A DNA stretch of 64,000 nucleotides, taken from contig JAGGWD010000005.1 of the NCBI GenBank assembly GCA_021157625.1, positions 2,118 through 66,117 of the forward strand, written 5' to 3'. Origin of the DNA: a bacterium. Lineage in GTDB: Bacteria; Patescibacteriota; Minisyncoccia; Minisyncoccales; JAGGXC01. The notes beneath the pieces are model-generated. The model was given only the letters and a program-made list of their open reading frames with translations. It was not told the origin of the DNA and searched no databases. This document shows, piece by piece, positions 1-64,000 of this stretch (the first letter of the stretch is position 1; the number at the start of each line of letters is the position of its first letter). The position numbers were made by a program, and so were the translations under genes.

Positions 1-1226
1 CTAACCTCCTAACTATCTCAGAGGTTCCACCTCCTTTGATGCACTTAGCTCCTCTGATCTCAAAAAGAGATCAGAGTCCTGCTAAACGCAGGAAGATTTA
101 GGGACCTTAGATGGGAGTCAGGGCTGTTCCCCTCTCGACCTTGGACCTTAGCGCCCAAAGTCTAACTGCCGAGAATCCACAACCGGCATTCGGAGTTTGG
201 TTGGGATACCTGGCTTGAAACCACGGATATCCCATCCAGTGCTCTACCTCCGGTTGCTTCAAACTCGACGCTAGCCGAAAAGCTATTTCGGGGAGAACCA
301 GCTATTACCAAGCGCGGTTGGCCTTTCACCCCTTGCCACAGCTCATCCCAGAGTATTGCACGGCTCACGGGTTCGGGCCTCCCCCCGACTTTCGCCGGGG
401 TTCACCCTGGCCATGGCAAGCTCGCTTGGCTTCGGGTCTCCAACACCACCTCTAAAGGTCGCGCTATTAACGCTCGCTTTCACTATGCCTCCGCTCCAGA
501 GGAGCTTAGACAAAGGTGGTATTGGAACTCGTTGGCTCATTCTTCAATAGGCACGCCGTCACCCCGCCGAAGCGGAGCTCCGACTCTTTGTGGGCAAGAT
601 GGTTTCAGGTTCTATTTCACCGGGGTCACCCCCCTGCTTTTCACCTTTCCCTCACGGTACTAGTGCACTATCGGTGAGACGGACGTATTTAGCCTTGGCT
701 GGTAGTACAGCCTGCTTCCTCCGAGACTTTCGTTTCTCGGAGTACTCAAGAAAGATAACAAGGAGCGCAAAGGGGTTTTCGCCTACAGGACTATTACCTT
801 CTATGGTGCCCCTTTCCAGGGTGCTTCGGCTAACCAACCTTTGCCTAAATACTCTCCCTCGGCAAGCATTCTTGTGCACCAGGAATGCTCCCGACGTTAT
901 CTTCTTGCAACCCCTCAACAAAAATTTGTTGAGGTTTGGGCTCTTCCCTTTTCGCTCGCCGCTACTAAGGGAATGGTTTTGCGCAAAAGCGCAAAACTTT
1001 GTTTCTTTTCCTCCGCTTACTGAGATGTTTCACTTCAGCGGGTTCGCCTCTCGGCAGAAAGCCGAGATGTTCCGATTTATCATCGGAACGGGTTTCCCCA
1101 TTCGGAGATCCCCGGATCACAGGTTGCTAAGCACCTCCCCGGGGCTTATCGCAGCCACGCCACGTCCTTCATCGCCGCCGTCTCCCGAGGCATCCACCAT
1201 CTGCCCATAAAATGCTTCTCTTGGCC
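1..1226 (-). rRNA. rrl: 23S rRNA, 5' ~1.2 kb (remainder lies beyond the window start)
   Basis: Reverse complement of 1226->1150 reads GGCCAAGAGAAGCATTTTATGGGCAGATGGTGGATGCCTCGGGAGACGGCGGCGATGAAGGACGTGG, the conserved 23S 5' end. Plus strand ~1018-1033 is the complement of GUGAAACAUCUCAGUA. Plus strand 289-305 is the complement of GCUGGUUCUCCCCG. GC is far above the flanks, and ORFs here are short and mutually overlapping. Confidence 0.95.
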
Positions 1227-1302
1227 AGTAACTGACAATCATTTCATTCTTTTCTTTCCTTATTCAGTTTTAAGGTGCTTTCCTTATCTATCTTTCTAAA
1301 TC

Positions 1303-1330
1303 AAAAACCGCTTTCTTGGAAGCGGTTTTT
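1303..1330 (-). terminator. Perfect 10-bp hairpin with flanking A/T runs between rpsP and the 23S 5' end (terminator or rRNA-leader hairpin)
   Basis: aaaaaccgct (1303-1312) / agcggttttt (1321-1330), 8-nt loop. On the minus strand the stem ends in U5 and is followed by GAUUU. Confidence 0.5.
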
Positions 1331-1415
1331 CTGAGAACCTAAGTTCCCAGAAATATCAACCGCTTCCTTTATTCAATTTCTCTAAATTATCCACAATGTT
1401 TCTCATGCAATTTAA

Positions 1416-1444
1416 ATGTTAACAATTCAAAAACTGCTTGTCAA
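1416..1444 (-). promoter_or_regulatory. Sigma70-type promoter candidate upstream of 23S rRNA
   Basis: Minus strand reads TTGACA (1444->1439), 17-nt spacer, TAACAT (1421->1416). It lies 14 nt after the rpsP stop. Confidence 0.5.
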
Positions 1445-1457
1445 GAGTTAGGAAAAA

Positions 1458-1991
1458 TTAATCTGTTTCTGGTTTAGGTTCTGCTGGTGTTGTTGATTGT
1501 GGTTGAGTTTTTTCTGTTTCTTTCTCTGCCTCTGGCTTCTCTTCTGGCTTCTCTTCTGGCTTCTCTTCAGGTTTCTCTTCGGGTTTTTCTTCGGGTTTCT
1601 CTTCGGGTTTCTCTTCGGGCTTCTCTTCGGGCTTCTCTTCGGGTTTTTCTTCGGGTTTTTCTTCGGGTTTCTCCGCTGGTTTCTCTTTGGATTCAGTTTC
1701 GGGTTTAGGTGACTCTTCTGTTTTCTTCTTCTTATGAACAGGAATCTTCTTTCCTTTTAAAATTTTTTGTTTTATAAGCAAATTATGGACGGTATCAGAA
1801 CATTTAGCACCTTGCTTCAACCAATACTCTATTCTTTCCTTTTTCAGAGATACTTCCTTTGTTAAAGGATTATAATAACCAAGACGTTCAATAAATTTCC
1901 CTCCTCTGGGAGGATTTTTCTTATCACATACTACTATCTGAAAAAAGGGTTGATTTTTTTTGCCTCTTCTGAGAAATCTTATAGCCAACAT
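1458..1991 (-). CDS. rpsP: 30S ribosomal protein S16 with a long C-terminal (PEEK)n acidic/basic tail
   Basis: N-terminal ~80 aa MLAIRFLRRGKKNQPFFQIVVCDKKNPPRGGKFIERLGYYNPL... is canonical S16. The remaining ~95 aa is low-complexity. Confidence 0.92.
   Translation of the reverse strand: MLAIRFLRRGKKNQPFFQIVVCDKKNPPRGGKFIERLGYYNPLTKEVSLKKERIEYWLKQGAKCSDTVHNLLIKQKILKGKKIPVHKKKKTEESPKPETESKEKPAEKPEEKPEEKPEEKPEEKPEEKPEEKPEEKPEEKPEEKPEEKPEEKPEAEKETEKTQPQSTTPAEPKPETD
1524..1679 (-). repeat. Tandem 12-bp coding repeat (11 perfect PEEK units plus 2 degenerate flanking units)
   Basis: Plus-strand units cttctcttctgg / tttctcttcggg / tttttcttcggg repeat head-to-tail with period 12. Confidence 0.9.
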
Positions 1992-1992
1992 A

Positions 1993-2682
1993 TTACCATT
2001 TTTTTATATTTAGTGCTTTCTTTGCTGCTTCAATTTCAGCTTCTTGTTTGGAAGATCCTTGACCTTTTGCTATTAATTGATCGTTCAAAAATACACCTAC
2101 TATAAAATGCTTTGCATGATCCGGCCCCCATTCCTCCAGCACTTTATATGTTGGAGTAATTCCTAACCTCTCTTGTGATTCTTCCTGAAGACGTGATTTC
2201 GGATCTTTGTATAATCCTTTTTCAATAATGCGCGGAAGTTCCTTTATCAGATGTTTTTTTATAAACTTCTTACTTGCATCATATCCTAGATCAAGATAAA
2301 TTGCTCCTATTAATGCTTCAAAATTGTTTGCTAGAATGTAGAGCCTTGCTTTAGAGTTATCTTTTTCTTCTCCTTTTGAAAGCAAGAGAAACTCTTCCAG
2401 ACCTAACTCTTTAGCTACTTGGGCAAGTTGATGAGAATTAACCAAAGCAGCACGCCAGTTAGTCAACTCTCCTTCAGTTTTGTCAGGATAATTCTCATAG
2501 AGATATTCTGTTACTACCAACTCAAGCACTGCATCTCCCAAGAATTCTAATCTTTCGTTATGACCTAAATGAAAATCGGGGTGTTCGTTTAGATAAGATC
2601 TGTGTACAAATGCCTGAATTAAAAGATCTTGATTATTGAACGTAAGATTTAATTTCTTTTCTAATAGAGAGAAATCTTTCAT
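1993..2682 (-). CDS. rnc: Ribonuclease III
   Basis: RNase III signature HNERLEFLGDAVLELVV plus a C-terminal dsRBD (GPDHAKHF...GSSKQEAEIEAAKKAL). Confidence 0.93.
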   Translation of the reverse strand: MKDFSLLEKKLNLTFNNQDLLIQAFVHRSYLNEHPDFHLGHNERLEFLGDAVLELVVTEYLYENYPDKTEGELTNWRAALVNSHQLAQVAKELGLEEFLLLSKGEEKDNSKARLYILANNFEALIGAIYLDLGYDASKKFIKKHLIKELPRIIEKGLYKDPKSRLQEESQERLGITPTYKVLEEWGPDHAKHFIVGVFLNDQLIAKGQGSSKQEAEIEAAKKALNIKKW

Positions 2683-2685
2683 AAA

Positions 2686-3114
2686 TTATTTTTTAATTTT
2701 CTCCATTTCTTTATATACTGTCCCCAATACTCCATTTATAAACCTACCAGAACTCTCACCTCCAAAACTTTTAGCTAGTTCTATTGCTTCATTAATGGCT
2801 ACCTTAGGTGGAACTTCTTCTTTATTACCATATAATAATTCATAAAGTCCAATTCTTAAGACATTTCTATCAACAATAGTAATTTTCTCAAGCGGCCATT
2901 CAGGGGCCGCTTTCTCTATAATCTTGTTTAATTGAGAGAGATGAGAAGTTATACCTTCAACCAATCTCCAAATAAACTTAGTATCTTCCAAGCCAGGTCC
3001 AAATTCTTCTATATTTCTTTGAACAATTTCTTTTAAATCTTTTTGTTGATGGTAAAAATCCCACTCGTATAAACTCTGCATTACAATTGAACGAGAAAGA
3101 TGTCTACTTCCCAT
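2686..3114 (-). CDS. nusB: Transcription antitermination factor NusB
   Basis: ~140 aa. [18 protein letters not shown]... and ...[26 protein letters not shown] are typical NusB. Confidence 0.88.
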
Positions 3115-3131
3115 TTTATTTTAATTTAGAA

Positions 3132-3416
3132 TCATTTTTTAGAAAGCTCTTCTAGAGTTAAAGATTTTTCTTTTCTCTTCTTTTGTTCGGTTTCCTTTAT
3201 TTCCTTTTCTCTTTTCTTCCTTTCTTTCTTCTCAAGTTTCTCTAAAATATTCACAACTTCTCTTCCTTTATAATAACCACAATTCCAACAAATAGTATGA
3301 GGCAAAACAAATTTACCACATCGAGGACATGTCGTTAAAGTAGGAGGTTCGATGAAAATATGCATCCTACGCTTGTTTCTTCGAGATTTTGTATGTCTTT
3401 GCTTTGGTACTGCCAT
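3132..3416 (-). CDS. rpmF: 50S ribosomal protein L32 with a K/E-rich C-terminal tail
   Basis: MAVPKQRHTKSRRNKRRMH...CPRCGKFVLPHTICWNCGYYKGREV (L32 zinc ribbon), then ~35 aa of KE-rich tail. Confidence 0.92.
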   Translation of the reverse strand: MAVPKQRHTKSRRNKRRMHIFIEPPTLTTCPRCGKFVLPHTICWNCGYYKGREVVNILEKLEKKERKKREKEIKETEQKKRKEKSLTLEELSKK

Positions 3417-3438
3417 ATCTATTCTATGATTGATTTCA

Positions 3439-3467
3439 ATATTAACAAAAAACTAATTTCTTGACAA
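3439..3467 (-). promoter_or_regulatory. Promoter candidate for the rpmF-nusB-rnc-rpsP operon
   Basis: Minus strand: TTGTCA (3467->3462), 17 nt, TAATAT (3444->3439). The start codon is 22 nt downstream of the -10. Confidence 0.5.
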
Positions 3468-3489
3468 GTACTGCCATATTTAATAATAA
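3461..3489 (+). promoter_or_regulatory. Promoter candidate for the 3507 gene. It shares a palindromic -35 with the divergent rpmF promoter
   Basis: TTGACA 3461-3466, 17 nt, TAATAA 3484-3489. GGAGG SD at 3496-3500. Confidence 0.5.
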
Positions 3490-3506
3490 ATACCTGGAGG
3501 AATAAA

Positions 3507-3857
3507 ATGGAAGTAATTTCTGGATTCGAGGGAAAGGATATAGAAGAAGCAATCAGAACAATAAAAGAAATTTGGGAAAAACAAGGTACCAAACCTAAAG
3601 GAGGACATGCACGTTACCAACTTCTGATTAGCAAGCTGAATGGAAGAGCGATATTTGTTCCTACAGTGAGCACTCGAGCAGGAACAGAAACAGTGATTGT
3701 GTGGAATCTCACTCTTGAACTTGCCAAAAAATTAGAGACAGAAGCCAAAAAGACAGACATTCCAATAGGATATCGATCTTATCTTTGGTTTGACAAACCA
3801 CCTGCACTTTTACCAAACGAAGAACAAAGAGAAGAATTCAAAGAGGAAAGAGAATAA
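3507..3857 (+). CDS. Hypothetical protein (116 aa), an isolated plus-strand gene with its own promoter, SD and terminator
   Basis: ORF preceded by a GGAGG SD and followed by the hairpin at 3868-3895. No family recognised. Confidence 0.6.
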   Translation: MEVISGFEGKDIEEAIRTIKEIWEKQGTKPKGGHARYQLLISKLNGRAIFVPTVSTRAGTETVIVWNLTLELAKKLETEAKKTDIPIGYRSYLWFDKPPALLPNEEQREEFKEERE

Positions 3858-3867
3858 TTCATTATAT

Positions 3868-3895
3868 GCCATTAGGAACCTCCTAATGGCTTTTT
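3868..3895 (+). terminator. Intrinsic terminator after the 3507 gene, overlapping the rnhB stop codon
   Basis: gccattagg (3868-3876) / cctaatggc (3882-3890), then ttttt. Confidence 0.7.
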
Positions 3896-4530
3896 AATTC
3901 TCTTAGAGGAGCGAAGGTTTTTCTGTGAATCTTGCAAGGCCCATATTTTCTCAGAAGCATCCGATGCGTTTTTGTAGGATATCCTTTGTGAAGATCAAAT
4001 CGATAATGAGGAAATTTTTTATGATAATTTTTCATTATTCTATCTCTGAGAACTTTAGCAACAATAGAAGCTGCCATGCAAGAAAAAATTTTTTGATCAC
4101 CTTTTATAATAGACTTTTGAGGAATATCCAAATCAATCCCGAAATTTCCATCTATAATTAAAAAATCAATTCTTTTTCCTAATTTTTTTTGTAACTTTGC
4201 TACCGCCCTCTTCATAGCCAATTTAGTTGCCTGCAGAACATTGATTTTATCAATTGTCTTTTCAGTAACTCTGCTTGTAGCGTACTCTATCTGAGGACAA
4301 GAAAGAATAATATCAAAGATTTCCTCTCTTTTTCTTGTACTAAGTTTTTTTGAATCCTTCATTTTCCTCATAAGCTTAAAGACTGTATGATCAAATTTTT
4401 TTCTTGGTAGAAGAACAAGGGCGCAGGCAACCACAGGACCTGCTAAAGGTCCTCTTCCTGATTCATCAAGACAAGCAATTATCTTAAATCCTTTCTTCTG
4501 TAGCTTCTTTTCTTCCTCTAAAATATCCAT
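3883..4530 (-). CDS. rnhB: Ribonuclease HII
   Basis: CLDESGRGPLAGPVVACA (catalytic DESGRG motif). Length ~215 aa. Confidence 0.9.
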   Translation of the reverse strand: MDILEEEKKLQKKGFKIIACLDESGRGPLAGPVVACALVLLPRKKFDHTVFKLMRKMKDSKKLSTRKREEIFDIILSCPQIEYATSRVTEKTIDKINVLQATKLAMKRAVAKLQKKLGKRIDFLIIDGNFGIDLDIPQKSIIKGDQKIFSCMAASIVAKVLRDRIMKNYHKKFPHYRFDLHKGYPTKTHRMLLRKYGPCKIHRKTFAPLRELKSH

Positions 4531-4553
4531 TATTTAATTCTAACATAAATCTC

Positions 4554-4582
4554 TTGCTAAACTACTTCTGAATGCTTAAAAT
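4554..4582 (+). promoter_or_regulatory. Promoter candidate for the 4606 gene
   Basis: TTGCTA 4554-4559, 17 nt, TAAAAT 4577-4582. An AGGAGG SD precedes the TTG start at 4606. Confidence 0.45.
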
Positions 4583-4605
4583 AGAATTGGAAGGAGGAGA
4601 GAACA

Positions 4606-4926
4606 TTGAAAAAAATTAAGCACAAGAAAGAAAAAAGAGAAAGGAATGACAAAAAATATAAAAAAGAAGCGAAAAAATTGCTCAAACATTTTAAAGAAAA
4701 AATAAACCAGTGCGCCCCTGAAGCATTAGTAGCAATTTTGGAAGAAATAGAAAGCAATTCTTTTCTTAAAGAATCGGATAAAAGGAAATTGAAAATTATG
4801 ATCGCAAAGAAGGAAAATCTCCCTCCAGAAATTATGGTAAAACTTAGACTCGACAAAGATAGAGCAGTAAGATTTTGGGCATACGATACTCAACGTCAGA
4901 AATCCTCTTTTGAGAGAAGGAAGTAA
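4606..4926 (+). CDS. Hypothetical lysine-rich protein (106 aa)
   Basis: ORF with a strong SD (GGAAGGAGGAG), a TTG start and the terminator at 4987. The antisense 99-aa ORF (4557..4856) looks like a low-complexity artefact. Confidence 0.55.
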   Translation: MKKIKHKKEKRERNDKKYKKEAKKLLKHFKEKINQCAPEALVAILEEIESNSFLKESDKRKLKIMIAKKENLPPEIMVKLRLDKDRAVRFWAYDTQRQKSSFERRK

Positions 4927-4986
4927 AAAAGTTCTTTAATCTCTCTCTCCGTTTATACTTTTCCTTTTCTTGAAATACTCTCCTAT

Positions 4987-5010
4987 ATCCCCTTTTTGGG
5001 GGATTTTTTG
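4987..5010 (+). terminator. Intrinsic terminator
   Basis: atcccc (4987-4992), loop ttttt, ggggat (4998-5003), then a T-run. Confidence 0.7.
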
Positions 5011-5025
5011 TTTTTTAAGCAAAAT

Positions 5026-5054
5026 TTGACTGAAGCTAGGCAAGAAGATAAAAT
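5026..5054 (+). promoter_or_regulatory. Promoter candidate for dnaE
   Basis: TTGACT 5026-5031, 17 nt, TAAAAT 5049-5054. Confidence 0.55.
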
Positions 5055-5095
5055 GAAATAATCTATTTTGAAACCAAACTCCTCAGAAATTGATT

Positions 5096-8000
5096 ATGAA
5101 ATTCACCCACCTTCATCTACATTCTCATTACAGTTTACTTGACGGTCTACCCAAGATTGACGAAATTATTGAGTATGTCAAAGAGCTGGGAATGGACTCC
5201 GTAGCTTTAACCGATCATGGAAATCTTTATGGAGCAGTTGAGTTCTACAAAAAAGCAAAGCAAGCAGGAATTAAACCAATAATCGGATGCGAAATGTATC
5301 AGGCCTACGAAAGAATGGAACAGAAAAGACCTCATATCGATGATAAAAGGTATCACTTAGTGCTTCTGGTAAAAAATAAGGAAGGATATAAAAATTTAGT
5401 AAAACTTGTAACAGAGGCACATCTCCGAGGATTTTATTACAAACCAAGAATAGACGAGGAGATATTGGCCCAACACAGTTCTGGATTGATTGGGCTATCA
5501 GCTTGTCTTCAAGGCAAGATTCCTCAATTAATAATTGCTAACAAAATTGAAGAAGCAAAGAAAACTGCATTAAGATTCAAGGAAATTTTTGGAGAAGGAA
5601 ATTTTTATCTAGAACTCCAACACCATCCAAATATTCCCGAACAGAAAAAAGTAAACCAGGCATTGATTAGGTTTTCAAAAGAATTAAATATACCACTGGT
5701 GGCTACGTGTGATTCGCATTATCTAAGACCCGAAGATGCTCAAGCCCAGGATATCTTAATGCTTATCAATACAGGAGCTGATCCCAACGATCCTGAGAGA
5801 TTAACAATGAAATCTGATGTGTTTTCGGTAAGAAGTCCGCAAGAAATGATGGAATTTTTTAAAGATATACCTGAAGCAATTGAGAACACTCAAAGAATTG
5901 TAGAAGAATGCAATTTCGAATTCGAACTAGGAAAAACAAAACTACCACGATTTGAAGTTCCGGAAGGTAAAACTCCAAATTCCTATCTAAGGGAATTATG
6001 TCAAGAAGGACTGAAAAAAAGATATGGAACCTCTCCAAGGAAAGAAGTAATAGAAAGAATGGAATATGAACTTTCAGTTATAGAACAAACAGGATTTGCT
6101 TCATATTTTTTGATAGTTCAAGATTTTGTCAACTGGGCAAAACAAAGACGAATCGTTGTGGGACCAGGACGAGGATCAGCTGCAGGATCTCTTGTGGCTT
6201 ATCTTCTTGGAATCACCAATGTTGATCCTCTAAAATATAATCTTTTATTCGAAAGGTTTCTTAATAAAGAAAGGATTTCTATGCCCGATATTGATATTGA
6301 TTTTACTGACCGTAGACGAGATGAAGTAATAGAATATATAGCTCAAAAATATGGAAGAAACAGAGTAGCCCAAATCATTACTTTTGGAACAATGGCAGCA
6401 AGAGCAGTAGTAAGAGATGTGGGAAGAGCACTGGGTTACTCATATAGTTTCTGTGATAGAATTGCTAAAATGATACCTTTTGGATTTACCCTTGATCAAG
6501 CATTAGAGAAGATTAGCGAATTTCGTGAATTATATGAAAATGATGATAAAGTAAGAAAACTAATTGATTTTGCTAAAAAATTGGAAGGATGTGCCCGCCA
6601 TGCTTCTACACATGCTTGCGGAGTGGTAGTTTCCAACGAGCCATTAGACACAATTGTTCCTCTTCAACACCCTACTCAAGACGAAAAAACTATTGTTACT
6701 CAATATGAAATGCATTCAATTGAAGATCTTGGTCTTTTGAAAATAGATCTTCTGGGATTAAAAAATCTTACCATCATTGAAGATACACTAGCCCGGATTT
6801 ATAAAGTACAGAATAAAAAAATTGATATAGAAAACATTCCTCACGATGATAAAAAAACATTTGAATTGCTTCAAAAAGGAGAAACAACTGGCGTATTTCA
6901 GTTAGAATCAGATGGAATGAAAAAGTACTTAAAACAGTTAAAGCCAACTAAATTCGACGATATCATTGCTATGGTAGCTTTGTATCGACCTGGCCCAATG
7001 GGACTGATTCCTGAATACATTCAGAGAAAACATGGAATAAAAAAGATTGAATATCCTCACCCAAAGTGCGAAAAAATTCTTGCCTCTACATATGGCATTC
7101 CCGTCTATCAAGAACAAATTATGCAGATTGCTCAGGAATTAGCAGGATTTTCTTTGAGCGAAGCAGATATTTTGAGAAAAGCAATAGGAAAGAAGATAAA
7201 GAAACTATTACTTGCCCAGAAAGAGAAATTTATTAATGGAATGATAAGAAATAATATAAAAGAAGAAATAGCACAGAAGATATGGAGTTGGATTGAACCA
7301 GCAGCCCGATATAGCTTCAACAAGAGTCACGCTACTGCTTATGCCACCATTGCTTATCAGACAGCCTATCTTAAAGCCCACTTTCCAGTAGAATTTATGG
7401 CAGCCCTTTTGACTTCAGAAAAAAACGACACTGAGAGAATTTCAAAGCTCATTGGTGAATGTAAAAAAATGGGAATTGAGGTTTTGCCTCCGGACATCAA
7501 CGAAAGTTTCAGAAACTTTTCAGTGATTCCTAAAAAGAAAAAAATTCGATTTGGTCTTCTGGCTATTAAGAATGTTGGCCAAAATGTGGTAGAATCAATA
7601 ATTCGAGAGAGAGAGGAAAGAGGACCTTTTAGATCGATTTCTGATTTTGTCTCACGGATTGATGGAGATGTTTTAAACAAAAAGTCGCTGGAGAGTTTAA
7701 TAAAAGCCGGCGTTTTGGATAGTTTGGGAGAAAGAAATCGACTTCTTGCAAGTGTAGAAAAAATTCTTATCACAAACAGAGAAATAAGGAGATTGGAAAA
7801 AAACGGTCAAAAGAATCTCTTTGGTCGCTCTTTTCATTCTGCTTGTAATTTTAAATTAGAAGACGCAAAACCTATTTCTCTGCAAGAAAAGTTAATATGG
7901 GAGAAAGAACTCTTAGGACTTTATGTAAGCGCTCATCCATTGGAGAACTTCAAGAACATCCTAAAAAATAAAGTTCTACCTATTAAAGAAATTAGTGAGA

Positions 8001-8281
8001 GATTATGGGGACAGAGGATTAAAATTGGTGGAATAATTTCGGGAATTAAAAAAATTATTACTCGTAATGGAAAACCAATGCTGTTTGTCAAAGTAGAGGA
8101 TTTGGAAGATAAAATTGAGGTAGTTGTTTTTCCAAATATCATTGAGCAAAACCCTACCGCATTTCAGGAAAACAAAATAGTAATGATTACTGGACGAGTA
8201 GATCAAAAAGATCAAGTTCCAAAGATTATCTGCGACAGTATTGAAGAGATTATGGAAGAAAAAAAGCAATGCAACAGATAA
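5096..8281 (+). CDS. dnaE: DNA polymerase III alpha subunit
   Basis: N-terminal PHP domain (FTHLHLHSHYSLLDG), the polymerase core (GPGRGSAAGSLVAYLLGIT, PDIDIDF) and a C-terminal OB fold. The ORF track starts at TTG 5090; ATG 5096 is preferred. Confidence 0.93.
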   Translation: MKFTHLHLHSHYSLLDGLPKIDEIIEYVKELGMDSVALTDHGNLYGAVEFYKKAKQAGIKPIIGCEMYQAYERMEQKRPHIDDKRYHLVLLVKNKEGYKNLVKLVTEAHLRGFYYKPRIDEEILAQHSSGLIGLSACLQGKIPQLIIANKIEEAKKTALRFKEIFGEGNFYLELQHHPNIPEQKKVNQALIRFSKELNIPLVATCDSHYLRPEDAQAQDILMLINTGADPNDPERLTMKSDVFSVRSPQEMMEFFKDIPEAIENTQRIVEECNFEFELGKTKLPRFEVPEGKTPNSYLRELCQEGLKKRYGTSPRKEVIERMEYELSVIEQTGFASYFLIVQDFVNWAKQRRIVVGPGRGSAAGSLVAYLLGITNVDPLKYNLLFERFLNKERISMPDIDIDFTDRRRDEVIEYIAQKYGRNRVAQIITFGTMAARAVVRDVGRALGYSYSFCDRIAKMIPFGFTLDQALEKISEFRELYENDDKVRKLIDFAKKLEGCARHASTHACGVVVSNEPLDTIVPLQHPTQDEKTIVTQYEMHSIEDLGLLKIDLLGLKNLTIIEDTLARIYKVQNKKIDIENIPHDDKKTFELLQKGETTGVFQLESDGMKKYLKQLKPTKFDDIIAMVALYRPGPMGLIPEYIQRKHGIKKIEYPHPKCEKILASTYGIPVYQEQIMQIAQELAGFSLSEADILRKAIGKKIKKLLLAQKEKFINGMIRNNIKEEIAQKIWSWIEPAARYSFNKSHATAYATIAYQTAYLKAHFPVEFMAALLTSEKNDTERISKLIGECKKMGIEVLPPDINESFRNFSVIPKKKKIRFGLLAIKNVGQNVVESIIREREERGPFRSISDFVSRIDGDVLNKKSLESLIKAGVLDSLGERNRLLASVEKILITNREIRRLEKNGQKNLFGRSFHSACNFKLEDAKPISLQEKLIWEKELLGLYVSAHPLENFKNILKNKVLPIKEISERLWGQRIKIGGIISGIKKIITRNGKPMLFVKVEDLEDKIEVVVFPNIIEQNPTAFQENKIVMITGRVDQKDQVPKIICDSIEEIMEEKKQCNR

Positions 8282-8324
8282 GCATTGCCTATCTCATAAA
8301 AAGAAAAAGAAAGAAAAGGAAAAA

Positions 8325-8459
8325 TTAAAAATTGAAATCTCTTTTCTTCTCCGACACTCTCTTCTGAAGTTCGTATATCTCTCTCCGGAAGTCATCGTCT
8401 ATCACAGATCTATATTTCTCTTTTTTGCGTTTCTTCTTTTCTCGCGATCTCCTACCCAA
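8325..8459 (-). CDS. Candidate small basic protein (44 aa, TTG start), not in the ORF track as such
   Basis: Minus strand has AGGAGGGAGAATA then TTG (8459). It encodes LGRRSREKKKRKKEKYRSVIDDDFRREIYELQKRVSEKKRDFNF, in the dnaE-thrS intergenic gap. Confidence 0.3.
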   Translation of the reverse strand: MGRRSREKKKRKKEKYRSVIDDDFRREIYELQKRVSEKKRDFNF

Positions 8460-8500
8460 TATTCTCCCTCCTATTATTTCTCTAACTAAAAAAGAAAAAT

Positions 8501-16869: not shown

Positions 16870-18879
16870 TTATAATTTTAATTCTTCTTCTATTCTCAAT
16901 AATCTATTATATTTCTCTACCCTCTCCCCTCGAGCAGGTGCCCCGGCTTTTATAAAGTCAGCACTAACTCCTACAGCAAAATCAGCAATAAATGGATCAC
17001 AAGTATCGCCTGACCTATGAGAGACAAGTACCTTCCAACCATAAGATTTAGCAAGCTTTGCTGCCTCAATTGCCTCACTTACAGTCCCTACCTGATTTGG
17101 TTTTATTATTGCTCCAGAACAACATCCTATTCTATGAGCTTTTCTCATTCTCTCAATATTGGTTACCAAAAGGTCATCTCCTAAAATAAAAACTTTCTCT
17201 CCCAACATATCTTTCATTTTCTTGAATCCCTCAAAATCCTCTTCAGCAAAAGGATCCTCAATGAATATAATTGGAAATCTATTTACTAAATTCCGATAAA
17301 ACGCCAGGAGTTCTTCTCGTGACATTTTTCTTCCTTCAATAAAGTATCGTTTGTTTTGGTAGAACTGGGTGGCGGCTGCATCTATCCCAATTTTAATCTT
17401 TCTTAAAAGACCTGCTTTTTTTGCTGCTTCTGTGATTAACCTTAAAGCTTCAGAAGTTCTTTTCAGAGGCGGGGCAAATCCTCCCTCATCTCCTAAATTT
17501 ATAGCAAATTTTCCAAACTTTTTCTCAAGAATCTTTTTTAAAGTATGATATACTTTGACAGCTATTCTCAAATTTTCTGCAAACGAATCTTGTTGAGGAA
17601 TAATCATAAATTCCTGGATACTCAAATCATTGCCAGCATGAACTCCTCCATTAATTATGTTAAAGCAGGGTAAGGGAAGAATGAATTTCTCTTTTGGCGA
17701 AGTTAATAATCTGTCATTATAAATATCAGCAATATGTCGATAGAGAGAAATACTGCGTGCTTCTGCTCCTGCTCTACAGCAAGCTTCTGAGACAGGAAGT
17801 GTTGCATTAGCTCCCAGGTGACTTTTGTTCTTTGTTCCATCAAGTTTTGCAAGTAAAAAATCAATTTTTTTCTGATTTATTACATATTTTCCTTCAAGCG
17901 TTGGAGCAATAATATTGTTAACATTTTCAACTGCCCTAAGGACTCCTTTTCCATTATATCTTTTTCCTCCATCTCTTAATTCTTTAGCCTCATATTTTCC
18001 TTTTGATGCACCAGCCGGACAAGAAGCACGAAACACATTATTGTCGCAAATCAAGTCAACCTCAACAGTGGGATTTCCTCTTGAATCAAGAATTTCTCTT
18101 GCTTTTATTTTTTTAATTCTGAAAGTGAGCTTAATTCTTAAATTAAGCTCTTTAATTTTTTCCTTGAGCGATTTTTTCCTTTCCCTGTAGTGAGCAAATT
18201 TATATTTAAAGATATCTGACTTGATACCTCCAAATAATTCAAAATAAATACCTATAAGAGCATATTTTGTAGCCATTGTCATTCTTCCTTCTCTATCCAA
18301 CCTCCTTACTGAAACAGGAATTCGGCATGAAGTCAGGTATCTAAACTTTCCTATCTTTGAGGCTCTCTGGATATAATCAAAATCCTCTGCTACCCTCATT
18401 CTCTCATCAAAACCACCAATTTGATCGTGAATTTTTTTCTTCACCATTATAAAGTGACCAGCAGCCTTGGGTTTAAAAAACTGAGAAACGCCAAAATAAA
18501 AATTAGCAATATCGTACATCAGAGCATCTATATTTTTATCGCTTAATACTTGGATATAAGAAGAGGCTATATCCAAATTCTTTTTCTTGAATTCTTTGAG
18601 AGTTTGCTCAAGAAATTCCTTTGGCAAGACAACATCCGCATCCAAAAACACTAAAATCTCACCCCGCGCAACATCTGCTCCTCTATTCCTTCCTACTGCA
18701 GGCATACCTCCCTCTACCACTTTACATCCCCATTCCTCTGCTATCTTGCGTGTTTTGTCTTTTGAACCAGCATCAGCAACAATTACCTCAAAGTTTTTAT
18801 AGGTTTGATTCTTGAGGGATTTAAGAAGCAAAGGAAGATAATTCTCTTCATTTAATGTAGGAATGATAACAGAAATCAT
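16870..18879 (-). CDS. eno: Fusion protein: family 2 glycosyltransferase (N, ~240 aa) plus enolase (C, ~425 aa)
   Basis: N-terminus: ISVIIPTLNEENYL...VADAGSKDKT...FLDADV. From ~aa 245: IKAREILDSRGNPTVEV, GDEGGFAP, IEDPFAEED, LGDDLLVTN, IKPNQVGT and SHRSGDT...IKAG (complete enolase catalytic set). It is one uninterrupted ORF. Confidence 0.85.
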   Translation of the reverse strand: MISVIIPTLNEENYLPLLLKSLKNQTYKNFEVIVADAGSKDKTRKIAEEWGCKVVEGGMPAVGRNRGADVARGEILVFLDADVVLPKEFLEQTLKEFKKKNLDIASSYIQVLSDKNIDALMYDIANFYFGVSQFFKPKAAGHFIMVKKKIHDQIGGFDERMRVAEDFDYIQRASKIGKFRYLTSCRIPVSVRRLDREGRMTMATKYALIGIYFELFGGIKSDIFKYKFAHYRERKKSLKEKIKELNLRIKLTFRIKKIKAREILDSRGNPTVEVDLICDNNVFRASCPAGASKGKYEAKELRDGGKRYNGKGVLRAVENVNNIIAPTLEGKYVINQKKIDFLLAKLDGTKNKSHLGANATLPVSEACCRAGAEARSISLYRHIADIYNDRLLTSPKEKFILPLPCFNIINGGVHAGNDLSIQEFMIIPQQDSFAENLRIAVKVYHTLKKILEKKFGKFAINLGDEGGFAPPLKRTSEALRLITEAAKKAGLLRKIKIGIDAAATQFYQNKRYFIEGRKMSREELLAFYRNLVNRFPIIFIEDPFAEEDFEGFKKMKDMLGEKVFILGDDLLVTNIERMRKAHRIGCCSGAIIKPNQVGTVSEAIEAAKLAKSYGWKVLVSHRSGDTCDPFIADFAVGVSADFIKAGAPARGERVEKYNRLLRIEEELKL

Positions 18880-18911
18880 TTCAATCAGAAATTAATGTTT
18901 CTATTATTTTA

Positions 18912-18920
18912 TGATATAAT
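18912..18920 (+). promoter_or_regulatory. Extended -10 promoter (TGaTATAAT) for the GT4 gene
   Basis: TG 18912-18913, TATAAT 18915-18920. ATG is at 18934 with no SD. Confidence 0.45.
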
Positions 18921-18933
18921 AAAATAAAAATTA

Positions 18934-20085
18934 ATGAAAATTGGATTTTTCACCAATACCTATTTACCCATTCCTTACGGAATGGAGATTTCAATTGAGA
19001 GCTTTCGAAAAAACCTCGAAAAAATGGGTCACGAGGTTTTTATATTTGCTCCTTATTACAAAGGATACAAAGATACAAACCCGCGCATTTTCCGATTTAG
19101 AGCAATAAAAGTCTTCAGAAAAAAAGAAGTTTACTTCCCCTTTCCTTTTCTTGCTCAAAACGCTCGATTAAGAGATATTTTAAGCATTAAATTTGATATC
19201 GTCCATGCTCACTCTCCATTTAGCATGGGACTGTTTGCCAAATACATATCTTCAAGACAAAAAATTCCTTTGGTCTATACTCACCATATCCAATATGCCA
19301 AATATGCCAAGCTGTATTTCAAAAGAAGATTAATTCCTCCTTTCTTGGCAAGAAAATGGAGTAAATGGTTCTCAAATCTTTCTGATTTAGTAATTGCTCC
19401 TTCTTTCAAAATAAAACATATCCTGGAAGATTATGGTGTAAAGAAGAAAATAATAGTATTGAGTACCGGCATTGATACTAATGTCTTCAAGAAATCAAAA
19501 GAGCCAAAAAAATTAATCAGAAAGAAACTCAATCTTCCCTTGCAATCCAAAATTCTTTTGTTTGTTGGAAGGATTGAGATTGAGAAAAATCCTAGTTTTT
19601 TAATCCAGACCCTACCCAGAATTCTCAAATCCAGAAAAGATGCAGTCCTTTTAATAATAGGAGAAGGAAGCTTCCGAAATGCACTTCAAAAACAAGTGCA
19701 GAAAATGAATATAGAGAAATCAGTAATCTTTACTGGCAAGATTCCTCATTCAAAAATTCCTTTTTATTATCAAAGTTCTGATATTTTTGTTTTTTCTTCT
19801 TTAACTGAAACTCAAGGAATCATATTGTTGGAAGCAGCAGCTTGTGGTCTTCCTATTGTAGCTCTATGGGATGAAGCATTTTTAGATGTAGTGCAAGATA
19901 AAAAAAATGGCTTTCTTGTTAGAAAAGAAAGTCCAGATATCTTTGCAAAAAAGATCTTATATATTCTTAACAATCCTTCTATTTATATGAAATTTTCCTC
20001 TGCCTCTCAAAAAATAGGCCAATCTTTTTCAGAAATAAAACAAACCAAAAAACTTTTGGAAATTTATAATAGCCTGATAAAATAG
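18934..20085 (+). CDS. GT4 (GT-B) glycosyltransferase, similar to diacylglycerol glucosyltransferases
   Basis: MKIGFFTNTYLPIPYGMEISIESFRKNLEKMGHEVFIF and a C-terminal E-x7-E region (SLTETQGIILLEAAACGLPIV). Confidence 0.8.
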   Translation: MKIGFFTNTYLPIPYGMEISIESFRKNLEKMGHEVFIFAPYYKGYKDTNPRIFRFRAIKVFRKKEVYFPFPFLAQNARLRDILSIKFDIVHAHSPFSMGLFAKYISSRQKIPLVYTHHIQYAKYAKLYFKRRLIPPFLARKWSKWFSNLSDLVIAPSFKIKHILEDYGVKKKIIVLSTGIDTNVFKKSKEPKKLIRKKLNLPLQSKILLFVGRIEIEKNPSFLIQTLPRILKSRKDAVLLIIGEGSFRNALQKQVQKMNIEKSVIFTGKIPHSKIPFYYQSSDIFVFSSLTETQGIILLEAAACGLPIVALWDEAFLDVVQDKKNGFLVRKESPDIFAKKILYILNNPSIYMKFSSASQKIGQSFSEIKQTKKLLEIYNSLIK

Positions 20086-20086
20086 T

Positions 20087-21004
20087 TCATTTTAAGTTCT
20101 TTAGATAATCGTAACAAAAAAGGGCTGCTTTTGCTCCTTCTCCTGCTGCAATAATTATTTGCTTAAAGGCAACAGAACTTACATCTCCAGCAGCAAACAA
20201 GCCTGGAGTCTTTGTTTTGTTAGTACCTGGTTCAATTTTAATCTCTCCCCTTTCAGAAAATTCCACGAGATCTTCTTTGACAAAAACAGTGGCAGGAACT
20301 CGACCAATTTGAACGAAAACTCCATCTACCGAGAGACTTTTCTTTTTTCCTGAAACCCGATCAGAATAAGAAATTTCTCTAACGAAATTATCTCCCTTTA
20401 TCTCTTCGGTCTTAGCAGAAAGGATCACTTCGATTTTCTTTTCTTTCTCTACTTTCTCCTGAAGCACCTCATCTCCTTTTAGTTGTGAGGAGAATTCAAG
20501 AATATAGACTTTTTTTGCATACTTCACTAATTCTAGCGCTGCTTCAAGACCGCTATTTCCTCCCCCTACAACCGCTACCACTTTTTCTTTAAAAAAAGGT
20601 GCATCACATGTAACGCAGTAAGAGACCCCTTTTCCAATAAATTCTCTCTCTCCAGGAACTTCCAAAGACCTGGGAGACGCTCCCGAGGCTACAATCACTG
20701 ACTTTGCTTGATATTCATTATTTTGAGATGTCTTAACCACAAAGAAATTATCTTTCTTGTCAAGCTCCACTACTTCTTCTTGTTTTATTTGAGCTCCAAG
20801 ACTGTCAAGATGTTCTTTCATTCTCTTCAGTAGTTCAAGACCAGTTATCTTTTTGTATCCTGGCCAGTTCTCAATTATGGAAGCTTCACCTGCCTGGCCA
20901 ACAAAATCACGAGATATGAGCAGGGTATTTATTTTTTTTCTAATGGCATATATCGCTGCGGTTATTCCCGCAGGACCTCCTCCAATGATTATTAAGTCAA
21001 ACAT
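20087..21004 (-). CDS. trxB: Thioredoxin-disulfide reductase
   Basis: IIIGGGPAGITAAIYA, redox CVTC, and an NADPH site VVGGGNSGLEAA. 305 aa. Confidence 0.88.
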   Translation of the reverse strand: MFDLIIIGGGPAGITAAIYAIRKKINTLLISRDFVGQAGEASIIENWPGYKKITGLELLKRMKEHLDSLGAQIKQEEVVELDKKDNFFVVKTSQNNEYQAKSVIVASGASPRSLEVPGEREFIGKGVSYCVTCDAPFFKEKVVAVVGGGNSGLEAALELVKYAKKVYILEFSSQLKGDEVLQEKVEKEKKIEVILSAKTEEIKGDNFVREISYSDRVSGKKKSLSVDGVFVQIGRVPATVFVKEDLVEFSERGEIKIEPGTNKTKTPGLFAAGDVSSVAFKQIIIAAGEGAKAALFCYDYLKNLK

Positions 21005-21024
21005 ATTTTTCTAAAATAATTTAA

Positions 21025-21888
21025 TTAATGAATAACTTCTGGAATGGCTTCGATTAAATCTGTTGCCAAAACACTTTCTTTTTTTTGTCTGGCAGCGATT
21101 TCTCCCGCTTTCCCATTAATAAATGCACCTGCCTGAGCAGATACAAAAGGATCAAATCCTTGAGCCATAATTGCTCCACAAATACCAGCTAAAGTATCTC
21201 CTGTTCCTCCTACCGATAAATAAGGGTTTCCCGTCTTATTGATAGCTGTCTCATTCCCGTTTGAAATTATATCTGTTCTTCCCTTCAAGAGAATGGTAGT
21301 ACCTAACTTTTGTGCTACTTCTGAAACAATTTTTATTTTTTCTTTAAGGGACATATCCTTTATTTTCTTCTGGGATAGAAGAAAAAATTCATAACTATGA
21401 GGAGTAATCAAAAACGGCTTTCCTGACAAAAGATCAACTGATTCAGCCACTGCATGGATAGCATCGGCATCGATTACCGCAGGAACAGAAATCTGAGAAA
21501 GATATTCACGAATCACCTCTTTTGTTTCTTGACTCCTACCTGCCCCTCCTCCAATTACAACAGCTGTTTTCTTATGAGAAACAACCTCAGCAGATTTGGT
21601 CATTGCAATCAGAGTAGAAAGATGATCTTTGCTCAGATAGTCACCCTCTAAAGGATAGGCAGCTAAATTGGGCGAAAAAGAAGCTACAATATCAGCTGCT
21701 CTTTTTGGCGCAATAATCTGAATCATATCCACTCCTGCTCTAAAAGCAGCTAAAGCAGAAAGCGCTGGAGACCCTGAGTAGAATTTTGATCCTCCTATTA
21801 CCAAAAGGAGACCATAATCATACTTATGAATATCGGGAGATCTTTTTTTATAAATATTTTTGATTAATTTTTTTGTCACTTCAATCAT
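21025..21888 (-). CDS. nnrD: NAD(P)HX dehydratase (YjeF C-terminal / carbohydrate kinase family)
   Basis: HKYDYGLLLVIGGSKFYSGSPALSALAAFRAGVD...GGTGDTLAG. Confidence 0.8.
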   Translation of the reverse strand: MIEVTKKLIKNIYKKRSPDIHKYDYGLLLVIGGSKFYSGSPALSALAAFRAGVDMIQIIAPKRAADIVASFSPNLAAYPLEGDYLSKDHLSTLIAMTKSAEVVSHKKTAVVIGGGAGRSQETKEVIREYLSQISVPAVIDADAIHAVAESVDLLSGKPFLITPHSYEFFLLSQKKIKDMSLKEKIKIVSEVAQKLGTTILLKGRTDIISNGNETAINKTGNPYLSVGGTGDTLAGICGAIMAQGFDPFVSAQAGAFINGKAGEIAARQKKESVLATDLIEAIPEVIH

Positions 21889-21900
21889 GGTTTTAATTTT

Positions 21901-22767
21901 TTAAATTTCTTTCATAATTTTTTTAAGCCTTTGGCCAAACTCAGGGTGCCTTAGCGAAAGATATAAATTGGATTCCAACCACGAAAATTTAGTTCCGCAT
22001 TCAAGCCACCTTCCTTCTATCTCATAACCATAAACTGCTTTACCGCTCTCAATCATTCTTCGCAAAGCATTGGCTAAAATAATTTCTTTATGTTTAGAAG
22101 TAGATTCCTTCTCCAACCAACTAAAAACCTCTGGTGTCAAAATATATCTCCCAACAATAGCCAAATTAGAAGGAGCTGATTCTTTCTCAGGTTTTTCCAC
22201 AATTTTTTTAATTTTGAAAAGACGGTTTGATATCTTCTCTACTTCTACTATTCCATAACTTGATATCTTTTCTTCACTCACTTTCTTTAAAGCGATCACG
22301 GGTGATTGAGCTGTCCTAAAAATATTCATCAACTGAACAAGACAGGGAGTTTTTGAATCTACAATATCATCAGGAAAGAAAACACCAAAGGGGCTTTTTT
22401 TAACTATCTTTTTTGCTTGTAATATAGCATGTCCATCTCCTAATGGTTCTTTCTGAAAAACAACAGAGAGACAAAGACCTTTTGTAAGCTCTTTTATTTG
22501 ATAAAGTTCTTTTAAAAGATGAGTTCTTTTTCTTTGTTTTAGAAGCTTCTCAAGCTTGGGATCTTCTTGAAAATACTCAAGAATTCCTTTCTTTTTAGGG
22601 CGTGCCACAAAAATAATCTCTTTGATACCAGAATTCTTTGCTTCTTCAATACTATATTGCACAAGCGGTTTATCTACCAAAGGAAATAGTTCTTTGGGAA
22701 CTACCCTTGATAAAGGAAGAAATCTTGTTCCCAAGCCTGCAATTGGAATAACTGCTTTTTTTAACAT
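21901..22767 (-). CDS. galU: UTP--glucose-1-phosphate uridylyltransferase
   Basis: KAVIPIAGLGTRFLPLSRVVPKELFPLVDKP. Confidence 0.9.
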   Translation of the reverse strand: MLKKAVIPIAGLGTRFLPLSRVVPKELFPLVDKPLVQYSIEEAKNSGIKEIIFVARPKKKGILEYFQEDPKLEKLLKQRKRTHLLKELYQIKELTKGLCLSVVFQKEPLGDGHAILQAKKIVKKSPFGVFFPDDIVDSKTPCLVQLMNIFRTAQSPVIALKKVSEEKISSYGIVEVEKISNRLFKIKKIVEKPEKESAPSNLAIVGRYILTPEVFSWLEKESTSKHKEIILANALRRMIESGKAVYGYEIEGRWLECGTKFSWLESNLYLSLRHPEFGQRLKKIMKEI

Positions 22768-22795
22768 AACGTTTTATTAGAATTTTTCTTCAAAG

Positions 22796-24049
22796 TTATT
22801 TTTTCTTACGACGAGTCAAGGCTTTGATTTTTTCCTTCCATGGACTTCTTCTAAGAAAAGCAGGAATCTCCCATTTCTCTTGCTCGGCTAACATTTTTCT
22901 CTCTTCTTCCTGTAGCGCTTTCTTGATTTCAAGCGCGCTAAGTCTCTTCTTTTGTTTCTTTGTTTTTTTCTTTGTTTTTTTCTTTTTTTGTCTTTTAACC
23001 TTGATCTTGACCTTTTTTCCCTTAATTTCTTCTTTTTTCTCTTTCTTTTTTATCTCTGGTTTCTTCTCCTCTTCGGCTAACTTACTTTTGATTTTCTTCT
23101 TTTTACTATCTCCTACTACAAGCAGGGTTACTTTAAGTGTTGAATTTTTTGAAGAAGGAAGTAAAGATACTCCAAAGATAATTTTTGCATAAGGGTTTAA
23201 ATTAGAAAAAGTATTAGATATTTGCTCAACCTCTTTCATTTTCAAATCATCTCCAGCAGTAATATTAAATAAGATCTTCTTTGCTGTCTTGATATTGAAG
23301 TCAAAAAGTACAGGACTCAGAATTTTTTTAATTACAGTATCCACTCTATCAGGGCCTTTAGCTTCAGCTGTATTAAAATAGAATTTCTCTCCAATCTCAT
23401 CAAGCATAGTCTTGAAATCGGCAAAATCTATATTTATCAATCCGGGCTCATAAATTAGGTTAACAAGACTTGCTAAATTATCAGCCAATATTTTGTTAAG
23501 AGTAAAAAAAGCCTTCTCTAGAGAAGTCTTCTTATCGATTACCTTAAAAATTCGCTGATTTTGAATCACTAAAAAGGCATTAAGATGCTGCTTCAATTTG
23601 GCAAGTGCCTCTTTGGCTATTTGAACTCTTTTCTCTCCTTCAAATTTAAACGGAAGGGTAAAAATTCCTAAATTAATATTACCTAATTCATGAGAAACAG
23701 AAGCAAAAACAGGGGTTGCTCCTGATCCTGTACCCCCGCCCAAAGAGGCAATAAAAATACACAAATCTTGTCCTTTTAATATTCTCTTAATTCTTTGTTT
23801 TTCTTTCTCAGCAGCACTCTTACCTAACTCTGGATTCATTCCTGTACCTAGACCATGAGTTAAATCTTGACCAAATTTAAATTTATAAACTTTGTGAGGC
23901 AATTTTCTTAGAGCCTGAACATCAGTATTAGCGGCAAGGAAAGTTACTTTCTTGATCTTTTTGGCAAGCTGACCTACAATTGCGCTTCCCCCTCCTCCTA
24001 TACCAATAACTTTTATTTTTGTGTTCTTAATCAAGAATCTATTTTTCAT
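22796..24049 (-). CDS. ftsZ: Cell division protein FtsZ with a long K-rich linker
   Basis: GIGGGGSAIVGQL, GGGTGSGATPVFA, then ~90 aa of K/E-rich linker, then the conserved C-terminal peptide EIPAFLRR. Confidence 0.93.
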   Translation of the reverse strand: MKNRFLIKNTKIKVIGIGGGGSAIVGQLAKKIKKVTFLAANTDVQALRKLPHKVYKFKFGQDLTHGLGTGMNPELGKSAAEKEKQRIKRILKGQDLCIFIASLGGGTGSGATPVFASVSHELGNINLGIFTLPFKFEGEKRVQIAKEALAKLKQHLNAFLVIQNQRIFKVIDKKTSLEKAFFTLNKILADNLASLVNLIYEPGLINIDFADFKTMLDEIGEKFYFNTAEAKGPDRVDTVIKKILSPVLFDFNIKTAKKILFNITAGDDLKMKEVEQISNTFSNLNPYAKIIFGVSLLPSSKNSTLKVTLLVVGDSKKKKIKSKLAEEEKKPEIKKKEKKEEIKGKKVKIKVKRQKKKKTKKKTKKQKKRLSALEIKKALQEEERKMLAEQEKWEIPAFLRRSPWKEKIKALTRRKKK

Positions 24050-24193
24050 ACTTATTACTCAATTTTATCATAAAAATTAGCAAACCCAAAAACAAAAATC
24101 TCTATTCTTGAAATAAATATTTATCCTGGTAATTAGAGCACTATGCTCAATCAGCTTGCACTTTTAAATAAATATCTTTTTCTATCCCCTTTG

Positions 24194-24267
24194 TGGGCGT
24201 ATCAGGATTCGAACCTGAGACCTCTGCGATGTGAACGCAGCGCTCTAACCAACTGAGCTATACGCCC
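24194..24267 (-). tRNA. tRNA-Val (anticodon CAC)
   Basis: GGGCGTA-TA-GCTC-AGTTGGTTA-GAGC-G-CTGCG-TTCACAT-CGCAG-AGGTC-TCAGG-TTCGAAT-CCTGA-TACGCCC-A. CCA is not encoded. Confidence 0.93.
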
Positions 24268-24298
24268 CTTTTTATTATAACATTAGCAGAAATAAAAA

Positions 24299-24324
24299 GA
24301 AGGGAAACAAAACAATATCCCTTC
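24299..24324 (-). terminator. Intrinsic terminator after the RAM-domain gene
   Basis: Minus strand: GAAGGGA, 12-nt loop, TCCCTTC, then TTTTTATTT. Confidence 0.6.
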
Positions 24325-24325
24325 A

Positions 24326-24556
24326 TTAGAACTTGACGCCCGTTAAAGTAACAGTTTTTATTATTCCCTCAAGCGACCTAATTTTTTCTATAATTTCACT
24401 GAGCTCGTGGACATCATCCTCAAGCTCTATTTTCGCAATTAGATCATATTCTCCAAAGAGAGGATTTAATTCCGAAACCTCTGGAATTTCCAGTAGTTTT
24501 GTATAGACCCTGTGTTCTTGAGATGGTTCGGCTTTTATCAATACAAATGCCAACAT
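24326..24556 (-). CDS. Stand-alone Lrp/AsnC ligand-binding (RAM) domain protein, 76 aa
   Basis: MLAFVLIKAEP...VYTKLLEIPEVSELNPLFGEYDLIAKIE...: the beta-alpha-beta-beta-alpha-beta RAM pattern with no HTH. Confidence 0.7.
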   Translation of the reverse strand: MLAFVLIKAEPSQEHRVYTKLLEIPEVSELNPLFGEYDLIAKIELEDDVHELSEIIEKIRSLEGIIKTVTLTGVKF

Positions 24557-24591
24557 TCTCTCCTCTCTTTTACTTTTTAAGGAGCATTATT

Positions 24592-24620
24592 TAAATATCA
24601 AAATGTGGGTTATCTGTCAA
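24592..24620 (-). promoter_or_regulatory. Promoter candidate for the RAM-domain gene
   Basis: Minus strand: TTGACA (24620->24615), 17 nt, TATTTA (24597->24592). GGAGAG SD precedes the ATG at 24556. Confidence 0.45.
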
Positions 24621-24659
24621 GGATTTCTATCAAGAAAGAGATATTATATAATAAAGAAT

Positions 24660-26693
24660 ATGCAGATATTTGAATTCCATTTTAATCCGAAGAAAGAAGA
24701 TAAGGTTTTTGAGAGTTTTGTTTTCGAGCCAGAAAATGTTTATGAAAAGAAAGTAGGAAATCTTTGTATTGCAGGAGAAATAACAAATATCTTATCTCAA
24801 AATCATCGACTCTTGAATAATCTTGCTTCTGTCATTAAAGAAGGTTATTATCGGCTCTCTCCACGTACTTCCTCTCTTGGCGCTTTGAAGAAATCACTAC
24901 AAGAAGCAAATAGGTTTTTGGAAGAAGAAGAAAAAAAAGGAAACATCAGTTGGCTAGGAAACCTCAATATTGCTGTAGTAAGCATAAAAAACCTTGATCT
25001 CAATTTTACCAAGACAGGGACTATTAAAATACTCTTGATAAGAAAAAATGAAATAATAGATATCGCCAAAGAAATAGAAAACAAAGAAGCAGAATCGCCA
25101 CCACTAAAGACATTTTCAAACATCATCTCGGGAAAATTTCTTTTGGATGATAAGTTATTGATTCTGACAAAAGAAATTTTTGATATTTTCTTGCAAGAAG
25201 GAATCTTCTCAGAGATTTTATCATGTTTGGAAAAGAACAAAGAAAAAAAACTAGATAAGGACCTGAGGTATATATTTAATAAACACAAAAAAGATCTTGG
25301 AGAGAAGGCAGGTCTTTTTCTTTTAATACTACAAGCGCCTGCAAAAAAGACAAAAGAAATCTCTTTGCCGCAAACAAAACCTGACGTAGTATTGTCTTCC
25401 TTGGCCCAACTTTCAAAAAAGAAAATATCAGGGTTTAAAAAAGCACTTACCCAAAAAATTAAAGTCTCAAAAATTATCAAGCCAAAATCACAGAAAAAGA
25501 CAAAAGGTAGAGTTCATATTCTCTCTAAAATCAAAGAAATCTTTATTGGATTACCAAAGAACTGGCCAAAAAAAAGAATTGTCGCCTTCTCAGGTATTCC
25601 TATCAAAAAAGCTATTATATTAATCTTTATTTTAATCGCCACTGTAGGAATAGGATTTTATATTCTTCAAATAGAGAAACAAAAAAATATTCAGAGAATC
25701 CAAGCGATCTTAAAAGAAAGTCAAGAAATCGCAGAAAGAGCAAATCTCGCTCTCACAGAAAACAAGACTCAAGAAGCAAACCTACTTTTCCAAGAGGCGT
25801 GGAAAAAAATATCTCCTCTCGCAGAAAACGAAAGAGTTCCTTTAAACAAAGAACTTGTTGATTTCAAAAAAACATTAGAAAATAAACTTCTTAATCTAAA
25901 CAAAATAGAAAAGATAGAACCTCAACTTGTGTTTGAAATAAAAGATCAAGGGTTTAATCCACAGGAAATTCTAATCTCAGAAAAAGATATTTATTTCTTT
26001 GAGCCAAATGCAAAAAGAATTTATTGGCTCGAAATCAAGCCTCGGAAAGGAAGATTTGTTGAGTTGAAGACAGCTCCAAAGAATGCTTCAGAGTTTCAGG
26101 ATTCACTTATCTTTCTCTCATCAAACAATAAGATATTTCTTCTCTCTGCTCCCTCTCGAATAAAAGATCTCAAATTTCCTTACAGTGAAGTGAATATAAT
26201 TAATATCTCAACTTTTGGCAGAAACTTCTATTTGCTTGATGCTGCAAAAAAGGAGATAATCAAATTCAGATTGGAACAAAAACCTAATCTTGAAGGAGAG
26301 CTTTGGCTTGCTCAAACAACAGAAAAACCATCGAGACCAAAATCGATGGCAATTGATGGCTCAATATGGATACTAGATGAAGAAAACAATATATGGCAGT
26401 ACTTTAAAGGAAAATTGAAGAATAAACTTGTTTTGAATTTATTTCCTTTTCCCAAAAAGATAACAAGAATTAAAACAAAATATTCTCTCCCCTATCTTTA
26501 TCTCTTAGAGCCATCAGAAAAACGAATCATTGTTTTAGATAAAAAAGGCAACCTACTAAAACAATTTGTAAATGAAAAATTTGATAATTTAAGAGATCTC
26601 TCTGTTGACACCAAAGGAACTATTTATGCTCTTGATGGTAAAAAACTTTACAGAATCCCTGCCACTCTATACTCTAATTCTTCTATTTTTTAA
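24660..26693 (+). CDS. Large membrane-anchored hypothetical protein (central TM helix, C-terminal repeat/propeller-like region)
   Basis: Long ORF with TM segment AIILIFILIATVGIGFYIL. Start moved to ATG 24660 (MQIFEFHF...), which sits 7 nt after a TATAAT (24647-24652). Confidence 0.65.
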   Translation: MQIFEFHFNPKKEDKVFESFVFEPENVYEKKVGNLCIAGEITNILSQNHRLLNNLASVIKEGYYRLSPRTSSLGALKKSLQEANRFLEEEEKKGNISWLGNLNIAVVSIKNLDLNFTKTGTIKILLIRKNEIIDIAKEIENKEAESPPLKTFSNIISGKFLLDDKLLILTKEIFDIFLQEGIFSEILSCLEKNKEKKLDKDLRYIFNKHKKDLGEKAGLFLLILQAPAKKTKEISLPQTKPDVVLSSLAQLSKKKISGFKKALTQKIKVSKIIKPKSQKKTKGRVHILSKIKEIFIGLPKNWPKKRIVAFSGIPIKKAIILIFILIATVGIGFYILQIEKQKNIQRIQAILKESQEIAERANLALTENKTQEANLLFQEAWKKISPLAENERVPLNKELVDFKKTLENKLLNLNKIEKIEPQLVFEIKDQGFNPQEILISEKDIYFFEPNAKRIYWLEIKPRKGRFVELKTAPKNASEFQDSLIFLSSNNKIFLLSAPSRIKDLKFPYSEVNIINISTFGRNFYLLDAAKKEIIKFRLEQKPNLEGELWLAQTTEKPSRPKSMAIDGSIWILDEENNIWQYFKGKLKNKLVLNLFPFPKKITRIKTKYSLPYLYLLEPSEKRIIVLDKKGNLLKQFVNEKFDNLRDLSVDTKGTIYALDGKKLYRIPATLYSNSSIF

Positions 26694-27347
26694 TTTTTGA
26701 ATATCTCTTTTTAGTTCCCATTTAACTTTCTCAAAGATGCTTATATCTTTTTTATGCGGGATTCCTTTTTTATTTTTTACTGCCCAAAAAATCTCTTGCA
26801 CAGATAAATTCTCTCCTTCTATTTCCAAGAAAGCATTACCTACACAATCTGCCTCATGAGCATCAGAACCAGCAGTGCAAGGAAGGTTAAACTTTCTTGC
26901 AAAAAGGAAAGCTTTTTTATTAAAGTAATCAGGTATAGAGGCATTGGTAACCTCTATTGCCAAATTAAGATCAGAAAGATCTCGGAAAATCTTCACTATA
27001 TTGCCCGAAAAACCTCGCAACCATACAAAAGGATGAGCAATGATTGCTAATCCTCCAAGTTTGTTCACTGCAATAATAGTTTCTTTAGCTGAGAGTCCAT
27101 CTGGGATTTTCTCTCTGATATTTATCCCAAGAATATCTCCTTCTTTACTCCTTATCTCAATTCCAGGAATGATGAGTATATCCTTAGAATAATTAAAACT
27201 AAGGGCCTGAAGCGCTCCCTTAGTTTCATGATGATCAGTAATACAGATAGCATCAAGACCTCGAGCAATAGCAGATTCTACTACTTCTCGAGGAGAGCTT
27301 ATCCCATCGTAGGAGAAATTGGTATGAATGTGAAAATCTACTTTCAC
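26667..27347 (-). CDS. PHP-family metal-dependent phosphoesterase
   Basis: MKVDFHIHTNFSYDG...AICITDHH...AHPF...GSDAH. Confidence 0.8.
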   Translation of the reverse strand: MKVDFHIHTNFSYDGISSPREVVESAIARGLDAICITDHHETKGALQALSFNYSKDILIIPGIEIRSKEGDILGINIREKIPDGLSAKETIIAVNKLGGLAIIAHPFVWLRGFSGNIVKIFRDLSDLNLAIEVTNASIPDYFNKKAFLFARKFNLPCTAGSDAHEADCVGNAFLEIEGENLSVQEIFWAVKNKKGIPHKKDISIFEKVKWELKRDIQKLKNRRIRV

Positions 27348-27348
27348 T

Positions 27349-27891
27349 TTATTTTAACTCAACCTTTGCGCCAGCTGCTTCCAATTTTTTCTTTATTTCC
27401 TCAGCTTCTTCCTTCTTGACATTTTCTTTTATTACCTGTGGACCCTTTGCTACAGCATCCACTAAATCCTTGGCATCTTTTAATCCCTTCTGGGTGATAT
27501 CTCTCACTGCCTTTATCACTTCGATCTTCTTATCTCCTATTCCTGTTAATTCAATAGTAAATACAGATTTCTCCGGAGTTTCTCCACCACCCCCTTGAGC
27601 TGCACCTCCACCAACAGGAGCAGCGACTACTTGAGGGGTAGCAGACACTCCAAACTTTTTCTCTAATACTTTAACCAACTCTGCTAAATCAAGAACGGAT
27701 AAACTCTCTATCTCTTTGACCAACTTCTCAAACTTTTTGGGCACTTCTACTTCTTCCTTTTCTTCCTTTTCTTCCTTTTCTTCCTTTTGTTCCTTTTGTT
27801 CCTTTTGTTCCTTTTCTTCTTTTTCTTCTTTTTGTTCTTTTTGTTCTGTCTTTGTTTCCTCTTTTTTTTCTTCCTTGGTTTCTTCTGCCAT
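27349..27891 (-). CDS. rplL: 50S ribosomal protein L7/L12 with a ~50-aa K/E-rich N-terminal extension
   Basis: From ~aa 52: [29 protein letters not shown] ... C-terminal domain [23 protein letters not shown]...[19 protein letters not shown]. Confidence 0.92.
27745..27850 (-). repeat. Tandem 9-bp coding repeat (KEE/KEQ units) in the rplL 5' region
   Basis: Plus-strand ttccttttc / ttccttttg / ttctttttc units with period 9. Confidence 0.8.
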
Positions 27892-27917
27892 AAGAATTTA
27901 TTTAACTAATTAATAAT

Positions 27918-28433
27918 TTATTTTATTGCTCTAAGCACAAAAAGAAGACCTTTAATATTGTTTTCTAAAAGATTAACAAAATTTGAGAGTGGAGCGGAAA
28001 TACTCCCTACTAATCTTGAAAGAAGTTCTTGCCGTGTGGGAATCTTAGCAAGAGCAATAACATCTTCCTTTGTAATAAACTTGTTTTCAAAAACTCCTCC
28101 CAAGATTTTCAGATTATTGTGCTCAGAAGAAAATCGATGAACCACCTTAGCAGGCGATATTTCATCACCAAAACCAAAAACTACGCCTAACTCTCCTTTC
28201 AGTTGATCAATACAGGAAGCCAAAGATTCATCAAAACTCTGAAGTGCTCTTTTAAATAATGTTTTCTTTGACACCTTAAACAAAGAGTCAGATTGTTTCA
28301 GATTTTTTCTTAACTCAAGAAGCTCCTTTACACCAAGACCTGAGAAATCTACAAATATCATCGTTTTCTGACGTTCTATTTTTTCCTTTAAATCTTGGAC
28401 AATTTTTTGTTTTTGTTCTCGAGAAAGAGGCAT
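27918..28433 (-). CDS. rplJ: 50S ribosomal protein L10
   Basis: MPLSREQKQKIVQDLKEKIERQKTMIFVDFSGLGVKELLELRKNL. It lies directly upstream of rplL. Confidence 0.92.
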   Translation of the reverse strand: MPLSREQKQKIVQDLKEKIERQKTMIFVDFSGLGVKELLELRKNLKQSDSLFKVSKKTLFKRALQSFDESLASCIDQLKGELGVVFGFGDEISPAKVVHRFSSEHNNLKILGGVFENKFITKEDVIALAKIPTRQELLSRLVGSISAPLSNFVNLLENNIKGLLFVLRAIK

Positions 28434-28545
28434 AATGGTAGATCAAAAAACAAAAAATCTGCTTCCGCAGACAAAAAACAACAAAAAAACTTAATTATCC
28501 TCGGCAGGTCTTATTTTAATGCCTGCTGTCTGCGGATAAAGACAA
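28434..28545 (-). promoter_or_regulatory. rplJ leader with mutually exclusive long-range stem and terminator hairpin (L10-leader-type attenuator candidate)
   Basis: Minus strand CCGCAGAC (28535->28528) can pair with GUCUGCGG (28472->28465). That second segment overlaps the hairpin UCUGC-GGAA-GCAGA (28471->28458), which is followed by U6. Confidence 0.55.
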
Positions 28546-28549
28546 TTCT

Positions 28550-28579
28550 ATTATAACCAAATCTTTATTGAGCTGTCAA
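28550..28579 (-). promoter_or_regulatory. Promoter candidate for rplJ-rplL
   Basis: Minus strand: TTGACA (28579->28574), 18 nt, TATAAT (28555->28550). Confidence 0.6.
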
Positions 28580-29227
28580 TACTCTTATAATTTCCTGAGC
28601 AAACTCTCTTGCTGCACCAGGACCATTAGCAGTAATTATCTTTCCATCTATAACTACGGGTTGATTATAATATAAAGCACCGTATTCCTCTAATGTTTTA
28701 ATTCCACTTTTATCCAATGGGCTTGACCATACTGTAGCCTTCTTTCCATTAAGCACTCCGGCTTTGGCAAGAATCACAGGAGAAATACATATGGAAGCAA
28801 GCACTTTATTAGCAGAGATAGTCTCTTTAATTAATCTATAAGAACTTTCATTATCTAAGTATTTCAAACATCCAGGTCCACCCACAAACACTATAGCATC
28901 AAAATCTCCAGCTTTCACTTGATCTACAACCATATTAACAATTGTTTCTCCGCCATCTGCACCAATTGCTGTTCCTTCAGAAGTGCTAATAGTTACTATC
29001 CTAGCACCTTCATTCTCTAAGATCTGCTTGGGAGTAAAATACTCTTCATCTCGAAAATCTCTAAAGGCTATTACCATCGCTATCTTTTTGTCTTTTAACG
29101 GTTTTTCTTCCATAAGTCTTTCTTGAACAAAATTCTTCTCTTGTTTGGGATGAAACTTCTCAAGAAATATAACTCCACTTATCAAGAGTATACCTATTAT
29201 TATCAAGAAAGTAAAGACTTTTTTCAT
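28565..29227 (-). CDS. DJ-1/PfpI family protein with an N-terminal membrane anchor
   Basis: N-terminal TM (VFTFLIIIGILLISGVIFL). Class I glutamine-amidotransferase-like core with nucleophile elbow ASICISP. Confidence 0.78.
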   Translation of the reverse strand: MKKVFTFLIIIGILLISGVIFLEKFHPKQEKNFVQERLMEEKPLKDKKIAMVIAFRDFRDEEYFTPKQILENEGARIVTISTSEGTAIGADGGETIVNMVVDQVKAGDFDAIVFVGGPGCLKYLDNESSYRLIKETISANKVLASICISPVILAKAGVLNGKKATVWSSPLDKSGIKTLEEYGALYYNQPVVIDGKIITANGPGAAREFAQEIIRVLTAQ

Positions 29228-30282
29228 GTTTTCTGATTATTGTTATTCTTCTTTTCTTTTTTGAGACGTTCTATCTCCTTTTTGAGTTCTATCATCTTAA
29301 GTTCTCGACCAACAGTCAGTTTAAACCATTTATTCAATTCCTCTACTTTTTCCTCTAACTCTTTCTTGGTTTTTCTTTCTCTCTCTCTGGCTCGAAATAT
29401 TTCTTCTGCGCTCCTGTTGAGGTCTTTGGATAAAGCAAGCACTTCTTTATAGGAACTTCCGGTAAAATATTGGGCTTTCTTTTCTTGGGGAAGTCTTGCT
29501 ACGAATTCTTTTATTTCCTCAAATACTGAATAGATTGAAGAAAACAACATTCTTCCTATTATGGCAATCATAACAAAAGCAAGACAAGAAAGAGTAATTA
29601 AAAAAAGGGATAATTGAGAGGGAGGGACGAAACTTAAGAGAATGATAGTTATCAAAAAAAGCAAAAATATAAAATAATGAAACCTGTTTTCCAAACTAAA
29701 CAATTCCATCTCTTCTCTTGGCTTTATTCCTCTTTTACTTAATATTTTTCTGCACTCTCGCAATAGATCGTTTATAAAGAAAGCCTCAACTGAAAAGATA
29801 GAAAATAATGCCACAAAGGCTAAATAAATTAAACCACCAACTACAATAACAATTAAATTGAATCTGGAAGTTTTCAAGAAAGCCATCGTAAGGGTTGTTA
29901 GAACAATTACTGCACCTCCGTATATCAACGAATTTATTAGATTAGTAATCGGTTCTTTTTTCAAGACGCAAAAGAGCTCCTCTAGCTGTTGATTTGTCAA
30001 AGAAGGGTCTATATGACCATTTACTATATAAGAATTAATAATGCGGGCATTTTTTTGCTCCATTTTGAGCTTCAATAATCTTGCTCCTCCATTGAAGAGA
30101 ACTCTAAACAATTCCGAGCAAAGTAGATAATAAAGCCATAGAAATATAAAAATTTTCTCTACATCAGGCGATTCAAAGTCAGCATGCGCTAAAATAAAGA
30201 AGAACCCAAAAAGACCACACAAAAATGCCCAAATCTCTATTCTTGGTAGGAAATATTTAAAATAGAAATTTCTTTCTTTCAC
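29224..30282 (-). CDS. Multi-pass membrane protein with a C-terminal coiled coil, hypothetical
   Basis: Several hydrophobic helices and a K/E coiled-coil tail. It overlaps the downstream gene by 4 nt (ATGA). Confidence 0.6.
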   Translation of the reverse strand: MKERNFYFKYFLPRIEIWAFLCGLFGFFFILAHADFESPDVEKIFIFLWLYYLLCSELFRVLFNGGARLLKLKMEQKNARIINSYIVNGHIDPSLTNQQLEELFCVLKKEPITNLINSLIYGGAVIVLTTLTMAFLKTSRFNLIVIVVGGLIYLAFVALFSIFSVEAFFINDLLRECRKILSKRGIKPREEMELFSLENRFHYFIFLLFLITIILLSFVPPSQLSLFLITLSCLAFVMIAIIGRMLFSSIYSVFEEIKEFVARLPQEKKAQYFTGSSYKEVLALSKDLNRSAEEIFRARERERKTKKELEEKVEELNKWFKLTVGRELKMIELKKEIERLKKEKKNNNNQKT

Positions 30283-30294
30283 AGATCCTTTAAC

Positions 30295-31323
30295 TTAATT
30301 ATTGTTTTTTAGGTATTTTGCTTTAGCAATATTGTGTTCTTCTAAAGTTCTACTGAATATTGTTCTTCCATCAGGGGCAGATAAATAGTAAAGGTATTCA
30401 CTATCTTTATAATATATCGAAGCTAAAATACTTTCAAATCCTGGATTGCAAATCGGAGCCGGTGGTAGACCTTTGTATTTATAAGTATTGTATGGAGAAT
30501 CAATCTCGGTTTCTTTTTTGGATATAAACGTTGTTTTTTTTCCAATAATGTAGGTAATAGTGGCATCTACCTGTAAAGGAATACCAATCTTTAGCCTCTT
30601 CCATAAAATTCCAGCAACAAGTTTTTTGTCCTCTAAACTTTTTACTTCTTTTTCAAGCAAAGAAGCCATTGTTACTATTTCAAATATTGTCTTTCCTTGG
30701 CGAGCAATTTCTTTTCTTAGTTCGGGAGTTAGTTTTTTGCCGAAATTATCAAGCATCATCTCAACAATTTCCTCTGGAGTCATATCTCTTTCTATAAAAT
30801 AAGTGTCGGGAAAAAGATACCCTTCAAGGCCAACATTTTTAGGTTTATCTTCCAAAAAATTATATTTATCACTAAAATCCATTGCTTTGGAAGAATGTTT
30901 GGTTTTAGGAAAATCAACTACCTCCAAAAACTCTTCTGGCGCACAAATCCCTTTTTTGCCAAGATACAAAGCAATATCTCTTGCCCTCCATCCCTCAATG
31001 ATGGTTATTTTCTCTTTCAATGTTTTTCCACAAACCAGTTTATCTACAATCTCATCGATACTCATCGAAGGACTTAATTGATACGCACCTGCCTGAATAT
31101 TTCTCAACTGTCTTGTAAGGATCAAATATAAAAGAAAAAGGGCTTTATTTTTTATTATCCCTTCTTCTTCTAAATGCTGAGCAATTTCCTCTATTCCTTC
31201 TCCTTTATTTATTAAAAATATTTTTTCTTCCTGAGAATAAGAATCTTTTGGCAGATAAATTCCTTGCCAAACATACAAGACTCCTAATAGAGATATAAAA
31301 ATAATTATGATGAATTGTCTCAT
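30295..31323 (-). CDS. mltG: Endolytic murein transglycosylase MltG (YceG-like)
   Basis: N-terminal TM, TMASLLEKE catalytic region, SPYNTYKYKGLPPAPICNPG. Confidence 0.88.
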   Translation of the reverse strand: MRQFIIIIFISLLGVLYVWQGIYLPKDSYSQEEKIFLINKGEGIEEIAQHLEEEGIIKNKALFLLYLILTRQLRNIQAGAYQLSPSMSIDEIVDKLVCGKTLKEKITIIEGWRARDIALYLGKKGICAPEEFLEVVDFPKTKHSSKAMDFSDKYNFLEDKPKNVGLEGYLFPDTYFIERDMTPEEIVEMMLDNFGKKLTPELRKEIARQGKTIFEIVTMASLLEKEVKSLEDKKLVAGILWKRLKIGIPLQVDATITYIIGKKTTFISKKETEIDSPYNTYKYKGLPPAPICNPGFESILASIYYKDSEYLYYLSAPDGRTIFSRTLEEHNIAKAKYLKNNN

Positions 31324-31937
31324 CTCTCAATTAAAGGCACAAAAGCAAATCCTGGAAATTCCTTTTCTTCGAACTCTTCATTAGATTTTTTCAAAAAAAC
31401 CCAAATAGAAGAACGGATAGGAGTGACAATCCTTCCTCCAATTTTCAGCTGCTCTTTCCATGCTTCAGGAAGTTCATTCTGAATTGCAGCTGAACAAAGG
31501 ATCCTATCAAAAGGGGCTTGCTTTGGGTACCCTTTTGATCCATCAGCACACACAATCTCAACCCTTCCTTCTTTTACAAAATTGTACTTTGAGACATTAT
31601 TCCTTCCAAACTCCGCTAATTCAGGAATTAATTCAACTCCAATAACTTTCCCTTTCTTGCCAACAATTTCTGCCAGAAGAGCAGTAGTCCATCCAGACCC
31701 TGAACCTATATCTAAAATTTTATTCCCCTCCTGAGGGTTTAATTTTTCAAGCATAAAAGCTACCACTAAAGGCTGAGATATGGTCTGACCAAATCCTATT
31801 GGTAGAGCTTCATTGAGATCTGCAAGATCTTTGATTTTGGCAGGCAAAAAATCTTTTCTTTTGATCTTTTCAAAAGCTCTTATTATTCGAGGCTGAGAAA
31901 GCCAACCTTCGCTGATCAAAGTATCAATCAAGTCCAT
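31320..31937 (-). CDS. pcm: Protein-L-isoaspartate O-methyltransferase
   Basis: GFGQTISQPLVVAFMLE and SAM motif ILDIGSGSGWTTALLAEIVG. Confidence 0.88.
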   Translation of the reverse strand: MDLIDTLISEGWLSQPRIIRAFEKIKRKDFLPAKIKDLADLNEALPIGFGQTISQPLVVAFMLEKLNPQEGNKILDIGSGSGWTTALLAEIVGKKGKVIGVELIPELAEFGRNNVSKYNFVKEGRVEIVCADGSKGYPKQAPFDRILCSAAIQNELPEAWKEQLKIGGRIVTPIRSSIWVFLKKSNEEFEEKEFPGFAFVPLIER

Positions 31938-32016
31938 ATTTTAATATTATAACCTTCTTTATAAAAATAAAAAAGAAAAGATTTGTCTTTGTTTTGATCT
32001 ATACTACAAACAATTT

Positions 32017-33273
32017 TTACTCGTATCGCAAGGCTTCAATTGGACTCAATTGGGAAGCCTTTCTTGCAGGATATATCCCAAATACCAAACCAACAACAAC
32101 CGCTACTCCAACTCCCAGCACTATTGCTTTAAGAGAGATGAAAAACTTCCATTGCATATATAGCATTTTTCCAAATACCAATGATCCAAAGAAAGAGCCT
32201 AATATTCCAAGCACTATGCCAACAACACCTCCCACAGAAGTCAAAACAATGGCTTCAATCAAGAATTGATAAAGAATATCTTTTTTTCTAGCCCCCACTG
32301 CTTTCCTTAATCCTATCTCTTTTGTCCTTTCTGTTACAGAAACAAGCATTATATTCATTATCCCGATTCCTCCAACAACCAACGCAATGGCAGCAATACT
32401 TGAAAGAAATAGAGTAAATACTCCCATTACAGAACTCAAGATGTTGGCAGCCTCAACCTGACTCATTACTTTAAAATCATCTTTTGTTAAATCTCCCGTG
32501 GGATTATATATATTGTGCCTCTCTCGTAAGAGAAGACGGATATCTTCTACAGCTTCATCTATTACATCCTTACTTTTTGCTTTGGCAACTATCCATTTAA
32601 GGTGATCTATTCCCAAAAGTAGCTTTTGGGCTGTGGTAACTGGCACATAGACAAACTCATCCAAGTCCATAAATGTTTGGGTACCTCTCTCCTCAAGCAC
32701 TCCTATTACTCTAAAGTTGGTTTTTTTAATTCTTATAATCTTTCCAATAGGATTCTCATTACCAAATAAATCTTGAGCAATTTTGTAACCCAAAACAGCT
32801 ACCCTAGCCTGGCTTTTTACCTCTGCCTCTGTAAAATCCCTTCCCAGGGTCACCTCAGTTGCTTCTATTATATGAGCAGCTGGTGTAGTACCAATGAAGG
32901 TGACTTTTTTACTGACATCTTTATAAATCACCTTTTCTACCCCAATAACAAATGGAGCTACTTCTTCTATTTCCGGCAGATTTTTGATTGCTTGGGCATC
33001 GCTTATCTTCAAAGTCTTTATCTCAGCCTCTTCCATCCTTGCCTCCATTATCGAAGTCTTCTTTGGATCAAAAGCCCCCGGTTCAATAAAAATATTATTT
33101 GAACCCATCGACATAATTTGGCCTACTATCAAATGCTGAGCACCAGCACCAAGAGACATCATTGCTACTACCGCTGCTATTCCAATAACAATACCGAGTA
33201 TCGTCAGAAAAGAGCGAACTTTGTTTGTCTTTAGAGCAACCCAAGCGACTTTGAATGAATAGAGAATACTCAT
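32017..33273 (-). CDS. ABC transporter permease, MacB/FtsX family
   Basis: MacB_PCD-like periplasmic domain followed by an FtsX domain (ERTKEIGLRKAVGARKKDI). Confidence 0.88.
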   Translation of the reverse strand: MSILYSFKVAWVALKTNKVRSFLTILGIVIGIAAVVAMMSLGAGAQHLIVGQIMSMGSNNIFIEPGAFDPKKTSIMEARMEEAEIKTLKISDAQAIKNLPEIEEVAPFVIGVEKVIYKDVSKKVTFIGTTPAAHIIEATEVTLGRDFTEAEVKSQARVAVLGYKIAQDLFGNENPIGKIIRIKKTNFRVIGVLEERGTQTFMDLDEFVYVPVTTAQKLLLGIDHLKWIVAKAKSKDVIDEAVEDIRLLLRERHNIYNPTGDLTKDDFKVMSQVEAANILSSVMGVFTLFLSSIAAIALVVGGIGIMNIMLVSVTERTKEIGLRKAVGARKKDILYQFLIEAIVLTSVGGVVGIVLGILGSFFGSLVFGKMLYMQWKFFISLKAIVLGVGVAVVVGLVFGIYPARKASQLSPIEALRYE

Positions 33274-33282
33274 AGTCTTGAT

Positions 33283-33990
33283 TTATTTAATAAGTCCATC
33301 TTTTGCTAGCCTTCGATGAGCAACAATTTGATCATCAACGATTCTTCCATCTTTTAGCTGAATGATACGCTTGGCCATCTGAGCAGTATATTTCTCATGG
33401 GTTACCAAAATAATAGTATGACCTTGATCGTTCAAATTTTGCAAAATATCCATTATTTGCTGACCTGATTTACTATCCAAGTTTCCTGTGGGCTCATCGG
33501 CAAATATAACAGAAGGATGATTAACAATAGCACGAGCAATAGCTACCCTTTGCTGTTCTCCTCCTGATAGTTGGTTGGGATAATGAAATAGTCTATGAGA
33601 GAGGCCAACTTTTTTTAATGCCTCTCGGGCCATTCTATCTTGTTGTTCTCTTGCAATACCCGAATAAAGAAGAGGGAGTTTTACATTATCTAATACAGTT
33701 GTTCGAGGAAGTAAGTTAAAACTCTGAAATACAAATCCCATTTCTTTGTTTCTGATTCGAGCTAGTTGATCATCGTCTAGTTCATCAATACTTTTGCCTC
33801 TAAATTTATAAACTCCCGAAGTAGGTCTATCCAAAAAACCCATAATGTGCATAAGAGTTGACTTTCCCGAACCTGAAGGTCCTACAATAGCTACAAACTC
33901 TCCTTCTTTTATCAGAAAAGAAACCCCATCTAAAGCAACAGTGGGGACAATACCAGGATATATTTTCTTTATATCCTTTGCTTCTATCAT
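33283..33990 (-). CDS. ABC transporter ATP-binding protein (MacB/LolD type)
   Basis: Walker A GPSGSGKST, signature [14 protein letters not shown], Walker [13 protein letters not shown]. Confidence 0.92.
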   Translation of the reverse strand: MIEAKDIKKIYPGIVPTVALDGVSFLIKEGEFVAIVGPSGSGKSTLMHIMGFLDRPTSGVYKFRGKSIDELDDDQLARIRNKEMGFVFQSFNLLPRTTVLDNVKLPLLYSGIAREQQDRMAREALKKVGLSHRLFHYPNQLSGGEQQRVAIARAIVNHPSVIFADEPTGNLDSKSGQQIMDILQNLNDQGHTIILVTHEKYTAQMAKRIIQLKDGRIVDDQIVAHRRLAKDGLIK

Positions 33991-33994
33991 TCTA

Positions 33995-35650
33995 TTATTT
34001 TTTCTTTAAAAACGTAATTACTTTATCTCCCTCCTTCAGACCTGAGATGATCTCAACATAGCCATCGCTTCCTTTCAAACCAACAGAAACCTCTATCAAT
34101 TTATATCCCTTCTTGTACGGAACTCTCACGAAAGTCTTTTTATCTTGGTGCAATACTGCCCTTGAGGGAATTGCAAGTACATTGCTTCGAGAATCAGTAA
34201 CGATATCTACGTTGGCAGTCATTCCTGGTTTTATTCTTTTATCTGTTGTATCAAGACTAACTTTACTTTTGTAATATACAACCCCACCTATTATAGTCTG
34301 GGCAGGATCAATTTCTATTACTCTTCCTGAAAATTCCACCCCCGCAAAAGCATCAAGAGTAATCTTTGCTGGATTGCCTAATCTCATTTTTCCTATATCT
34401 ACTTCAGCAATATCTAACTCAATTTGAAAGGGATTGGAAGGAATCAAGACAATAACTGGTTCTCCTATCATTACTTGTTCTCCAATCTCTTTATTAATTT
34501 TTACCACCTGCCCATCAACCGGACTTCTTAAGGTAGCTTTATAAATTTGATCCTCAAGCAATCGGACTTTGGCTTTTGCTTGATCTAATTTAGCTTGATA
34601 CAAATCAATATCTTCTTGACGTGGCTTCGCAAGTTTGAGCGCTAATTCATCTTGGGCACTTTTTAGCGCACCTTGAGCCGAATCAACAGCAGCTTGGGCG
34701 CTATCAATAATTGATTTATTGGTTATCTTAGTTAAAGATATAGTTTGTTGAGAGTTTATCACATTGGCCAAAGATGTATTAATGTAGGTTTTGTCAGTGT
34801 CTAAATAACTCTTATAAGTAGAAGAAACCACATTTTTCCATGCTGGTTTCTCACAAGTTTCTCGAATACTGGCCAAGGCATTATATACCCTCTCAAGAGC
34901 AGTTTTGGTCTTCGAAATTGCGACATCAATATTTTCATTTGTGGGATTTTGTTTTGCCACACTTAAATAGTGTTCTATCTGTTTTCTTGCATCATTAATT
35001 ATGGATTTCTGTTCTCTTACATTTATACTATCTTGATCATTTGAGGTAAAATAAGTTCTTTGAATCAAATCTACATCACTAGCGGCAGCAGAAACTTTAA
35101 TCTCTGCACTATCTAAAACAGTCAGAGCACTCTCATATGCTGAACGAAGATTTTCCGCTGCTTTTGTTTTTGCGTTTTCTAAATCTTTTTGAGCATTTTC
35201 TAAAGAAATTTGGGCATTCTCTACAGCAGTTCGAGCAATCTGAATTTCCTCAGGTCTAGCACCAGCAAGCAATTTATCCAATTGTGCCTGTGCTAATTTT
35301 AAAGAGGCTTTTGCCTCATCAAGCTGAATACTGAGTTGAGTAGTACTAAGTTTCATTAATTTTTCTCCTTTCCTAACCTTGTCTCCGATTTTGACATAAA
35401 TTTTCTCTATTCTGCCTCCTTCTTCAAACCCTAAATTTATCTCCTCTCCTTTCTTTACTTGACCAACAGCAGAAACTTCTTGAACAATATCTCTTCTCTC
35501 AACCTGAGCCAAACTATATAGATTGTTTTCTCCAGAGACAAAAACTTTATATACTCCTCCTATAATTAGAATCATTGCCGAGATAATAAAAACGATGATT
35601 TTTGGTTTTTTTAATATCTCCAACATATTCTCAATTCTATAATAAAACAA
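33995..35650 (-). CDS. HlyD/MacA-family periplasmic adaptor with an extended coiled-coil hairpin
   Basis: N-terminal TM, barrel-sandwich and lipoyl-like motifs (GEKLMKLS..., SPVDGQVVKINKEIGEQV), and >250 aa of alpha-helical repeat sequence between them. Confidence 0.82.
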   Translation of the reverse strand: MFYYRIENMLEILKKPKIIVFIISAMILIIGGVYKVFVSGENNLYSLAQVERRDIVQEVSAVGQVKKGEEINLGFEEGGRIEKIYVKIGDKVRKGEKLMKLSTTQLSIQLDEAKASLKLAQAQLDKLLAGARPEEIQIARTAVENAQISLENAQKDLENAKTKAAENLRSAYESALTVLDSAEIKVSAAASDVDLIQRTYFTSNDQDSINVREQKSIINDARKQIEHYLSVAKQNPTNENIDVAISKTKTALERVYNALASIRETCEKPAWKNVVSSTYKSYLDTDKTYINTSLANVINSQQTISLTKITNKSIIDSAQAAVDSAQGALKSAQDELALKLAKPRQEDIDLYQAKLDQAKAKVRLLEDQIYKATLRSPVDGQVVKINKEIGEQVMIGEPVIVLIPSNPFQIELDIAEVDIGKMRLGNPAKITLDAFAGVEFSGRVIEIDPAQTIIGGVVYYKSKVSLDTTDKRIKPGMTANVDIVTDSRSNVLAIPSRAVLHQDKKTFVRVPYKKGYKLIEVSVGLKGSDGYVEIISGLKEGDKVITFLKKK

Positions 35651-35769
35651 TCAAAAAATCAAAAAAGACTCTTCATTACTTTTTATTGGAAATCTCAAGC
35701 AAACAGCAAAAAATAAACACAGCAAAGCCAATTGCCAAATACATCCTCAAAGAGAACGCTCAGAAAAAA

Positions 35770-36417
35770 TTAATTTTCTTTAACAGAAACTTCTCTCTGA
35801 TAATCAAAATAAGAGAAAACAACTAAGTAAGCAGAAACAAAGATCACAGGAACAATAACAAAATATATAGCCTGGTGTGAGAAAAAAATTCCAATAAAAG
35901 CAAGGATGCCGGAGATCTTAAACAATTTAGATGCTCTTTGATGGGTATGTTCCCATACTTTTTCACTGCTCAGAGTCCAGGGAGTTTTTATTCCAATAAA
36001 CCAGTTTCTTTTTGCTTGTGAGAAGAGAGTGCCAAGATAATAAAAGAATAATCCAATAGCAGGAGGTATACATCTACTCATATTGATCTTCCAGCCAAGA
36101 TTATATAAAACACTCAAAAGATAAATATAAAAAAGGAATATTATCAAGAGCAGAAAAAAGAAATCATAATACCTTCTAAACTTTTCAATGTTTTCTTTTA
36201 GTGGATCAATCTTTGGAATTAGCCAAAAAAGCAACACCAAACCTGCCAAAATAAAGGGCATCAAAAACAAAGCTACATGCTTTGGTAAATATCCATCTGC
36301 CTTACCCAAAACATTCCAGTGAGAAACCATTTTAGAAGGCATTTTAGGTAAAAACCAAACACCAATTAAAAAAGAGAGCAGAATTATAGAGAGAATAGCT
36401 ATCTTAATTATCCTCAT
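35770..36417 (-). CDS. SdpI/DUF1648 family membrane protein
   Basis: FLPKMPSKMVSHWNVLGKADGYLPK (DUF1648-like), then an SdpI-like 4-TM region (NWFIGIKTPWTLSSEKVWEHTH). Confidence 0.7.
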   Translation of the reverse strand: MRIIKIAILSIILLSFLIGVWFLPKMPSKMVSHWNVLGKADGYLPKHVALFLMPFILAGLVLLFWLIPKIDPLKENIEKFRRYYDFFFLLLIIFLFYIYLLSVLYNLGWKINMSRCIPPAIGLFFYYLGTLFSQAKRNWFIGIKTPWTLSSEKVWEHTHQRASKLFKISGILAFIGIFFSHQAIYFVIVPVIFVSAYLVVFSYFDYQREVSVKEN

Positions 36418-36755
36418 TTTTTGATTAGTTTAATACCCAATTCAGAGATACGAGCTCCACCAAAAATTAAAATTCCGGCAAAAAGTGACCAACTAATCAA
36501 GTTAAGAAGCCTAAGTAACTCTTCTGTTGGAACTACTGATTTGATCTGCTCTCTTATTATTTGTTTCATCTGCTCTTCTAAATCTTGAGGTGGCAGAACC
36601 TGAGTTATCTCATTTTTATTTTCTGAATGAGGAACAAAAATCTGAGGAGGAAGGGTTCTAGCTGTAAAAATATTAAATGAAGTAAAAAGAGCCCAGATTA
36701 TTATCAAAATTCCTACCGTAATTAAAATCCAACCAATGATTTTTTCTAGAGACAT
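36414..36755 (-). CDS. Small two-TM membrane protein, hypothetical
   Basis: ORF with terminal hydrophobic helices. It overlaps the downstream gene by 4 nt. Confidence 0.5.
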   Translation of the reverse strand: MSLEKIIGWILITVGILIIIWALFTSFNIFTARTLPPQIFVPHSENKNEITQVLPPQDLEEQMKQIIREQIKSVVPTEELLRLLNLISWSLFAGILIFGGARISELGIKLIKK

Positions 36756-36761
36756 ATTGTT

Positions 36762-37676
36762 CTAAATTACTCTTTTCTTCTTTAAGTAGAGCACAAAAGA
36801 TATCCAAATCAAGGCAATGAGGACCAAAATATACCAAAAAATAAAAGGATGATGTTGGAGAGGTAAAGCTACATTCATTCCATAAAGTCCAGAAATTGCC
36901 GCTGGCAAACTAATTAAGATGGTGAAAATAGTAAGAATAGTAATAATATTGTTCAATCTATTGGAAAGTAAAATATCGTAATACCCTCTTATGTTGGAAA
37001 TGGTTTTTAAAGATGACTTACATAGATTAAATCCTTGTGTTCCTTCAACAATAAGGTCTTCGAGTATTTCCTTGTCCTGCTCAAAAAACTTTATTTTTCT
37101 TATTATCCTCTCATAAAGCAAATTGATATAGTAATAAGAAGAAACAAAATCATTAAGAATATCTTCTTGCTCCAAAAGACTAGTAAGTTCTTCATCTTTT
37201 AGTTCTTCTATGCTGAGATGCTTTCTTTTCTGGACGTCTTTCACAATACTAATGGTTGTTTTTTCAAAACCTTCGTTTATTAAAGAAAGCAGTTTAATAA
37301 GACATTTGAGTTTTTGGGTGGTGATAAACTTTATTTCACCGTTTTTTATTCTCTCAGCAAATTCAGGCTCATGCACTGAAAGAGTAAGAACAAAGTTTTT
37401 CCCTATCGTAATAAGGTAGGTTCCAAGAATATGCTCAGGTATATTAAAAACAGCATTAGTGAAAATATAAATATTCCCATCCACTATATCAAGTCTCGGA
37501 ATTTCGTTCTCATCAAGCCCTGATTCTAAATTCTTCTTATCTAATTTGAATTTCTTTACTAAATATTCTATTTCTTTGGTAGTTGGATCAACTACCTCAA
37601 TCCAACAACCAATCTGAAAATTAGGTATCTCTTTTATCTCTTTTGACTGAATTGTCCTTTTAAAATATCTAATCAT
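36762..37676 (-). CDS. corA: CorA-family magnesium/cobalt transporter
   Basis: C-terminal YGMNV motif and two TM helices. Start moved to ATG 37676 (MIRYFKR...), 4 nt after the upstream stop. Confidence 0.85.
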   Translation of the reverse strand: MIRYFKRTIQSKEIKEIPNFQIGCWIEVVDPTTKEIEYLVKKFKLDKKNLESGLDENEIPRLDIVDGNIYIFTNAVFNIPEHILGTYLITIGKNFVLTLSVHEPEFAERIKNGEIKFITTQKLKCLIKLLSLINEGFEKTTISIVKDVQKRKHLSIEELKDEELTSLLEQEDILNDFVSSYYYINLLYERIIRKIKFFEQDKEILEDLIVEGTQGFNLCKSSLKTISNIRGYYDILLSNRLNNIITILTIFTILISLPAAISGLYGMNVALPLQHHPFIFWYILVLIALIWISFVLYLKKKRVI

Positions 37677-37680
37677 AATT

Positions 37681-38070
37681 TTAGAGTAATTTTTTTTGCA
37701 CAAGAGATTTAGCAATTTCTTTTGCTTTCTTTTCTCCGAGTAAAGTAAGAGAAAAATTACTAGAGGGATCCCCTTTTATAAATTTTTTATTTCTAAGCGC
37801 TCTCAGAGGACGATCTAATTTGCGCGCATCAGGCCATTGAGGAATTGTATTAAGAGAAAATACTTTTGGAAACAAAACAAAACACTTCTCAAGCAGTTTT
37901 TCAAATGTAGCCTTCTTTTTTTCTGCCTCAAGACAGTAAAGAGAAAACAAAATCAAATTATTTATCCCCAAACTTCTATAGATTTCTTCATCAAAAACCA
38001 ACCTCTTTCTTTTCTTCTCCCTTGGCATTAATTCATAATACTTCATTTCAAAAAGAAAATAAAGAGGCAA
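37681..38070 (-). CDS. Hypothetical protein (~115-129 aa)
   Basis: ORF only. Several in-frame ATGs lie near the 5' end. Confidence 0.45.
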   Translation of the reverse strand: MPLYFLFEMKYYELMPREKKRKRLVFDEEIYRSLGINNLILFSLYCLEAEKKKATFEKLLEKCFVLFPKVFSLNTIPQWPDARKLDRPLRALRNKKFIKGDPSSNFSLTLLGEKKAKEIAKSLVQKKLL

Positions 38071-38084
38071 ACATTGTTTGCCCT

Positions 38085-38837
38085 TTATTGAAAGAGAAAG
38101 AACTTCAGAAGATATAGCCCATAAACCACTCCCAAAACACTGTCGATTCTATCAAGCAATCCTCCATGGCTTTTTAGAATGGTTCCCGAATCTTTAACTC
38201 CCATTCTTCTTTTCAGGAAAGACTCAAAAAGATCGCCCAAGAAAGCAAAGCATCCCAGCAAAATAGGAGTTATTGCTATTTTCCAGAGAACAAAGGAAAA
38301 AATCATTTTTCCTAGTATAAAAGCAATTATTCCGCAACCAATAAATCCTGCAATCAGACCTTCAAGTGTTTTGTGAGGAGAAATATGCGGTGTTATTCTA
38401 TGCTTCCCCCAAAGTTTTCCTCCAAAGTAAGAAAAAGCATCAAAAATACCAGCAGAAGAAAGCCCTAACACTAACCACCAGAGTCCATCTTTTGTGAAAC
38501 GAAGCACAAAGAAAAGAAACAGAGAAACACAGAGATAGATGGCAAATATTCCAGCCACTAGAATATCTCTCGCTCTAGGAGCATTTCTGCTCATTTGCCA
38601 AATTTCAGAAAGGCCTATCCCGCCTAAAATTCCTATCCCAAAAATAAAGATATCCCTGGGAACAAAAAAGAAAGAAACTGCTATAAGGATTACAATTATT
38701 CCAATGCCAGTTCTTTTCTTGAATTCTCCTTTGATATTTTCACTTTTTTTCAAGGTCCATTCCTCCTCAATAGGGATTTTAATAAAATTTCTACTAATGT
38801 CAAATAAAAGTAAAAAACCCACTGGAATAATTTCCAA
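38085..38837 (-). CDS. cdsA: Phosphatidate cytidylyltransferase (CDP-diglyceride synthase)
   Basis: Signature SFLKRRMGVKDSGTILKSHGGLLDRIDS. Multi-pass membrane protein. Confidence 0.88.
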   Translation of the reverse strand: MEIIPVGFLLLFDISRNFIKIPIEEEWTLKKSENIKGEFKKRTGIGIIVILIAVSFFFVPRDIFIFGIGILGGIGLSEIWQMSRNAPRARDILVAGIFAIYLCVSLFLFFVLRFTKDGLWWLVLGLSSAGIFDAFSYFGGKLWGKHRITPHISPHKTLEGLIAGFIGCGIIAFILGKMIFSFVLWKIAITPILLGCFAFLGDLFESFLKRRMGVKDSGTILKSHGGLLDRIDSVLGVVYGLYLLKFFLFQ

Positions 38838-38847
38838 TGGGTATAAA

Positions 38848-39603
38848 TCAAACCATCTCTGAATTCAGGTCTTTTTCCAAATTTCTTTCTTCCAAGGATT
38901 TTTCTATTTCAGCTATGATTCGATCTACTACCAGAGCCGGAGTACGACTTTTATAGATAGGAGATCCCACTACAATATAATCAGCTCCAGCTTCAATTGC
39001 CTCACTAGGAGTAGTAACCTTTGCTTGTTCTCGAGAAGGTACAGCCCAAGTAGGTTTAACATCAGGAACAACAATCAGAGTCTCTGGTTTGAGAAAGCGC
39101 CGTAAATCTCGAGCCTCTTGAGCAGAGGCTACTACACCCGAAAGCCCTACTTTTTCTGCGCTCAAAGCAAGCTCTATTATTTTTGTTCTAATCCTACCTG
39201 GGATTCCTATCGTTCTATCAATATTTCTTGGATTTAGAATAGTAATTCCCAGAATTTTTAGATCTGTATCACTGGCAGCTTTCACTGCGCTTTCCATCAT
39301 TTCTGGACCTCCCAGTATATGAACAGTTGTCATATAAATCCCTGCTTTGATGTCTGCCCGAATAAATTCACTAACCACAGAGGCAGTATCGTAATATTTC
39401 CAATCTCGCCACACTTTCATTTCCCTTTTCTTTATCTCTGAAACAATCTGGGGAAAAATAGCTGCCAAGGAATTTACTTTTACTATGCTTAATTTGTCTC
39501 TTAGAATATCTATAAGCGAAATAGCTTCAGAAACACTGCCTACATCTAAAGCAAGTATTAGTCTCTCTTCTGCCTTCAAATTTCTTACTCCACCTTCATT
39601 CAT
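38848..39603 (-). CDS. Orotidine-5'-phosphate decarboxylase-fold protein (pyrF or HPS/KGPDC-like)
   Basis: LILALDV and DWKYYD (DxKxxD catalytic pattern), C-terminal VVGSPI. GGAGG SD lies 7 nt upstream. Confidence 0.6.
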   Translation of the reverse strand: MNEGGVRNLKAEERLILALDVGSVSEAISLIDILRDKLSIVKVNSLAAIFPQIVSEIKKREMKVWRDWKYYDTASVVSEFIRADIKAGIYMTTVHILGGPEMMESAVKAASDTDLKILGITILNPRNIDRTIGIPGRIRTKIIELALSAEKVGLSGVVASAQEARDLRRFLKPETLIVVPDVKPTWAVPSREQAKVTTPSEAIEAGADYIVVGSPIYKSRTPALVVDRIIAEIEKSLEERNLEKDLNSEMV

Positions 39604-39821
39604 TCATCTTCCTCCTTTAGTTTTAAAGCATTTTTAATGATCCTTCTTTCTTAAGTTGGCATAAATTATAAAACCTGTCAAGTATCTGCAACCTTGGTTT
39701 TATTAAGTCTACTTTTTCTATGAAACTAAAAGAAAAAAATTAAGCAAAAATAGCTCAATCATAAACTAGATAAAAATGTAGCACAAATATCTTGTTGTTA
39801 TATATCCCAACACATCCTATT

Positions 39822-39895
39822 TGGCTGCGGGGCTAGGACTCGAACCTAGATTACCAGGGCCAGAACCTGGCGTGCTACCATTACACCACCCCGCA
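39822..39895 (-). tRNA. tRNA-Gln (anticodon CUG), CCA encoded
   Basis: TGCGGGG-TG-GTGT-AATGGTA-GCAC-G-CCAGG-TTCTGGC-CCTGG-TAAT-CTAGG-TTCGAGT-CCTAG-CCCCGCA-G-CCA. It starts 9 nt after the ftsX stop. Confidence 0.92.
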
Positions 39896-39904
39896 ATTCA
39901 ATAT

Positions 39905-40813
39905 CTATACTTTAAGATATTTTCTAATGGCAAAAAGAGAAGGAATTATTCCTAAACTCAACCCACAAAATAATTGAAGGAATACTATCGAACTCAGATT
40001 ACTTTTAAAATAATCAAACAAATTAAATCCTGCAACCAATATCTCAACTTTGGGGCTCAAACACCAACACCCTAAAGCAAAAATTACAAGCGAAATGAAT
40101 GAAGCTAGGATACCTGAGATAGCCCCTTGGACTATAAAAGGACCGCGAATAAACCAATTGGAGGCACCAACAAGGCGCATTATAGATATCTCTCTCTTGA
40201 AATCAAGGATGCCAAGACGAACAGTATTAAAAGCTATCAGTATAGCAAGAACAGTAGCGATAGCAATGAAAACAAAGGATATCTTTTGAATAGTGGAACT
40301 AATAGAAAATAGTCTTTCAATAATCCTTTTGTTCTGATAGTAATCTATTTTATCAATAATGCTAGAAAAAGGACTGTTCTTTAAAAATTCAGAGATCTGT
40401 TCATACTGAGATGCTTGCCAGGCTTTTATATTCAAATGCGCTGCAAGAGGATTCTCTCCTATTTCTTCTAAAGACTCCATTATTACAGGATCATTTTTGT
40501 GTTTCTCTTTGAAAATATTTAATGCTTCTTCTCTAGAAATATAACTTACTTCTTTTATCTCTGGAATTTTGGAAAGTTGTTCCTTTGCTTTTATAATTTC
40601 TTCTTCTGGAGCATCTATAACAAAATATACACTAATATCTACCTTATCCTTTATAGAGTTAACTAAAGAGTCGGTTAAACTTCTTAAAACAAAAAGTCCT
40701 GATATTAAAGAAACCGCGACCACTATGATGAAAGTGGTAGTAAAAAATAAACCTTTATTGCGAGATATATTCTCGAAGCTAAATCTAATAATTTTTTTAA
40801 AAGAAGTTAACAT
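39905..40813 (-). CDS. ftsX: Cell division permease FtsX
   Basis: N-terminal TM, extracellular domain, and three C-terminal TMs with an MRLVGASNWFIRGPF motif. It follows ftsE. Confidence 0.88.
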   Translation of the reverse strand: MLTSFKKIIRFSFENISRNKGLFFTTTFIIVVAVSLISGLFVLRSLTDSLVNSIKDKVDISVYFVIDAPEEEIIKAKEQLSKIPEIKEVSYISREEALNIFKEKHKNDPVIMESLEEIGENPLAAHLNIKAWQASQYEQISEFLKNSPFSSIIDKIDYYQNKRIIERLFSISSTIQKISFVFIAIATVLAILIAFNTVRLGILDFKREISIMRLVGASNWFIRGPFIVQGAISGILASFISLVIFALGCWCLSPKVEILVAGFNLFDYFKSNLSSIVFLQLFCGLSLGIIPSLFAIRKYLKV

Positions 40814-41529
40814 ATAAATCTTCCGTGTTGTTCGTCTCTTATTATTTTCCCTTTTTCTAGAGTAATAACTCTTTTGTGTAAACTATTGATTATTTCTTTG
40901 TCATGAGTGGAAAGAATAACTGTGGCACCTAATTCTTGAATCTTCAAAAGAAGTTGGATTATATCACGAGTATGATAGGGATCAAGATTTCCGGTAGGTT
41001 CATCAGCACATATAAGTTCGGGGCGAGTAATTAAGGCACGAGCAATGGCCACTCTTTGTTTCTCTCCTCCGGAAAGTTCTTCCGGGAAATGATCTGCGCA
41101 ATCAGTAAGGCCTACTATATCCAGAACCTGAGGCACTTGACGATCAATTTCTTCTTTATCAAAACCTATCACCTCCAGCGCATAAGCAATATTTTCATAT
41201 ACAGTTCTTGAGGAAAGAAGTTTGTAATCCTGGAAGATAGCACCAATTCTTCTTCGAAGAAAGGGCAGATCTTTAGAAGGAAGTTTTTGTACCTCAATAC
41301 CATCAAAAAAAATCCTTCCATAAGTTGGCTTTTCTTCTCCTATTAATAACTTAAGAAGTGTGGTTTTGCCTGCTCCTGATCTTCCTGCCAGACATACAAA
41401 CTCCCCTTTTTTTATCTCAAAAGAAACATTCCGCAATGCCTCTACATCTCGAGGATAAATCTTGGTGACATTCTGAAACGATACCAATACTTTATTATTT
41501 AAGTTTGATTTCTGCTTCGATGAATCCAT
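40807..41529 (-). CDS. ftsE: Cell division ATP-binding protein FtsE
   Basis: Walker [24 protein letters not shown], Walker [13 protein letters not shown]. Confidence 0.9.
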
Positions 41530-42653
41530 TTAAGTCTCCATCAAGAACTTCCTCAACTTTAGTAGTCTCTATTTTTGTTCGATGATCTTTAACTAACTTA
41601 TAAGGATGAAGAATATAGGATCTGATTTGATTACCCCAACTTGCTGAAGAATTTTGATCAGTTGAGGAAGTTTTCTTTTGAGAGTCTTTTATTTTTTTTA
41701 GTTCTTCCTTCTGAGCCAGAATTTGATGTTGATAAAGTTTGGCATAAAGAAGTGCTTCAGCCTTCTGTCGATTAAGACCCTGAAGACGCTCTGATTGACA
41801 AGTAACTCTGATACCGGTGGGTATATGAATAAGCCGAACAGCACTTTCTCTTCGATTCACATATTGTCCTCCTGGTCCTGATGCTCTGAAAGTTTCCATT
41901 TTTATATCTTCCGGTCTTATCTTTATCTTCAAACACTCCGAAGAAGGAAGTTCAGGCAATACTTCTACTAAGGCAAAAGAGGTATGGCGGAGATTCTGGG
42001 CAGAAAAAGGTGAAAGTCTCACTAATCTGTGAACTCCACTTTCATTTTTTAAAAAGCCATAAGCATATTTTCCTTTAATTTCCATTGTCACTTGTTTTAT
42101 GCCTATTCTCCCCTCCGGACCCCCTCCTTGTCCAAACGATTGATGCAAAATCTTGGTTTTAAATCCTTTTCTTTGGCAAAATCTCTCATACATTCGCAGA
42201 AGCATTGTAGCCCAATCTTCAGCATCCTGCCCTCCTGCTCCTGCATAAATAGACAGTATAGCATTTCTCTTGTCATATTTTCCAGAAAGATAAACTCTGA
42301 TTTCTTCTTGCTTTATCCTTTGCTCAAGATTATCAAGGCGTTGCTTAATCTCATCGACAAGCTCATCTTCAGGGCTCACTATTTTAGTTAACTCCATCAA
42401 TTCAATTAATTCGTTGTTGAGCTTATTCCATCTCTCTACTTCTTCCTTTAACTCAGCAAGTTCTTTACTTATTTCAGAAGCCTTTTCTTTATCTTTCCAA
42501 AAGTCTGGTTTCTGGGTTTGTCTTTCTAGTTCTTTTATTCTTTTTTCTTTTTTGACAATGTCAAAGACAGTCCTCCAAATAAAGGAGGTTTGCTTTAATA
42601 TTTTCGATTTTCTCTTTTATCTCTTTCATAAAGCTGTATCTATAATTTATCAT
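41495..42653 (-). CDS. prfB: Peptide chain release factor 2, requiring a programmed +1 frameshift at CTT TGA C (42566->42560)
   Basis: Frame 0: ATG 42653 (or ATG 42629) ...YLEDCL then TGA. The +1 frame continues DIVKKEKRIKELE... into the 301-aa ORF carrying SPF and GGQ motifs. A GGAGG lies 5 nt upstream of CTT. Confidence 0.9.
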
Positions 42654-42748
42654 ATTCCTCCAAAAAAGTAAATTAAAAAACCTCTATTATACATATCAAA
42701 CAATCTACTCTAATATTTTTCTAACATTTTCTACCAAAATAAAAATAA

Positions 42749-42820
42749 AGCCGGTGGTCGGATTCGAACCGACGACCTGAGCTTTACGAAAGCCCTGCTC
42801 TACCACTGAGCTACACCGGC
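42749..42820 (-). tRNA. tRNA-Thr (anticodon CGU)
   Basis: GCCGGTG-TA-GCTC-AGTGGTA-GAGC-A-GGGCT-TTCGTAA-AGCTC-AGGTC-GTCGG-TTCGAAT-CCGAC-CACCGGC-T. Confidence 0.92.
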
Positions 42821-42831
42821 AAAGATCTATG

Positions 42832-42902
42832 AGCGGGATACGGGAGTCGAACCCGCCTCTCCACCTTGGGAAGGTGGTGTTGAACCGCTCAACTAATCCC
42901 GC
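42832..42902 (-). tRNA. tRNA-Gly (anticodon CCC)
   Basis: GCGGGAT-TA-GTTG-AGCGGTT-CAAC-A-CCACC-TTCCCAA-GGTGG-AGAG-GCGGG-TTCGACT-CCCGT-ATCCCGC-T. Confidence 0.9.
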
Positions 42903-43282
42903 AATTTAAATAATTCCAAAAATCTTTCCCAAATACTTTTTTCTTCTTTCTGAATCTCTTTCTTTTCTTCTTTTGGAGGAAGAATTACTACTACTTTCTC
43001 TCCTTCTTTTTTATAAAGACCTTTTTGGCGTAAAATTTTTTCTATATAATCTGATTGATGAGACTCCTCTATTCCTGCCTTAAGTTCATTATTTCTTTCC
43101 TGAAGAACTTTAATCTCTTGTTTTAGTTGAGAGATTCTTTCATTAAGCTCCTTCTTTCTTTTGTTTATTTTAACATTTGAAACTACCAGAAAGATAATTA
43201 TTATTAAAAATAGAATTCCCAGGACAACAGAAATAGAAATATCCAGGAATGATTCTCTTTGTCTTATTCTTCTCTTAGACAT
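42893..43282 (-). CDS. FtsB/DivIC-like septum formation initiator
   Basis: MSKRRIRQ..., single TM (VVLGILFLIIIIFLVV), then a coiled coil (ISQLKQEIKVLQERNNELKAGIEE). Start taken at ATG 43282. The stop lies 10 nt inside tRNA-Gly. Confidence 0.7.
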   Translation of the reverse strand: MSKRRIRQRESFLDISISVVLGILFLIIIIFLVVSNVKINKRKKELNERISQLKQEIKVLQERNNELKAGIEESHQSDYIEKILRQKGLYKKEGEKVVVILPPKEEKKEIQKEEKSIWERFLELFKLRD

Positions 43283-43471
43283 AATAAAATATACAATGGT
43301 GAAATTAAAACCCAAAAATTTATTAAGAATTTTCTGGATAATTATAGCGTCTCTGGTAGTCTTTAGTATGATTGGCTGGCTTTTGGTAGGGCTGTTTCGC
43401 TTTTAATCTTAGTAAATTTAGGAATTTCTGACAAGAAACTTCAAGAGTAAAAAGGAGAAGCTATCAGGATA

Positions 43472-45124
43472 TCATCTTTCCATCGAAAACTGCTTTAGAA
43501 CTGCTGATTTTATAATTCTCAATTCGGAACTCTTAAAAAGAAGACTCAAAATGAGATATACAGATACCCCTGCTATCCCTCCAAGACTTGCCTGAGAAAA
43601 CACTCCCAGAAATGTATGCATATCAACAATTTTAGCAACAGCGCGAAGCACAACTAAAACAACAAAACCAGCAACAATGCTAGCGAATATGATTTTTCGC
43701 AAAGAAGATAAAATCTCTTTTGCTCTTATCTCCCCTATCCTTTTGTGAAGAAAGTATAGAAGTAAAACAAACTGAAAAATAACTGCAATTGAAAAACCCA
43801 AGGGTAGACCCGTTACAGAAATGTTCTCAATTCCCTCAAGGTCAAGTACTCCAGAGACAAAATTATAAAAAGTTCCGCCAACACTCAAAACTTTAACAAA
43901 AGCAAGACTCAAGAGAATATTTAGGAAAACACCTCCCACAGCAATAAAGGTGGGAGTTTTTGTATCCTTGAAAGAAAAAAAAGCACGACAGATGAAAGGA
44001 ATAAGAGCAGAGGCAAATATACTTATACTAAATATCCCAAGACAAGCAGCGGTAAGACGAGTATCGTTCCATCCAAACCTTCCCGGCCCCAGACTTCCTA
44101 GAATGATTCTAACAAGCTGAGCTCTTAACAAAAATATTAAAATACTGGATGGAATGATCAAAAAAAGAATTTGCCTAAATACAGATGAGAAAGTATCAAG
44201 AAATTCTTCTCTTTTCTCCTCTGCCCATGATTTAGAAAGTCGCGGAAAAGAAGCTAATGCAAAGGATATTCCAAAGATCCCTACAGGCGCGTAATAGAGA
44301 TTATTTGCAAAATTAAAAATAGCAATACTTCCGGTTCCGAGAGTAGAAGCAATTCCAGTAATAACTATCAAATTGATCTGCTGAGCTCCTACCGCAAAGG
44401 AACGTGGAATCATGAGCGAAACAACCTCCTTTAGGGCGGAGTGTTTTATATCAAATAAAGGCAGATATCTAAAACCGCATCCAATGGCTGAGGGAATTTG
44501 GATAGCAAGATGTAAAAGCGCTCCTATAATTACCCCTATCCCTACCCCAAAAATTCCAAAAGAAGGTGCAAGGAACAATATACCAAATATAATCCCTATA
44601 TTATAAAGGATAGGAGCAACTGAATAGACAAGGAAGCGATTAAAATAATGAAGAATACTTGAAAAGATGTTTGAAATACCAAAAATAATTGGGCTCAGAA
44701 ACAAAAGACGCGTTAAAGAGATGGAGAGTCTCCGTGCTTCTGGACCAAAACCAGGAGCGATGACACCTATCAGCAACGGAGTGAACAAAAACAAAATGAA
44801 GCTTAAAACTACAAGAGCAATTAAGAAGACATTCAAGAGATTTGATGTCATTTTCCATGCTTTTTCTTTATCATGAGAATAATACTCCGAGAATAAAGGT
44901 AAGAACGCTATACCTAGTCCTCCTACAATCAAGAAATTATATATGAAATCAGGAATCCTAAAAGCAGCAAAATAGACATCTGTTTCAAGACCTGCTCCAA
45001 AATATCCTGCCAAGAGCCCATCTCTTATCAAACCCAAAATTCGGCTTGCTAGAGCCGAAAAAACCAAAAGTCCTGCAGCGAAGGTAACTGTTTTTGTCTG
45101 AGAATTAAAAAAACGTCCAATCAT
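43472..45124 (-). CDS. murJ: Lipid II flippase MurJ (MviN)
   Basis: 14-TM MOP-family profile. N-terminus AAGLLVFSALASRILGLIRDGLLAGYFGAG. Confidence 0.88.
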   Translation of the reverse strand: MIGRFFNSQTKTVTFAAGLLVFSALASRILGLIRDGLLAGYFGAGLETDVYFAAFRIPDFIYNFLIVGGLGIAFLPLFSEYYSHDKEKAWKMTSNLLNVFLIALVVLSFILFLFTPLLIGVIAPGFGPEARRLSISLTRLLFLSPIIFGISNIFSSILHYFNRFLVYSVAPILYNIGIIFGILFLAPSFGIFGVGIGVIIGALLHLAIQIPSAIGCGFRYLPLFDIKHSALKEVVSLMIPRSFAVGAQQINLIVITGIASTLGTGSIAIFNFANNLYYAPVGIFGISFALASFPRLSKSWAEEKREEFLDTFSSVFRQILFLIIPSSILIFLLRAQLVRIILGSLGPGRFGWNDTRLTAACLGIFSISIFASALIPFICRAFFSFKDTKTPTFIAVGGVFLNILLSLAFVKVLSVGGTFYNFVSGVLDLEGIENISVTGLPLGFSIAVIFQFVLLLYFLHKRIGEIRAKEILSSLRKIIFASIVAGFVVLVVLRAVAKIVDMHTFLGVFSQASLGGIAGVSVYLILSLLFKSSELRIIKSAVLKQFSMER

Positions 45125-45163
45125 AATCCCACTTTATATTTTACAGATTTTTTAAAAAAACAA

Positions 45164-45560
45164 AAAGCCCAACTAGGCTGTAAGCCGAATTCTGTACTTT
45201 TTCGGTATTTCTACCGAAAAAGTGGTAATCATTTCTCTGGGCCAGCAATTGCTTGCTGGCTCATGCGAACTACTTTTTCTTTTCGACAAATCCGGAGATT
45301 GTCGAAAAGTTTGTTCTTGCACCCGATAAGGATTTAGCCGTTTCACCCCCGAGATTTCTCTCGGGACTTTCCAACAACTCAGAGAGTTGTCGGAACCTCG
45401 GCTCTTTCGAGCCTCGGCGTCTCTGTTCGCACCTCTGGCCTCACGACCGACGGCTGTTAGCCGCTATCTTTTTTCCTTTCCGAATGGAAAGGAGGGTGTT
45501 CGGACTTTCCTTTCCGATTCCAAAAGGAATCGGAACGATTACCTCACCTAGTTGGGCTTT
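45164..45560 (-). ncRNA. rnpB: RNase P RNA, bacterial type A
   Basis: Minus strand: P1 5' AAGCCCAACUAGG pairs with 3' CCUAGUUGGGCUU. Conserved GGAAAGGAAAGUCCGAACACC near the 5' end, GGGGGUGAAACGGC internally, and ACAGAAUUCGGCUUACAGCC near the 3' end. GC-rich island. Confidence 0.9.
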
Positions 45561-45594
45561 ATTTTATAATAACCGAAGGTTTACTAATTGTCAA
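45538..45594 (-). repeat. Copy A of a promoter plus 22-nt transcript-start repeat (rnpB)
   Basis: TTGACA-17-TATTAT-AAAATA-AAGCCCAACTAGGTGAGGTAAT. Compare copy B at 47795-47852. Confidence 0.85.
45566..45594 (-). promoter_or_regulatory. Promoter of rnpB
   Basis: Minus strand: TTGACA (45594->45589), 17 nt, TATTAT (45571->45566). The mature 5' end lies ~6-7 nt downstream. Confidence 0.65.
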
Positions 45595-45596
45595 TC

Positions 45597-47561
45597 CTAT
45601 GGTGTTAGTGTTAGCGGATATTTATCACAATTATTCGTATCGGAACAATCGGAATCATTGTGTTCTACATCATAAGGAGAATCACAGAATCCGTCACTAT
45701 CGCTATCAGTACATTTATCAGAATAACCAGTTTTACTTGGGTTAGTCCAATAATTACCCCCAATCCATGGCCCTCCAATTATATTCGGACCTGGCTGTTT
45801 ATTCGTGTTCCATTCATTAGAGCCAGCATTAACCCAGTCAATCACAGGATTAGGAGAGTCAATATAGTTATTATAAATTTTGTTATTCATTGTAGATGGT
45901 TCCCACATCAGAAATGCCTCCTTATCTGTCGCTATCACGGTATTGTCAAAAATCTCATTACCAGAAACTCCCTGTAAAATAATTGTCTCTTCAAATGAAG
46001 TCAAATCATTACCGGAGATAACGTTATTGTTTGAACCCCATTGAAGGTGTAAAGCCCCGCTCATATTCGTTACTCTAGCAGTATTATCAGAAATAGTATT
46101 GTGTGTACAATTGTTTTTTAAATAAATTGCGCCTCCGTTTCCATCTATATCATTAGCAATGATATTATTATGGTTACTACCCGACGCTAACTTAATGTTT
46201 CCTTTAAGAGTGTTATTAGATATAGTACTATTAGAAACAGTGACGCAAACGATTGCAGGGTTGCCTATTCCTCCCTCTATAGTGTTATTAGAAATAATGG
46301 CATTAGACACATTATGGACATTAATTGCTAAATTGGACTCGTTTATAGTATTGCCGGAGATAGTAGCGTTTGAACTATTATTAAGCCAGATCGCATCCCC
46401 GGTACCTGCATCCAAAATATTATTGGCAATAGTAATTCCTGAGCCTCCTGCAACATAGATTGAGAATACATCACTTACATAAACATCGTTATTTTCTATA
46501 GTTGAGTTGTTTGCTCCTATATAGTAAATTCCATAATCTCCATCCGGACCATCCATATCTATTTTACAGTTCTTTACAGTGACATTACTATGACCGTTGT
46601 TCTTAATTCCGTAGTCTCCAGTACTCTGGAGATAATGCCCATTACAATCTAAGGTAATATCACTTGCATCTATGTAGATAATAGTTCCAGCACATCCTGT
46701 GATATCGCAATTTAGAGTAGTATCAGCAGTAATATGCATACCACAACAACAGCTCACTGTCACCGTAACAACAGCTTCATTAGATTGAGCTCCATGAATA
46801 TCTTTCACTGTATAAGTGAATTGATCCTGACCAAGATAACCAGGAGCAGGAATATATCTTATTTCTCCCGTTGCAAGAGGAGTAGCTGTACCATGAGAAG
46901 GATTTTGCTCGACCACCACTGTACTTGGATCTATCTCAGCACCCCCATCATCAGGATCACTATCATTAGCTAAAACATCTATATCGATTGCGGTCTCTAT
47001 ACAAGTAGTAGCGCTGTCGGGGTTCGCAACAGGAGGATTATTGGAAGGAGGCGGTGGTGACGATCCTGGTGAATTATATACAACAGCTTTACCTCCTATA
47101 GAATAGACTTCATAGGGAGGCATAGTTTCAAGATCAGCATGGAATTTGTATTGGGAAGCAGATGAAGTAGTAATGTATTGATAGGAATAGTATTTTGTTC
47201 CTTCTGTCTGAAGGGCTCGTGGATCTTGAGGGAGATCCTTTATATACTTTGGTACAAGTTCTTGTCTGAGATATTTACAATAATGAGGATCAGTAGAATC
47301 TGTTATTTCCAGAGAACACCAATCTTCTGAATCGGTGGAGGTAGGATAATGTCCATGTTCAAGATAATACATCTGGACTGCTTTCCTTAGATCGTTTATC
47401 TCTGAGATTCTCCTTGAATCCCTGGCTTTGGCTTTACTATGCGAGAAGTACATTACAATTAAGACAGCCAATATTCCAATAATAAAAATGATTACTAAGA
47501 GTTCTGGAAGAGTAAAAGCTTTTTGCCTTTTGAAGGTTGCTTTTTTGAAAGATAATATCAT
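45597..47561 (-). CDS. Giant type IV pilin-like protein: N-terminal prepilin/methylation helix plus Ig/cadherin-like domain plus parallel beta-helix repeats plus Asp/Cys-rich C-terminus
   Basis: KAFTLPELLVIIFIIGILAVLIV (class III signal), ...ANDSDPDDG...FTYTVKD... (cadherin/VCBS-like), many NxxIxxN beta-helix turns (ISNNTI, ISGNTI, IANNIL), and C-terminal CTDSDSDGFCDSPYD. Confidence 0.85.
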   Translation of the reverse strand: MILSFKKATFKRQKAFTLPELLVIIFIIGILAVLIVMYFSHSKAKARDSRRISEINDLRKAVQMYYLEHGHYPTSTDSEDWCSLEITDSTDPHYCKYLRQELVPKYIKDLPQDPRALQTEGTKYYSYQYITTSSASQYKFHADLETMPPYEVYSIGGKAVVYNSPGSSPPPPSNNPPVANPDSATTCIETAIDIDVLANDSDPDDGGAEIDPSTVVVEQNPSHGTATPLATGEIRYIPAPGYLGQDQFTYTVKDIHGAQSNEAVVTVTVSCCCGMHITADTTLNCDITGCAGTIIYIDASDITLDCNGHYLQSTGDYGIKNNGHSNVTVKNCKIDMDGPDGDYGIYYIGANNSTIENNDVYVSDVFSIYVAGGSGITIANNILDAGTGDAIWLNNSSNATISGNTINESNLAINVHNVSNAIISNNTIEGGIGNPAIVCVTVSNSTISNNTLKGNIKLASGSNHNNIIANDIDGNGGAIYLKNNCTHNTISDNTARVTNMSGALHLQWGSNNNVISGNDLTSFEETIILQGVSGNEIFDNTVIATDKEAFLMWEPSTMNNKIYNNYIDSPNPVIDWVNAGSNEWNTNKQPGPNIIGGPWIGGNYWTNPSKTGYSDKCTDSDSDGFCDSPYDVEHNDSDCSDTNNCDKYPLTLTP

Positions 47562-47794
47562 CTTTTGGAAGACAAGTTACTTTATGGAAATTGTAACTTT
47601 TCAAAATTGCTCACCACTCAAGATGAACATCAGATCATTACGGTGAGAGTAACAGTTGTGACTGTAGAAGAGACACGCGTTATAATTGGAGAAAAAGTTG
47701 TGACAGTGAGGATTACTGAATGTCGAAAGACACAAGTCTTTCCGTTGGAATCGAGTTTAACTATTAGAACATCTTCTTTAAAAGAATCAAAATA

Positions 47795-47852
47795 ATTATC
47801 TCACCTAATTGGGCTTTTATATTAAAATATTAGATAATTTAAGAAATGTCAA
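47795..47852 (-). repeat. Copy B of a promoter plus 22-nt transcript-start repeat (upstream of the pilin gene)
   Basis: TTGACA-17-TATTTT-AATATAA-AAGCCCAATTAGGTGAGATAAT. The transcribed 22-mer matches the rnpB 5' end at 20 of 22 positions. Confidence 0.85.
47824..47852 (-). promoter_or_regulatory. Promoter candidate for the pilin gene (predicted ~255-nt leader)
   Basis: Minus strand: TTGACA (47852->47847), 17 nt, TATTTT (47829->47824). Confidence 0.55.
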
Positions 47853-47872
47853 TATGAAAGAAGGGAGTTAAT

Positions 47873-48316
47873 TTACAACAATCTCTGAGTTGTATTTCTT
47901 TTATTTAGAGATTCATTCACGAGTCTGTCGGCTTCTTTATTTTTTTTCCTTGGGATACAGAGGAATTTAACTTTTCCAAAATCAAACTTCAAATTCCAGA
48001 CCTCCAGAAACAATGGTTGGATTTTTTTATCTAAAATTTTATACTCTCCATTAAGTTGCTTTGTCAAAAATTCGGAGTCGGTTCTCACTTCTACTTCTAG
48101 ATTCCTTGTTTTTTTCTTTCCAAAAAGACTTTTAAGTTTCTTTAAACCAAAAATCACTGCCATATATTCGGCTTGATTATTAGTAAGACTATCTCCCAAA
48201 TAATGGGCATACCTTTTTATTACTTGATTTTGGGAATTACAAATCAAAACACCTGCTCCTGCAGGACCAGGATTACCCCGTGATCCTCCATCAGTGTAAA
48301 GGATAATTTTCTCCAT
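47873..48316 (-). CDS. rnhA: Ribonuclease HI
   Basis: YTDGGSRGNPGPAGAGV...NNQAEYMAVIFGL...VRTDSEF...ADRL (DEDD catalytic pattern). Confidence 0.88.
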   Translation of the reverse strand: MEKIILYTDGGSRGNPGPAGAGVLICNSQNQVIKRYAHYLGDSLTNNQAEYMAVIFGLKKLKSLFGKKKTRNLEVEVRTDSEFLTKQLNGEYKILDKKIQPLFLEVWNLKFDFGKVKFLCIPRKKNKEADRLVNESLNKRNTTQRLL

Positions 48317-48435
48317 TGATCATTTAAAAACTTTTGAGCAAAGTTTGAATAACCAAGAGGCGGAATATAACTACACATATGGTCATATTCCATCCTGTTT
48401 ATCCTTTCTTTAACTTTGTGCTTTTTATATTTTTT

Positions 48436-49596
48436 TTAATTATTACTTGCTTTAAAATAATTAACCAAACACTCCTTGAATTCTTCTAACTTTTCATTCT
48501 TTATTGTAAAGCCAGAGGCAAGAGGATGACCTCCAAACGTTTCAAGTAAATGAGAGCAACTCTCCATAGCCTTTATAGAGTTGATATTTCTTGGAGTTCT
48601 TACTGCTCCCCTGCTCACTGTATTGCCAATGTTGAAAATAAACACTGGTTTTTGAAAATCACGACAGATAAGAGAAGCAACAGGACCAACGAGGGTAAGC
48701 GGCCAATTTTTATCTCCTTCAAAAACAATAGGCCATTCTATTTTCTTTAGAATCCTTTTCTCTACTTCTTGAACTATTTCCTTAATGCGTAAATGTTTTT
48801 CTTTTCTTTTCTTAATCAACAATTCTGCAAAAAAACGAGCAGTCTCTTTATCAGAAGATGTTAAAAGAAGGTAAGACTCAGTAAGATGATTCTGCACACC
48901 AGCAGCATTTAAAATTGAAATAATCTTTGAGGCAGTCATCTTAATTGGTTCAGAATCTTCTATTTTATTTATTTGCCAGAAAATTCTAAGACCGGGCCGG
49001 AGAGTATTCTTTAAAGCCTCAAGACCTTCCTGAATAAAAACTTGATTCTCTCCTATCTGTGGCATCATATCAGCTAAAGTAGCTAACGCAACAAGTTCAA
49101 GAAAATTATTTTTCAGAAGACCTGTCAGTTTATCACCCAAGAGAAGCTGAGATAATTTGTAGGCAATACCTGCATTAGCGAATTGCTTAAAGGGATAGTT
49201 ATCATCTTTTTGTTTTGGGTCAACAATAATTGAAGCCTCAGGTAATCTACTCAATACTTCATGATGATCAATTACTATCACTTCAAACCCCATTCTATTG
49301 GCGATTTTTATCTCTTCAAAGTTTCCTATTCCACAATCAAGCATTATCAACAAAGCTGGCGCCATTTTTTCAAGCCACTCAAGCGCTTTTTTACTCAAGC
49401 CATATCCTTCCTTTTCTCTATCTGGAAAATATATAGCAGAAACTACACCACCTAAATTCTTAATCGATTCCTCCAGTATAATAACTGAAGCTGTACCATC
49501 TAAATCACTATCCCCATAAAGAATAATTCTTTCCTTTGTTTTTATTGCTTTCAAGATCCTCTTCGCTGCTTTTTTAAGATTTTTTATCTCCTTCAT
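48436..49596 (-). CDS. recJ: DHH/DHHA1 phosphoesterase, RecJ-like single-stranded-DNA exonuclease core (short form)
   Basis: Motifs YGDSDLDGTAS, MLDCGIGN, VIVIDHHE and GGHPLASG. Confidence 0.75.
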   Translation of the reverse strand: MKEIKNLKKAAKRILKAIKTKERIILYGDSDLDGTASVIILEESIKNLGGVVSAIYFPDREKEGYGLSKKALEWLEKMAPALLIMLDCGIGNFEEIKIANRMGFEVIVIDHHEVLSRLPEASIIVDPKQKDDNYPFKQFANAGIAYKLSQLLLGDKLTGLLKNNFLELVALATLADMMPQIGENQVFIQEGLEALKNTLRPGLRIFWQINKIEDSEPIKMTASKIISILNAAGVQNHLTESYLLLTSSDKETARFFAELLIKKRKEKHLRIKEIVQEVEKRILKKIEWPIVFEGDKNWPLTLVGPVASLICRDFQKPVFIFNIGNTVSRGAVRTPRNINSIKAMESCSHLLETFGGHPLASGFTIKNEKLEEFKECLVNYFKASNN

Positions 49597-49706
49597 ATAT
49601 ATATCTTATTCTAACAAAAAAATGATAAATTGACGAACAAAAAAAGCACAAAGAGTGCGCTACAAATCAATTTGCTTAAAAAGTTTGGTCTTTTGCTCAA
49701 ATAAAA

Positions 49707-50879
49707 CTATACTTTTGCTTGCGAATTTTCAAGTGCTTTAATACCTGGCAATTCCTCAGAACAAAGAAACTCAAGCATAGCCCCTCCTCCGGTAGATATG
49801 TAATCAAATTTATTCATCCATCTGAATTTCTTTAGAGCAGATATGGTATCACCTCCCCCAGCAACTTTGAAAGCTTTATAGTTTCTAACAATTCTCTCAC
49901 CCACTTCTTTTGTGCCTCTCTCAAATCTTTCTTCCTCAAACATTCCCAAAGGACCAGCCCAAAAAATAGTCTTTGCTTTCTTGATAATCTCAGAATAGAG
50001 CTCAATAGTCTCAACTCCTATATCATACACTCTCTCTTCTTTCCTAATTGTCCCCAGAGCTGCTATTCTTTTATAGGTCCAATCATCTTCAAGTGAAAGA
50101 AAAACATCCTTTGGCAAATGCAGAGAAGGATCTGCCAAATTAATCTCTTTGATAGCGTCAAGGATCTTTCCATCTGGATACGGTCTTTCTACTAAAATGT
50201 TTTTAGCAATTAAAATAACCTCAGAAAGAAACCCATTTAGTAAAAGAAAATCAGAGATTTTAAGTAATTTTGGCAAGAATTTAATTTTAGAAATCTTCTT
50301 GCCTCCAATAATAATCACTAAGGGCCTCTTTGGCTTGTGCACTATCTTTGAAAGATTCTTAATCTCTTCTTGCAACAAAAAACCTGGAAAAGCAGGTAAA
50401 AATTTAGGAATTCCTACTACAGAAGCATGTAAACGATGACAAACAGAAAAAGCGTCGTTTACATAAAGATCTCCTAGTAAGGCAAGTTGCCGAGCAAAAT
50501 CCAAGTTATTTTGAGTTTCTTCTTTATAGAATCTAAGATTCTCCAAAAGAAGTATTTCTCCTTCTTTAAGAGAATTTACTTTCTTTTGAACCTTCCTTCC
50601 AATACAATCGTGGAAAAAATTCACTCTAGTTTTTAGTAAACGTTCCAATAAAGGAACTACTATTTTCAAACTATATTTCTTTTCTTTTCCAGAAGGCCTC
50701 CCAAAATGACTGATGAGGATTATCTTGCTTTTCCTTTTTTTGAGATATCTTATTGTGGGAAGGGTTTTTCTTATTCGAAAATCATCTGCAATCTTTCCTT
50801 CTTTATCTAGAGGAACATTAAAATCTACTCTCACCAGTACTCGTTTATCTTTAATTTTGACATCTTCTATTTTTAACAT
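49707..50879 (-). CDS. pgk: Phosphoglycerate kinase
   Basis: KRVLVRVDFNVPL..., ISHFGRP, STGGGAMLEFL. Confidence 0.93.
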   Translation of the reverse strand: MLKIEDVKIKDKRVLVRVDFNVPLDKEGKIADDFRIRKTLPTIRYLKKRKSKIILISHFGRPSGKEKKYSLKIVVPLLERLLKTRVNFFHDCIGRKVQKKVNSLKEGEILLLENLRFYKEETQNNLDFARQLALLGDLYVNDAFSVCHRLHASVVGIPKFLPAFPGFLLQEEIKNLSKIVHKPKRPLVIIIGGKKISKIKFLPKLLKISDFLLLNGFLSEVILIAKNILVERPYPDGKILDAIKEINLADPSLHLPKDVFLSLEDDWTYKRIAALGTIRKEERVYDIGVETIELYSEIIKKAKTIFWAGPLGMFEEERFERGTKEVGERIVRNYKAFKVAGGGDTISALKKFRWMNKFDYISTGGGAMLEFLCSEELPGIKALENSQAKV

Positions 50880-50881
50880 TT

Positions 50882-52504
50882 TTACTCCTGATCTTTTGTT
50901 GTCTGTTTTTTGATGTTATCTTGAGATGAATTCCTAAGAGACTCCTCCAAGGCTTTTCTGAGCTCTTCAAGACTTACTTCTTTTTTTGGTTTGTGGATCG
51001 ATTTTTTTTGAGAAGGAATTACAGGCGGAGGTAACCTTTCCTCTGAAAAAGAAACTGGTTTGCCTTCCGGAGTTATCTGGCCTTTTTCAATTTTCTTAAG
51101 ACAGGACTTGCAATAAACAGGGCGATTAGGATCAGGTTGAAAAGGAACCTTAATTTGCTTTCCGCAAGCAAAGCACCGGGCATCATAAAGAACGGGAATT
51201 GTAACTGAAGAAGGAGTTTGAGTAGCAGTTGTACTCTCTGACCACCGAGCAATTTTTGCCTCAACAATCTTGCGAGGAGTACCGTATCTTTCTCTTGAGA
51301 CCTTTATAATCTTTTCTTTGTTGGATTTTTCAGGTTTTTGGAATGGAGGAAGGGTTTCTGCAGAAAAAGGTCTTCCTGCTACTCCATCAATCATCAATTT
51401 GATATAGATATTATATTTAGCAAGATTCACTAAATCTTCAGCCGAAAACTCAGGAGAAAACTCTTTCTCTAAGTACTCTGCGTCTTCAGCACCTACTCTA
51501 AAAGCAACTATAGTGCCTACATTACCAAATACCGCATCTCTTACTTTCTCATCCATTTGAGCAATATATTGATGTGCAAGAATCAAACAGAGTCTATACT
51601 TTCTTGCTTCTGAAAGAATGCTCACAAAACTTTCTGTAGCAAAATTCTGGAACTCATCTACATAAAGATAGAAATCCTTTCTCTGTTCTTCTGGAATAGT
51701 CACCCTCTGCATTGCTGCTAACTGAATTTTGGTAATTAAAAGAGCTCCGAGAAGATGAGAAGCGTCTTCTCCTATCCTTCCTTTGGAAAGATTTAAAATC
51801 AGAATCTTTTGTTTATCCATCACTTCTCTCATATCAATAGTAGATTTCACCTGTCCAATGATATTTCTGATCAAAGGAGCAGAGATAAACTGTCCTACTT
51901 TATTTTGAATAGCAGCAGTAGCTTCTACCTCATAGCGTTGGGTATAGCGAGCAAATTCCTGTGTCCAGAAAGCCTTAACTACTGGATCAGTAATCTTGGA
52001 GATTACTTTCTCTCTAAAAGCAGGATCAGCAAGCATTCTATTTATAGCCAAAAGGGTAGAACCAGGATATTCCAAAAGCGCCAATATACAGTTATTTAAG
52101 ATATATTCCATTCGTGGCGACCATACATCAGGCCATATCTTCTTAAAAACTCCCATCAGCCCTCCTGCTACCAAATGACGGTGTGCCACATCTACTTTCT
52201 CCATTACATTGAAAGCAATTGGATAATCTATATCGGCAGGATTGAAATAAACAACATCATTAATCCTTGAAGAAGGAACAAAATCAAGAAGTCTCTCTGC
52301 TGCCTCTCCATGAGGATCAACAAAAGCAAGGCCTTTTCCATTGCGAATATCCTGAATAGCCATATTTTCCATCATTGCTGTTTTTCCCATTCCAGTCTTT
52401 CCAACAATATACATATGCCGTCTTCTGTCATCGGCCTTAATTCCAAACTTTTTTCGGATATTGCGAAATGTTGTTTCTGCAAAAAAATTAATCTCTTCTG
52501 CCAT
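50882..52504 (-). CDS. VirD4/TraD/TraG-family type IV coupling-protein-like ATPase with a C-terminal CxxC-x17-CxxC zinc ribbon
   Basis: Walker A VGKTGMGKT, Walker B LYVDEFQNF, TraG-D_C-like ARKYRLCLILAHQYIAQM...GNVGTIVAFRVG, and C-terminal CFACGKQIKVPFQPDPNRPVYCKSC (51101-51175). Confidence 0.8.
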   Translation of the reverse strand: MAEEINFFAETTFRNIRKKFGIKADDRRRHMYIVGKTGMGKTAMMENMAIQDIRNGKGLAFVDPHGEAAERLLDFVPSSRINDVVYFNPADIDYPIAFNVMEKVDVAHRHLVAGGLMGVFKKIWPDVWSPRMEYILNNCILALLEYPGSTLLAINRMLADPAFREKVISKITDPVVKAFWTQEFARYTQRYEVEATAAIQNKVGQFISAPLIRNIIGQVKSTIDMREVMDKQKILILNLSKGRIGEDASHLLGALLITKIQLAAMQRVTIPEEQRKDFYLYVDEFQNFATESFVSILSEARKYRLCLILAHQYIAQMDEKVRDAVFGNVGTIVAFRVGAEDAEYLEKEFSPEFSAEDLVNLAKYNIYIKLMIDGVAGRPFSAETLPPFQKPEKSNKEKIIKVSRERYGTPRKIVEAKIARWSESTTATQTPSSVTIPVLYDARCFACGKQIKVPFQPDPNRPVYCKSCLKKIEKGQITPEGKPVSFSEERLPPPVIPSQKKSIHKPKKEVSLEELRKALEESLRNSSQDNIKKQTTKDQE

Positions 52505-52508
52505 AAGA

Positions 52509-53777
52509 TTATTCTGTAGGAAGCCCAGGAGGAGCTTCTTTTTTCTTTGCTTCTATTCGAGGAAGGGTTGGTGCAGGAGCAACCATCCTTCCAGGAAAGT
52601 GATATAAAGTGGCTATCTCATCGGTAGTTAGCACAAAAGTTCCTCCTGGTTCTGGAAATAAAGGAGAGAATCTTCTTTTATATCTCAAAAAAATCGCCCT
52701 TTGCTTTGCATACGTTCGCATTTTTTTCAAAAACCATTGGACTTTTGGAAGAGTACGTGTCCATGGTTTCAGACCATTAAGATTTTCGGTAGACACATTT
52801 TTGAAAAACCCATAAAACATTCTGGATTTTGCTTTCAGGAATACATCTCTTTTTGCAATATAAAGACATCGGATATTGGTTACAAATCCAAATTTTCCAA
52901 TTTTCTCTTCAATTGCTTTCACTATTTCTCTCTCTCCTGGAGTTAACTTCATTTCAGGAGGAATCACCTCTACTTCTTTCTTTTCTGAAGGCGCTTTACC
53001 TGGTGGTTTTCCGCTAATTAGCAAATCAGCAGCTTCTTTAAAAATCGAAGGAAGAGAAGAAGGTTTCTTTTCTCTATGAACTAATTTATCCACCAACTCT
53101 TTTCCTCTTTTTTGCCACGGAATCTCTTCTCTGATTGGCTTTATTATTATCTGAAGCCACATATATTCCCCTTGGCCAATACTTGCCATACCTTCAAGAA
53201 GTCCTGCCAATGGATCAAGTCGTTTTTGCTCTTTTGTTTCTTTCATCTCTTCGAAATATTTGTAGGTCTTTATAGGATAAGGATCTTCTTTTGTGGCCAC
53301 GAAATCAAAACCAAAAAGATCCCATTCTTCATTAGGGATGTCGTAAGGCACAAAATTAGTATAATCCTCCGCAAGAGAAATCTCTGCGTCTGGGTATTGA
53401 GAATAAATATTGGACTCAATAACACTTCTGAAAGCAGCAGGAGCTCTTATAAAGAAATGAATCTCTCCTTCAAGACTGGCAATCTCTAATGCTATTGAAT
53501 ATTGAAATTCCCCTTGTAGCCATGTTTCTCTCCAGGTAAACACATCGTGAACTCCATGAAAGCCCGCTATTACCTGCTCCATTGCTTTTATTGGCTTTTC
53601 TACCTCTCGAGGAATCTTGACTTCCAGGATAATTTTCTTTACCCCTGAGTCATACTGCTCCATCTTGTAGAATCTCCAAAAAAAGAGAAAACGAGGATAC
53701 AACAAGAAAGGTAAAGGTAGCCACCACCAATTCTTTATAACCAACCAAAGATTTGTTAAAACAAAATAAAAATCCAT
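52509..53777 (-). CDS. Membrane-anchored hypothetical protein, partner of the coupling-protein-like ATPase
   Basis: Trp-rich N-terminal TM (LWLVIKNWWWLPLPFLLYP), then a ~380-aa soluble domain. There is a 4-nt gap to the ATPase gene. Confidence 0.65.
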   Translation of the reverse strand: MDFYFVLTNLWLVIKNWWWLPLPFLLYPRFLFFWRFYKMEQYDSGVKKIILEVKIPREVEKPIKAMEQVIAGFHGVHDVFTWRETWLQGEFQYSIALEIASLEGEIHFFIRAPAAFRSVIESNIYSQYPDAEISLAEDYTNFVPYDIPNEEWDLFGFDFVATKEDPYPIKTYKYFEEMKETKEQKRLDPLAGLLEGMASIGQGEYMWLQIIIKPIREEIPWQKRGKELVDKLVHREKKPSSLPSIFKEAADLLISGKPPGKAPSEKKEVEVIPPEMKLTPGEREIVKAIEEKIGKFGFVTNIRCLYIAKRDVFLKAKSRMFYGFFKNVSTENLNGLKPWTRTLPKVQWFLKKMRTYAKQRAIFLRYKRRFSPLFPEPGGTFVLTTDEIATLYHFPGRMVAPAPTLPRIEAKKKEAPPGLPTE

Positions 53778-53788
53778 CTTTGATTCCT

Positions 53789-54826
53789 TTATATCTCTTT
53801 GAGGATATATCTGCCTTGAGAATCTCTCAGAAAGTAATCCTTATTCTGAAGATTCAACAAGATAGTGTTTTCTTTTACCAACCGTTGAGAAAGAACTTTT
53901 TCTATAATCTCTTCCCGAGAAAGAGGCCGATTTTCTTCTCTTAGCACCTTTATAATAATATCTCTGACTTGTCCCGGAACGTATCCCCATTCTCGAAGAG
54001 CATAAATACCTCTACCCACCAGAACAAATCGTGGATCTCTAATGAGTTCATTATGGACGGTCTGAGGAAGAACAGGTTTATTAGAGGTACCAATATTGAG
54101 TTGAGAAATCAACTTCGCAACTTCTGCAAAATGAAGTGGACGTCCGCTTTTCTTTAGAGCAAGATAAGCCTTATCCTTTATCCCTCGTGGAGAAACCTCA
54201 GGCCAGTGCTTTAATCCAAATAAACCTTCGTAATTTTTTTCTATATCCTTGGAGATTTCCAAATAAGAAATAAGAGCGCGTGATGTTACTCTTTCGGAAA
54301 CCTTCAATTCGTTTTTAAAAAGCATCAACGCCTCCTTCTCAGAAATTAATTTTTTCTCTTTCTTGAATTTTTCTACAAAACCATTGATAACTTGACGTGC
54401 AAGATCAACTGATTTTGGATTAACAGTCCATAAAGGATAAAGGTCTTCGGTTTCAGGAAATCTAAAAAATGACTCTCCTAAAGTAAGCCAAAAGAGTGCT
54501 CGATTCTGAACTTTGGAAGAAGAAAATTGAGAAAGCAATAAATCTTCTCTTTTGAGTCCACCTTCTTTCTTAAGATAAGAGTTAAAATATCGGAATATCC
54601 TTTGATAGATTGGTTTTTTGATTTCTTTTTTTATAAGCGCAATTCCAGACTGCTCAATCTGGCGAATTCTTTCTCTACATACTCCATAACTTCTTCCTAT
54701 TGACTCAAGTGTCTCTCGTGTTGCTTTCTCTAGCCCGAATCTTCTCTTTATTACATCTCTTACCCTTGTGGGAAGATTCTTTAATAAATTATTATAAATA
54801 ATTTGAGAAGATAGCAGTTTTTCCAT
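53789..54826 (-). CDS. DNA-binding protein with an N-terminal sigma-70 region-4-like HTH and C-terminal HARE-HTH-like domains
   Basis: RDVIKRRFGLEKATRETLESIGRSYGVCRERIRQIEQSGIALIKK (sigma r4 pattern). RPLHFAEVAKLI... and NRPLSREEIIEKVL... are winged-helix repeats. Confidence 0.65.
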   Translation of the reverse strand: MEKLLSSQIIYNNLLKNLPTRVRDVIKRRFGLEKATRETLESIGRSYGVCRERIRQIEQSGIALIKKEIKKPIYQRIFRYFNSYLKKEGGLKREDLLLSQFSSSKVQNRALFWLTLGESFFRFPETEDLYPLWTVNPKSVDLARQVINGFVEKFKKEKKLISEKEALMLFKNELKVSERVTSRALISYLEISKDIEKNYEGLFGLKHWPEVSPRGIKDKAYLALKKSGRPLHFAEVAKLISQLNIGTSNKPVLPQTVHNELIRDPRFVLVGRGIYALREWGYVPGQVRDIIIKVLREENRPLSREEIIEKVLSQRLVKENTILLNLQNKDYFLRDSQGRYILKEI

Positions 54827-54885
54827 CCCATTTGTTTGAACTAATTAGATGTATTTTATCATATAAACACATTTATAGCTCTAAG

Positions 54886-55779
54886 TCAAGATCTTTTCAT
54901 CCAACTGATCAAGATCAGTGAAGCCAAACATATAGAAGAATAAGTTCCTAAACTAATCCCAAGAATTAGAGCAAGACTAAAATATCTTAAAGTATGTCCG
55001 CCAAAGAAAAAGATAGCTAGCAAAACAAATAAAGTGGTAAGAGAAGTACTAATTGATCGAGAAAGTGTTTCATTTAAACTTTTGTTTACCGTTTCTTCAA
55101 AAGAAAGATTGAGCTTCAAAAGATTCTCTCTTATTCTATCAAACACAACAACCGTATCATTTACAGAATAACCAAAAACAGTAAGTAAGGCAGTAATTAT
55201 TGGCACAGAAATCTCTACCATATAGAGTTTCCCAAGAATGGCAAAAATTCCTATCGGAATTAAAACATCATGAAATAGAGCAATAAGAGTGGCTATCCCG
55301 TATTGCCAGGAGCTTACTGGCCAAGAAACTTCTCGAAAAGCAAAAGTAATATATAAAAGAATGGAAACCAAAGCCAAAAAAATAACAATCTTGGTTTTAT
55401 CTTTGGTTTCTTTACCTACTACTGGCCCAATGAATTCAAACCGTGTTTCTTGAAACTCTCCACTAGGTCTTAAAGCATCAATGATCCTTTGGTGCATTTC
55501 ATCAGATATCTCTTGAGTGCGCAAAATAATGCCTTTCTCCCCTATCTCTTGGACAGAAATTTCTCCTGCATCAATATTTTTTAAGCTATGTTTTATTTCT
55601 TCCAAAGAAGGTCTGTTATTTTTATATTCAATTTCAATAACACTTCCTCCTACAAAATCAATACCCCACCGCAAGCCAAACAAACACAAAGAAGCAACAC
55701 TCGCCAAAATCATTACAGTGGATATGGTAAAGAATATTTTTCGATATTTAACAAAGTTTATTTCCATAGTATTTGCCAT
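54886..55779 (-). CDS. secF: Protein translocase subunit SecF
   Basis: GIDFVGGS, 6-TM SecF profile, DTVVVFDRIREN. Confidence 0.9.
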   Translation of the reverse strand: MANTMEINFVKYRKIFFTISTVMILASVASLCLFGLRWGIDFVGGSVIEIEYKNNRPSLEEIKHSLKNIDAGEISVQEIGEKGIILRTQEISDEMHQRIIDALRPSGEFQETRFEFIGPVVGKETKDKTKIVIFLALVSILLYITFAFREVSWPVSSWQYGIATLIALFHDVLIPIGIFAILGKLYMVEISVPIITALLTVFGYSVNDTVVVFDRIRENLLKLNLSFEETVNKSLNETLSRSISTSLTTLFVLLAIFFFGGHTLRYFSLALILGISLGTYSSICLASLILISWMKRS

Positions 55780-57053
55780 TTTTCTAATCGGGTATTAATG
55801 AAACATCTCAAGAAGTTCTTCGTGACAAAAATAGCAGAAAAAATACTTACAAGAATTCCCAAACCTAAAGTAAGAGCAAATCCTTTCACAAAACTTGTTC
55901 CCAACCCAAATAGAATAAGAGCCACAATTAATGTAGTAACATTGCTATCTCTAATTGATGGCCAAGCACGAGAAAATCCATCTTCTATAATCCTCTCAAA
56001 ACTTTTTTGTTCCTTCCTCTCTTCTCTCATTCGAGAAAAAATCAAGACATTAGCATCGATAGCCATTCCTATCGATAATATAAAACCAGCAATTCCTGCC
56101 AGGGTTAAAGTAACAGGGATTATTTTAAACAGAGCCAATACCAAGATTATATAAATCACCAAAGAAATGGAAGCCAAAAGCCCAGGTAATCGGTAGAATA
56201 AAATCATGAATATAACAATAGCCAAAAATCCAATCAGACCTGCTCTAAGACTTTTTTCAAGAGAAATAGCTCCAAGTGTCGGCCCAACAGTCTCTTGAGA
56301 AATTAATTTGATAGGCACAGGAAGAGCTCCGGCGCTTAAGTTTCGAGCTAATTTCTTTGCCTCTTCTGGCGTAAATCTTCCTGTAATCTGGGCTCTCCCA
56401 TGAGATATTTTTTCCTTTACAACAGGAGCAGAAATTAGAACATCATCAATATAAATCGCTAATGGTTTACCTATATTCCGTGCTGTTAGCTCTTCAAATA
56501 TTCTTGCACCCTCTTCATTAAATTGAAGAGAAACGCGAGGCTCATAAGTATTAGGATCTAAGGTTACCTGAGCTTTCTTAAGATATCTTCCTGTAAGCGA
56601 AGTTGGTTGAAAAAGTTCATCTATCTCCATTTCTCCGGATTCCAGTTTATCTTTGTTTTTTTCAACTAATTCATCATAATTTGGTTTTGGTTCTCGAAAC
56701 TCAAGATAAGGAGTCTGACCAATCATTTTAATTGCTTCAGAAACATTTTTTATTCCGGGCAACTCAACTATCAATCTCCAACTATCTCCTACTCTTTCTG
56801 TCTGAACTATAGGCTCTCCAACCCCAAAAAGATTAATTCTTCTCTCTATCACATCTCTTAATCCTTCCATAGTAGAAGCCCAATCTTTCTTTTCAATCTG
56901 AGATAAATCTGCCTGATAGACCAAATGACTGCCTCCTTGAAGATCAAGCCCAAGTTTAAATGGTCTATTGCCAATAATTGACAAATCAAAAAGGGCAGCA
57001 ATTACAACAAGTATCAGAACAAACAATAAAGTTAAATAAGTTTTTGATTTCAT
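55758..57053 (-). CDS. secD: Protein translocase subunit SecD
   Basis: LGLDLQGGSHLVY, a periplasmic P1 domain, and a C-terminal 5-TM bundle (AIDANVLIFSRMREE). Start moved to ATG 57053. Confidence 0.9.
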   Translation of the reverse strand: MKSKTYLTLLFVLILVVIAALFDLSIIGNRPFKLGLDLQGGSHLVYQADLSQIEKKDWASTMEGLRDVIERRINLFGVGEPIVQTERVGDSWRLIVELPGIKNVSEAIKMIGQTPYLEFREPKPNYDELVEKNKDKLESGEMEIDELFQPTSLTGRYLKKAQVTLDPNTYEPRVSLQFNEEGARIFEELTARNIGKPLAIYIDDVLISAPVVKEKISHGRAQITGRFTPEEAKKLARNLSAGALPVPIKLISQETVGPTLGAISLEKSLRAGLIGFLAIVIFMILFYRLPGLLASISLVIYIILVLALFKIIPVTLTLAGIAGFILSIGMAIDANVLIFSRMREERKEQKSFERIIEDGFSRAWPSIRDSNVTTLIVALILFGLGTSFVKGFALTLGLGILVSIFSAIFVTKNFLRCFINTRLEKWQILWK

Positions 57054-57069
57054 AAGAGAAAATAAAAAT

Positions 57070-57720
57070 TTAGATAGCAGTAAGAAATACAGAAACAATT
57101 CCAACTAGAAATATTCCATCAAATACTCCTGCTCCGCCAATAGAAAGCATTCCAGGAGATGTTTTCAGGACCTTTTTTATATTCAAGATATCAGCACCAA
57201 TTAAAGCACCCCAGACACCAGAAATGAATGCTACCGGAGCAGCAAAATTAGGAGCAAGAATTAATGCAAAAAGAGCTGAAAAAACAGGAGGAACAACTGC
57301 TGGAAGTGCTATCCCTTGACCAGGTACAATTCGTGATAAACTAAAGCATATGGCGATCATTAAGATCGTAGCTATCAGGGTTGGCTGCCATGGCACTTTC
57401 TCTAAAAGATAAAACGAAATACTCAAAGGAATCAAAGCTCCTCCTAAATTAACAGCAACGCCCTGATATACTATTTCTTTGCGGGGAAATAATCCAAAAA
57501 AATAATCCCTTCTTACATACACCTTCTTTCTTCTTGTCAATGGTATATTTACTACTGATCCTAATAAAATCAAAAGGATAATCAAGAATGTAGCTTCCGG
57601 CGAAAAACCCAGTTTTTCAAAACTAAAGCTAATGATATTAAAAAATATCAAAAAGAAAAGGAGCGGTAAAAGAAGAATTAACAACAAGAAAACAAAACAA
57701 CCTATAGGAAAGAAAAACAT
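57070..57720 (-). CDS. DUF1614-like polytopic membrane protein
   Basis: VNLGGALIPLSIS and SIGGAGVFDGIFL motifs. Highly hydrophobic. Confidence 0.55.
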   Translation of the reverse strand: MFFFPIGCFVFLLLILLLPLLFFLIFFNIISFSFEKLGFSPEATFLIILLILLGSVVNIPLTRRKKVYVRRDYFFGLFPRKEIVYQGVAVNLGGALIPLSISFYLLEKVPWQPTLIATILMIAICFSLSRIVPGQGIALPAVVPPVFSALFALILAPNFAAPVAFISGVWGALIGADILNIKKVLKTSPGMLSIGGAGVFDGIFLVGIVSVFLTAI

Positions 57721-57739
57721 AACTATTCTTGGAGATACG

Positions 57740-58342
57740 TTAATAAATCCTTAACAATTCTGGCGTGATTAGTGTTTCGATTACAGCAGCAATAAAAAGA
57801 AATATCAATAATATCAAGAAAAGAGCTAACCCCTGATTGATTTCGTTGACTACACTGACCTCCTTTCTCAACACTTTCCTTATTGCTACTATTCCTATTT
57901 TCAATCCTATCGCAGAAGAAATTAAAAAACAAGGTATCTCTACAATCCCATGAGTTAGGATACCAGTAAAGAAATAAAAGATGCCATAATTTCTAAATAC
58001 AATACTTGCCAGCATCCCTAACACCTCACCGTTGTTTAAGAGGATAACCAAAGGAAAAATTCCAAATAGAACCCCTAACGCTATAGTAAGAAAAGAAGTA
58101 ATTCCGTTCTTAAGAAACACAAAAAGAATCTGTGAAATTTTGCTTTCTTTAAAAACAGGGCTATAAACCTCTCTCAACAATGAAATCAACTCCTGAGCCC
58201 GAGAAGGATACAATTCACTAAAATAATATCCTGCAATACCACCTATGAGAAAAACAATTGAGGCTATGATAATATAAGGAATAAGGCTTTTTAAATAAAT
58301 AAAGAGTGTGTCTCTCTTGATGGAAAATATTTTTTTATCCAT
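57740..58342 (-). CDS. SpoIIM-like (DUF95) membrane protein
   Basis: [23 protein letters not shown] motif. 5-6 TMs. Confidence 0.65.
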
Positions 58343-60836
58343 ATTTAGGCCAGCAGCATTTTTTATATTTTTTCCCGGAACCGCAAGGGCAAGGATCGTT
58401 ACGTCCGACTCGATTTAATGTTCCTTTTTTTGTTGTAGGAAAATATTGAGCAGAAGAAATATTCAAAGAAGGAGAGGTTTCTTTTTTCGTTTCTATCTTA
58501 AAAAGGTTTTGTACAATAGCAATTTCTATTGTCTCCAAAAATTTTCGAAAAAGACGATGACCTTCGGTTTTATACTCCACTAATGGATCCTGCTGACCAT
58601 ATGCTCTTAATCTCACCGAATCTCTTAGCTGATGCTCCATAGTATATAAATGATCTACCCAAAGCATATCCATCGTACGCAAAGCAATAAATCTCTCGAG
58701 TTGACGCATATTTTTCTCTCCTATCTCCTTTTCTTTTCTTTGATAACCCTCTTTTGAGAAACCATGTTTCTCAATCATCTCTAGAATTTTGTTATGTAAC
58801 TCCTCCTCAGACGCTCTGAGAATTTCTTTTCGTTTTTTGTAAAAAGTCTCTCTGTGTTTATTTAAGACATCATCATATTCTAATAGATGCTTTCTGGCAT
58901 CAAAATTCATCCCTTCTAATTTGGACTGAGCAGATTCAATAGCATCTGAAACTATTTTTGCTTCAATTGGTTGATCTTCTGGAATATTCAATTTTTCCAT
59001 TAGAGACTTCAATTTTTCTCCCCCAAAAATCTGCATCAGATCGTCCTCAAGAGAAACAAAAAACTGAGAAGAACCCGGATCTCCTTGCCTACCTGCCCTT
59101 CCTCTCAATTGATTATCAATCCTCCTGGCCTCATGTCTTTCTGTTCCTATCACATGGAGTCCTCCTAATTCTCTTACTTTCTTTGCCTCTTCTAAATCAG
59201 GAGGGTTTCCTCCCAAGATAATATCTACTCCTCTTCCAGCCATATTGGTGGCTACAGTCACCTGTCCAAGTTTTCCAGCCTGCGCAATAATCTCACCTTC
59301 CTTTTCATGATTTGTTGCATCAAGAACCTGACAAGGAATACCTTCTTTTTCCAATAATCTTTTTATAATCCGATTCTTCTCTATAGCTCCTTCAGTATGC
59401 TCTCTGGCAGCAAATACTCCTGTTCCTATTAGAATTGGCTGCCCTTTTGCATGTCTCTTCTTGACTTCCTCTACTATTGCCTTAAATTTAGCTCTTTTTG
59501 TTCTGTATACTCGATCAGGCAGATCTTTTCTGATCATTGGTTTGTGAGTTGGAATAGAAATGACCTCAAGCCCATAAACTTTATCAAATTCCTCGGCTGA
59601 AGTTGCAGCAGTTCCGGTCATACCAGCAAGTTTTTTGTACATTCTGAAATAATTCTGAAAAGTAATTGAAGCTAGGGTTCGGGATTCAGGTTTCACCTCA
59701 AGACCCTCTTTTGCTTCTACTGCCTGATGAAGACCACCCGACCATCTTCTTCCAGGCATGAGTCTCCCCGTGAATTCATCTATTATAATTACTTCTCCAT
59801 TTTTGACTATATAATCTCTATCTCTTTTAAACAAAACCCTTGCTTTGAGAGCAGCTTCTAATTGATGAATAGTCACAATATCACTTTCTGCCCAAGGATC
59901 AAAACCAAGCTCTCTTACAATTCTATCTTGTCCTTGTTCAGTAAAAGTGGGAATTCGCATCTTTTCATCCATCTTATAATCTTGGTTTTCTTTGAGAGAT
60001 GCAATCAATCTTGCAAAGCGATAATATTTCTCGGTTGATTTCTCAGCAGGAGCAGCAATAATTAAAGGTGTTCTTGCTTCATCAATTAAGATTGAATCCA
60101 CTTCATCAACTATCGCATAATGAAAACCTCTTTGAACTTCTTCTTTGGGATCGTAGACCATATTATCACGCAGGTAATCAAACCCAAACTCGTTATTTGT
60201 ACCATAAGTGATATCGGCAAGATATGCCTCCTTACGAGAACAAGGACGTAAAAAATCTTCAACTACTTTAAAAGAACCAAGTTCATCGCGGATTCTGTCT
60301 TTCTCTTCATCAGGTTTTTTATAATCAGGATCATAAAGAAAAGACTGCTCGTGATTCAAACATCCTACCGAAAGACCTAAATAATGATATATTTGTCCCA
60401 TCCAGACAGTATCTCTTCGTGCCAGATAATCATTAACTGTCACTAAATGAACGCCCTTTCCTTCAAGGGCATTAAGATATAAAGGCAAAGTAGCAGCCAA
60501 AGTCTTTCCTTCACCTGTCTTCATTTCAGCAATTTTACCTTGATGCAAAACTATTCCACCCATCAACTGACAATCAAAATGTCTTTGGCCAAGTGTTCTT
60601 TTTGAAGCCTCCCTTACTACAGCAAAAGCCTCAGGCAAGATTTCATCAAGCGATTCTTTTTTCTTAATTCTTTCTTTAAATTCCTTGGTTTTCTCTCTAA
60701 GTTCATCCTGAGAAAATTTTTCGAATTTACTCTCAAGCGCATTTATCTTATCAACCAGTGGCTTGATCTTCTCTAAGTATTTTTTATTAGCATCACCAAA
60801 AATTTTATTTAGAATAGACATAGAATCGTAAGTCAA
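58335..60836 (-). CDS. secA: Preprotein translocase ATPase SecA
   Basis: [16 protein letters not shown], Walker [27 protein letters not shown], and the C-terminal zinc motif [13 protein letters not shown]. The alternative start at ATG 60821 (MSILNKIF) is plausible. Confidence 0.93.
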
Positions 60837-60847
60837 AGAAGTGCTTT

Positions 60848-60876
60848 ATTATATAAAAATATCTTCCCTCTTTCAA
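60848..60876 (-). promoter_or_regulatory. Promoter candidate for secA
   Basis: Minus strand: TTGAAA (60876->60871), 17 nt, TATAAT (60853->60848). Confidence 0.55.
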
Positions 60877-60884
60877 GTTTCATT

Positions 60885-60910
60885 AAAAAAACAGCTTCAG
60901 TGCTGTTTTA
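60885..60910 (-). terminator. Intrinsic terminator after hpf
   Basis: Minus strand: AACAGC-ACUGAA-GCUGUU followed by U7. Confidence 0.6.
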
Positions 60911-60934
60911 ATTTCCATTAACCTTGCATCTGCT

Positions 60935-61354
60935 TTATTTCTTTTTTGGAGAAGCGGGTGAAGAAATCTTTGTCATTTCTTTGAGCTTCCGGAAAGATTT
61001 TCTGGTCCGTATAATTTGTTTTTTCTTGTATTGCTTGAGTTCTCTTTGCAACTTATCCTTGAGTTCGGTAATGGCTGCAAGAAGATCATCTTTTAGCGAT
61101 TCCGCTCTTACACTCTTTCCAGGAAGTTTTATTTGGCATTCTGCCCGAAAAACATCTCCCTTGTAGTGATGATGGGTGGTTTTTTCTATCTCTACCCATC
61201 CTTCTAGAGCAGGCTTTGACTTTGAAGAAGAATCAAAATCCTTCCCTACTCTTGAGATTAACTTCTCTAACCCTCCTATTTTTTCTTTTATATAACTCCG
61301 AAGTGATGGTGTTAATTCCAAATTTGTAGCCTTTATATTTATTTTAAATCTCAT
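60935..61354 (-). CDS. hpf: Ribosome hibernation/associated factor (HPF/RaiA/YfiA family) with a basic C-terminal tail
   Basis: MRFKINIKATNLELTPSLRSYIKEKIGGLEK... (S30EA fold pattern). No SD is visible upstream. Confidence 0.85.
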   Translation of the reverse strand: MRFKINIKATNLELTPSLRSYIKEKIGGLEKLISRVGKDFDSSSKSKPALEGWVEIEKTTHHHYKGDVFRAECQIKLPGKSVRAESLKDDLLAAITELKDKLQRELKQYKKKQIIRTRKSFRKLKEMTKISSPASPKKK

Positions 61355-61444
61355 AAGATTTTTAAAAAATTACGCCCCCTTTGCACTACAAGATTCCAAA
61401 ACCTACCATATGAAATTCTGAAAGAAGGGGGCGAAAATTAAATT

Positions 61445-61519
61445 CTACTTCTTCTTTTTTTTCTTTTTCTTCTTTGCAGTTTTTTTCTTTTTTGTGGTCT
61501 TCTTTTTCTTCTTTGCCAT
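61445..61519 (-). CDS. Candidate 24-aa poly-lysine micro-ORF (MAKKKKKTTKKKKTAKKKKKKKKK), below the ORF-track size cut-off
   Basis: Minus strand: GGAGGG, 13 nt, ATG (61519). An in-frame TAA lies immediately upstream. TAG stop at 61447-61445. Confidence 0.4.
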   Translation of the reverse strand: MAKKKKKTTKKKKTAKKKKKKKKK

Positions 61520-61669
61520 TTATTTTTATATCCCTCCAGGAGTTTTTAAAACCTGGAAATTTTTATTTTGAATGCAAATAGTCGACCAGCCTATTTGCAA
61601 ATATTGATTTATTATTTTATTTTCGCACTTTAAAAACACCTGTCAAGGTGGATAACTCCAGACAAAAAA

Positions 61670-62554
61670 TCAAAATCCCAAAAATTCAATTTCCTCCTCT
61701 AGTTCAATACCAAACTTCCTTTTAACTTCCTCTTTGGCAAGGGTAATTAAAAACATAACATCTTGGCTTGTAGCATTTCCCAAATTTATTATAAAATTGC
61801 CGTGTTTTTTTGATATCTGTGCTCCTCCTTTTCTTTTTCCTTTAAGAGAACATTTTTCGATCAGTTTTCCTGCAGAAAATCCTTCTGGGTTTTTAAAAAT
61901 ACAACCTGCCGAAAAACACTCAAGAGGCTGTTTTGCTTTCCGATACTCTAGATATCTTTTCATTCTCTTTTCTATCTCATAGATGGAATCTCTATCAAAT
62001 ACAAACTCTCCCGAAAGAATTACAAGTTCTTTATTCTTTTTAAAAATACTCTCTCGATAGCCAAATAGACAATCTTTTGTTGAATAATTTTTTATTGTCC
62101 TGGTAGATATATCAAAAACTCTTACATTCTTTACCAGATCAGCGATTGATTTTCCAAATGCTCCGCTATTTCCCCTTAGCGCTCCACCCACAGTTCCTGG
62201 AATTCCTGCAGCCCATTCAAGACCAGATAATCCTGAGTTTTTCGCAATGGTAAGTAATTGGGCTAAGTTGGCTCCTGCTTCTGCAATAATGCTGGAGTCT
62301 TTTCTTTCTATCTTGGAATTTTGGATTTTTATTACCAAACCATCAAAACCTTTATCAGAAACTAAGAGATTGCTCCCTCCTCCTAAAATAAAAAAGGGTA
62401 AATGATACTTCTGAGCTTGCTCAAGAGCTTCAATTATCTGCTGCTGGGAGTGAGCCACAAAAAAATATTTTGCCCGACCACCTATTTTAAAAGTAGTAAA
62501 TGGAGCTAATGAAACATCCTTTTTTATATTTTTCAACTCCTTTTCTATTGGCAT
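61670..62554 (-). CDS. murB: UDP-N-acetylenolpyruvoylglucosamine reductase
   Basis: LAPFTTFKIGGRAKYFF, ILGGGSNLLVSD, GIPGTVGGALRGNSGAFG, SAGCIFKNP. Confidence 0.92.
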   Translation of the reverse strand: MPIEKELKNIKKDVSLAPFTTFKIGGRAKYFFVAHSQQQIIEALEQAQKYHLPFFILGGGSNLLVSDKGFDGLVIKIQNSKIERKDSSIIAEAGANLAQLLTIAKNSGLSGLEWAAGIPGTVGGALRGNSGAFGKSIADLVKNVRVFDISTRTIKNYSTKDCLFGYRESIFKKNKELVILSGEFVFDRDSIYEIEKRMKRYLEYRKAKQPLECFSAGCIFKNPEGFSAGKLIEKCSLKGKRKGGAQISKKHGNFIINLGNATSQDVMFLITLAKEEVKRKFGIELEEEIEFLGF

Positions 62555-62571
62555 TAGAATGATAATTTACA

Positions 62572-62757
62572 CAAAAGGACCAGGGGAGTTGACTCCAATT
62601 CTAAGTCTTTCGGTGAGTGCTGGCCCCTGGTCCAATTTTTATTATACACTCCTAAAGCAATAAAGCAAGAAAAAAGTACTAGACCTTGCGCAAGGCAAGG
62701 TCTAGTACCGACTTTAGAATGGAGTCTCCGATTAAGAATCGGAGTCGCACTCACCAT
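62572..62757 (-). ncRNA. Unclassified structured RNA region (independent sRNA(s) or murB leader) with two terminator-like hairpins and internal long-range complementarity
   Basis: GC-rich island between a strong promoter and murB. The 13-bp hairpin 62708->62676 is followed by U6. The 10-bp stem GGACCAGGGG/CCCCUGGUCC (62633->62577) is followed by U4. Segments 62755->62747 and 62726->62710 are complementary to 62620->62612 and 62607->62591. Confidence 0.5.
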
Positions 62758-62762
62758 CTACA

Positions 62763-62791
62763 ATATTAGCAAAATTAAAATGTTCTGTCAA
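62763..62791 (-). promoter_or_regulatory. Strong promoter candidate driving the structured region and murB
   Basis: Minus strand: TTGACA (62791->62786), 17 nt, TAATAT (62768->62763). Confidence 0.6.
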
Positions 62792-62797
62792 GTGTCT

Positions 62798-64000
62798 TTA
62801 GGGAGTAGAAGGTATTGCACCTACCCCTCTCTGATTCAAGAGTAACTGAACATCTGGAGCCCATTGCGGATTGATTCCCAAAGCCATCTCTAATGCTTCC
62901 TTGAGCATCTCTGAATTACCAGTAAATTTTGCCGTAATCGCTCCTACATCAACCATAACTAAGTTGGCCTGTTTTGATTGAGGAGCAAGCAATACTGCCT
63001 TCTTAGCAAGGAAAAATGCTTCCTCAAATTTTCCTTGAAACATCTTGGTCTGAGCCAATGCCCAATATCCTTGCTGATTTCCTGGACTTACCTCTATTGC
63101 TTTATTTAAAACTTCCTCTGCTTTCTGTAACTTTGAGGTATCAATCCTAGCATAAAGATTGTAAGCCTTTCCAAGTAAAAGATAAGAAGAAAACAATAAA
63201 GGAGATTCTTTGATGTTTTTTTCTAATTCTTGGGTCACAAAATCGAGTTCTCTTCTTTGAGTCTCTTGAGGAATACGCTGAGCAATCTGCTGAATGCTAT
63301 ACTTTTTCATCTCTTCGCTGGCAATATTTTCTCTCATCTGGAACCTTCCTAAAGGAGAAATTTCTAAACTTTGTTTGTAGAAAGCAAATCTTTGTTCTGA
63401 ATTAGGTGTCCGGACAGCTTTTATAAGCGTTTTATTCGAACGTACTGGCTGAACAACAAAATAAAACAAGGATGTCAAAAGCAATGGAATAAAAATGCTC
63501 AAAGCGATAAAGAATCGTCTCTTGTTAAAGGAAAAATTTTTGTTTTGAGACCCGCTATCTTTTCTCTGAGAAGCTACAGTTCCTATAAATCCCAGGACCA
63601 AAAAAAACATCATATAACTTGAAACCATATCAAATACAGTGAGATTTTGGATAAAATAAGCAAGCAAGGTAACAGAAAAGATGCTTACAGAAAGAAAATC
63701 TATTTCGTGGTGGTAATATTTCTTCCAAAGAATCCAGAAAATAGAGCAAAAAAACAAAAGATAAGTCAAGAATCCAACTATTCCCACAGAAACCAATGTA
63801 TCTACCACAATATTGTGAGCGCGATCAAACCAGACATCTCTTCCATATACTTCTCGAATAAAAAGGCGAGGGTCAAAATATCTAGTAAAAGCAATATTGA
63901 AATTCTCAGGCCCCCATCCAAAATAAGGTTTTTCTTTCCAAGCCTCAATCCCAATACTCCAAACAAGAGCACGATCTTTGGAGATATTCAATGATAATTT
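62798..64000 (-). CDS. O-antigen-ligase-like membrane protein with C-terminal TPR repeats (5' end outside the window)
   Basis: The reading frame stays open to the window edge. KPYFGWGPENFNIAF (Wzy_C-adjacent motif), TM helices, then TPR-like LLGKAYNLYARID...AEEVLNKAIEVSPGNQQGYWALAQ. Confidence 0.7.
   Translation of the reverse strand, partial: KLSLNISKDRALVWSIGIEAWKEKPYFGWGPENFNIAFTRYFDPRLFIREVYGRDVWFDRAHNIVVDTLVSVGIVGFLTYLLFFCSIFWILWKKYYHHEIDFLSVSIFSVTLLAYFIQNLTVFDMVSSYMMFFLVLGFIGTVASQRKDSGSQNKNFSFNKRRFFIALSIFIPLLLTSLFYFVVQPVRSNKTLIKAVRTPNSEQRFAFYKQSLEISPLGRFQMRENIASEEMKKYSIQQIAQRIPQETQRRELDFVTQELEKNIKESPLLFSSYLLLGKAYNLYARIDTSKLQKAEEVLNKAIEVSPGNQQGYWALAQTKMFQGKFEEAFFLAKKAVLLAPQSKQANLVMVDVGAITAKFTGNSEMLKEALEMALGINPQWAPDVQLLLNQRGVGAIPSTP

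Follow-up and report, generated by a model that had tools for sequence, protein, structure and literature searches.

Enolase, a highly conserved enzyme of glycolysis, nearly always stands on its own, and the classical bacterial example of fused glycolytic enzymes is the PGK–TIM fusion of Thermotoga. A metagenomic protein library nonetheless contains several proteins in which another enzyme sits on the N-terminal side of enolase (RpiB–eno, guanylate kinase–eno, PGK–eno, PGI–eno and PK–eno). Four of these five partners (RpiB, PGK, PGI, PK) are sugar-phosphate or glycolytic enzymes, the fifth being guanylate kinase. The protein described here, encoded on a 64,000-nucleotide stretch of bacterial DNA (the window), shares this arrangement but differs in its partner, which is a glycosyltransferase (GT2) with no evident pathway link to enolase. 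The first-pass annotation had called such a fusion unusual, and rightly so: in an exhaustive scan of 1.84 billion representatives the architecture was confined to a single 50%-identity cluster, and no paper within the searched literature describes it. GT2–enolase is a new domain architecture, if one of modest interest.

The fusion and its parts lie in the window as follows.

16870–18879, minus strand: GT2–enolase fusion ORF of 669 aa, with an ATG start and its stop codon at 16870–16872 (Pfam domains; orthologues P0001–P0020)
18205–18879, minus strand: GT2 catalytic domain (GT-A fold), aa 1–225 (PF00535, PF10111, AlphaFold, Foldseek)
18118–18204, minus strand: K-rich ‘linker’, aa 226–254, made up of the C-terminal tail of the GT2 (up to roughly aa 250) and the former enolase N-terminus
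18127–18129, minus strand: codon 251 (CTC, Leu), site of the ancestral enolase start (junction DNA alignment)
18127–18150: perfect inverted repeat with a 10-bp stem and 4-nt loop, codons 244–251 (E-L-N-L-R-I-K-L), seen in the sequence
16873–18117, minus strand: complete enolase (phosphopyruvate hydratase), aa 255–669 (TIGR01060, Enolase_N and Enolase_C, alignment to 2PA6)

This layout, with GT2, K-rich linker and full-length enolase in a single frame, had been proposed on first reading, and the ORF list and Pfam agree with it. Glycos_transf_2 and Glyco_tranf_2_2 matches span aa 3–238, both above the gathering threshold (PF00535, 102.6 bits against a cut-off of 23.3; PF10111, 53.2 bits against 27.3), and the domain keeps all residues that are invariant in 79 homologues, including D36, D80-A-D82 (D80-x-D82) and E165-D166, which supply the DxD motif for metal and nucleotide sugar and the acidic residues on the acceptor side. 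AlphaFold predicts a Rossmann-like GT-A fold (pLDDT 90, pTM 0.84), and in Foldseek the model matches the GT-A GT2 enzymes CgT, TarS, RmlT, TarP and K4CP (E 1e-11 to 2e-13, probability 1.00); it is a generic GT-A, nearest to teichoic-acid and polysaccharide GT2s at 17–25% identity. The best NCBIfam match is TIGR04283 (glyco_like_mftF / arsenosugar-biosynthesis glycosyltransferase, a small soluble GT2), which is alike in size and GT-A layout and aligns at profile positions 1–207 of 221 with aa 2–212, but the score of 121.3 bits falls below the 182-bit cut-off, so that the window GT2 is related to this family and not a member of it. GpgS (glucosyl-3-phosphoglycerate synthase), an identity under which the GT2 would act on phosphoglycerate, was rejected on sequence and fold: NF010496 covers just aa 2–87 (40 bits against a cut-off of 262, E 2e-10), PDB GpgS chains match at E about 0.009, and GpgS is absent from the top 50 Foldseek matches of the model.

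The enolase half is full length, with Enolase_N at aa 255–383, starting from profile position 1 (PF03952, 174 bits), and Enolase_C at aa 399–667 (PF00113, 334 bits), and it scores 485.8 bits against TIGR01060 ‘eno’, above the equivalog cut-off of 300. Alignment to the M. jannaschii enolase 2PA6 (E 6e-130) places the catalytic and metal motifs residue for residue (INGGVHAGN...QEFMI, GDEGGFAP, IDAAA, IEDP, GDDL, IKPNQ, SHRSGDT, IKAGAP), as the first-pass annotation had claimed, and the catalytic motifs are invariant across a 25-sequence alignment. By this alignment the window enolase has equivalents of all the catalytic acid/base residues and Mg2+ ligands (H159, E168, E211, D246, E295, D320, K345, H373 and K396 in yeast numbering). 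It differs from 2PA6 in an insertion of about 10 residues (DRLLTSPKEK) and in reading SHRSGDT where 2PA6 has SHRSGET, the D being common to free relatives of the same group, and from canonical enolases in lacking a start codon of its own and in having 254 residues of GT2 and tail ahead of it. Fused enolases evolve at the same rate as their free relatives (0.163 versus 0.159), with no acceleration. From the retained motifs, the fusion is predicted to interconvert 2-phosphoglycerate and PEP, and its product would be a bifunctional protein of about 75 kDa in which an active GT-A glycosyltransferase and an active enolase are separated by a flexible tail. An AlphaFold model of the whole fusion (pTM 0.66, linker pLDDT < 50) contains no confident interdomain interface, and so neither supports nor excludes a functional one. 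No second copy of enolase or of the GT2 was found within the 64-kb window, and this clade appears to produce enolase solely as the C-terminal part of a glycosyltransferase fusion.

A search of related genomes, which had been proposed as a check on the fusion, found the same architecture in 20 further protein clusters from independent assemblies, at 64–99% identity. Altogether it occurs in 21 sequences of 660–700 aa (JGI, ENA, NCBI and Logan assemblies), several of them recovered from at least two independent assemblies. In a tree of the enolase domain, built by neighbour-joining only, the fused sequences form a monophyletic group that contains no unfused member; its bootstrap support is 90%, rising to 99.5% when the sister is included, and the branch leading to it is short (0.013). 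The nearest named relatives of the window enolase are Parcubacteria / Ca. Nealsonbacteria, and the fused clade is probably a small group of uncultured, Parcubacteria-like bacteria. Between the window and its 98.6%-identical relative L172 we counted 23 synonymous differences and five nonsynonymous codons. Judged from the sequences, the fusion is under purifying selection and is genuine, fixed and evolutionarily maintained, not an artefact.

Unfused relatives show what the arrangement may have looked like earlier. In L001/L002, L003 and a third contig, which carries P0124, GT2 and eno are two ORFs, the eno having its own ATG in the +1 frame; they overlap by 56 nt in L001, 64 nt in L003 and 17 nt in the third contig, where the frame relation is the same. 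These pairs resemble the fused loci in their GT2 (60–70% identity, with a K-rich tail), their enolase (about 65%) and their flanking genes, sister and fused loci sharing the order FtsZ, NTP_transferase, TrxR, (GT4), GT2, eno, polyprenyl synthase, radical SAM. Relative to them, the window would differ by a frame-merging indel and by the loss of the eno ATG. The junctions are colinear: two anchor motifs lie 134 nt apart in the fused loci (140 in L166), 132 nt apart in L001 and 135 nt apart in L003. By eye, the L001 and L003 junctions contain no known shift-prone motif that would point to programmed +1 frameshifting as another way to the fused product. In the outgroup Ca. Nealsonbacteria L174, TrxR is followed directly by eno, phosphoglycerate mutase and GAPDH, without a GT2, which argues that the GT2–eno adjacency is recent. 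Consistent with this, among the matches listed from GT2-alignment scans of metagenome and GTDB contigs, none of the 160 loci with distant GT2 homologues (at most 51% identity) has an enolase within 4 kb.

We therefore favour, at a probability of roughly 80%, a genuine and fixed fusion that arose by a frame-merging indel between overlapping GT2 and eno genes and was followed by decay of the enolase ATG, with the junction hairpin having no function of its own. In the ancestor, a GT2 gene would have come to lie immediately upstream of the housekeeping enolase gene, its 3′ end extending 17–64 nt beyond the enolase ATG in a frame shifted by one nucleotide. A small indel, located just a few nucleotides before this ATG and amounting to -1 nt from the L003 layout or +2 nt from that of L001, would then have created a single frame, the GT2 stop codon being lost and the lysine-rich C-terminal tail of the GT2 becoming the linker. 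Because enolase would from then on be translated from the GT2 start, its own ATG would no longer be needed, and in most descendants it would have decayed to Ile, Val or Leu codons, CTC in the window.

The tail is homologous to the C-termini of the standalone GT2 orthologues P0122–P0127, and on this homology the ‘linker’ is the C-terminal end of the GT2 itself, which runs straight into what used to be the N-terminus of enolase. In the junction DNA alignment, the ATG of L001 and L003 falls on codon 251, CTC in the window; the same column reads ATC, ATA or ATT in L172, L171, L164, L168 and L169 and GTA in L170, while L166 still has ATG. That there is no start codon near the enolase N-terminus had been noticed on first reading, and indeed no in-frame ATG, GTG or TTG occurs between aa 203 and 275 of the fusion, the nearest start-type codons being M200 and M202 inside the GT2 and L276 (TTG) and V282 (GTG) about 20 residues into the enolase. 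Given the absence of an enolase start codon, we infer that a single polypeptide is made. AlphaFold gives aa 225–249 a pLDDT below 50, with a short helix at 238–248. Among the fusions the linker is as conserved as both domains (mean column identity 0.79 each), which exceeds the need of a purely accidental spacer and may point to a function, for instance in binding a membrane or a partner or in setting the geometry of an oligomer.

Around the fusion, the window contains the following genes.

15841–16863, minus strand: polyprenyl diphosphate synthase (ORF; PDB matches 4DHD, E 3e-62, and the GGPP synthase 1WY0)
14169–15767, minus strand: radical-SAM protein, homologue of the archaeal tetraether lipid synthase GDGT-MAS (7TOL, E 2e-106)
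18934–20085, plus strand: GT4-family (Glycos_transf_1) glycosyltransferase (ORF)
20087–21004, minus strand: thioredoxin-reductase-like flavoprotein (ORF; Pyr_redox_2)

The polyprenyl diphosphate synthase gene begins 6 nt past the fusion stop codon, probably in one operon with the fusion, and is kept as a neighbour in all related loci. Next in the same direction comes the radical-SAM gene, a conserved neighbour with PF23545 and PF04055, whose product aligns with 7TOL over its full length (aa 16–505 against 19–512). The GT4 gene diverges from the fusion over a 54-nt spacer, as it does in L001, L166, L171 and L172, and a Pyr_redox_2 gene is a neighbour in all loci, including the outgroup, where it stands immediately upstream of eno. 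GT4, GT2–enolase, a GGPP-synthase-like prenyltransferase and a full-length tetraether lipid synthase homologue could be read together as an archaeal-type lipid/glycan cluster.

Three other accounts of the fusion were weighed against this background. A base wrongly dropped or inserted in the A-rich junction sequence could join two genes falsely, the more so as A-runs (A6–A7), which are prone to indel errors, abound there, as sister lineages truly have GT2 and eno in two frames, and as the gene is frameshifted at another place in the relative L171. Such an error, named in the first-pass annotation among the findings that would refute its reading, can be given practically no weight: three near-identical strains that come from independent assemblies (window, ENA ERZ27248349, JGI 3300005099) all have the junction in frame, as do another 19 clusters at the 90% level, which reach down to 64% identity and of which several were assembled twice, and an artefact cannot explain why the enolase ATG is mutated in most fused clusters. 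It is also improbable that two products persist, with enolase freed by proteolysis of the linker or by internal initiation at a non-canonical ATT or ATA within ...RIKKIK.... The predicted flexibility of the linker, the several ATT and ATA codons at the former enolase N-terminus and the ATG retained by L166 speak for such a release, whereas the stretch free of canonical starts described above speaks against it, as does the decay of the ATG in most lineages, which argues against selection for internal initiation; moreover, neither an in-frame start codon in the linker nor a Shine-Dalgarno-like motif at the junction is conserved across orthologues. Finally, the two activities might be functionally coupled in the ‘Rosetta stone’ sense, either because a metabolite of enolase, for example 2-phosphoglycerate or PEP, is consumed or supplied by the GT2, or because the GT2 tail keeps enolase at the membrane beside the lipid and glycan genes (GT4, GT2, polyprenyl synthase, tetraether-synthase homologue). 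Coupling of either kind is compatible with the indel-fusion account, to which it would add a selective reason. Retention of the fusion over divergence to 64% identity with a linker conserved like the domains, the glycosyltransferase and isoprenoid-lipid genes that flank enolase in all members, and the weak N-terminal NF010496 match all fit this idea, but we consider it unlikely: the outgroup enolase adjoins glycolytic genes and no GT2, the GT2 is a generic GT-A without specific GpgS similarity, no confident interface between the domains is predicted, the enolase rate is unchanged after fusion, and elsewhere enolase is fused to partners as unrelated as RpiB, guanylate kinase, PGK, PGI and PK. 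There is no evidence in support of a functional tie between the GT2 and enolase activities, and the data speak neither for nor against the moonlighting surface role of enolase that the first-pass annotation brought up. The persistence of the frame-merged fusion is most economically read as fixed 1:1 co-expression of two genes that, in a streamlined genome, were closely packed and overlapped beforehand; since co-expression would suffice, a shared pathway is not needed. The specifically physical form of coupling, in which enolase is held through the K-rich GT2 tail at a membrane-associated glycosyltransferase of the archaeal-type cluster, is likewise doubtful; if true, it would mean that an ultra-small bacterium directs glycolytic flux, or a phosphoglycerate- or PEP-derived group, into the making of glycolipids or glycans.

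The hairpin at the junction invites a functional reading of its own. It is exactly as first described, a perfect 10-bp stem with a 4-nt loop (GAGCTTAATT-CTTA-AATTAAGCTC at 18127–18150), and as sense-strand RNA has an MFE of -9.7 kcal/mol in the window. In the 98.6%-identical strains L172 and L173, by contrast, only eight of the 10 pairs form (-0.6 kcal/mol), and in five other fused orthologues the 24-mer has an MFE of 0 to -2.2 kcal/mol, so that the perfect stem is missing from all seven other fused loci examined as well as from the unfused L001 and L003. RNAalifold finds no consensus structure at the site across orthologous junctions, and a conserved RNA structure at the junction was rejected, there being neither a consensus nor a stable stem in the orthologues. 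Of 200 shuffles of the 101-nt junction, 12 fold at least as well as the real sequence (z = -1.68). The window holds nine distinct perfect hairpins of at least 10 bp (14 entries), against 1.25 entries per 64 kb in first-order Markov simulations, a figure that already implies about one chance hairpin per window.

The first-pass annotation offered two explanations, a relic of an intergenic terminator swallowed by the fusion and a translational pause site between the domains, and neither is supported. An intrinsic-terminator relic is scarcely credible, even though the hairpin sits where the two genes meet, ends in the three bases of the former enolase start codon, and is classed as terminator-like by a consensus scan. 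That scan marks only the antisense strand, where the T-run is the complement of lysine codons, and two such sites were flagged against 2.7 expected; on the sense, transcribed strand the sequence continues ACUUUCAGAAUUAAAAAAA, not a U-tract. Because GT2 and eno overlap by 17–64 nt in the unfused relatives, there was no intergenic region to be swallowed, then or now, and the stem was perfected only in the window strain. That the hairpin is a functional pause or regulatory element, for example one that aids co-translational folding of the GT2 before enolase emerges, is very improbable, a stem stable in one strain and absent from relatives 98.6% identical being hard to reconcile with such a role; an AU-rich 10-bp stem at -9.7 kcal/mol is in any case a weak obstacle to a translating ribosome. 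Its position between the two domains is suggestive, and some pairing does extend beyond the window: across eight fused loci 66% of the hairpin cells are paired, against 27–49% in slid controls (25 of 500 shuffles are as high), and five pairs differ on both sides among orthologues (15 of 500 shuffles reach five). This weak quasi-palindromic tendency common to the fused loci we attribute to the conserved peptide L-N-L-x-I-K, whose codons supply the reverse complements CTTAAT and ATTAAG, although weak RNA selection is not formally separable from this effect.

In AT-rich codons (CTT AAT ... ATT AAG) this peptide already gives a quasi-palindrome of 6–7 bp, which one or two recent substitutions in the window strain, including ATC to CTC at the former start codon, made perfect. 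Template switching within the quasi-palindrome may have been their source. Quasi-palindrome correction by template switching is a mutational mechanism known from studies of E. coli and phage T4, and the junction resembles it in that a repeat still imperfect in the sister strains is perfect in one lineage and in that complementarity is restored by precisely the two differences of the 3′ arm, which lie 4 nt from each other; it departs from it in that a derived state in the window can be assigned only to the A-to-C change in codon 251, the direction of the other being ambiguous. We infer that template switching produced the perfect stem, although two independent point mutations may have done so instead. 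In either case the hairpin is a strain-specific accident with no function of its own, and it carries a caution: a conserved peptide in AT-rich codons plus one or two recent substitutions can yield a perfect stem at a meaningful-looking site.

The fusion proteins are currently annotated simply as ‘phosphopyruvate hydratase’ or ‘enolase’, which conceals their GT2 half. The fusion offers a handle on the localization of enolase, or on a partner beyond glycolysis, in ultra-small bacteria, although nothing here shows either. With the intermediate stage, an out-of-frame overlap, preserved in sister lineages, the locus is a clear textbook example of the route by which genes that overlap in a streamlined genome may fuse, a one-base merging of frames being followed by decay of the internal start.

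A single open reading frame of 669 aa in the window joins a GT2 domain, through a K-rich stretch, to a full enolase, as the first-pass annotation had described, and sequence comparison indicates that this fusion is both real and conserved. It lies among the following features:

1–1220, minus strand: bacterial 23S rRNA, 5' 1.2 kb, cut by the window end
14169–15767, minus strand: radical-SAM protein, 532 aa, full-length homologue of the archaeal tetraether lipid synthase GDGT-MAS
15841–16863, minus strand: polyprenyl diphosphate synthase, starting 6 nt past the fusion stop codon
16870–18879, minus strand: GT2-enolase fusion, 669 aa (from the ORF list)
28443–28553, minus strand: L10 leader
45165–45555, minus strand: type-A RNase P RNA

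The rRNA, RNase P RNA and L10 leader, together with four tRNAs also carried here, confirm the bacterial origin of the window.

Pfam places GT2 models at aa 3–238, Enolase_N at aa 255–383 (from profile position 1) and Enolase_C at aa 399–667. The last 415 residues reach 486 bits with the NCBIfam equivalog for enolase, TIGR01060 (cut-off 300), and align end to end with Methanocaldococcus jannaschii enolase 2PA6 (E 6e-130), an alignment that bears out the earlier claim that all catalytic and metal motifs are retained; by every testable measure of membership this half is an enolase. The first 254 residues retain every position invariant among 79 homologues (including D36, D80-x-D82 and E165-D166) and are modelled as a confident GT-A domain (AlphaFold, pLDDT 90). 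This half thus belongs to GT2 with a GT-A fold, and falls outside both GpgS and TIGR04283, its best NCBIfam match, with a score under the cut-off. Both halves look catalytically competent. Among solved structures, the best match of the enolase domain (16873–18117, minus strand) is archaeal (2PA6, 437 bits), followed by eukaryotic enolases (~380–430 bits) and lower-scoring bacterial ones (e.g. 4A3R, 369 bits), and the domain carries an insertion of ~10 residues (DRLLTSPKEK, aa 394–403) that 2PA6 lacks. The taxonomic placement draws on what the nearest free enolases in a protein-cluster search are called, Parcubacteria DG_74_2 and Ca. Nealsonbacteria; the window by itself, through its 23S rRNA and type-A RNase P RNA, identifies its source only as a bacterium.

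Among related genomes, where it had been proposed to look for the fusion, it recurs with an in-frame junction: of 5.8 billion protein clusters searched, 20 share GT2, Enolase_N and Enolase_C (660–700 aa, 99% to 64% identity; sources JGI, ENA, NCBI and Logan) and align colinearly across the junction; below these 20 the match list falls directly to free enolases of ~415 aa. A false read-through created by sequencing error can be set aside, because the in-frame junction recurs in independent assemblies: the closest orthologue, P0001 (99% identity), comes from two, each differing from the window at 28 of 2010 nt and both in frame, and orthologues P0002 and P0003 were each assembled twice. Against the sister strain L172, the window shows 23 synonymous differences and five nonsynonymous codons. 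Of 1.84 billion 50%-identity representatives scanned exhaustively with HMMER, exactly one gave a full-length match, which confines the architecture to a single narrow family. Public records label the fused proteins just enolase or phosphopyruvate hydratase, and no description of a GT2-enolase fusion was found in the literature searched; we rate it a new domain architecture built from known kinds. In a close relative, L171 (ENA ERZ23491060, 1873–2811 and downstream, plus strand; 88% identity over GT2), the junction is in frame and the ORF ends at aa 312, through a frameshift within the enolase part after ...KELRD, with enolase resuming in a different frame, which points either to a pseudogene or to a fault of assembly. 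Metagenomic proteins (P0243, P0246, P0249, P0253 and P0286; called genes, and possible gene-calling artefacts) have N-terminal enolase partners other than GT2:

RpiB-enolase, 548 aa
guanylate kinase-enolase, 645 aa
PGK-enolase, 845 aa
PGI-enolase, 690 aa, partial
pyruvate kinase-enolase, 679 aa, partial

How the fusion arose can be read from unfused relatives. Standalone orthologues found with the GT2 half as query are 248–274 aa long and 60–70% identical, and two lie on contigs with the gene order of the window (FtsZ, NTP_transferase, TrxR-like, [GT4], GT2, eno, polyprenyl synthase, radical SAM, miaA, miaB), with GT2 and eno separate. In one of these, L001, eno begins with an ATG at 6749, 56 nt ahead of the stop codon of GT2 (6804); in L003 its true ATG (6752; protein MVSKIKKIQAREVLDSRGNP) is 64 nt within GT2, and on a third unfused contig the genes overlap by 17 nt. 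Each of the three has eno in the +1 frame with respect to GT2. Fused and unfused junction DNA align base for base. The F-[KNR]-Y and DSRG anchors are 134 nt apart in fused loci (140 in L166), as against 132 nt in L001 and 135 nt in L003; an indel that merged the frames therefore sets the fused state apart, and the alignment places it upstream of the eno ATG, no more than about 10 nt away. Opposite that ancestral ATG stand CTC in the window (codon 251, 18127–18129), ATC, ATA or ATT in L172, L171, L164, L168 and L169, and GTA in L170; L166 retains ATG. As first noticed, the enolase N-terminus has no nearby start codon, there being no in-frame ATG, GTG or TTG across aa 203–275. Standalone GT2s carry a C-terminal tail (e.g. 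...HYxExxKTLKxKIKxLKLxIK) homologous to the K-rich 'linker'; the fusion itself added no new linker sequence. One sample (ENA ERZ27252253) yielded both L001 (k141_3226913, unfused) and L170 (k141_1255313, P0019, fused), so that the two states coexist in one community. In L166 (NCBI GCA_021163265.1), miaB and miaA, separate in L001, L003, L168, L169 and L170, are joined in a 722-aa ORF (10428–12596, minus strand; UPF0004, Radical_SAM, TRAM and IPPT domains), which is a second fusion of adjacent genes in this neighbourhood.

In an enolase-domain tree of 117 sequences (neighbour-joining only), the 21 fused sequences group in a single clade that contains no unfused member (bootstrap 90%), sister to the unfused P0021–P0024 and L003 (99.5% for fused plus sister). 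Fused and free enolases lie at the same distance from the root (root-to-tip 0.163 and 0.159), and there is therefore no sign of neofunctionalisation. The outgroup locus L174, annotated Ca. Nealsonbacteria (NCBI GCA_043819385.1, 4072–9234), has a free enolase directly between a TrxR-like gene and a His_Phos_1 phosphoglycerate-mutase-type gene, with GAPDH further on; GT4, GT2, prenyltransferase and Tes homologue are all absent from this region. Immediately upstream of its TrxR-like/eno block are both subunits of a [NiFe]-hydrogenase, small and large, together with HypC. More distant GT2 homologues occur, among the matches listed, at 160 loci, and no enolase lies within 4 kb at any of them. Taken with the unfused sisters and the tree, these loci imply that eno at first adjoined TrxR, that GT4 and GT2 were then inserted upstream of it, that GT2 next overlapped the eno start with its 3' end, and that the frames then merged to give the fusion, with later loss of the internal start codon.

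The perfect inverted repeat reported at the junction, GAGCTTAATT-CTTA-AATTAAGCTC (18127–18150; sense strand coding E244–L251), is exactly as described; its reading as a swallowed terminator is rejected. GT2 and eno of unfused relatives have no intergenic region, and hence there was no terminator to swallow. The sense strand 3' of the stem reads ACUUUCAGAAUUAAAAAAA, and a terminator consensus scan flags the stem on the antisense strand only, where lysine codons, read as their complement, make up the 'T-tract'; terminator-like sites numbered 2, against 2.7 ± 1.9 expected. The stem is AU-rich (three G-C pairs), and of 200 shuffles of the 101-nt junction, 12 fold at least as well as the junction itself (z = -1.68). 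Perfect hairpins (stems of at least 10 bp, loops of 3–8 nt) are enriched in the window as a class, with 14 entries (nine distinct) against 1.25 in first-order Markov simulations; about one chance hairpin per window is still expected. Others, with stems of 10–14 bp, lie at 52–76, 1303–1330, 3868–3890, 10804–10831, 11877–11910 and 62676–62708, and two are inside the RNase P RNA (45196–45223, 45512–45535). Several have flanking A/T runs (e.g. AAAAACCGCTT...AAGCGGTTTTT at 1303–1330) and look like bidirectional terminators. Among fused loci the junction hairpin is as follows:

window: GAGCTTAATTTAAGAATTAAGCTC, 10/10 pairs, 24-mer MFE -9.7 kcal/mol
L172 and L173 (98.6% nt identity): GAGCTTAATTTAAGAATCAAGATC, 8/10 pairs, -0.6 kcal/mol (computed for L172)
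L171, L164, L166, L168, L169 and L170: 4–7 pairs, 24-mer MFE 0 to -2.2 kcal/mol

RNAalifold predicted no consensus structure at the site. A weak shared quasi-palindromy (66% of cells paired versus 27–49% with the 3' arm slid; 25 of 500 shuffles reach 66%) is attributed to the conserved peptide L-N-L-x-I-K, since CTT-AAT and ATT-AAG are reverse complements. The perfect stem rests on two bases unlike those of sister strains, T not C at gene position 747, which these sequences do not polarise, and C not A at 751, an Ile to Leu change at the former start codon. The latter is clearly derived in the window, because I, V or M occupies that position in all other fused sequences. Quasi-palindrome correction by template switching could plausibly have produced the stem, and we hold that the hairpin plays no part in maintaining the fusion.

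Functional coupling of GT2 and enolase is conceivable: linker conservation (0.79) equals that of the domains, and the gene sits between glycosyltransferase genes and isoprenoid-lipid genes. In the full-length AlphaFold model each domain is confident (mean pLDDT 89.6), while aa 225–249 fall below pLDDT 50 and pTM is 0.66, so that no interdomain packing is confidently predicted. The GT2 model resembles generic GT-A enzymes at 17–25% identity (CgT 5HEA, TarS, RmlT, TarP, chondroitin polymerase and the archaeal mannosyltransferase PcManGT). Neither its sequence nor its fold supports a GpgS-like link to phosphoglycerate. Given competent-looking halves, no confident packing and no such link, we favour a bifunctional polypeptide whose enolase half would still be the glycolytic enzyme, the fusion probably being kept since it fixes co-expression of two already overlapping genes.

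The polyprenyl synthase is most similar to PDB 4DHD (E 3e-62) and 1WY0, the latter deposited as geranylgeranyl pyrophosphate synthetase and both from hyperthermophilic archaea. The 532-aa radical-SAM protein matches M. jannaschii GDGT-MAS (PDB 7TOL; E 2e-106, aa 16–505 against 19–512), and the block of polyprenyl synthase, enolase and this Tes homologue looks archaeal in type. The Tes homologue is the second gene downstream of GT2-enolase, past the polyprenyl synthase, a position kept in every related locus:

L001 (unfused), 9010–10533
L003 (unfused), 9040–10560
L166 (fused), 8808–10379
L168 (fused), 5896–7416
L169 (fused), 9085–10614
L170 (fused), 9153–10673

CPR were covered in a survey of Tes homologues (Zeng et al., 2022; PMC8941075). 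A Tes homologue and a prenyltransferase side by side in a CPR-like bacterium may be relevant to membrane-spanning or isoprenoid lipids of bacteria.

What the first reader, a model, noticed from the sequence alone, without database searches (positions are those of the whole stretch)
45538..47852. The pilin gene is bracketed by direct repeats of the rnpB promoter plus the first 22 nt of RNase P RNA
Seen:
- The rnpB promoter and start read TTGACA-17-TATTAT-AAAATA-AAGCCCAACTAGGTGAGGTAAT (45594->45538).
- About 2.26 kb upstream, in front of the pilin gene, is TTGACA-17-TATTTT-AATATAA-AAGCCCAATTAGGTGAGATAAT (47852->47795).
- The hexamers and the 22 transcribed nt are nearly identical (20 of 22). The 17-nt spacers differ.
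- The pilin stop is only 3 nt from the rnpB -35, and I see no terminator between them.
- The pilin mRNA 5' end therefore copies the P1 5' strand of RNase P RNA. It is complementary (allowing one G-U pair) to the rnpB 3' strand CCUAGUUGGGCUU (45177->45165).

Inference, three possibilities:
1. The pilin cassette inserted between the rnpB promoter and rnpB, with a target or promoter duplication. Recombination between the repeats would then delete it cleanly, giving possible on/off variation.
2. The shared 5' tag links pilin mRNA fate to RNase P.
3. A read-through pilin-rnpB precursor folds its two ends together.
Basis: partly seen in the sequence, partly recalled or inferred. Interest (0 to 1): 0.65.

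Follow-up and report, generated by a model that had tools for sequence, protein, structure and literature searches.

The report
Pilin gene wedged into rnpB's start
In this tiny groundwater-type bacterium, a gene for a pilin-like surface protein sits between the RNase P RNA gene and its original promoter, flanked by two copies of the first ~44 bases of that RNA, and sister strains lack exactly this insert, so it is a strain-variable cassette, not a new regulatory link to RNase P.

Summary
rnpB (Rfam class A, 145 bits) lies at 45165-45560(-). Its first bases recur 2,257 nt upstream, in front of a 654-aa pilin-like ORF. The 22-mer occurs only twice in 64 kb (0 expected).

Comparison with relatives shows what this is:
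- About 35 related Patescibacteria keep the order PGK-DHH-RNaseH-[TTGACA-17-TAnnnT]-rnpB-MurJ, with no gene between RNase H and rnpB.
- Copy B therefore sits at the ancestral rnpB promoter position, next to the RNase H stop. It now drives the pilin gene.
- The pilin leader begins with a 44-nt relic of rnpB (37/44 identical). Six of the seven changes are GC->AT, as expected for neutral decay.
- Five contigs of the same species (98.0-98.6% identical, five samples) lack exactly the interval between the repeats. Seven carry it.
- Cassette presence does not follow the genealogy of the flanking DNA, so recombination has added or removed it more than once.
- One more distant relative (L006) has an orthologous pilin in the same slot but no relic.

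A fast on/off switch is not shown. Possibilities 2 and 3 (a functional RNase P tag, end-to-end folding) have no support. Whether the empty alleles arose by loss or are ancestral, and how the duplication first arose, remain unresolved.

The parts
45165..45560 (-). rnpB, bacterial class A RNase P RNA. The P1 5' strand is AAAGCCCAACUAGG at 45560-45547.
   Evidence: Rfam RF00010, 145 bits, E 1.2e-44, full model 1-367. Orthologues in L074, L006 and L030 score 137-143 bits.
45166..45179 (-). P1 3' strand followed by a T-run. This is the only terminator-like signal downstream of the pilin ORF, and probably ends both the rnpB and the pilin read-through transcripts.
   Evidence: Terminator scan; sequence.
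45517..45560 (-). Repeat copy A: the functional first 44 nt of rnpB (5' strands of P1 and P2, and the P3 hairpin).
   Evidence: (D3).
45566..45594 (-). Promoter A (TTGACA-17-TATTAT). It begins 2 nt after the pilin stop codon and now drives rnpB.
   Evidence: 11/12. The same pilin-stop/-35 junction and a similar spacer occur in L006.
45597..47561 (-). 654-aa pilin-like protein: class III signal (prepilin N-methylation motif), Big_9/cadherin-like Ig domain, and a NosD/right-handed beta-helix.
   Evidence: Pfam: N_methyl 24.9 bits (cut-off 21.2), Big_9 1.4e-18, NosD 1.2e-30, Beta_helix 1.3e-23. GC3 is 27.5%, matching the neighbours at 26.6-28.4%.
47562..47773 (-). Unique part of the pilin leader, about 212 nt of unknown origin.
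   Evidence: No similarity to rnpB beyond +44, even with transition-tolerant scoring. No Rfam match. Fold z-score -1.4. Found only in this species.
47774..47817 (-). Repeat copy B: a decaying 44-nt relic of the rnpB 5' end, now the predicted 5' end of the pilin mRNA.
   Evidence: 37/44 identical to the L083-type rnpB. Six of the seven changes are GC->AT. Alignments of the empty alleles end at 47780 or 47774.
47824..47852 (-). Promoter B (TTGACA-17-TATTTT), 20 nt after the RNase H stop. This is the ancestral rnpB promoter position, and it now drives the pilin gene.
   Evidence: 10/12. Relatives place the rnpB promoter 0-21 nt after, or overlapping, the RNase H stop. The empty alleles join this same promoter type directly to an intact rnpB.
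47873..48316 (-). RNase H-like gene, the conserved upstream neighbour of rnpB in the clade.
   Evidence: Pfam RVT_3/RNase_H; synteny.
43472..45124 (-). murJ, the conserved downstream neighbour of rnpB.
   Evidence: Pfam MurJ 8.3e-86; synteny.
45561..47817 (-). The 2,257-nt interval (one repeat unit plus leader, pilin ORF and promoter A) that is absent from five contigs of the same species.
   Evidence: Two-block alignments that overlap inside the repeat.

Best explanation
A single-gene cassette has been inserted into the very start of the essential rnpB gene. The cassette consists of the leader, the pilin-like adhesin gene and promoter A.

The insertion was survivable because the first ~44 nt of rnpB were duplicated. 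The downstream copy (A), with promoter A, keeps RNase P RNA intact and expressed. The upstream copy (B) stayed behind the original rnpB promoter next to the RNase H gene. It is now only the first 44 nt of the pilin mRNA, and it is decaying under AT-biased mutation.

Within the species two allele classes coexist, with and without the cassette. They differ by exactly one repeat period. Recombination moves or removes the cassette between strains. This could be one crossover between the two repeats, or replacement of the whole allele through the conserved flanks.

Status of each step:
- Shown: the duplication, its position, the decay pattern, the precise presence/absence polymorphism, and the uncoupling of the cassette from its flank.
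- Inferred: that promoter B drives the pilin gene, that pilin transcripts read through into rnpB, and the recombination mechanism.
- Unresolved: whether the empty alleles arose by loss, and how the duplication first arose.
For: 1. Ancestral order. PGK-DHH-RNaseH-rnpB-MurJ is conserved in about 35 relatives, with nothing between RNase H and rnpB in most. A TTGAC-16..18-TAnnnT promoter lies directly before rnpB in 35 of 37, abutting or overlapping the RNase H stop. Copy B occupies that position.
2. The repeat is specific. No relative has a second copy of its rnpB 5' region, and the 22-mer occurs only twice in the window.
3. The relic is decaying. It is 37/44 identical to functional rnpB. Changes hit 6 of 17 G/C sites and 1 of 27 A/T sites. 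No homology extends beyond +44.
4. Empty alleles. L074, L081, L083, L084 and L089 are 98.0-98.6% identical to the window. Each aligns in two blocks, ending at 47780/47774 and restarting at 45595/45571. Their rnpB is intact.
5. Cassette alleles. Seven contigs carry the cassette.
6. Cassette and flank are uncoupled. Downstream of the repeat, the cassette-bearing L085/L086 differ from the empty L074 and L083 by 7-9 sites, but from the cassette-bearing window by 36-37. Their cassette nevertheless differs from the window's by only 8 sites in 2,183 nt.
7. The insertion is old. L006, at about 72% amino-acid identity, has an orthologous pilin in the same slot. Its C-terminal 78 aa are 67% identical, and the stop/-35 junction with promoter A is the same.
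8. The pilin gene is not compositionally foreign: GC3 is 27.5%.
Against: - Polarity is unresolved. All five empty alleles fall in one MurJ-defined clade, and every cassette allele whose B copy is assembled falls in the other. The 12.5% divergence of the B promoter therefore cannot be assigned to allele class or to clade.
- Divergence along the region is very uneven (0.4-2.2%). The low cassette divergence is suggestive of recent transfer, not conclusive.
- L006 lacks the relic, so either it lost it or the relic arose later than the pilin insertion.
- Homology of the two promoters is not demonstrable beyond the consensus hexamers.
- No transcript data exist for either start site.
- The phylogenetic position of L006 relative to the cassette-free L030 is unresolved.
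Confidence: 0.75

Rival explanations
1. Active on/off switch. Frequent intrachromosomal recombination between the two repeats repeatedly deletes the cassette within clonal populations, as a form of phase variation.
For: The empty alleles are exactly the predicted product. Three independent assemblies break at copy B. L085 and L086 start at the 3' edge of the 22-mer, and L082 starts inside the leader, which hints at heterogeneity within samples.
Against: The longest exact identity between the copies is now 9 nt (AAAGCCCAA), over a 2.26-kb distance. That is poor substrate for frequent recombination. Deletion is irreversible without DNA import. All five empty alleles share the same B-type promoter variant (TAATAT -10), unlike the window's TATTTT. 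That fits one old event or an old allele better than repeated recent deletions from a window-like chromosome. Contig breaks have many other causes.
Confidence: 0.1
2. The empty allele is the never-interrupted ancestor, kept in the species alongside the cassette allele. The cassette spreads only by gain, through homologous recombination in the RNase H and rnpB-murJ flanks. The repeats play no part after the first insertion.
For: The B promoter is far more diverged between window and empty alleles (12.5%) than neighbouring DNA (about 0.4-2.2%), as expected for old haplotypes. The cassette-bearing L085/L086 are nested among empty alleles, with a cassette that is nearly window-like.
Against: L006 carries an orthologous pilin in the same slot at housekeeping-level divergence. 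That makes the cassette state older than the species. The relic's decay (16% on one lineage) is about ten times the divergence between strains. Keeping an uninterrupted allele across that span would need very long-lived polymorphism.
Confidence: 0.25
3. The shared 5' tag is functional. It could tie pilin mRNA stability or translation to RNase P. Alternatively, in a pilin-rnpB read-through transcript, it could pair with the rnpB 3' strand and close the whole transcript.
For: The first 22 nt are better kept (20/22) than the next 22. The B tag can still pair with the P1 3' strand: predicted duplex -24.1 kcal/mol, against -30.6 for the true partner (I19). No terminator separates the pilin gene from rnpB.
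Against: All changes are on the B copy and nearly all are GC->AT. G18->A breaks the P2 partner. The difference between 2/22 and 5/22 changes is small-number noise. The L006 orthologue has no tag. The true P1 5' strand is closer and fully complementary, so it should outcompete the tag. The leader shows no unusual structure and matches no RNA family.
Confidence: 0.05
4. Chance or convergence: two strong promoters with similar initial transcribed sequences, or an assembly artefact.
For: The hexamers are consensus sequences, and the spacers match at only 8/17.
Against: No chance matches to the 22-mer are expected. The arrangement appears in seven contigs from at least five samples. The empty alleles show direct continuity of promoter B with rnpB. 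The shared exact k-mer of 9 nt is too short to cause misassembly.
Confidence: 0.01

Closest known systems
Genomic islands and prophages integrated into tRNA or tmRNA genes, flanked by direct repeats of a fragment of the RNA gene (from general knowledge; background in bioRxiv 10.1101/2020.11.02.365908, found)
   Same: The insert lies in an essential structured-RNA gene. The gene is kept intact because the insert is bracketed by a duplicated piece of it. A displaced fragment is left at the far end. Strains with and without the insert differ by exactly one repeat period.
   Different: The insert sits at the 5' end with the promoter region, not the 3' end. The target is rnpB, not a tRNA or tmRNA gene. 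There is no integrase or any other mobility gene, only a single 2-kb ORF. The displaced fragment is heavily decayed, so this is not a recent site-specific event.
Deletion or Campbell-type excision and integration between short direct repeats, and homology-driven allelic replacement in naturally transformable bacteria (from general knowledge)
   Same: The product structure matches: one repeat plus the intervening DNA is missing, and the junction is a B/A hybrid. Cassette presence is uncoupled from the genealogy of the flank.
   Different: The mechanism has not been observed here. The present repeats are short and diverged. No RecA dependence or frequency data exist.
Type IV pilins and pilin-like adhesins of Patescibacteria, for example the Saccharibacteria T4P involved in host binding and twitching (PMC11623550, found)
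   Same: The protein has an N-terminal prepilin cleavage/methylation motif on a surface protein, in an ultrasmall bacterium that is probably episymbiotic. A paralogue lies elsewhere in the genome.
   Different: This protein is 654 aa, with Ig-like and beta-helix passenger domains, so it resembles a pilus-displayed adhesin more than a major pilin. No functional data exist. The organism belongs to the Nealsonbacteria/Parcubacteria group, not Saccharibacteria.

Membership tests
Bacterial RNase P RNA, class A (RF00010) | Covariance-model score above the gathering threshold over the full model, with the P4 strands present | tested here: met
   145 bits against 100, model positions 1-367. GGAAAGTCC and ACAGAA..GGCTTA are present.
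Type IV pilin-like (class III signal) proteins | N-terminal prepilin cleavage/methylation motif with Glu at +5, followed by a hydrophobic helix | tested here: met
   PF07963 at 24.9 bits, above the 21.2 cut-off. The sequence reads KA/FTLPELLVIIFIIGIL. The -1 residue is Ala, not the usual Gly.
Type IV pilin-like (class III signal) proteins | Pilin/pseudopilin globular domain | tested here: inconclusive
   T2SSG scores 18 bits, below its 21-bit cut-off. The rest of the protein is Big_9 plus a NosD beta-helix.
Type IV pilin-like (class III signal) proteins | Prepilin peptidase and pilus assembly genes in the same genome | not tested
   The window was not screened for pilB, pilC or pilD.
Integrase-mediated island at an RNA gene (tRNA/tmRNA type) | Direct repeats made of a fragment of the target RNA gene, bracketing the insert | tested here: met
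Integrase-mediated island at an RNA gene (tRNA/tmRNA type) | Tyrosine or serine recombinase encoded in the insert | tested here: not met
   The only ORF with Pfam support in 45561-47817 is the pilin-like gene, and it has no recombinase domain.
Integrase-mediated island at an RNA gene (tRNA/tmRNA type) | Insert compositionally or phyletically foreign | tested here: not met
   GC3 is 27.5%, against 26.6-28.4% in the neighbours. A paralogue exists in the same genome.
Phase variation (reversible switch) | A reversible mechanism: an invertible element with an invertase, or a simple-sequence repeat tract | tested here: not met
   No inverted repeats bracket the promoter, no invertase is present, and no simple-sequence tract was seen.
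Phase variation (reversible switch) | Both states present within one clonal population | not testable with these tools
   Only assembled contigs are available. The contig breaks at copy B are suggestive only.
Presence/absence polymorphism bounded by direct repeats | Conspecific genomes that differ by exactly one repeat period, with a hybrid junction | tested here: met
   Five empty contigs at 98.0-98.6% identity. The alignment blocks overlap inside the repeat. The junction joins the B-type promoter and discriminator to an intact tag.

The most novel reading that the evidence does not exclude
The cassette plus one repeat (2,257 nt) behaves as an integrase-free module that can excise and re-insert. 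As a circle it would be a complete gene: promoter A, the rnpB-like leader, then the pilin ORF. It would enter or leave the chromosome by a single crossover in the first ~44 nt of the essential rnpB gene, swapping promoters each time. This would let populations of ultrasmall bacteria trade a host-attachment adhesin using an RNA gene's 5' end as a host-supplied attachment site. The retained 22-mer would then be kept by selection or repeated conversion, as the recombination site.
Probability: 0.1. Interest if true: 0.6.

Novelty: new variant of a known kind. Interest (0 to 1): 0.4.

Why it matters
This is a clean natural example of an essential ribozyme gene tolerating an insertion at its very start. 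A short duplication rescues it, and the original promoter is handed over to a surface-adhesin gene.

It also shows that a pilin-like adhesin is a strain-variable cassette in an uncultivated Patescibacteria species. Pilins are thought to mediate host contact in this group, so the locus is a candidate determinant of host range or attachment. It is also a usable marker of recombination within these populations.

The finding does not reveal a new regulatory principle.

Tried and rejected
- A fully decayed second rnpB in the 256-nt leader. Local alignment, including transition-tolerant scoring and comparison with a second rnpB allele, gave scores at or below shuffled controls beyond +44.
- A known RNA element in the leader. 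There is no Rfam match below E=0.3, and folding is no better than shuffles (z -1.4).
- The 22-mer as a generic promoter-proximal motif. It has two sites in the window. No relative has a second copy of its own rnpB 5' region in its locus. In 241 million metagenome records the pattern hit only two contigs of this species plus two unrelated chance matches, L071 and L073.
- Foreign origin of the pilin gene. Its composition matches its neighbours. The closest homologues are a paralogue in the same genome (P0006) and the L006 orthologue.
- A deletion inside rnpB in L003. It is a 10-N scaffold gap.
- Placing the right-hand crossover of the cassette in L085/L086 inside the tag. The markers are a homopolymer indel and a site that is polymorphic within clade I, so this cannot be resolved.
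- Resolving whether L006 or the cassette-free L030 is closer to the window. Concatenated DHH, RNase H and MurJ give 72.4% against 72.8%, so this is unresolved.
- Pilin-like inserts in the same slot in other relatives. The other inserts are unrelated genes.
- Literature on rnpB promoter duplication or rnpB as an integration site. Nothing relevant was found.
Full report
**1. The observation**

- Rfam places a full-length class A RNase P RNA at 45165-45555(-): 145 bits against a gathering score of 100. P1 can extend to 45559/45560.
- A 654-aa ORF at 45597-47561(-) ends 2 nt before a TTGACA-17-TATTAT promoter-like site (45594-45566).
- A second site, TTGACA-17-TATTTT (47852-47824), lies 2,258 nt upstream. 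These are the two best sigma-70 matches in the 3.7 kb scanned, at 11/12 and 10/12.
- The 22-mer AAGCCCAAYTAGGTGAGRTAAT occurs exactly twice in 64 kb even with three mismatches allowed, with none expected in shuffles.
- The repeat finder extends the match to 38 nt at 82% (45523-45560 and 47780-47817). It adds the promoter stretch at 71%, offset by one base.
- No terminator-like site lies between the pilin stop and rnpB, or in the pilin leader. The only one downstream is the P1 3' strand plus T-run at 45179-45166.

**2. The genes**

- The ORF carries a prepilin N-methylation motif (24.9 bits, cut-off 21.2). It also has a Big_9/cadherin-like domain and a NosD/right-handed beta-helix. It is a large pilin-like adhesin rather than a major pilin.
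- The neighbours are an RNase H-like gene (47873-48316), a DHH phosphoesterase, PGK, and MurJ downstream of rnpB.
- Relatives found through MurJ are MAGs named Nealsonbacteria, Parcubacteria, Paceibacterota or Patescibacteria.

**3. What relatives show**

- In about 35 species-level relatives the order is PGK-DHH-RNaseH-rnpB-MurJ.
- In most, nothing lies between RNase H and rnpB. The rnpB promoter abuts or overlaps the RNase H stop codon.
- A TTGAC-16..18-TAnnnT element sits directly in front of rnpB in 35 of 37 relatives. It is therefore a real, conserved promoter.
- None of these relatives has a second copy of its own rnpB 5' region.
- In the window, copy B lies 20 nt after the RNase H stop, at the ancestral promoter position. 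Copy A is the displaced or added one.
- One relative, L006 (MAG AUK142, about 72% amino-acid identity), has a 758-aa pilin-like ORF in the same slot. The N-terminal 170 aa are 46% identical, the C-terminal 78 aa are 67% identical, and the middle is unrelated. Its stop lies 2 nt from a promoter A that resembles the window's. Its rnpB tag is identical at 22/22.
- Upstream of the L006 pilin there is a promoter right after RNase H (TTGACT-17-GATAAT), but only a short leader and no rnpB relic.

**4. The predicted variant exists**

A metagenome scan with the tag found L074. It is 98.1-98.2% identical to the window on both sides, and its order is RNaseH-promoter-rnpB-MurJ with no pilin gene. Its two alignments to the window overlap by 74 nt, which is one repeat unit. 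The junction carries the B-type spacer and discriminator (aatataaaa) followed by an intact tag and rnpB. That rnpB scores 142.6 bits.

Cluster members of MurJ and DHH and their contigs gave more alleles of the same species.

| State | Contigs |
|---|---|
| Empty | L074, L081 (103-kb contig), L083, L084, L089; five different samples |
| Cassette-bearing | window, L001, L002, L003, L072=L086, L082, L085 |

Every empty contig aligns in two blocks at 98.0-98.6%. The blocks end at 47780 or 47774 and restart at 45595 or 45571. The longest exact match between the two repeats is 9 nt, so k-mer misassembly cannot explain these contigs.

**5. The relic**

- Three empty alleles (L083, L084, L089) have a different P3 hairpin: GATTC-TTTAAAA-GAATC. 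Against this allele the B copy matches to +44 at 37/44.
- The seven changes are all on the B copy. Six are C->T or G->A, hitting 6 of 17 G/C sites against 1 of 27 A/T sites. This is the signature of relaxed constraint in a 35% GC genome.
- One change, G18->A, would break the P2 partner.
- Beyond +44 the leader has no similarity to rnpB, even with transition-tolerant scoring. It also has no Rfam match, no unusual stability (z -1.4) and no homologue outside this species.
- The relic has diverged about 16% on a single lineage, roughly ten times the divergence between strains. The duplication is therefore much older than the strains compared.

**6. Population history**

- In the 2.1 kb from the murJ start onward that the contigs share, a neighbour-joining tree gives two clades. 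Clade I holds the window, L001, L002 and L082, all with the cassette. Clade II holds the empty L081, L074, L083 and L084, with the cassette-bearing L085/L086 nested among them.
- L085/L086 differ from the empty L074 and L083 by 7-9 sites, but from the window by 36-37. Thirty-five sites group L072 with L074.
- The L086 cassette nevertheless differs from the window's by only 8 sites in 2,183 nt, and only 3 of those are in the 1,965-nt ORF.
- Cassette presence is therefore uncoupled from the flank. Recombination has added or removed it more than once.
- The simplest account is one loss, or an old empty allele, followed by one re-import from clade I.

Limits on this account:
- Divergence along the region is very uneven, from 0.4 to 2.2%.
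- The crossover points cannot be placed.
- The B copy is assembled only for clade I cassette alleles, while all empty alleles are in clade II. The elevated divergence of the B promoter (12.5%) therefore cannot be attributed to allele class or to clade.
- Three assemblies break at copy B. L085 and L086 begin at the 3' edge of the 22-mer. L090, from the same sample as L085, ends inside RNase H. L082 begins inside the leader. This hints at heterogeneity within samples but proves nothing.

**7. Mechanism**

- Shown: the duplication, its position, the decay pattern, the precise indel and the uncoupling from the flank.
- Inferred: promoter B now transcribes the pilin gene with a ~256-nt leader that starts with the relic. 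Transcripts run on into rnpB, as transcripts from RNase H presumably do in relatives, where the stop codon abuts the -35. Promoter A supplies the mature rnpB 5' end.
- Formally, the structure is what a single crossover would produce between chromosomal rnpB(1-44) and a circle carrying promoter A, rnpB(1-44), the leader and the pilin gene. Whether that is how it arose is unknown.
- The two promoters cannot be shown to be homologous. The hexamers are consensus and the spacers match at 8/17.

**8.

- The B tag can still pair with the P1 3' strand: -24.1 kcal/mol, against -30.6 for the true partner.
- However, the true partner is closer and fully complementary, the tag is decaying, and the L006 orthologue lacks it.
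- I give each of these readings about 5% or less. Only transcript mapping or mutagenesis could exclude them.

**9. Comparison with known systems and verdict**

The arrangement works like an island in a tRNA or tmRNA gene: the RNA gene is kept intact by a duplicated fragment, and a displaced fragment marks the far end. It fails the membership test for that class because it has no recombinase, it sits at the 5' end with the promoter, and it is not compositionally foreign. It is not a reversible phase-variation switch by any tested criterion. Literature searches found nothing on rnpB promoter duplication or on rnpB as an insertion site. Pilins of Patescibacteria are known to mediate host interaction (PMC11623550).

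Verdict: a real, well-explained structure, best described as a new variant of a known kind. It is of moderate interest, as a strain-variable adhesin cassette embedded in the start of an essential ribozyme gene.

Noticed in passing
L011, L019, L020, L024-L026, L031-L034, L037, L039, L040, L043, L049, L051, L052, compared with L004-L010 and others: rnpB keeps its place between RNase H and MurJ in about 37 relatives, but it lies on either strand: 20 on the same strand as MurJ and 17 inverted. A structured-RNA gene and its promoter have been flipped in place repeatedly.
   Followed up: partly
L020 8091-9377; L025 7448-9928; L046 7409-9015; L053 8728-9681; L037 3274-4086: The same RNaseH-rnpB-MurJ slot holds unrelated extra genes in several other relatives, so it is a general hot spot for insertions.
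   Followed up: partly
window 45517-45533; L083 about 4583-4600: The rnpB P3 hairpin has two forms within the species: CCGATTCC-TTTT(T)-GGAATCGG and CCGATTC-TTTAAAA-GAATCGG. The relic in front of the pilin gene matches the second form, which the window's own rnpB no longer has.
   Followed up: yes
window 43880-43931 (inside murJ): There are 13 differences in 52 nt between the two strain clades, far above the 1-2% background. This looks like an imported recombination patch.
   Followed up: no
window 47647-47665 and 47689-47707: A 19-nt direct repeat (84% identical, 42 nt apart; ACAGTCACAACTGTTACTC and ACTGTCACAACTTTTTCTC on the minus strand) lies inside the pilin leader. It could be a protein-binding site or an old duplication (D19).
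   Followed up: no
L075 713-1855 (also L076, L077): A 380-aa prepilin paralogue (P0006) from the same samples, apparently the same organism, shares 76.7% nucleotide identity over 459 nt with codons ~13-165 of the 654-aa gene. It shares nothing with the leader or the promoter. It lies next to Fe-ADH and rpsL-rpsG-fusA.
   Followed up: partly
L086 and L085 position 1; L090 end; L082 position 1: Three independent assemblies break at or near copy B. Two contigs start exactly at the 3' edge of the B 22-mer. The upstream contig from one of those samples stops inside RNase H, leaving a gap of about 140 nt. This may reflect mixed alleles within those samples.
   Followed up: partly
L003 2508-2517: An apparent 106-nt deletion inside rnpB is a run of 10 N, which is a scaffolding gap and not biology.
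   Followed up: yes
window about 50990-52600 (-); L081 1-1501: A TrwB/TraG-like coupling-protein gene with a zinc-finger domain lies just upstream of PGK, next to a DUF8128 gene and a sigma-70-like gene. This recalls the conjugation-type T4SS reported in Patescibacteria (PMC12102498).
   Followed up: no
window 1-1220 (-): The 5' part of the 23S rRNA contains extra segments relative to the Rfam bacterial LSU model, for example an insertion of about 45 nt near model position 313.
   Followed up: no

Follow-up and report, generated by a model that had tools for sequence, protein, structure and literature searches.

Several tiny, basic proteins of the bacterial ribosome, including bS22, bL37, bL38 and bTHX, were missed by annotation and only later shown to be real ribosome components. 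The CPR/Patescibacteria have reduced ribosomes that are biochemically almost unstudied. In gammaproteobacteria, the partner of short-type HPF is RMF, a folded, small basic protein of 55 aa that is not encoded beside hpf. Other described systems share features with the locus reported here: the attenuators trpL, hisL, pheL and thrL, in which a short ORF dominated by one residue and a terminator stand directly upstream of a gene; the rplKAJL-rpoBC and rpsU-dnaG-rpoD operons, in which the first gene is small and presumably highly expressed and the next one is reached by read-through of a terminator; and poly-lysine/poly(A) stalling tracts, with their consecutive Lys codons. Ribosome sliding on A-runs is generally reported at about 11 or more A. 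Among the small basic proteins, bS22 is about 30 aa long, is 61% K/R in Borrelia, was previously unannotated and is an analogue of eL41 and mS38; it occupies the rRNA pocket h2/h27/h44/h45 and has been seen together with HPF in the hibernating Borrelia 70S ribosome (PMC10618245). For the Parcubacteria, Ala/Lys-rich tails on uS19 have been described, and the anti-SD motif is missing in about half of these bacteria (PMC9297842). In a literature search on small ORFs or leaders that encode polylysine, no element like the one reported here was described.

The element lies on the minus strand of a 64-kb stretch of DNA (64,000 nucleotides, here referred to as the window), between murB (62554..61670) and a gene of the hpf/raiA type (61354..60935). 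The 139-aa product of the latter combines an S30AE domain (PF02482, E = 3.8e-15) with a basic tail, and its homologs carry the names RaiA or HPF. It is of the short type: PF02482 is its sole Pfam domain, and the C-terminal domain of long HPF is absent. A terminator/promoter scan placed an intrinsic terminator after hpf on the same strand (AAAACAGC-ACUGAA-GCUGUUUU with a U run, 60885..60909), followed by a near-consensus secA promoter (TTGAAA-17-TATAAT, 60876-60848). A comparison of HPF led to relatives among Patescibacteria (CPR) MAGs, which carry the labels Nealsonbacteria, Parcubacteria or 'Saccharibacteria', and the host is an ultra-small, SD-poor CPR bacterium of the Parcubacteria type. 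Its genome has a G+C content of about 30-37%. Of 52 long ORFs in the window, just 4 are preceded by an SD-like motif, which agrees with the absence of the anti-SD motif from about half of the Parcubacteria. As SD sequences are hardly used here, we set SD-based arguments aside. The first-pass annotation had placed hpf at 61354 and remarked that it had no SD of its own; the position is right, and the missing SD is normal in this genome and hence uninformative.

As a whole, the 315 nt between the two genes fold unexceptionally (z -0.76), and only sub-elements stand out. Rfam searches at gathering and permissive thresholds identified no family in the region (the best matches, with E = 5 and 7.5, are at chance level), and no tRNA or tmRNA was found between murB and hpf. 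Such an ordinary overall fold, in a genome of this base composition, is what one would expect if the region were an A/G-rich spacer that had arisen by chance in AT-rich DNA, with unrelated hairpins and with an inverted repeat serving as the operator for an hpf repressor. The six elements that had been listed for this region in the first-pass annotation were all found where it had put them, and they do not look like products of chance: the Lys-rich ORF among them is the only one of its kind in 64 kb and is conserved in relatives, across lineages whose HPF is just 38 to 74% identical. On the comparative data, the chance-spacer reading is already contradicted, and we regard it as hardly credible.

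The ORF occupies 61445..61519 on the minus strand and consists of 24 codons and a stop (MAKKKKKTTKKKKTAKKKKKKKKK), with Lys at 18 of its 24 residues. No other ORF in the window combines a length of at least 12 aa with a Lys content of at least 50%. The region is present in four near-identical metagenome contigs, where the two differences within the ORF are both exchanges of AAA and AAG, and the 24-aa ORF has been called as a gene in one metagenome annotation (L003). M-[A/V/P]-K-rich counterparts are found in 14 diverged lineages and vary widely in sequence and in length (12 to 33 aa in CPR). An hpf-adjacent ORF of this kind is found in L005, L006, L162, L007, L010, L011, L026, L009, L164, L168 and L025, which are relatives defined by an HPF with 38 to 74% identity. 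Scans of the peptides gave no Pfam match at E <= 0.01 and no NCBIfam match at E <= 10, a PDB sequence search with two of them gave no chain at E <= 10, and none of 17 peptides was present in an exact look-up in a protein collection of 15 billion sequences.

An open frame alone means little here, since every frame of a low-complexity purine tract is open. Comparison of the orthologs, however, revealed constraint that is specific to one reading frame, as in a protein-coding gene. In nine orthologs, the first codon position is A in 181 of 208 codons, pyrimidines are distributed 4/54/41 and G 23/18/75 over the three codon positions, and there is not a single Asp or Glu codon, though GAA is one transition away from AAA. 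Interruptions of the Lys run are always in-frame ACN, GCN or AGY codons whose third bases vary. The start, AUG followed by GCN or GUN, is kept among orthologs, and the stop codon comes immediately after the last K or R in 14 of 14. What this frame-specific constraint preserves is an ORF that can be translated and is purely cationic. A noncoding small RNA would offer a different account, in which the transcript of about 250 nt acts as RNA, for instance through its purine tract on pyrimidine-rich targets, and the ORF is incidental. Purine tracts without a stop codon in any frame, the lack of support from protein databases and the conserved promoter, structured 5' part and terminator described below would all suit such an RNA. 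It would not be expected to show strict 3-nt phasing of G and pyrimidines relative to the conserved AUG-GCN/GUN, to exclude GAR codons, to end with an in-frame stop exactly at the end of the tract in 14 of 14 orthologs or to differ between orthologs in a synonymous manner, and high-GC analogues of the ORF have a perfect SD at ideal spacing. We consider this account very unlikely.

The choice of Lys codons points in the same direction as the frame. AAA makes up 47% of the Lys codons in the micro-ORFs compared with 70 to 85% in neighbouring genes, and AAG is overused in 13 of 13 lineages. The longest A-run measures 5 to 8 nt where 11 to 16 nt would be expected (P <= 0.04 in 12 of 13 lineages); for the ORF in the window, the values are 8 nt observed and 16 nt expected from the Lys usage of the genome (71% AAA). 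The first-pass annotation was right about the 24-codon ORF and its Lys codons, but the ORF is not rich in A-runs. Consecutive Lys codons are shared with poly-lysine/poly(A) stalling tracts, from which the micro-ORF differs in its enrichment of AAG and in A-runs of no more than 8 nt. These runs are below the length for which sliding is generally reported. The tract does not look like a stalling device; it looks selected for faithful translation of its product, or at the least for an intact frame. We also rejected a SecM-like arrest peptide as a control of secA, because the peptide lacks a signal sequence and the hpf terminator and near-consensus secA promoter intervene.

Upstream of the ORF, we identified a promoter on the minus strand (61619..61646) that matches 10 of 12 consensus positions, with a -35 box TTGACA at 61646-61641, a 16-nt spacer and a TG-extended -10 box GAAAAT at 61624-61619. 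The TTGACA box had been noted previously together with a -10 described as weak; the box stands, and the -10 is more than weak, as GAAAAT follows after 16 nt and is conserved across orthologs. The arrangement TTGACA-16/17-GAAAAT is kept in L005, L006, L162, L010, L164, L168 and L026, and L011 has a variant form. In the window, a small hairpin, CACCU-UGAC-AGGUG with U5 (61650-61637), overlaps the promoter; it is not conserved and could be a murB terminator.

Two hairpins lie between the promoter and the ORF. Leader hairpin 1 (61573..61599, minus strand; dG -10.3, z -2.9) has a 9-bp stem, UGCAAAUAG/CUAUUUGCA, around the 9-nt loop GCUGGUCGA. It corresponds to a perfect 9-bp inverted repeat with arms at 61599-61591 and 61581-61573 and 9 nt between them, which the first-pass annotation took for an operator. 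The repeat is real, but its pattern of change is that of an RNA hairpin. When nine sequences are aligned, 94.6% of cells are paired and two pairs show a compensatory change. One-sided changes are all A to G, which gives G.U on the sense strand and A.C on the other strand. The loop motif GGUCGA (61587-61582), which is unique in the window, is conserved, and the form GUCGR is retained in 12 lineages. In L025, the stem has been replaced entirely (GGUAAA/UUUACC), and the loop GGUCGA remains. A palindromic DNA operator would be expected to keep its half-sites rather than the loop and would gain nothing from G.U pairs formed on the sense strand alone, and we therefore rejected it; because of the sense-only G.U pairs, the compensatory changes and the retained loop, we read hairpin 1 as an RNA hairpin on the sense strand of the ORF. 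The same observations count against the operator that the chance-spacer reading calls for.

Leader hairpin 2 (61533..61559, minus strand; dG -9.4, z -4.1) is formed by UUUCCAGG and CCUGGAGG, with 8 bp and an 11-nt loop. It contains the CCAGG (61556-61552) and CCUGG (61540-61536) repeats, separated by 11 nt, that had been reported as a hairpin with its 3' arm over an SD, and that hairpin is present. The SD-like GGAGGG (61537-61532) that the 3' arm overlaps stands 12 to 13 nt ahead of the AUG; it is not kept among the more distant orthologs and is better read as part of the hairpin than as a working SD. Counterparts of hairpin 2 have the stems CAGUUCAG/CUGAACUG in L007 and L010, UUAAAUAAU/AUUAUUUAA in L011, GCUCAGUAAAA/UUUUAUUGAGC in L164, CUCAAUAAAAA/UUUUUAUUGAG in L168 and GAACUUU/AAGUUC in L081. 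The MAFFT alignment was out of register for this hairpin, and the comparison is therefore based on folds of the individual sequences. Across these folds, hairpin 2 ends 10 to 17 nt ahead of the AUG, and pairing holds for at least six stem sequences that are unrelated to one another, mostly with z -3 to -5; the hairpin is absent in L025 and L026. The leader RNA motif is conserved and is in no database. Upstream of the L009 ORF, the T-arm-like GGUUCGAGUC had suggested a tRNA, but none was found there.

Downstream of the ORF, 13 nt past its stop, lies a pyrimidine tract, CCCCCUUCUUUC (61420..61431, minus strand), that is complementary to AAG/AAA codons. A CUUCUU-like run of at least 6 nt is found within 25 nt of the stop in 11 of 11 orthologs, with a mean of 9.1 nt; at 365 other stop codons used as a control, the longest run averaged 4.85 nt and only 29% had one of at least 6 nt. 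The tract overlaps the 5' arm of a terminator-like element (61364..61433, minus strand; dG -21.4, z -2.35) that begins 11 nt after the micro-ORF stop. Its 9-bp G+C stem has the arms CGCCCCCUU (61433-61425), a 9-mer that occurs nowhere else in the window, and AAGGGGGCG (61381-61373), followed by UAAUUUUUU, that is, UAA and U6 (61369-61364). The first-pass annotation had correctly described a 9-bp GC stem around 43 nt. These 43 nt are predicted to fold into an inner hairpin, and because of this atypical interior the terminator was missed by a simple scan. Conservation of the micro-ORF and the stem in relatives had been proposed as a check, and both hold up: besides the ORF in 14 lineages, a G+C stem with a U-run, the mark of an intrinsic (Rho-independent) terminator, follows the micro-ORF in every ortholog. 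Like the window, L005, L006, L162, L007, L010 and L011 have a large-loop terminator; that of L168 (GAGCACUCAA/UUGAGUGC and U7), L164, L009, L026, L025, L081 and L089 is compact. The distance from stop to stem varies from 8 to 23 nt across lineages.

A short ORF rich in one amino acid (18 of 24 Lys) upstream of a terminator (the stem and U6) is also the layout of a leader-peptide attenuator, and a translation-sensing leader for hpf was one of two readings offered in the first-pass annotation. In such a device, a ribosome on the Lys ORF would decide between purine/pyrimidine pairing and the terminator, the peptide itself would be functionless and hpf transcription would report translational capacity or Lys-tRNA supply; if true, this would couple the transcription of hpf in a new way to the activity of translation. 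In the window clade, the tract CCCCCUUCUUUC overlaps the 5' arm of the terminator stem and can pair with three AAAGAAG sites in the ORF, so that, as in known attenuators, the ORF region is complementary to the 5' side of the terminator, and the presence of the tract after the stop in all 11 orthologs would fit as well. However, the tract is separate from the terminator arm in L168, L164, L009, L025 and L026, so there is no conserved antiterminator, and the orthologs as a set lack the mutually exclusive antiterminator and terminator that characterize attenuators. The variable stop-to-stem distance also counts against this reading, and the duplex between ORF and tract in the window is no stronger than that formed by 8% of control 3' regions. 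The gene downstream of the micro-ORF is not a Lys pathway gene, the composition, start and end of the peptide are conserved, and codons that avoid A-runs are the opposite of what a stalling sensor calls for.

The gene order bears on the same question. The orthologs share one unit, composed of promoter, hairpin 1, hairpin 2, ORF, pyrimidine tract and terminator, and the usual order, murB-[unit]-hpf-secA, is recurrent. In L025, murB and hpf are 15 nt apart, and hpf is followed by the complete unit, which has a promoter, the GGUCGA hairpin, MVKRKKAAKRKKAVPKKKKTTKKKTTRRRKKK as its ORF and a terminator of its own; no further gene follows. L081 has an ORF of this kind, preceded by the same leader, between murB and other genes, and L089 has a related ORF in the order unit-terminator-secA; hpf is absent from both. 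L164 has a GIY-YIG gene between the unit and hpf. Since the unit occurs downstream of hpf and without hpf, it is an autonomous micro-gene rather than an obligatory hpf leader. Attenuation requires the regulated gene in cis, and here complete units occur where there is nothing to attenuate, in L025, L081 and L089. In alphaproteobacteria-like analogues of the ORF, too, the next gene is convergent. About 28 of 40 HPF loci examined have no such ORF within 3 kb, and on this survey the association of the oligolysine ORF with hpf is restricted to certain clades.

Where the unit does precede hpf, the two are very close. The hpf ATG at 61354 is 18 nt beyond the terminator stem, the gap from stem to ATG being 18 to 20 nt in the window, L005 and L162, and in L168 the ATG is 3 nt past the U7 tract. 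For the window and L005, the interval from the micro-ORF to hpf yielded no convincing promoter; the window offers only TGgTAGGTT (61408-61400), a weak candidate for an extended -10. A terminator only 3 to 20 nt ahead of hpf in L168, the window, L005 and L162, with no good promoter after the ORF in the window or L005, would make hpf dependent on read-through, a point in favour of the attenuator, and the ORF-complementary tract together with this very short gap hints at a cis-regulatory role, which is secondary in the reading that we prefer. L007 and L010, by contrast, have a near-consensus promoter, TTGAAA-15-TGcTATAAT, within the terminator loop, and hpf transcripts started there would lack the 5' arm of the terminator. 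Together with the units that have no hpf in cis, the variable spacing and the scarcity of A-runs, these nested promoters disfavour a translation-sensing leader, which we regard as possible for the window clade but unlikely. With hpf often beginning 3 to 20 nt after the terminator, its transcripts must either run through that terminator or start at a promoter within its loop. The most economical arrangement is one operon of micro-gene and hpf with a partial terminator between them, in which a nested promoter replaces or supplements read-through in some lineages; L007 and L010 would in this respect differ from the operons with internal terminators named above, since the nested promoter may take the place of read-through.

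The reading that we prefer is that the locus is a real, translated and autonomous micro-gene, which the comparative sequence evidence makes probable. A sigma-70-type promoter, TTGACA-16-TGnGAAAAT, would start a transcript whose length of about 250 nt is suggested by the extent of conservation. Its leader of roughly 95 nt would present the GUCGR loop on hairpin 1 and would carry hairpin 2 at a fixed position but with no fixed stem sequence; the 24-codon ORF would be translated into an oligolysine peptide; and the pyrimidine tract and the G+C stem with its U-run would end most transcripts. hpf would then be expressed in one of two ways: as the second gene of an operon whose internal, attenuating terminator is read through by a fraction of transcripts, or from a weak promoter that lies in the large loop of the terminator. 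The functional entity would be the peptide, with a codon arrangement that keeps it purely cationic and avoids slippery A-runs. The second reading in the first-pass annotation, a tiny basic protein coexpressed with HPF, is the one that best fits a conserved coding ORF with its own promoter, leader and terminator and a usual place immediately upstream of hpf, where several lineages have too little space for a separate hpf promoter.

We infer that the peptide may act as an RNA-binding polycation, with rRNA or the ribosome as its most plausible target, either as an analogue of the tiny basic ribosomal proteins bS22, eL41 and bTHX or as a partner of short-type HPF; the conserved leader hairpin would be a candidate site of feedback control. 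A micro-protein is thus favoured over a pure translation-sensing leader, and binding to RNA or the ribosome seems its most likely activity, but our confidence in any specific molecular function of the peptide is much lower than in the status of the micro-gene. Like bS22 (PF08213/DUF1713, about 24 to 33 aa), the peptide is tiny, extremely basic and of a kind usually missed by annotation. Unlike bS22, whose sequence and length are well conserved, the oligolysine ORFs are of low complexity and range from 12 to 33 aa, and such variable length would be unusual for a protein fitted to a defined rRNA pocket. Membership in the bS22/DUF1713 family was rejected on the lack of any profile or sequence match; as a positive control, the M. 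smegmatis bS22 sequence retrieved bS22 and mS38 chains only. RMF is likewise a small basic protein, and the HPF encoded here is, like the partner of RMF, of the short type. The peptide is not RMF itself, as PF04957 gave no match in the Pfam scan, and an RMF-like partnership with short-type HPF is speculative, being based on gene order only. A conserved, independently transcribed gene for a nearly pure lysine peptide ahead of the only hibernation factor would be a candidate for a new ribosome- or RNA-associated factor, and the oligolysine micro-gene would represent a tiny, very basic and unannotated kind of bacterial micro-protein, defined by an oligolysine ORF and a conserved leader RNA.

Oligolysine ORFs are not confined to this group of bacteria. 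A pattern scan of metagenome contigs for ATG-GYN-(AAR)4-N3-9-(AAR)3 returned at least 120 loci, and about a third of those listed are stand-alone K/R-rich ORFs of 12 to 45 aa in DNA with a G+C content of 28 to 72%. Among the matches listed, many of the stand-alone ORFs come with a recognisable promoter, a terminator and a near-perfect SD that is ideally spaced. HPF was absent among the matches listed from the search of at least 120 M[AV]KKKK loci, and a control search gave 40 hits in HPF loci; with no HPF at the listed loci, the broad class is not linked to hpf, and the link is specific to this CPR group. No Rfam family matched at the analogous loci. Free-standing oligolysine micro-ORFs look like a general, unannotated phenomenon, within which low complexity bars a decision between homologous and convergent origins. 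A far-reaching version of our reading would make oligolysine peptides (12 to 45 aa, M-A/V-KKKK) a widespread, overlooked class that in CPR acts either as an RMF-like hibernation cofactor encoded in the hpf operon or as a counter-ion 'ribosomal protein' offsetting the reduced rRNA and protein set, with the GUCGR hairpin as an autoregulatory binding site; we think it doubtful that all of this will hold. The scan suggests that stand-alone oligolysine ORFs exist in unrelated phyla, and since some of these include culturable bacteria, the question is open to experiment. Among the matches listed, the family MAKKKKAAKKKSAKKKRH is recurrent. The family MAKKKKAKKKSKS, on alphaproteobacteria-like contigs, has a conserved leader and a terminator of its own, and the gene next to it is convergent; the family MAKKKKAAKKKKK, on contigs of about 70% G+C, has a conserved 3' hairpin.

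Between the Wzy_C/TPR gene and murB, the minus strand of the window carries a strongly structured, conserved noncoding region (62555-62797), whose predicted fold is markedly stable (z = -5.4) and for which no match was found in Rfam. A promoter-like sequence, TTGACA-17-TAATAT (62791-62763, minus strand), marks its 5' start and is followed by an RNA of ~85 nt that extends to a terminator with a 15-bp stem and U6 (62709-62675, minus strand). On the murB-proximal side of this terminator is TTGCTT-16-TATAAT, and a 10-bp G+C stem (GGACCAGGGG...CCCCUGGUCC) followed by UUUU lies ~20 nt 5' of the murB ATG. The layout before murB is the same as that before hpf, with a large-loop stem and a U-run immediately 5' of the start codon. 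Across ~215 nt, the region upstream of murB is 77 to 82% identical in three of the relatives that carry the lysine-rich micro-ORF beside hpf (L162, L005, and L006); alignment of the 3' part is possible even in L007, L010, L011, L026, and L009. We consider the region a candidate for a small RNA, a murB leader, or both.

In two of these relatives, a near-consensus promoter (TTGAAA-15-TGcTATAAT) is located within the loop of the micro-ORF terminator (L007, 2893-2998; L010, 1664-1762). Transcripts begun upstream would form the full terminator stem, and those from the nested promoter would hold only its 3' arm. A G+C-rich arm (CCCCGCCCUCUAAGCUC / ...AUAGAGGGCGGGG) makes up a long stem 3' of the micro-ORF in L011 and 3' of hpf in L025, with an additional half-copy downstream of murB in L011. 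This arm may represent a palindromic repeat of the terminator type that is dispersed in the L011 and L025 genomes.

Further RNA features of the window are ordinary: a 23S rRNA gene represented by its 5' part at the window edge (1-1220), with no adjoining 16S gene on that side, a class A RNase P RNA (45165-45555), an L10 leader (28443-28553), and four tRNAs. Across the whole window, an SD-like motif no more than 20 nt from the start codon is present for only 4 of 52 long ORFs, and A-rich sequence precedes the start codons. The window comes from an SD-poor Parcubacteria genome, and the low SD count agrees with published findings that the anti-SD motif has been lost in about half of Parcubacteria (PMC9297842).

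Among the matches listed by our metagenome scan for M[AV]KKKK ORFs, four contigs of 67 to 72% G+C (L042, L058, L063, and L096) encode MAKKKKA[AT]KKKKK. A perfect SD (GAAAGGAGGUGA) precedes this ORF, and 3' of it is a conserved hairpin (GGUGGGGGG-UGGCGG-CCUCCCACC) that shows compensatory variants. Two of the contigs, L042 and L058, have another K-rich small ORF ending ~40 nt 5' of this ORF, and a RelA/SpoT-like gene nearby. Also among the matches listed, four metagenome contigs of 57 to 64% G+C (L108, L127, L129, and L158) share a conserved, free-standing ORF of 12 to 13 codons, MAKKKKAKKK(S/T)K(S). This ORF has its own terminator and a structured leader that is likewise conserved, and is flanked by aroC/ribB-like genes on one side and a convergent histidine-phosphatase-like gene on the other. 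These contigs look alphaproteobacterial, and this element may therefore be open to tests in culturable organisms.

What the first reader, a model, noticed from the sequence alone, without database searches (positions are those of the whole stretch)
62555..62797. GC-rich structured RNA locus upstream of murB: strong promoter, two terminator-like hairpins, an internal promoter, and 9-bp plus 16-bp long-range complementarity
Seen on the minus strand:
- P1: TTGACA-17-TAATAT (62791->62763).
- The RNA then begins around AUGGUGAGUGCGACUCCGAUUCUUAAUCGGAGACUCCAUUCUAAAGUCG.
- A 13-bp hairpin GUACUAGACCUUG/CAAGGUCUAGUAC follows, then U6 (62708->62670).
- P2-like: TTGCTT-16-TATAAT (62668->62641). Its predicted start coincides with the base of a second hairpin.
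- That second hairpin is the 10-bp stem GGACCAGGGG/CCCCUGGUCC (62633->62577) followed by U4, 15 nt before the murB ATG region.
- The 37-nt loop of the second hairpin contains GCACUCACC and GACUUAGAAUUGGAGUC. These are complementary to GGUGAGUGC (62755->62747) and GACUCCAUUCUAAAGUC (62726->62710) in the first RNA. A second near-copy, GACUCCGAUUCUUAAUC, is also present.
- The 67-aa ORF the track places here (62554..62757) is almost certainly an artefact of the GC-rich structure.

I cannot match this region to tmRNA, 4.5S/SRP or RNase P motifs by eye.

Inference, the possibilities are:
- a cis-regulatory leader controlling murB by alternative pairing;
- a pair of small RNAs that base-pair with each other;
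- a known but divergent ncRNA class, such as 6S or the raiA-motif RNA (hpf/raiA lies one gene downstream).
Basis: partly seen in the sequence, partly recalled or inferred. Interest (0 to 1): 0.6.

Follow-up and report, generated by a model that had tools for sequence, protein, structure and literature searches.

The report
Two co-evolving small RNAs before murB
The region holds two separately promoted small RNA genes, not in any RNA family database, whose sequences have co-evolved to base-pair with each other and which sit immediately in front of the cell-wall gene murB in more than a hundred uncultured Patescibacteria.

Summary
Comparison with related genomes shows it is a conserved two-gene RNA module, not a chance GC-rich structure.

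- **RNA1** (about 86 nt, 62757->62670, minus strand) has a consensus promoter with an extended -10. It runs: 5' segment X, variable hairpin P1, segment Y, terminator T1.
- **RNA2** (about 60 nt, 62633->62573) has its own -10. It is a 10-bp GC-rich stem closing a 37-nt loop that carries X' and Y'.
- **Conservation.** I found the pair in 120 loci: 17 genomes plus a context-blind metagenome scan. RNA2's stem covaries at 10 of 10 pairs.
- **Intermolecular pairing.** The X:X' and Y:Y' helices covary: 8 of 16 tested pairs change on both sides, 0 of 500 shuffles reach this. Cognate partners pair better than non-cognate ones (0 of 5000 permutations).
- **Independence.** RNA2 has flipped orientation repeatedly, and genes have inserted between the two RNAs, so they are independent transcripts.
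- **murB linkage.** murB follows within 400 nt in 95 of 99 loci with room. In about a third of tandem loci RNA2 is fused to murB as its leader.
- **Known families.** There is no Rfam match and I found no description in the literature. The 67-aa ORF is an artefact.

Function is unproven. My best guess is riboregulation of murB; the main rival is an autonomous two-piece structured RNA.

The parts
62763..62791 (-). RNA1 promoter: TTGACA (62791->62786), 17 nt, TGc-TAATAT (62771->62763). Consensus -35 plus extended -10.
   Evidence: 108 of 109 distinct upstream sequences in relatives have TTGACN-16/17-TAnnnT, and 106 of them have TG at -15/-14.
62670..62757 (-). RNA1, about 86 nt. Start inferred at about 62757-62755; end at the U6 run.
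   Evidence: nhmmer finds it in 122 loci. Alignment with the close relative L130 shows conserved pairing segments and compensatory changes in T1.
62747..62755 (-). Segment X (GGUGAGUGC) at the extreme 5' end of RNA1. It pairs with X' in the RNA2 loop.
   Evidence: repeat I5, 9 of 9. X helix is 97.8% paired, and 5 of 9 pairs show changes on both sides.
62726..62744 (-). P1 hairpin of RNA1 (CUCCGAUU-CUU-AAUCGGAG). In this lineage its 5' arm is a near-copy of Y.
   Evidence: P1 is present in 88 of 94 distinct RNA1 sequences, varies in length, has a GNRA tetraloop in 58, and is absent in 6.
62710..62726 (-). Segment Y (GACUCCAUUCUAAAGUC). It pairs with Y' in the RNA2 loop.
   Evidence: repeat I2. 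Ya sub-helix is 95.3% paired with C-G<->U-A and other exchanges. Entirely different but still complementary Y/Y' in L040, L057 and L008.
62670..62709 (-). T1: 15-bp terminator hairpin of RNA1 plus U6.
   Evidence: terminator scan; repeat I1. Compensatory changes against L130.
62641..62668 (-). RNA2 promoter: weak -35 TTGCTT, 16 nt, TATAAT. The predicted start falls at the base of the RNA2 stem.
   Evidence: A TAnnnT -10 lies a few nt before the stem in all 116 distinct relatives.
62573..62633 (-). RNA2, about 60 nt. 10-bp stem (62633->62624 with 62586->62577), 37-nt loop, U4 (62576->62573).
   Evidence: Covariance model R1 scores 70.6 bits here and hits 85 loci. Stem is 98.7% paired, 10 of 10 pairs compensatory, 0 of 500 shuffles.
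62612..62620 (-). X' (GCACUCACC) in the RNA2 loop.
62591..62607 (-). Y' (GACUUAGAAUUGGAGUC) in the RNA2 loop.
61670..62554 (-). murB (FAD_binding_4 + MurB_C), the invariant downstream neighbour of the RNA pair.
   Evidence: murB lies within 400 nt, on the RNA1 strand, in 95 of 99 loci with room, from a scan that did not use gene context.
62554..62757 (-). 67-aa ORF: an artefact that runs across RNA1, its terminator, the RNA2 promoter and RNA2.
   Evidence: No Pfam match. A spanning ORF exists in only 7 of 84 tandem loci.

Best explanation
**Shown.** The locus encodes two independent small RNAs.
- RNA1 is made from a near-perfect sigma-70 promoter and ends at its own terminator.
- RNA2 is a single long-loop hairpin with its own -10.
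- RNA1 pairs with the two halves of the RNA2 loop. Its extreme 5' end (X, 9-11 bp) pairs with the loop's 5' half. A second segment (Y, 12-17 bp) pairs with the loop's 3' half.
- X precedes Y in RNA1 and X' precedes Y' in RNA2, so the pairing is a crossing, pseudoknot-like topology. The RNA2 stem, helix X, hairpin P1 and helix Y meet in a four-way junction, or a three-way junction where P1 is absent.

**Inferred.** The module is a riboregulatory device for murB.
- RNA2 is probably ancestrally the murB 5' leader. It is still fused to murB, with the AUG 8-25 nt after the stem, in about a third of tandem loci and in several deep-branching lineages.
- Elsewhere its stem plus U-run acts as an attenuator or terminator placed directly before murB.
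- RNA1 acts in trans as a clamp that closes the large loop. That would change how readily the stem forms and how accessible or stable the murB 5' end is.
- In lineages where RNA2 has flipped and murB is leaderless, any coupling would be indirect, through overlapping back-to-back promoters.

The confidence given is for the whole statement. That these are two RNAs that pair with each other I put at about 0.9. That they regulate murB I put at about 0.4.
For: - **Two units.** RNA1 and RNA2 co-occur in 120 of 135 RNA2 loci; most of the RNA2-only cases lie at contig ends. 84 are tandem and 36 convergent; none is divergent and RNA2 never comes first. Whole genes lie between them in about 25 loci. Promoters are conserved.
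- **Terminators.** RNA2 has a U-run or a separate terminator hairpin in essentially all convergent loci, and a U-run in 46 of 76 tandem loci.
- **RNA-level pairing.** RNA2 stem: 10 of 10 compensatory pairs. X and Ya: 96.7% paired, 8 of 16 pairs changed on both sides, 0 of 500 shuffles, slid controls 20-40%. Cognate against permuted partners: 0 of 2000 and 0 of 5000.
- **Divergent lineages.** L040, L057, L008 and L003 have different but still complementary X or Y, and each ranks its own partner first.
- **Strand-specific.** At X pair 9 there are 40 U.G against 42 C-G and no C.A, which argues for selection on RNA rather than DNA.
- **murB link.** 95 of 99 loci from a context-blind DNA-pattern scan. 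25-30 of 76 tandem loci have no U-run, no promoter-like site, and the murB start 8-20 nt after the stem. L040, L006, L027 and L008 are similar.
- **Neighbourhood.** Upstream neighbours are almost always cell-envelope genes: Wzy_C/TPR, peptidoglycan-binding, Wzz-like, CapD, DegT, sugar transferase.
Against: - No expression data. Transcript ends are inferred from promoter and terminator geometry only.
- RNA2 has been inverted several times independently. In 24 of 29 convergent loci murB has its own extended -10 placed 5-8 nt before the start codon, so it is leaderless. Yet the RNA1:RNA2 pairing is still maintained there. The selected function therefore cannot be only cis control of a murB leader.
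- Neither RNA shows conserved complementarity to the murB start region.
- Other features suggest a folded particle rather than a simple antisense pair. These are the conserved unpaired nucleotides (the AAA linker, the AAC before the 3' stem strand), GNRA loops on P1 and palindromic T1 loops.
- Linkage to murB could be a neutral result of shared or overlapping promoters.
Confidence: 0.5

Rival explanations
1. An autonomous two-piece structured RNA. The RNA1-RNA2 complex is itself the functional entity, for example a scaffold or partner for a protein or an RNA-only particle, possibly dimerised through the T1 loop. It acts in trans on something other than murB. Its position before murB would then reflect promoter sharing or overlap and local synteny.
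For: - The pairing is kept under selection in all three arrangements, including convergent loci where RNA2 is a terminated free RNA and murB is leaderless.
- RNA1 has a full consensus promoter.
- Junction nucleotides are conserved and 58 of 88 P1 loops are GNRA.
- All 68 eight-nt T1 loops carry a self-complementary hexamer: CUCGAG, CUAUAG or CUUAAG.
- Neither RNA pairs with the murB start.
Against: - The RNA2-murB link is tighter than the RNA1-RNA2 link: 95 of 99 loci against about 95 of 120.
- RNA2 is physically the murB leader in many loci and in deep-branching lineages.
- The pair is restricted to one clade; other Patescibacteria have short AT-rich murB upstream regions. That is not what a housekeeping RNA would show.
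- No candidate partner protein gene is consistently linked.
Confidence: 0.3
2. One long cis-acting murB leader (riboswitch or attenuator) transcribed from the first promoter, in which the long-range complementarities are alternative intramolecular pairings.
For: In the window and most tandem loci the two units lie 23-40 nt apart on the murB strand. RNA1 is always co-oriented with murB, so read-through of T1 would place both units in one transcript.
Against: - T1 is a strong conserved terminator followed by a conserved -10 for RNA2.
- 36 loci have RNA2 on the opposite strand.
- About 25 loci have 250-1200 nt, including whole genes, between the units.
Confidence: 0.07
3. A DNA-level element: repeated operator-like or invertible sites bound by a protein, with the complementarities being inverted DNA repeats.
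For: The 17-nt unit occurs three times in the window, twice direct and once inverted. RNA2 has been inverted repeatedly.
Against: - G.U wobble pairs are frequent on the proposed RNA strands with no matching C.A.
- X and Y are in swapped order, which does not fit a simple inverted repeat.
- The whole RNA2 unit, promoter included, is what inverts.
- The stems covary.
Confidence: 0.04
4. A divergent member of a known RNA class (6S, raiA-motif, SRP, tmRNA, or a type I toxin-antitoxin locus), or a real 67-aa protein gene.
For: hpf/raiA lies one gene downstream in the window. The combined length is in the range of 6S RNA.
Against: - No Rfam hit at E <= 10 in the window or E <= 1 in 10 relatives.
- ARAGORN finds no tRNA or tmRNA here.
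- hpf is adjacent in only 25 of 82 loci with room.
- There is no conserved ORF.
Confidence: 0.03

Closest known systems
Countertranscript-driven attenuation on plasmids (pT181 RNAI/repC leader, pIP501 RNAIII) and the CopA-CopT four-helix-junction complex of plasmid R1 (from my own knowledge)
   Same: A small RNA encoded next to its target binds a loop in the 5' leader of an essential gene. The complex forms a helical junction rather than a full duplex. Binding decides whether a leader hairpin or terminator forms.
   Different: - Those antisense RNAs are cis-encoded and fully complementary.
- Here the two genes do not overlap, and pairing is limited to two short co-evolving segments in crossing order.
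- The locus is chromosomal and precedes murB.
- RNA2 is free-standing in many genomes.
Dedicated sRNA-sRNA or sRNA-sponge pairs, and adjacent non-overlapping type I toxin-antitoxin pairs such as tisB/istR-1, shoB/ohsC, zor/orz (from my own knowledge)
   Same: Two neighbouring, separately promoted RNAs with short regions of trans complementarity.
   Different: - There is no toxin ORF.
- Both RNAs are highly structured with conserved junction nucleotides.
- The position relative to a housekeeping gene is fixed.
Obligate two-piece structural RNAs: U4/U6 snRNA, tracrRNA:crRNA, two-piece tmRNA (from my own knowledge)
   Same: Two intermolecular helices flank an intramolecular stem-loop to build a junction, and the helices covary between the two genes.
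   Different: - The strand order is crossing rather than nested.
- No associated protein gene is known.
- No sequence or model similarity was found.
GlmY/GlmZ control of glmS in Enterobacteria (from my own knowledge)
   Same: Two small RNAs dedicated to one enzyme of cell-wall precursor synthesis.
   Different: GlmY and GlmZ are homologous decoys that do not pair with each other and act through a protein, RapZ. Here the two RNAs are unrelated in sequence and pair directly.

Membership tests
6S RNA (Rfam RF00013) | Match to the covariance model: a long irregular hairpin with a central bubble formed by a single transcript. | tested here: not met
   No hit at E <= 10 or in 10 relatives. The region is two transcripts separated by a strong terminator.
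raiA-motif RNA | Match to the Rfam model, and association with raiA/hpf. | tested here: not met
   No Rfam hit. hpf is adjacent to murB in only 25 of 82 RNA-bearing loci with room.
SRP RNA, tmRNA, RNase P RNA | Model match or ARAGORN detection, with the conserved domain IV or tRNA-like domain. | tested here: not met
   No hits in the region. RNase P RNA is found elsewhere in the window at 45165-45555.
Intrinsic terminator (for the first hairpin, T1) | GC-rich stem, short loop, and a U-run immediately 3'. | tested here: met
   15 pairs, 5-nt loop, U6. Conserved with compensatory changes.
Intrinsic terminator (for the RNA2 hairpin) | A stem followed directly by a U-run, with a short loop. | tested here: inconclusive
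   A U-run of 4 or more follows the stem in 46 of 76 tandem and 17 of 30 convergent loci, and is absent in the others. The 35-37-nt loop is atypical for a terminator.
Cis-regulatory leader or riboswitch of murB | The element is part of the murB transcript in all members, in a fixed orientation upstream of the start codon. | tested here: not met
   RNA2 is on the opposite strand in 36 of 120 loci. murB has its own extended -10 at leaderless spacing in 24 of 29 convergent loci. The feature is met only by the subset of 25-30 fused tandem loci.
Trans-acting base-pairing small RNA with a dedicated partner | Separate transcription units. | tested here: met
   Each has its own conserved promoter and terminator. 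Orientation varies and genes are inserted between them. Expression itself was not testable.
Trans-acting base-pairing small RNA with a dedicated partner | Intermolecular complementarity maintained by compensatory change. | tested here: met
Trans-acting base-pairing small RNA with a dedicated partner | A demonstrated regulatory outcome. | not testable with these tools
   No expression or reporter data. There is no conserved pairing to the murB start.
Type I toxin-antitoxin | A small conserved toxin ORF in one of the RNAs. | tested here: not met
   An ORF spans the region in only 7 of 84 loci, with no Pfam match. Most RNA1 sequences start AGUGAGUG with no AUG.

The most novel reading that the evidence does not exclude
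A natural trans-assembled (two-piece) structured RNA.
- RNA1 threads or clamps the closed loop of RNA2 into a pseudoknotted three- or four-way-junction particle.
- The particle may further dimerise through the self-complementary T1 loop.
- It would work as a folded sensor or scaffold, for a metabolite or a protein of cell-envelope synthesis, rather than as a plain antisense pair.
- In effect it would be a bimolecular riboswitch-like or RNA-only complex coupled to murB.
Probability: 0.15. Interest if true: 0.85.

Novelty: new variant of a known kind. Interest (0 to 1): 0.66.

Why it matters
- **Little is known here.** Almost nothing is known about RNA-based regulation in Patescibacteria (CPR). 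They cannot be cultured alone and have tiny genomes.
- **A testable system.** This is a widespread, clade-specific pair of small RNAs with unusually clear intermolecular covariation, fixed at the start of an essential peptidoglycan gene. The two short RNAs have defined pairing rules and natural variants in three gene arrangements. That makes it a directly testable model for how these organisms control cell-wall synthesis.
- **A possible new class.** If the complex turns out to be a folded particle rather than an antisense pair, it would add a rare example of an obligate two-piece bacterial RNA.
- **Annotation.** These loci are currently mis-annotated with a spurious 67-aa ORF (L201).

Tried and rejected
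- **Rfam.** Searched at gathering thresholds and at permissive E-values on the window and on 10 relatives. Only noise came back: a patAB leader on the wrong strand at 24.8 bits against a 92-bit threshold, and miRNA models.
- **ARAGORN.** No tRNA or tmRNA in the region. I considered a split tRNA because the window's P1 loop resembles a Lys anticodon loop. I dropped the idea because P1 varies freely or is absent in relatives.
- **secA as a trans target.** The RNA2 loop pairs in silico with the secA 5' region of the window (-33.6 kcal/mol, the best non-self hit). This is not conserved, even in the closest relative L130.
- **Pairing to the murB start.** For either RNA, cognate pairs are no better than non-cognate.
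- **hpf/raiA linkage.** Inconsistent.
- **Phage origin.** The pattern has no match in viral contigs.
- **Strain-level inversion.** The two other contigs encoding an identical MurB have an RNA region identical to the window's, so they give no evidence of inversion between strains.
- **Literature.** Four full-text searches found no description.
- **Correction.** The U-run classification had an offset error.
- **Limits.** The HMM alignment of the Yb sub-helix (GGAG:CUCY) was too unreliable to count column by column, so it is supported only by the energy test. The metagenome pattern fixed the core of X' and Ya'. Covariation there therefore comes from the unfixed positions and from the murB-based genome set.

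Full report
**Observation.**
The elements are:
  - a TTGACA-17-TAATAT promoter that also carries a TG extended -10;
  - a 15-bp hairpin followed by U6;
  - a TATAAT -10 with a weak -35;
  - a 10-bp GC-rich stem closing a 37-nt loop followed by U4;
  - two long-range complementarities, 9 of 9 and 16-17 nt.
- The region folds far better than shuffled sequence (z = -6.1).
- The window comes from a Patescibacteria (CPR) genome. The nearest species-level relatives have MurB at 56% identity and are labelled Paceibacterota or Nealsonbacteria.

**It is not a known RNA.**
- Rfam 15 gives nothing in the region at gathering thresholds or at E <= 10. It also gives nothing in ten related loci.
- ARAGORN finds no tRNA or tmRNA here.
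- Four full-text literature searches found no description.

**Two conserved genes.**
- nhmmer with the 240-nt region found homologous sequence upstream of murB in many of the 80 murB loci fetched from species-representative genomes. In some of these the second hairpin was on the other strand or far from the first unit.
- I therefore treat the region as two units.
  - RNA1 consists of X, hairpin P1, Y, then terminator T1.
  - RNA2 is a stem closing a loop that carries X' and Y'.
- A covariance model of RNA2 found 17 genomic examples.
- Across all loci, RNA2 occurs in 135, RNA1 in 122, and both in 120. Most of the RNA2-only cases sit at contig ends.
- RNA1 promoters are near-invariant: 108 of 109 have TTGACN-16/17-TAnnnT, and 106 of those have the TG. 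Every RNA2 has a TAnnnT -10 a few nt before its stem.
- The close relative L130 conserves X, P1, Y and the RNA2 loop. It shows compensatory changes in T1 and in the RNA2 stem, while spacers and flanks diverge.

**The two RNAs pair with each other.**
- The RNA2 stem is 98.7% paired, and all 10 pairs show changes on both sides (0 of 500 shuffles).
- For the intermolecular helices I joined the HMM match columns of X, Y and the RNA2 loop into one alignment (A6).
  - X (9 bp) plus Ya (7 bp) are 96.7% paired.
  - 8 of 16 pairs change on both sides, in 37 cells.
  - 0 of 500 shuffles reach this, and slid registers give only 20-40% pairing.
- The clearest exchanges are at the first nucleotide of RNA1 (A-U 60, U-A 15, G-C 2) and at the last Ya pair (C-G 75, U-A 10).
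- U.G is common with no matching C.A. That points to selection on these RNA strands, not on DNA.
- Permuting partners between genomes lowers pairing, from 0.881 to 0.853 +/- 0.002 (0 of 2000). It also weakens duplex energy, from -30.4 to -27.7 kcal/mol (0 of 5000).
- The window's RNA1 ranks its own RNA2 first of 102.
- Deep-branching versions have quite different sequences that are still complementary:
  - L040: UCCAAUUACC with GGUAAUUGGA;
  - L057: GUUGUUUG with CAAACAAC;
  - L008: 13 contiguous bp and no P1;
  - L003: GUGAGGAC with GUCCUCAC.

**Architecture (inference from the pairing scheme).**
- X precedes Y in RNA1, and X' precedes Y' in RNA2. The two helices therefore cross and cannot be drawn without a pseudoknot.
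- The inner ends of X and Y abut the RNA2 stem and P1. This gives a four-way junction, or a three-way junction in the six lineages without P1.
- The outer ends are tied together by the conserved AAA linker of RNA2. They lie next to RNA1's 5' end and T1.
- 58 of 88 P1 loops are GNRA.
- All 68 eight-nt T1 loops contain a self-complementary hexamer: CUCGAG 63, CUAUAG 3, CUUAAG 3. The two central bases are adjacent, so they cannot pair within one hairpin. This hints at loop-loop dimerisation. The window's own T1 lacks this motif.

**Independence of the two units.**
- 84 loci are tandem and 36 convergent. RNA1 is always on the murB strand and on the side away from murB.
- On a rough MurB tree the orientation of RNA2 changes about 15 times. 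Several convergent loci have a tandem locus as nearest relative, at 81-84% MurB identity against 70-77% to any other convergent locus.
- Convergent RNA2 genes end in a U-run or share a bidirectional terminator hairpin with RNA1.
- About 25 loci carry 250-1200 nt between the units. These insertions include:
  - an HNH endonuclease gene in about 10 loci;
  - a roughly 193-aa protein I read as PaaX- or Cas2-like, from its sequence only, in about 6 loci.

**Relation to murB.**
- In the context-blind set, murB starts within 400 nt after the pair in 95 of 99 loci with room.
- The other four have toxin-antitoxin-like or other genes inserted. No locus lacks murB.
- The upstream neighbour varies but is nearly always a cell-envelope gene.
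- Three arrangements exist.
  - **(i) Fused leader.** No U-run and no promoter-like site, with the murB start 8-20 nt after the stem. This covers 25-30 of 76 tandem loci and also several deep-branching lineages.
  - **(ii) Tandem with a U-run.** This covers 46 of 76 tandem loci, about half of them with a -10 placed 5-8 nt before the start codon. The window is in this class.
  - **(iii) Convergent.** The RNA2 and murB extended -10 elements lie back to back, and murB is leaderless in 24 of 29.
- Other Patescibacteria lineages lack the RNAs and have short AT-rich regions upstream of murB, so the module is clade-specific.

**Interpretation.**
- That these are two co-evolving, pairing small RNAs is well supported.
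- Their function is inferred.
  - I favour a murB riboregulator at about 0.4. RNA2 would be the leader or attenuator, and RNA1 a trans-acting clamp on its loop.
  - The main objection is that the pairing persists where RNA2 is detached from the murB transcript, and that neither RNA pairs with the murB start.
  - That is why an autonomous two-piece structured RNA, tied to murB only through shared or overlapping promoters, is a serious rival at about 0.3.
- A single-transcript leader, a DNA-level element, a known RNA family and a real 67-aa protein are each unlikely. The reasons are given under the rival explanations.

Noticed in passing
RNA1 terminator loops in relatives, e.g. L130:1318-1401, L122, L169, L153 (absent in window 62690-62694): All 68 eight-nt T1 loops carry a self-complementary hexamer: CUCGAG 63, CUAUAG 3, CUUAAG 3. 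The two central bases change together and stay palindromic. Because they are adjacent they cannot pair within the hairpin, which suggests kissing-loop dimerisation of RNA1.
   Followed up: partly
Between RNA1 and RNA2 in L082, L117, L123, L134, L146, L175, L180 and others; also L094, L124, L150, L190, L195, L196: Recurrent gene insertions exactly between the two RNA genes. One is a Cys-rich HNH-endonuclease-like protein of about 150 aa (about 10 loci). Another is a protein of about 193 aa that I read as PaaX- or Cas2-like (about 6 loci). Both identifications come from reading the sequences, not from a domain search. A cytidylyltransferase-like gene sits there in L084 and L100.
   Followed up: no
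L134, L146, L156 (between RNA2 and murB): The rare loci where murB is not adjacent carry inserted toxin-antitoxin-like cassettes, identified by reading the sequences: AbrB/PIN-like and AbiEii-like.
   Followed up: no
Convergent loci, e.g. L017:2964-3003; window 62552-62572: murB appears to be leaderless in many genomes: TGnTAnAAT followed by 5-8 nt and then the start codon, in 24 of 29 convergent loci. There the murB -10 and the RNA2 -10 are inverted copies lying back to back. The window has only a weak TAAATT placed 9 nt before the ATG.
   Followed up: partly
window 60786-60840 (minus strand, secA 5' end): The secA 5' region is strongly complementary to the RNA2 loop in this genome only (-33.6 kcal/mol), and this is not conserved in relatives. 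The same comparison shows that the secA start is probably the ATG at about 60821, not the TTG at 60836 that the ORF list gives.
   Followed up: yes
window 62728-62744: In the window and L130 lineage the P1 hairpin is built from a near-copy of Y (5' arm) and a near-copy of Y' (3' arm). It looks like an internal duplicate of the intermolecular helix, and the RNA2 loop could pair with it as an alternative.
   Followed up: partly
Tandem loci such as L152, L164, L106, L114, L159 (just after RNA2): In some fused-leader loci a short CCGG(G) segment just before the murB AUG repeats part of the 5' stem strand. It could form a small alternative hairpin with the 3' stem strand. L159 shows a matching change (GACC with GGUC). 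This might be an expression platform.
   Followed up: no
window 1-1220, 45165-45555 and 28443-28553: Other RNAs in the window. The 5' part of a 23S rRNA with extra inserted segments and no 16S next to it. An RNase P RNA that matches the class A model at only 145 bits, with several deletions and insertions. A borderline L10 leader hit, 46.3 bits against a threshold of 44.
   Followed up: no
L201:1298-1501 (same contig family as the window): The public gene call on an identical contig lists the spurious 67-aa ORF that covers RNA1 and RNA2.
   Followed up: yes
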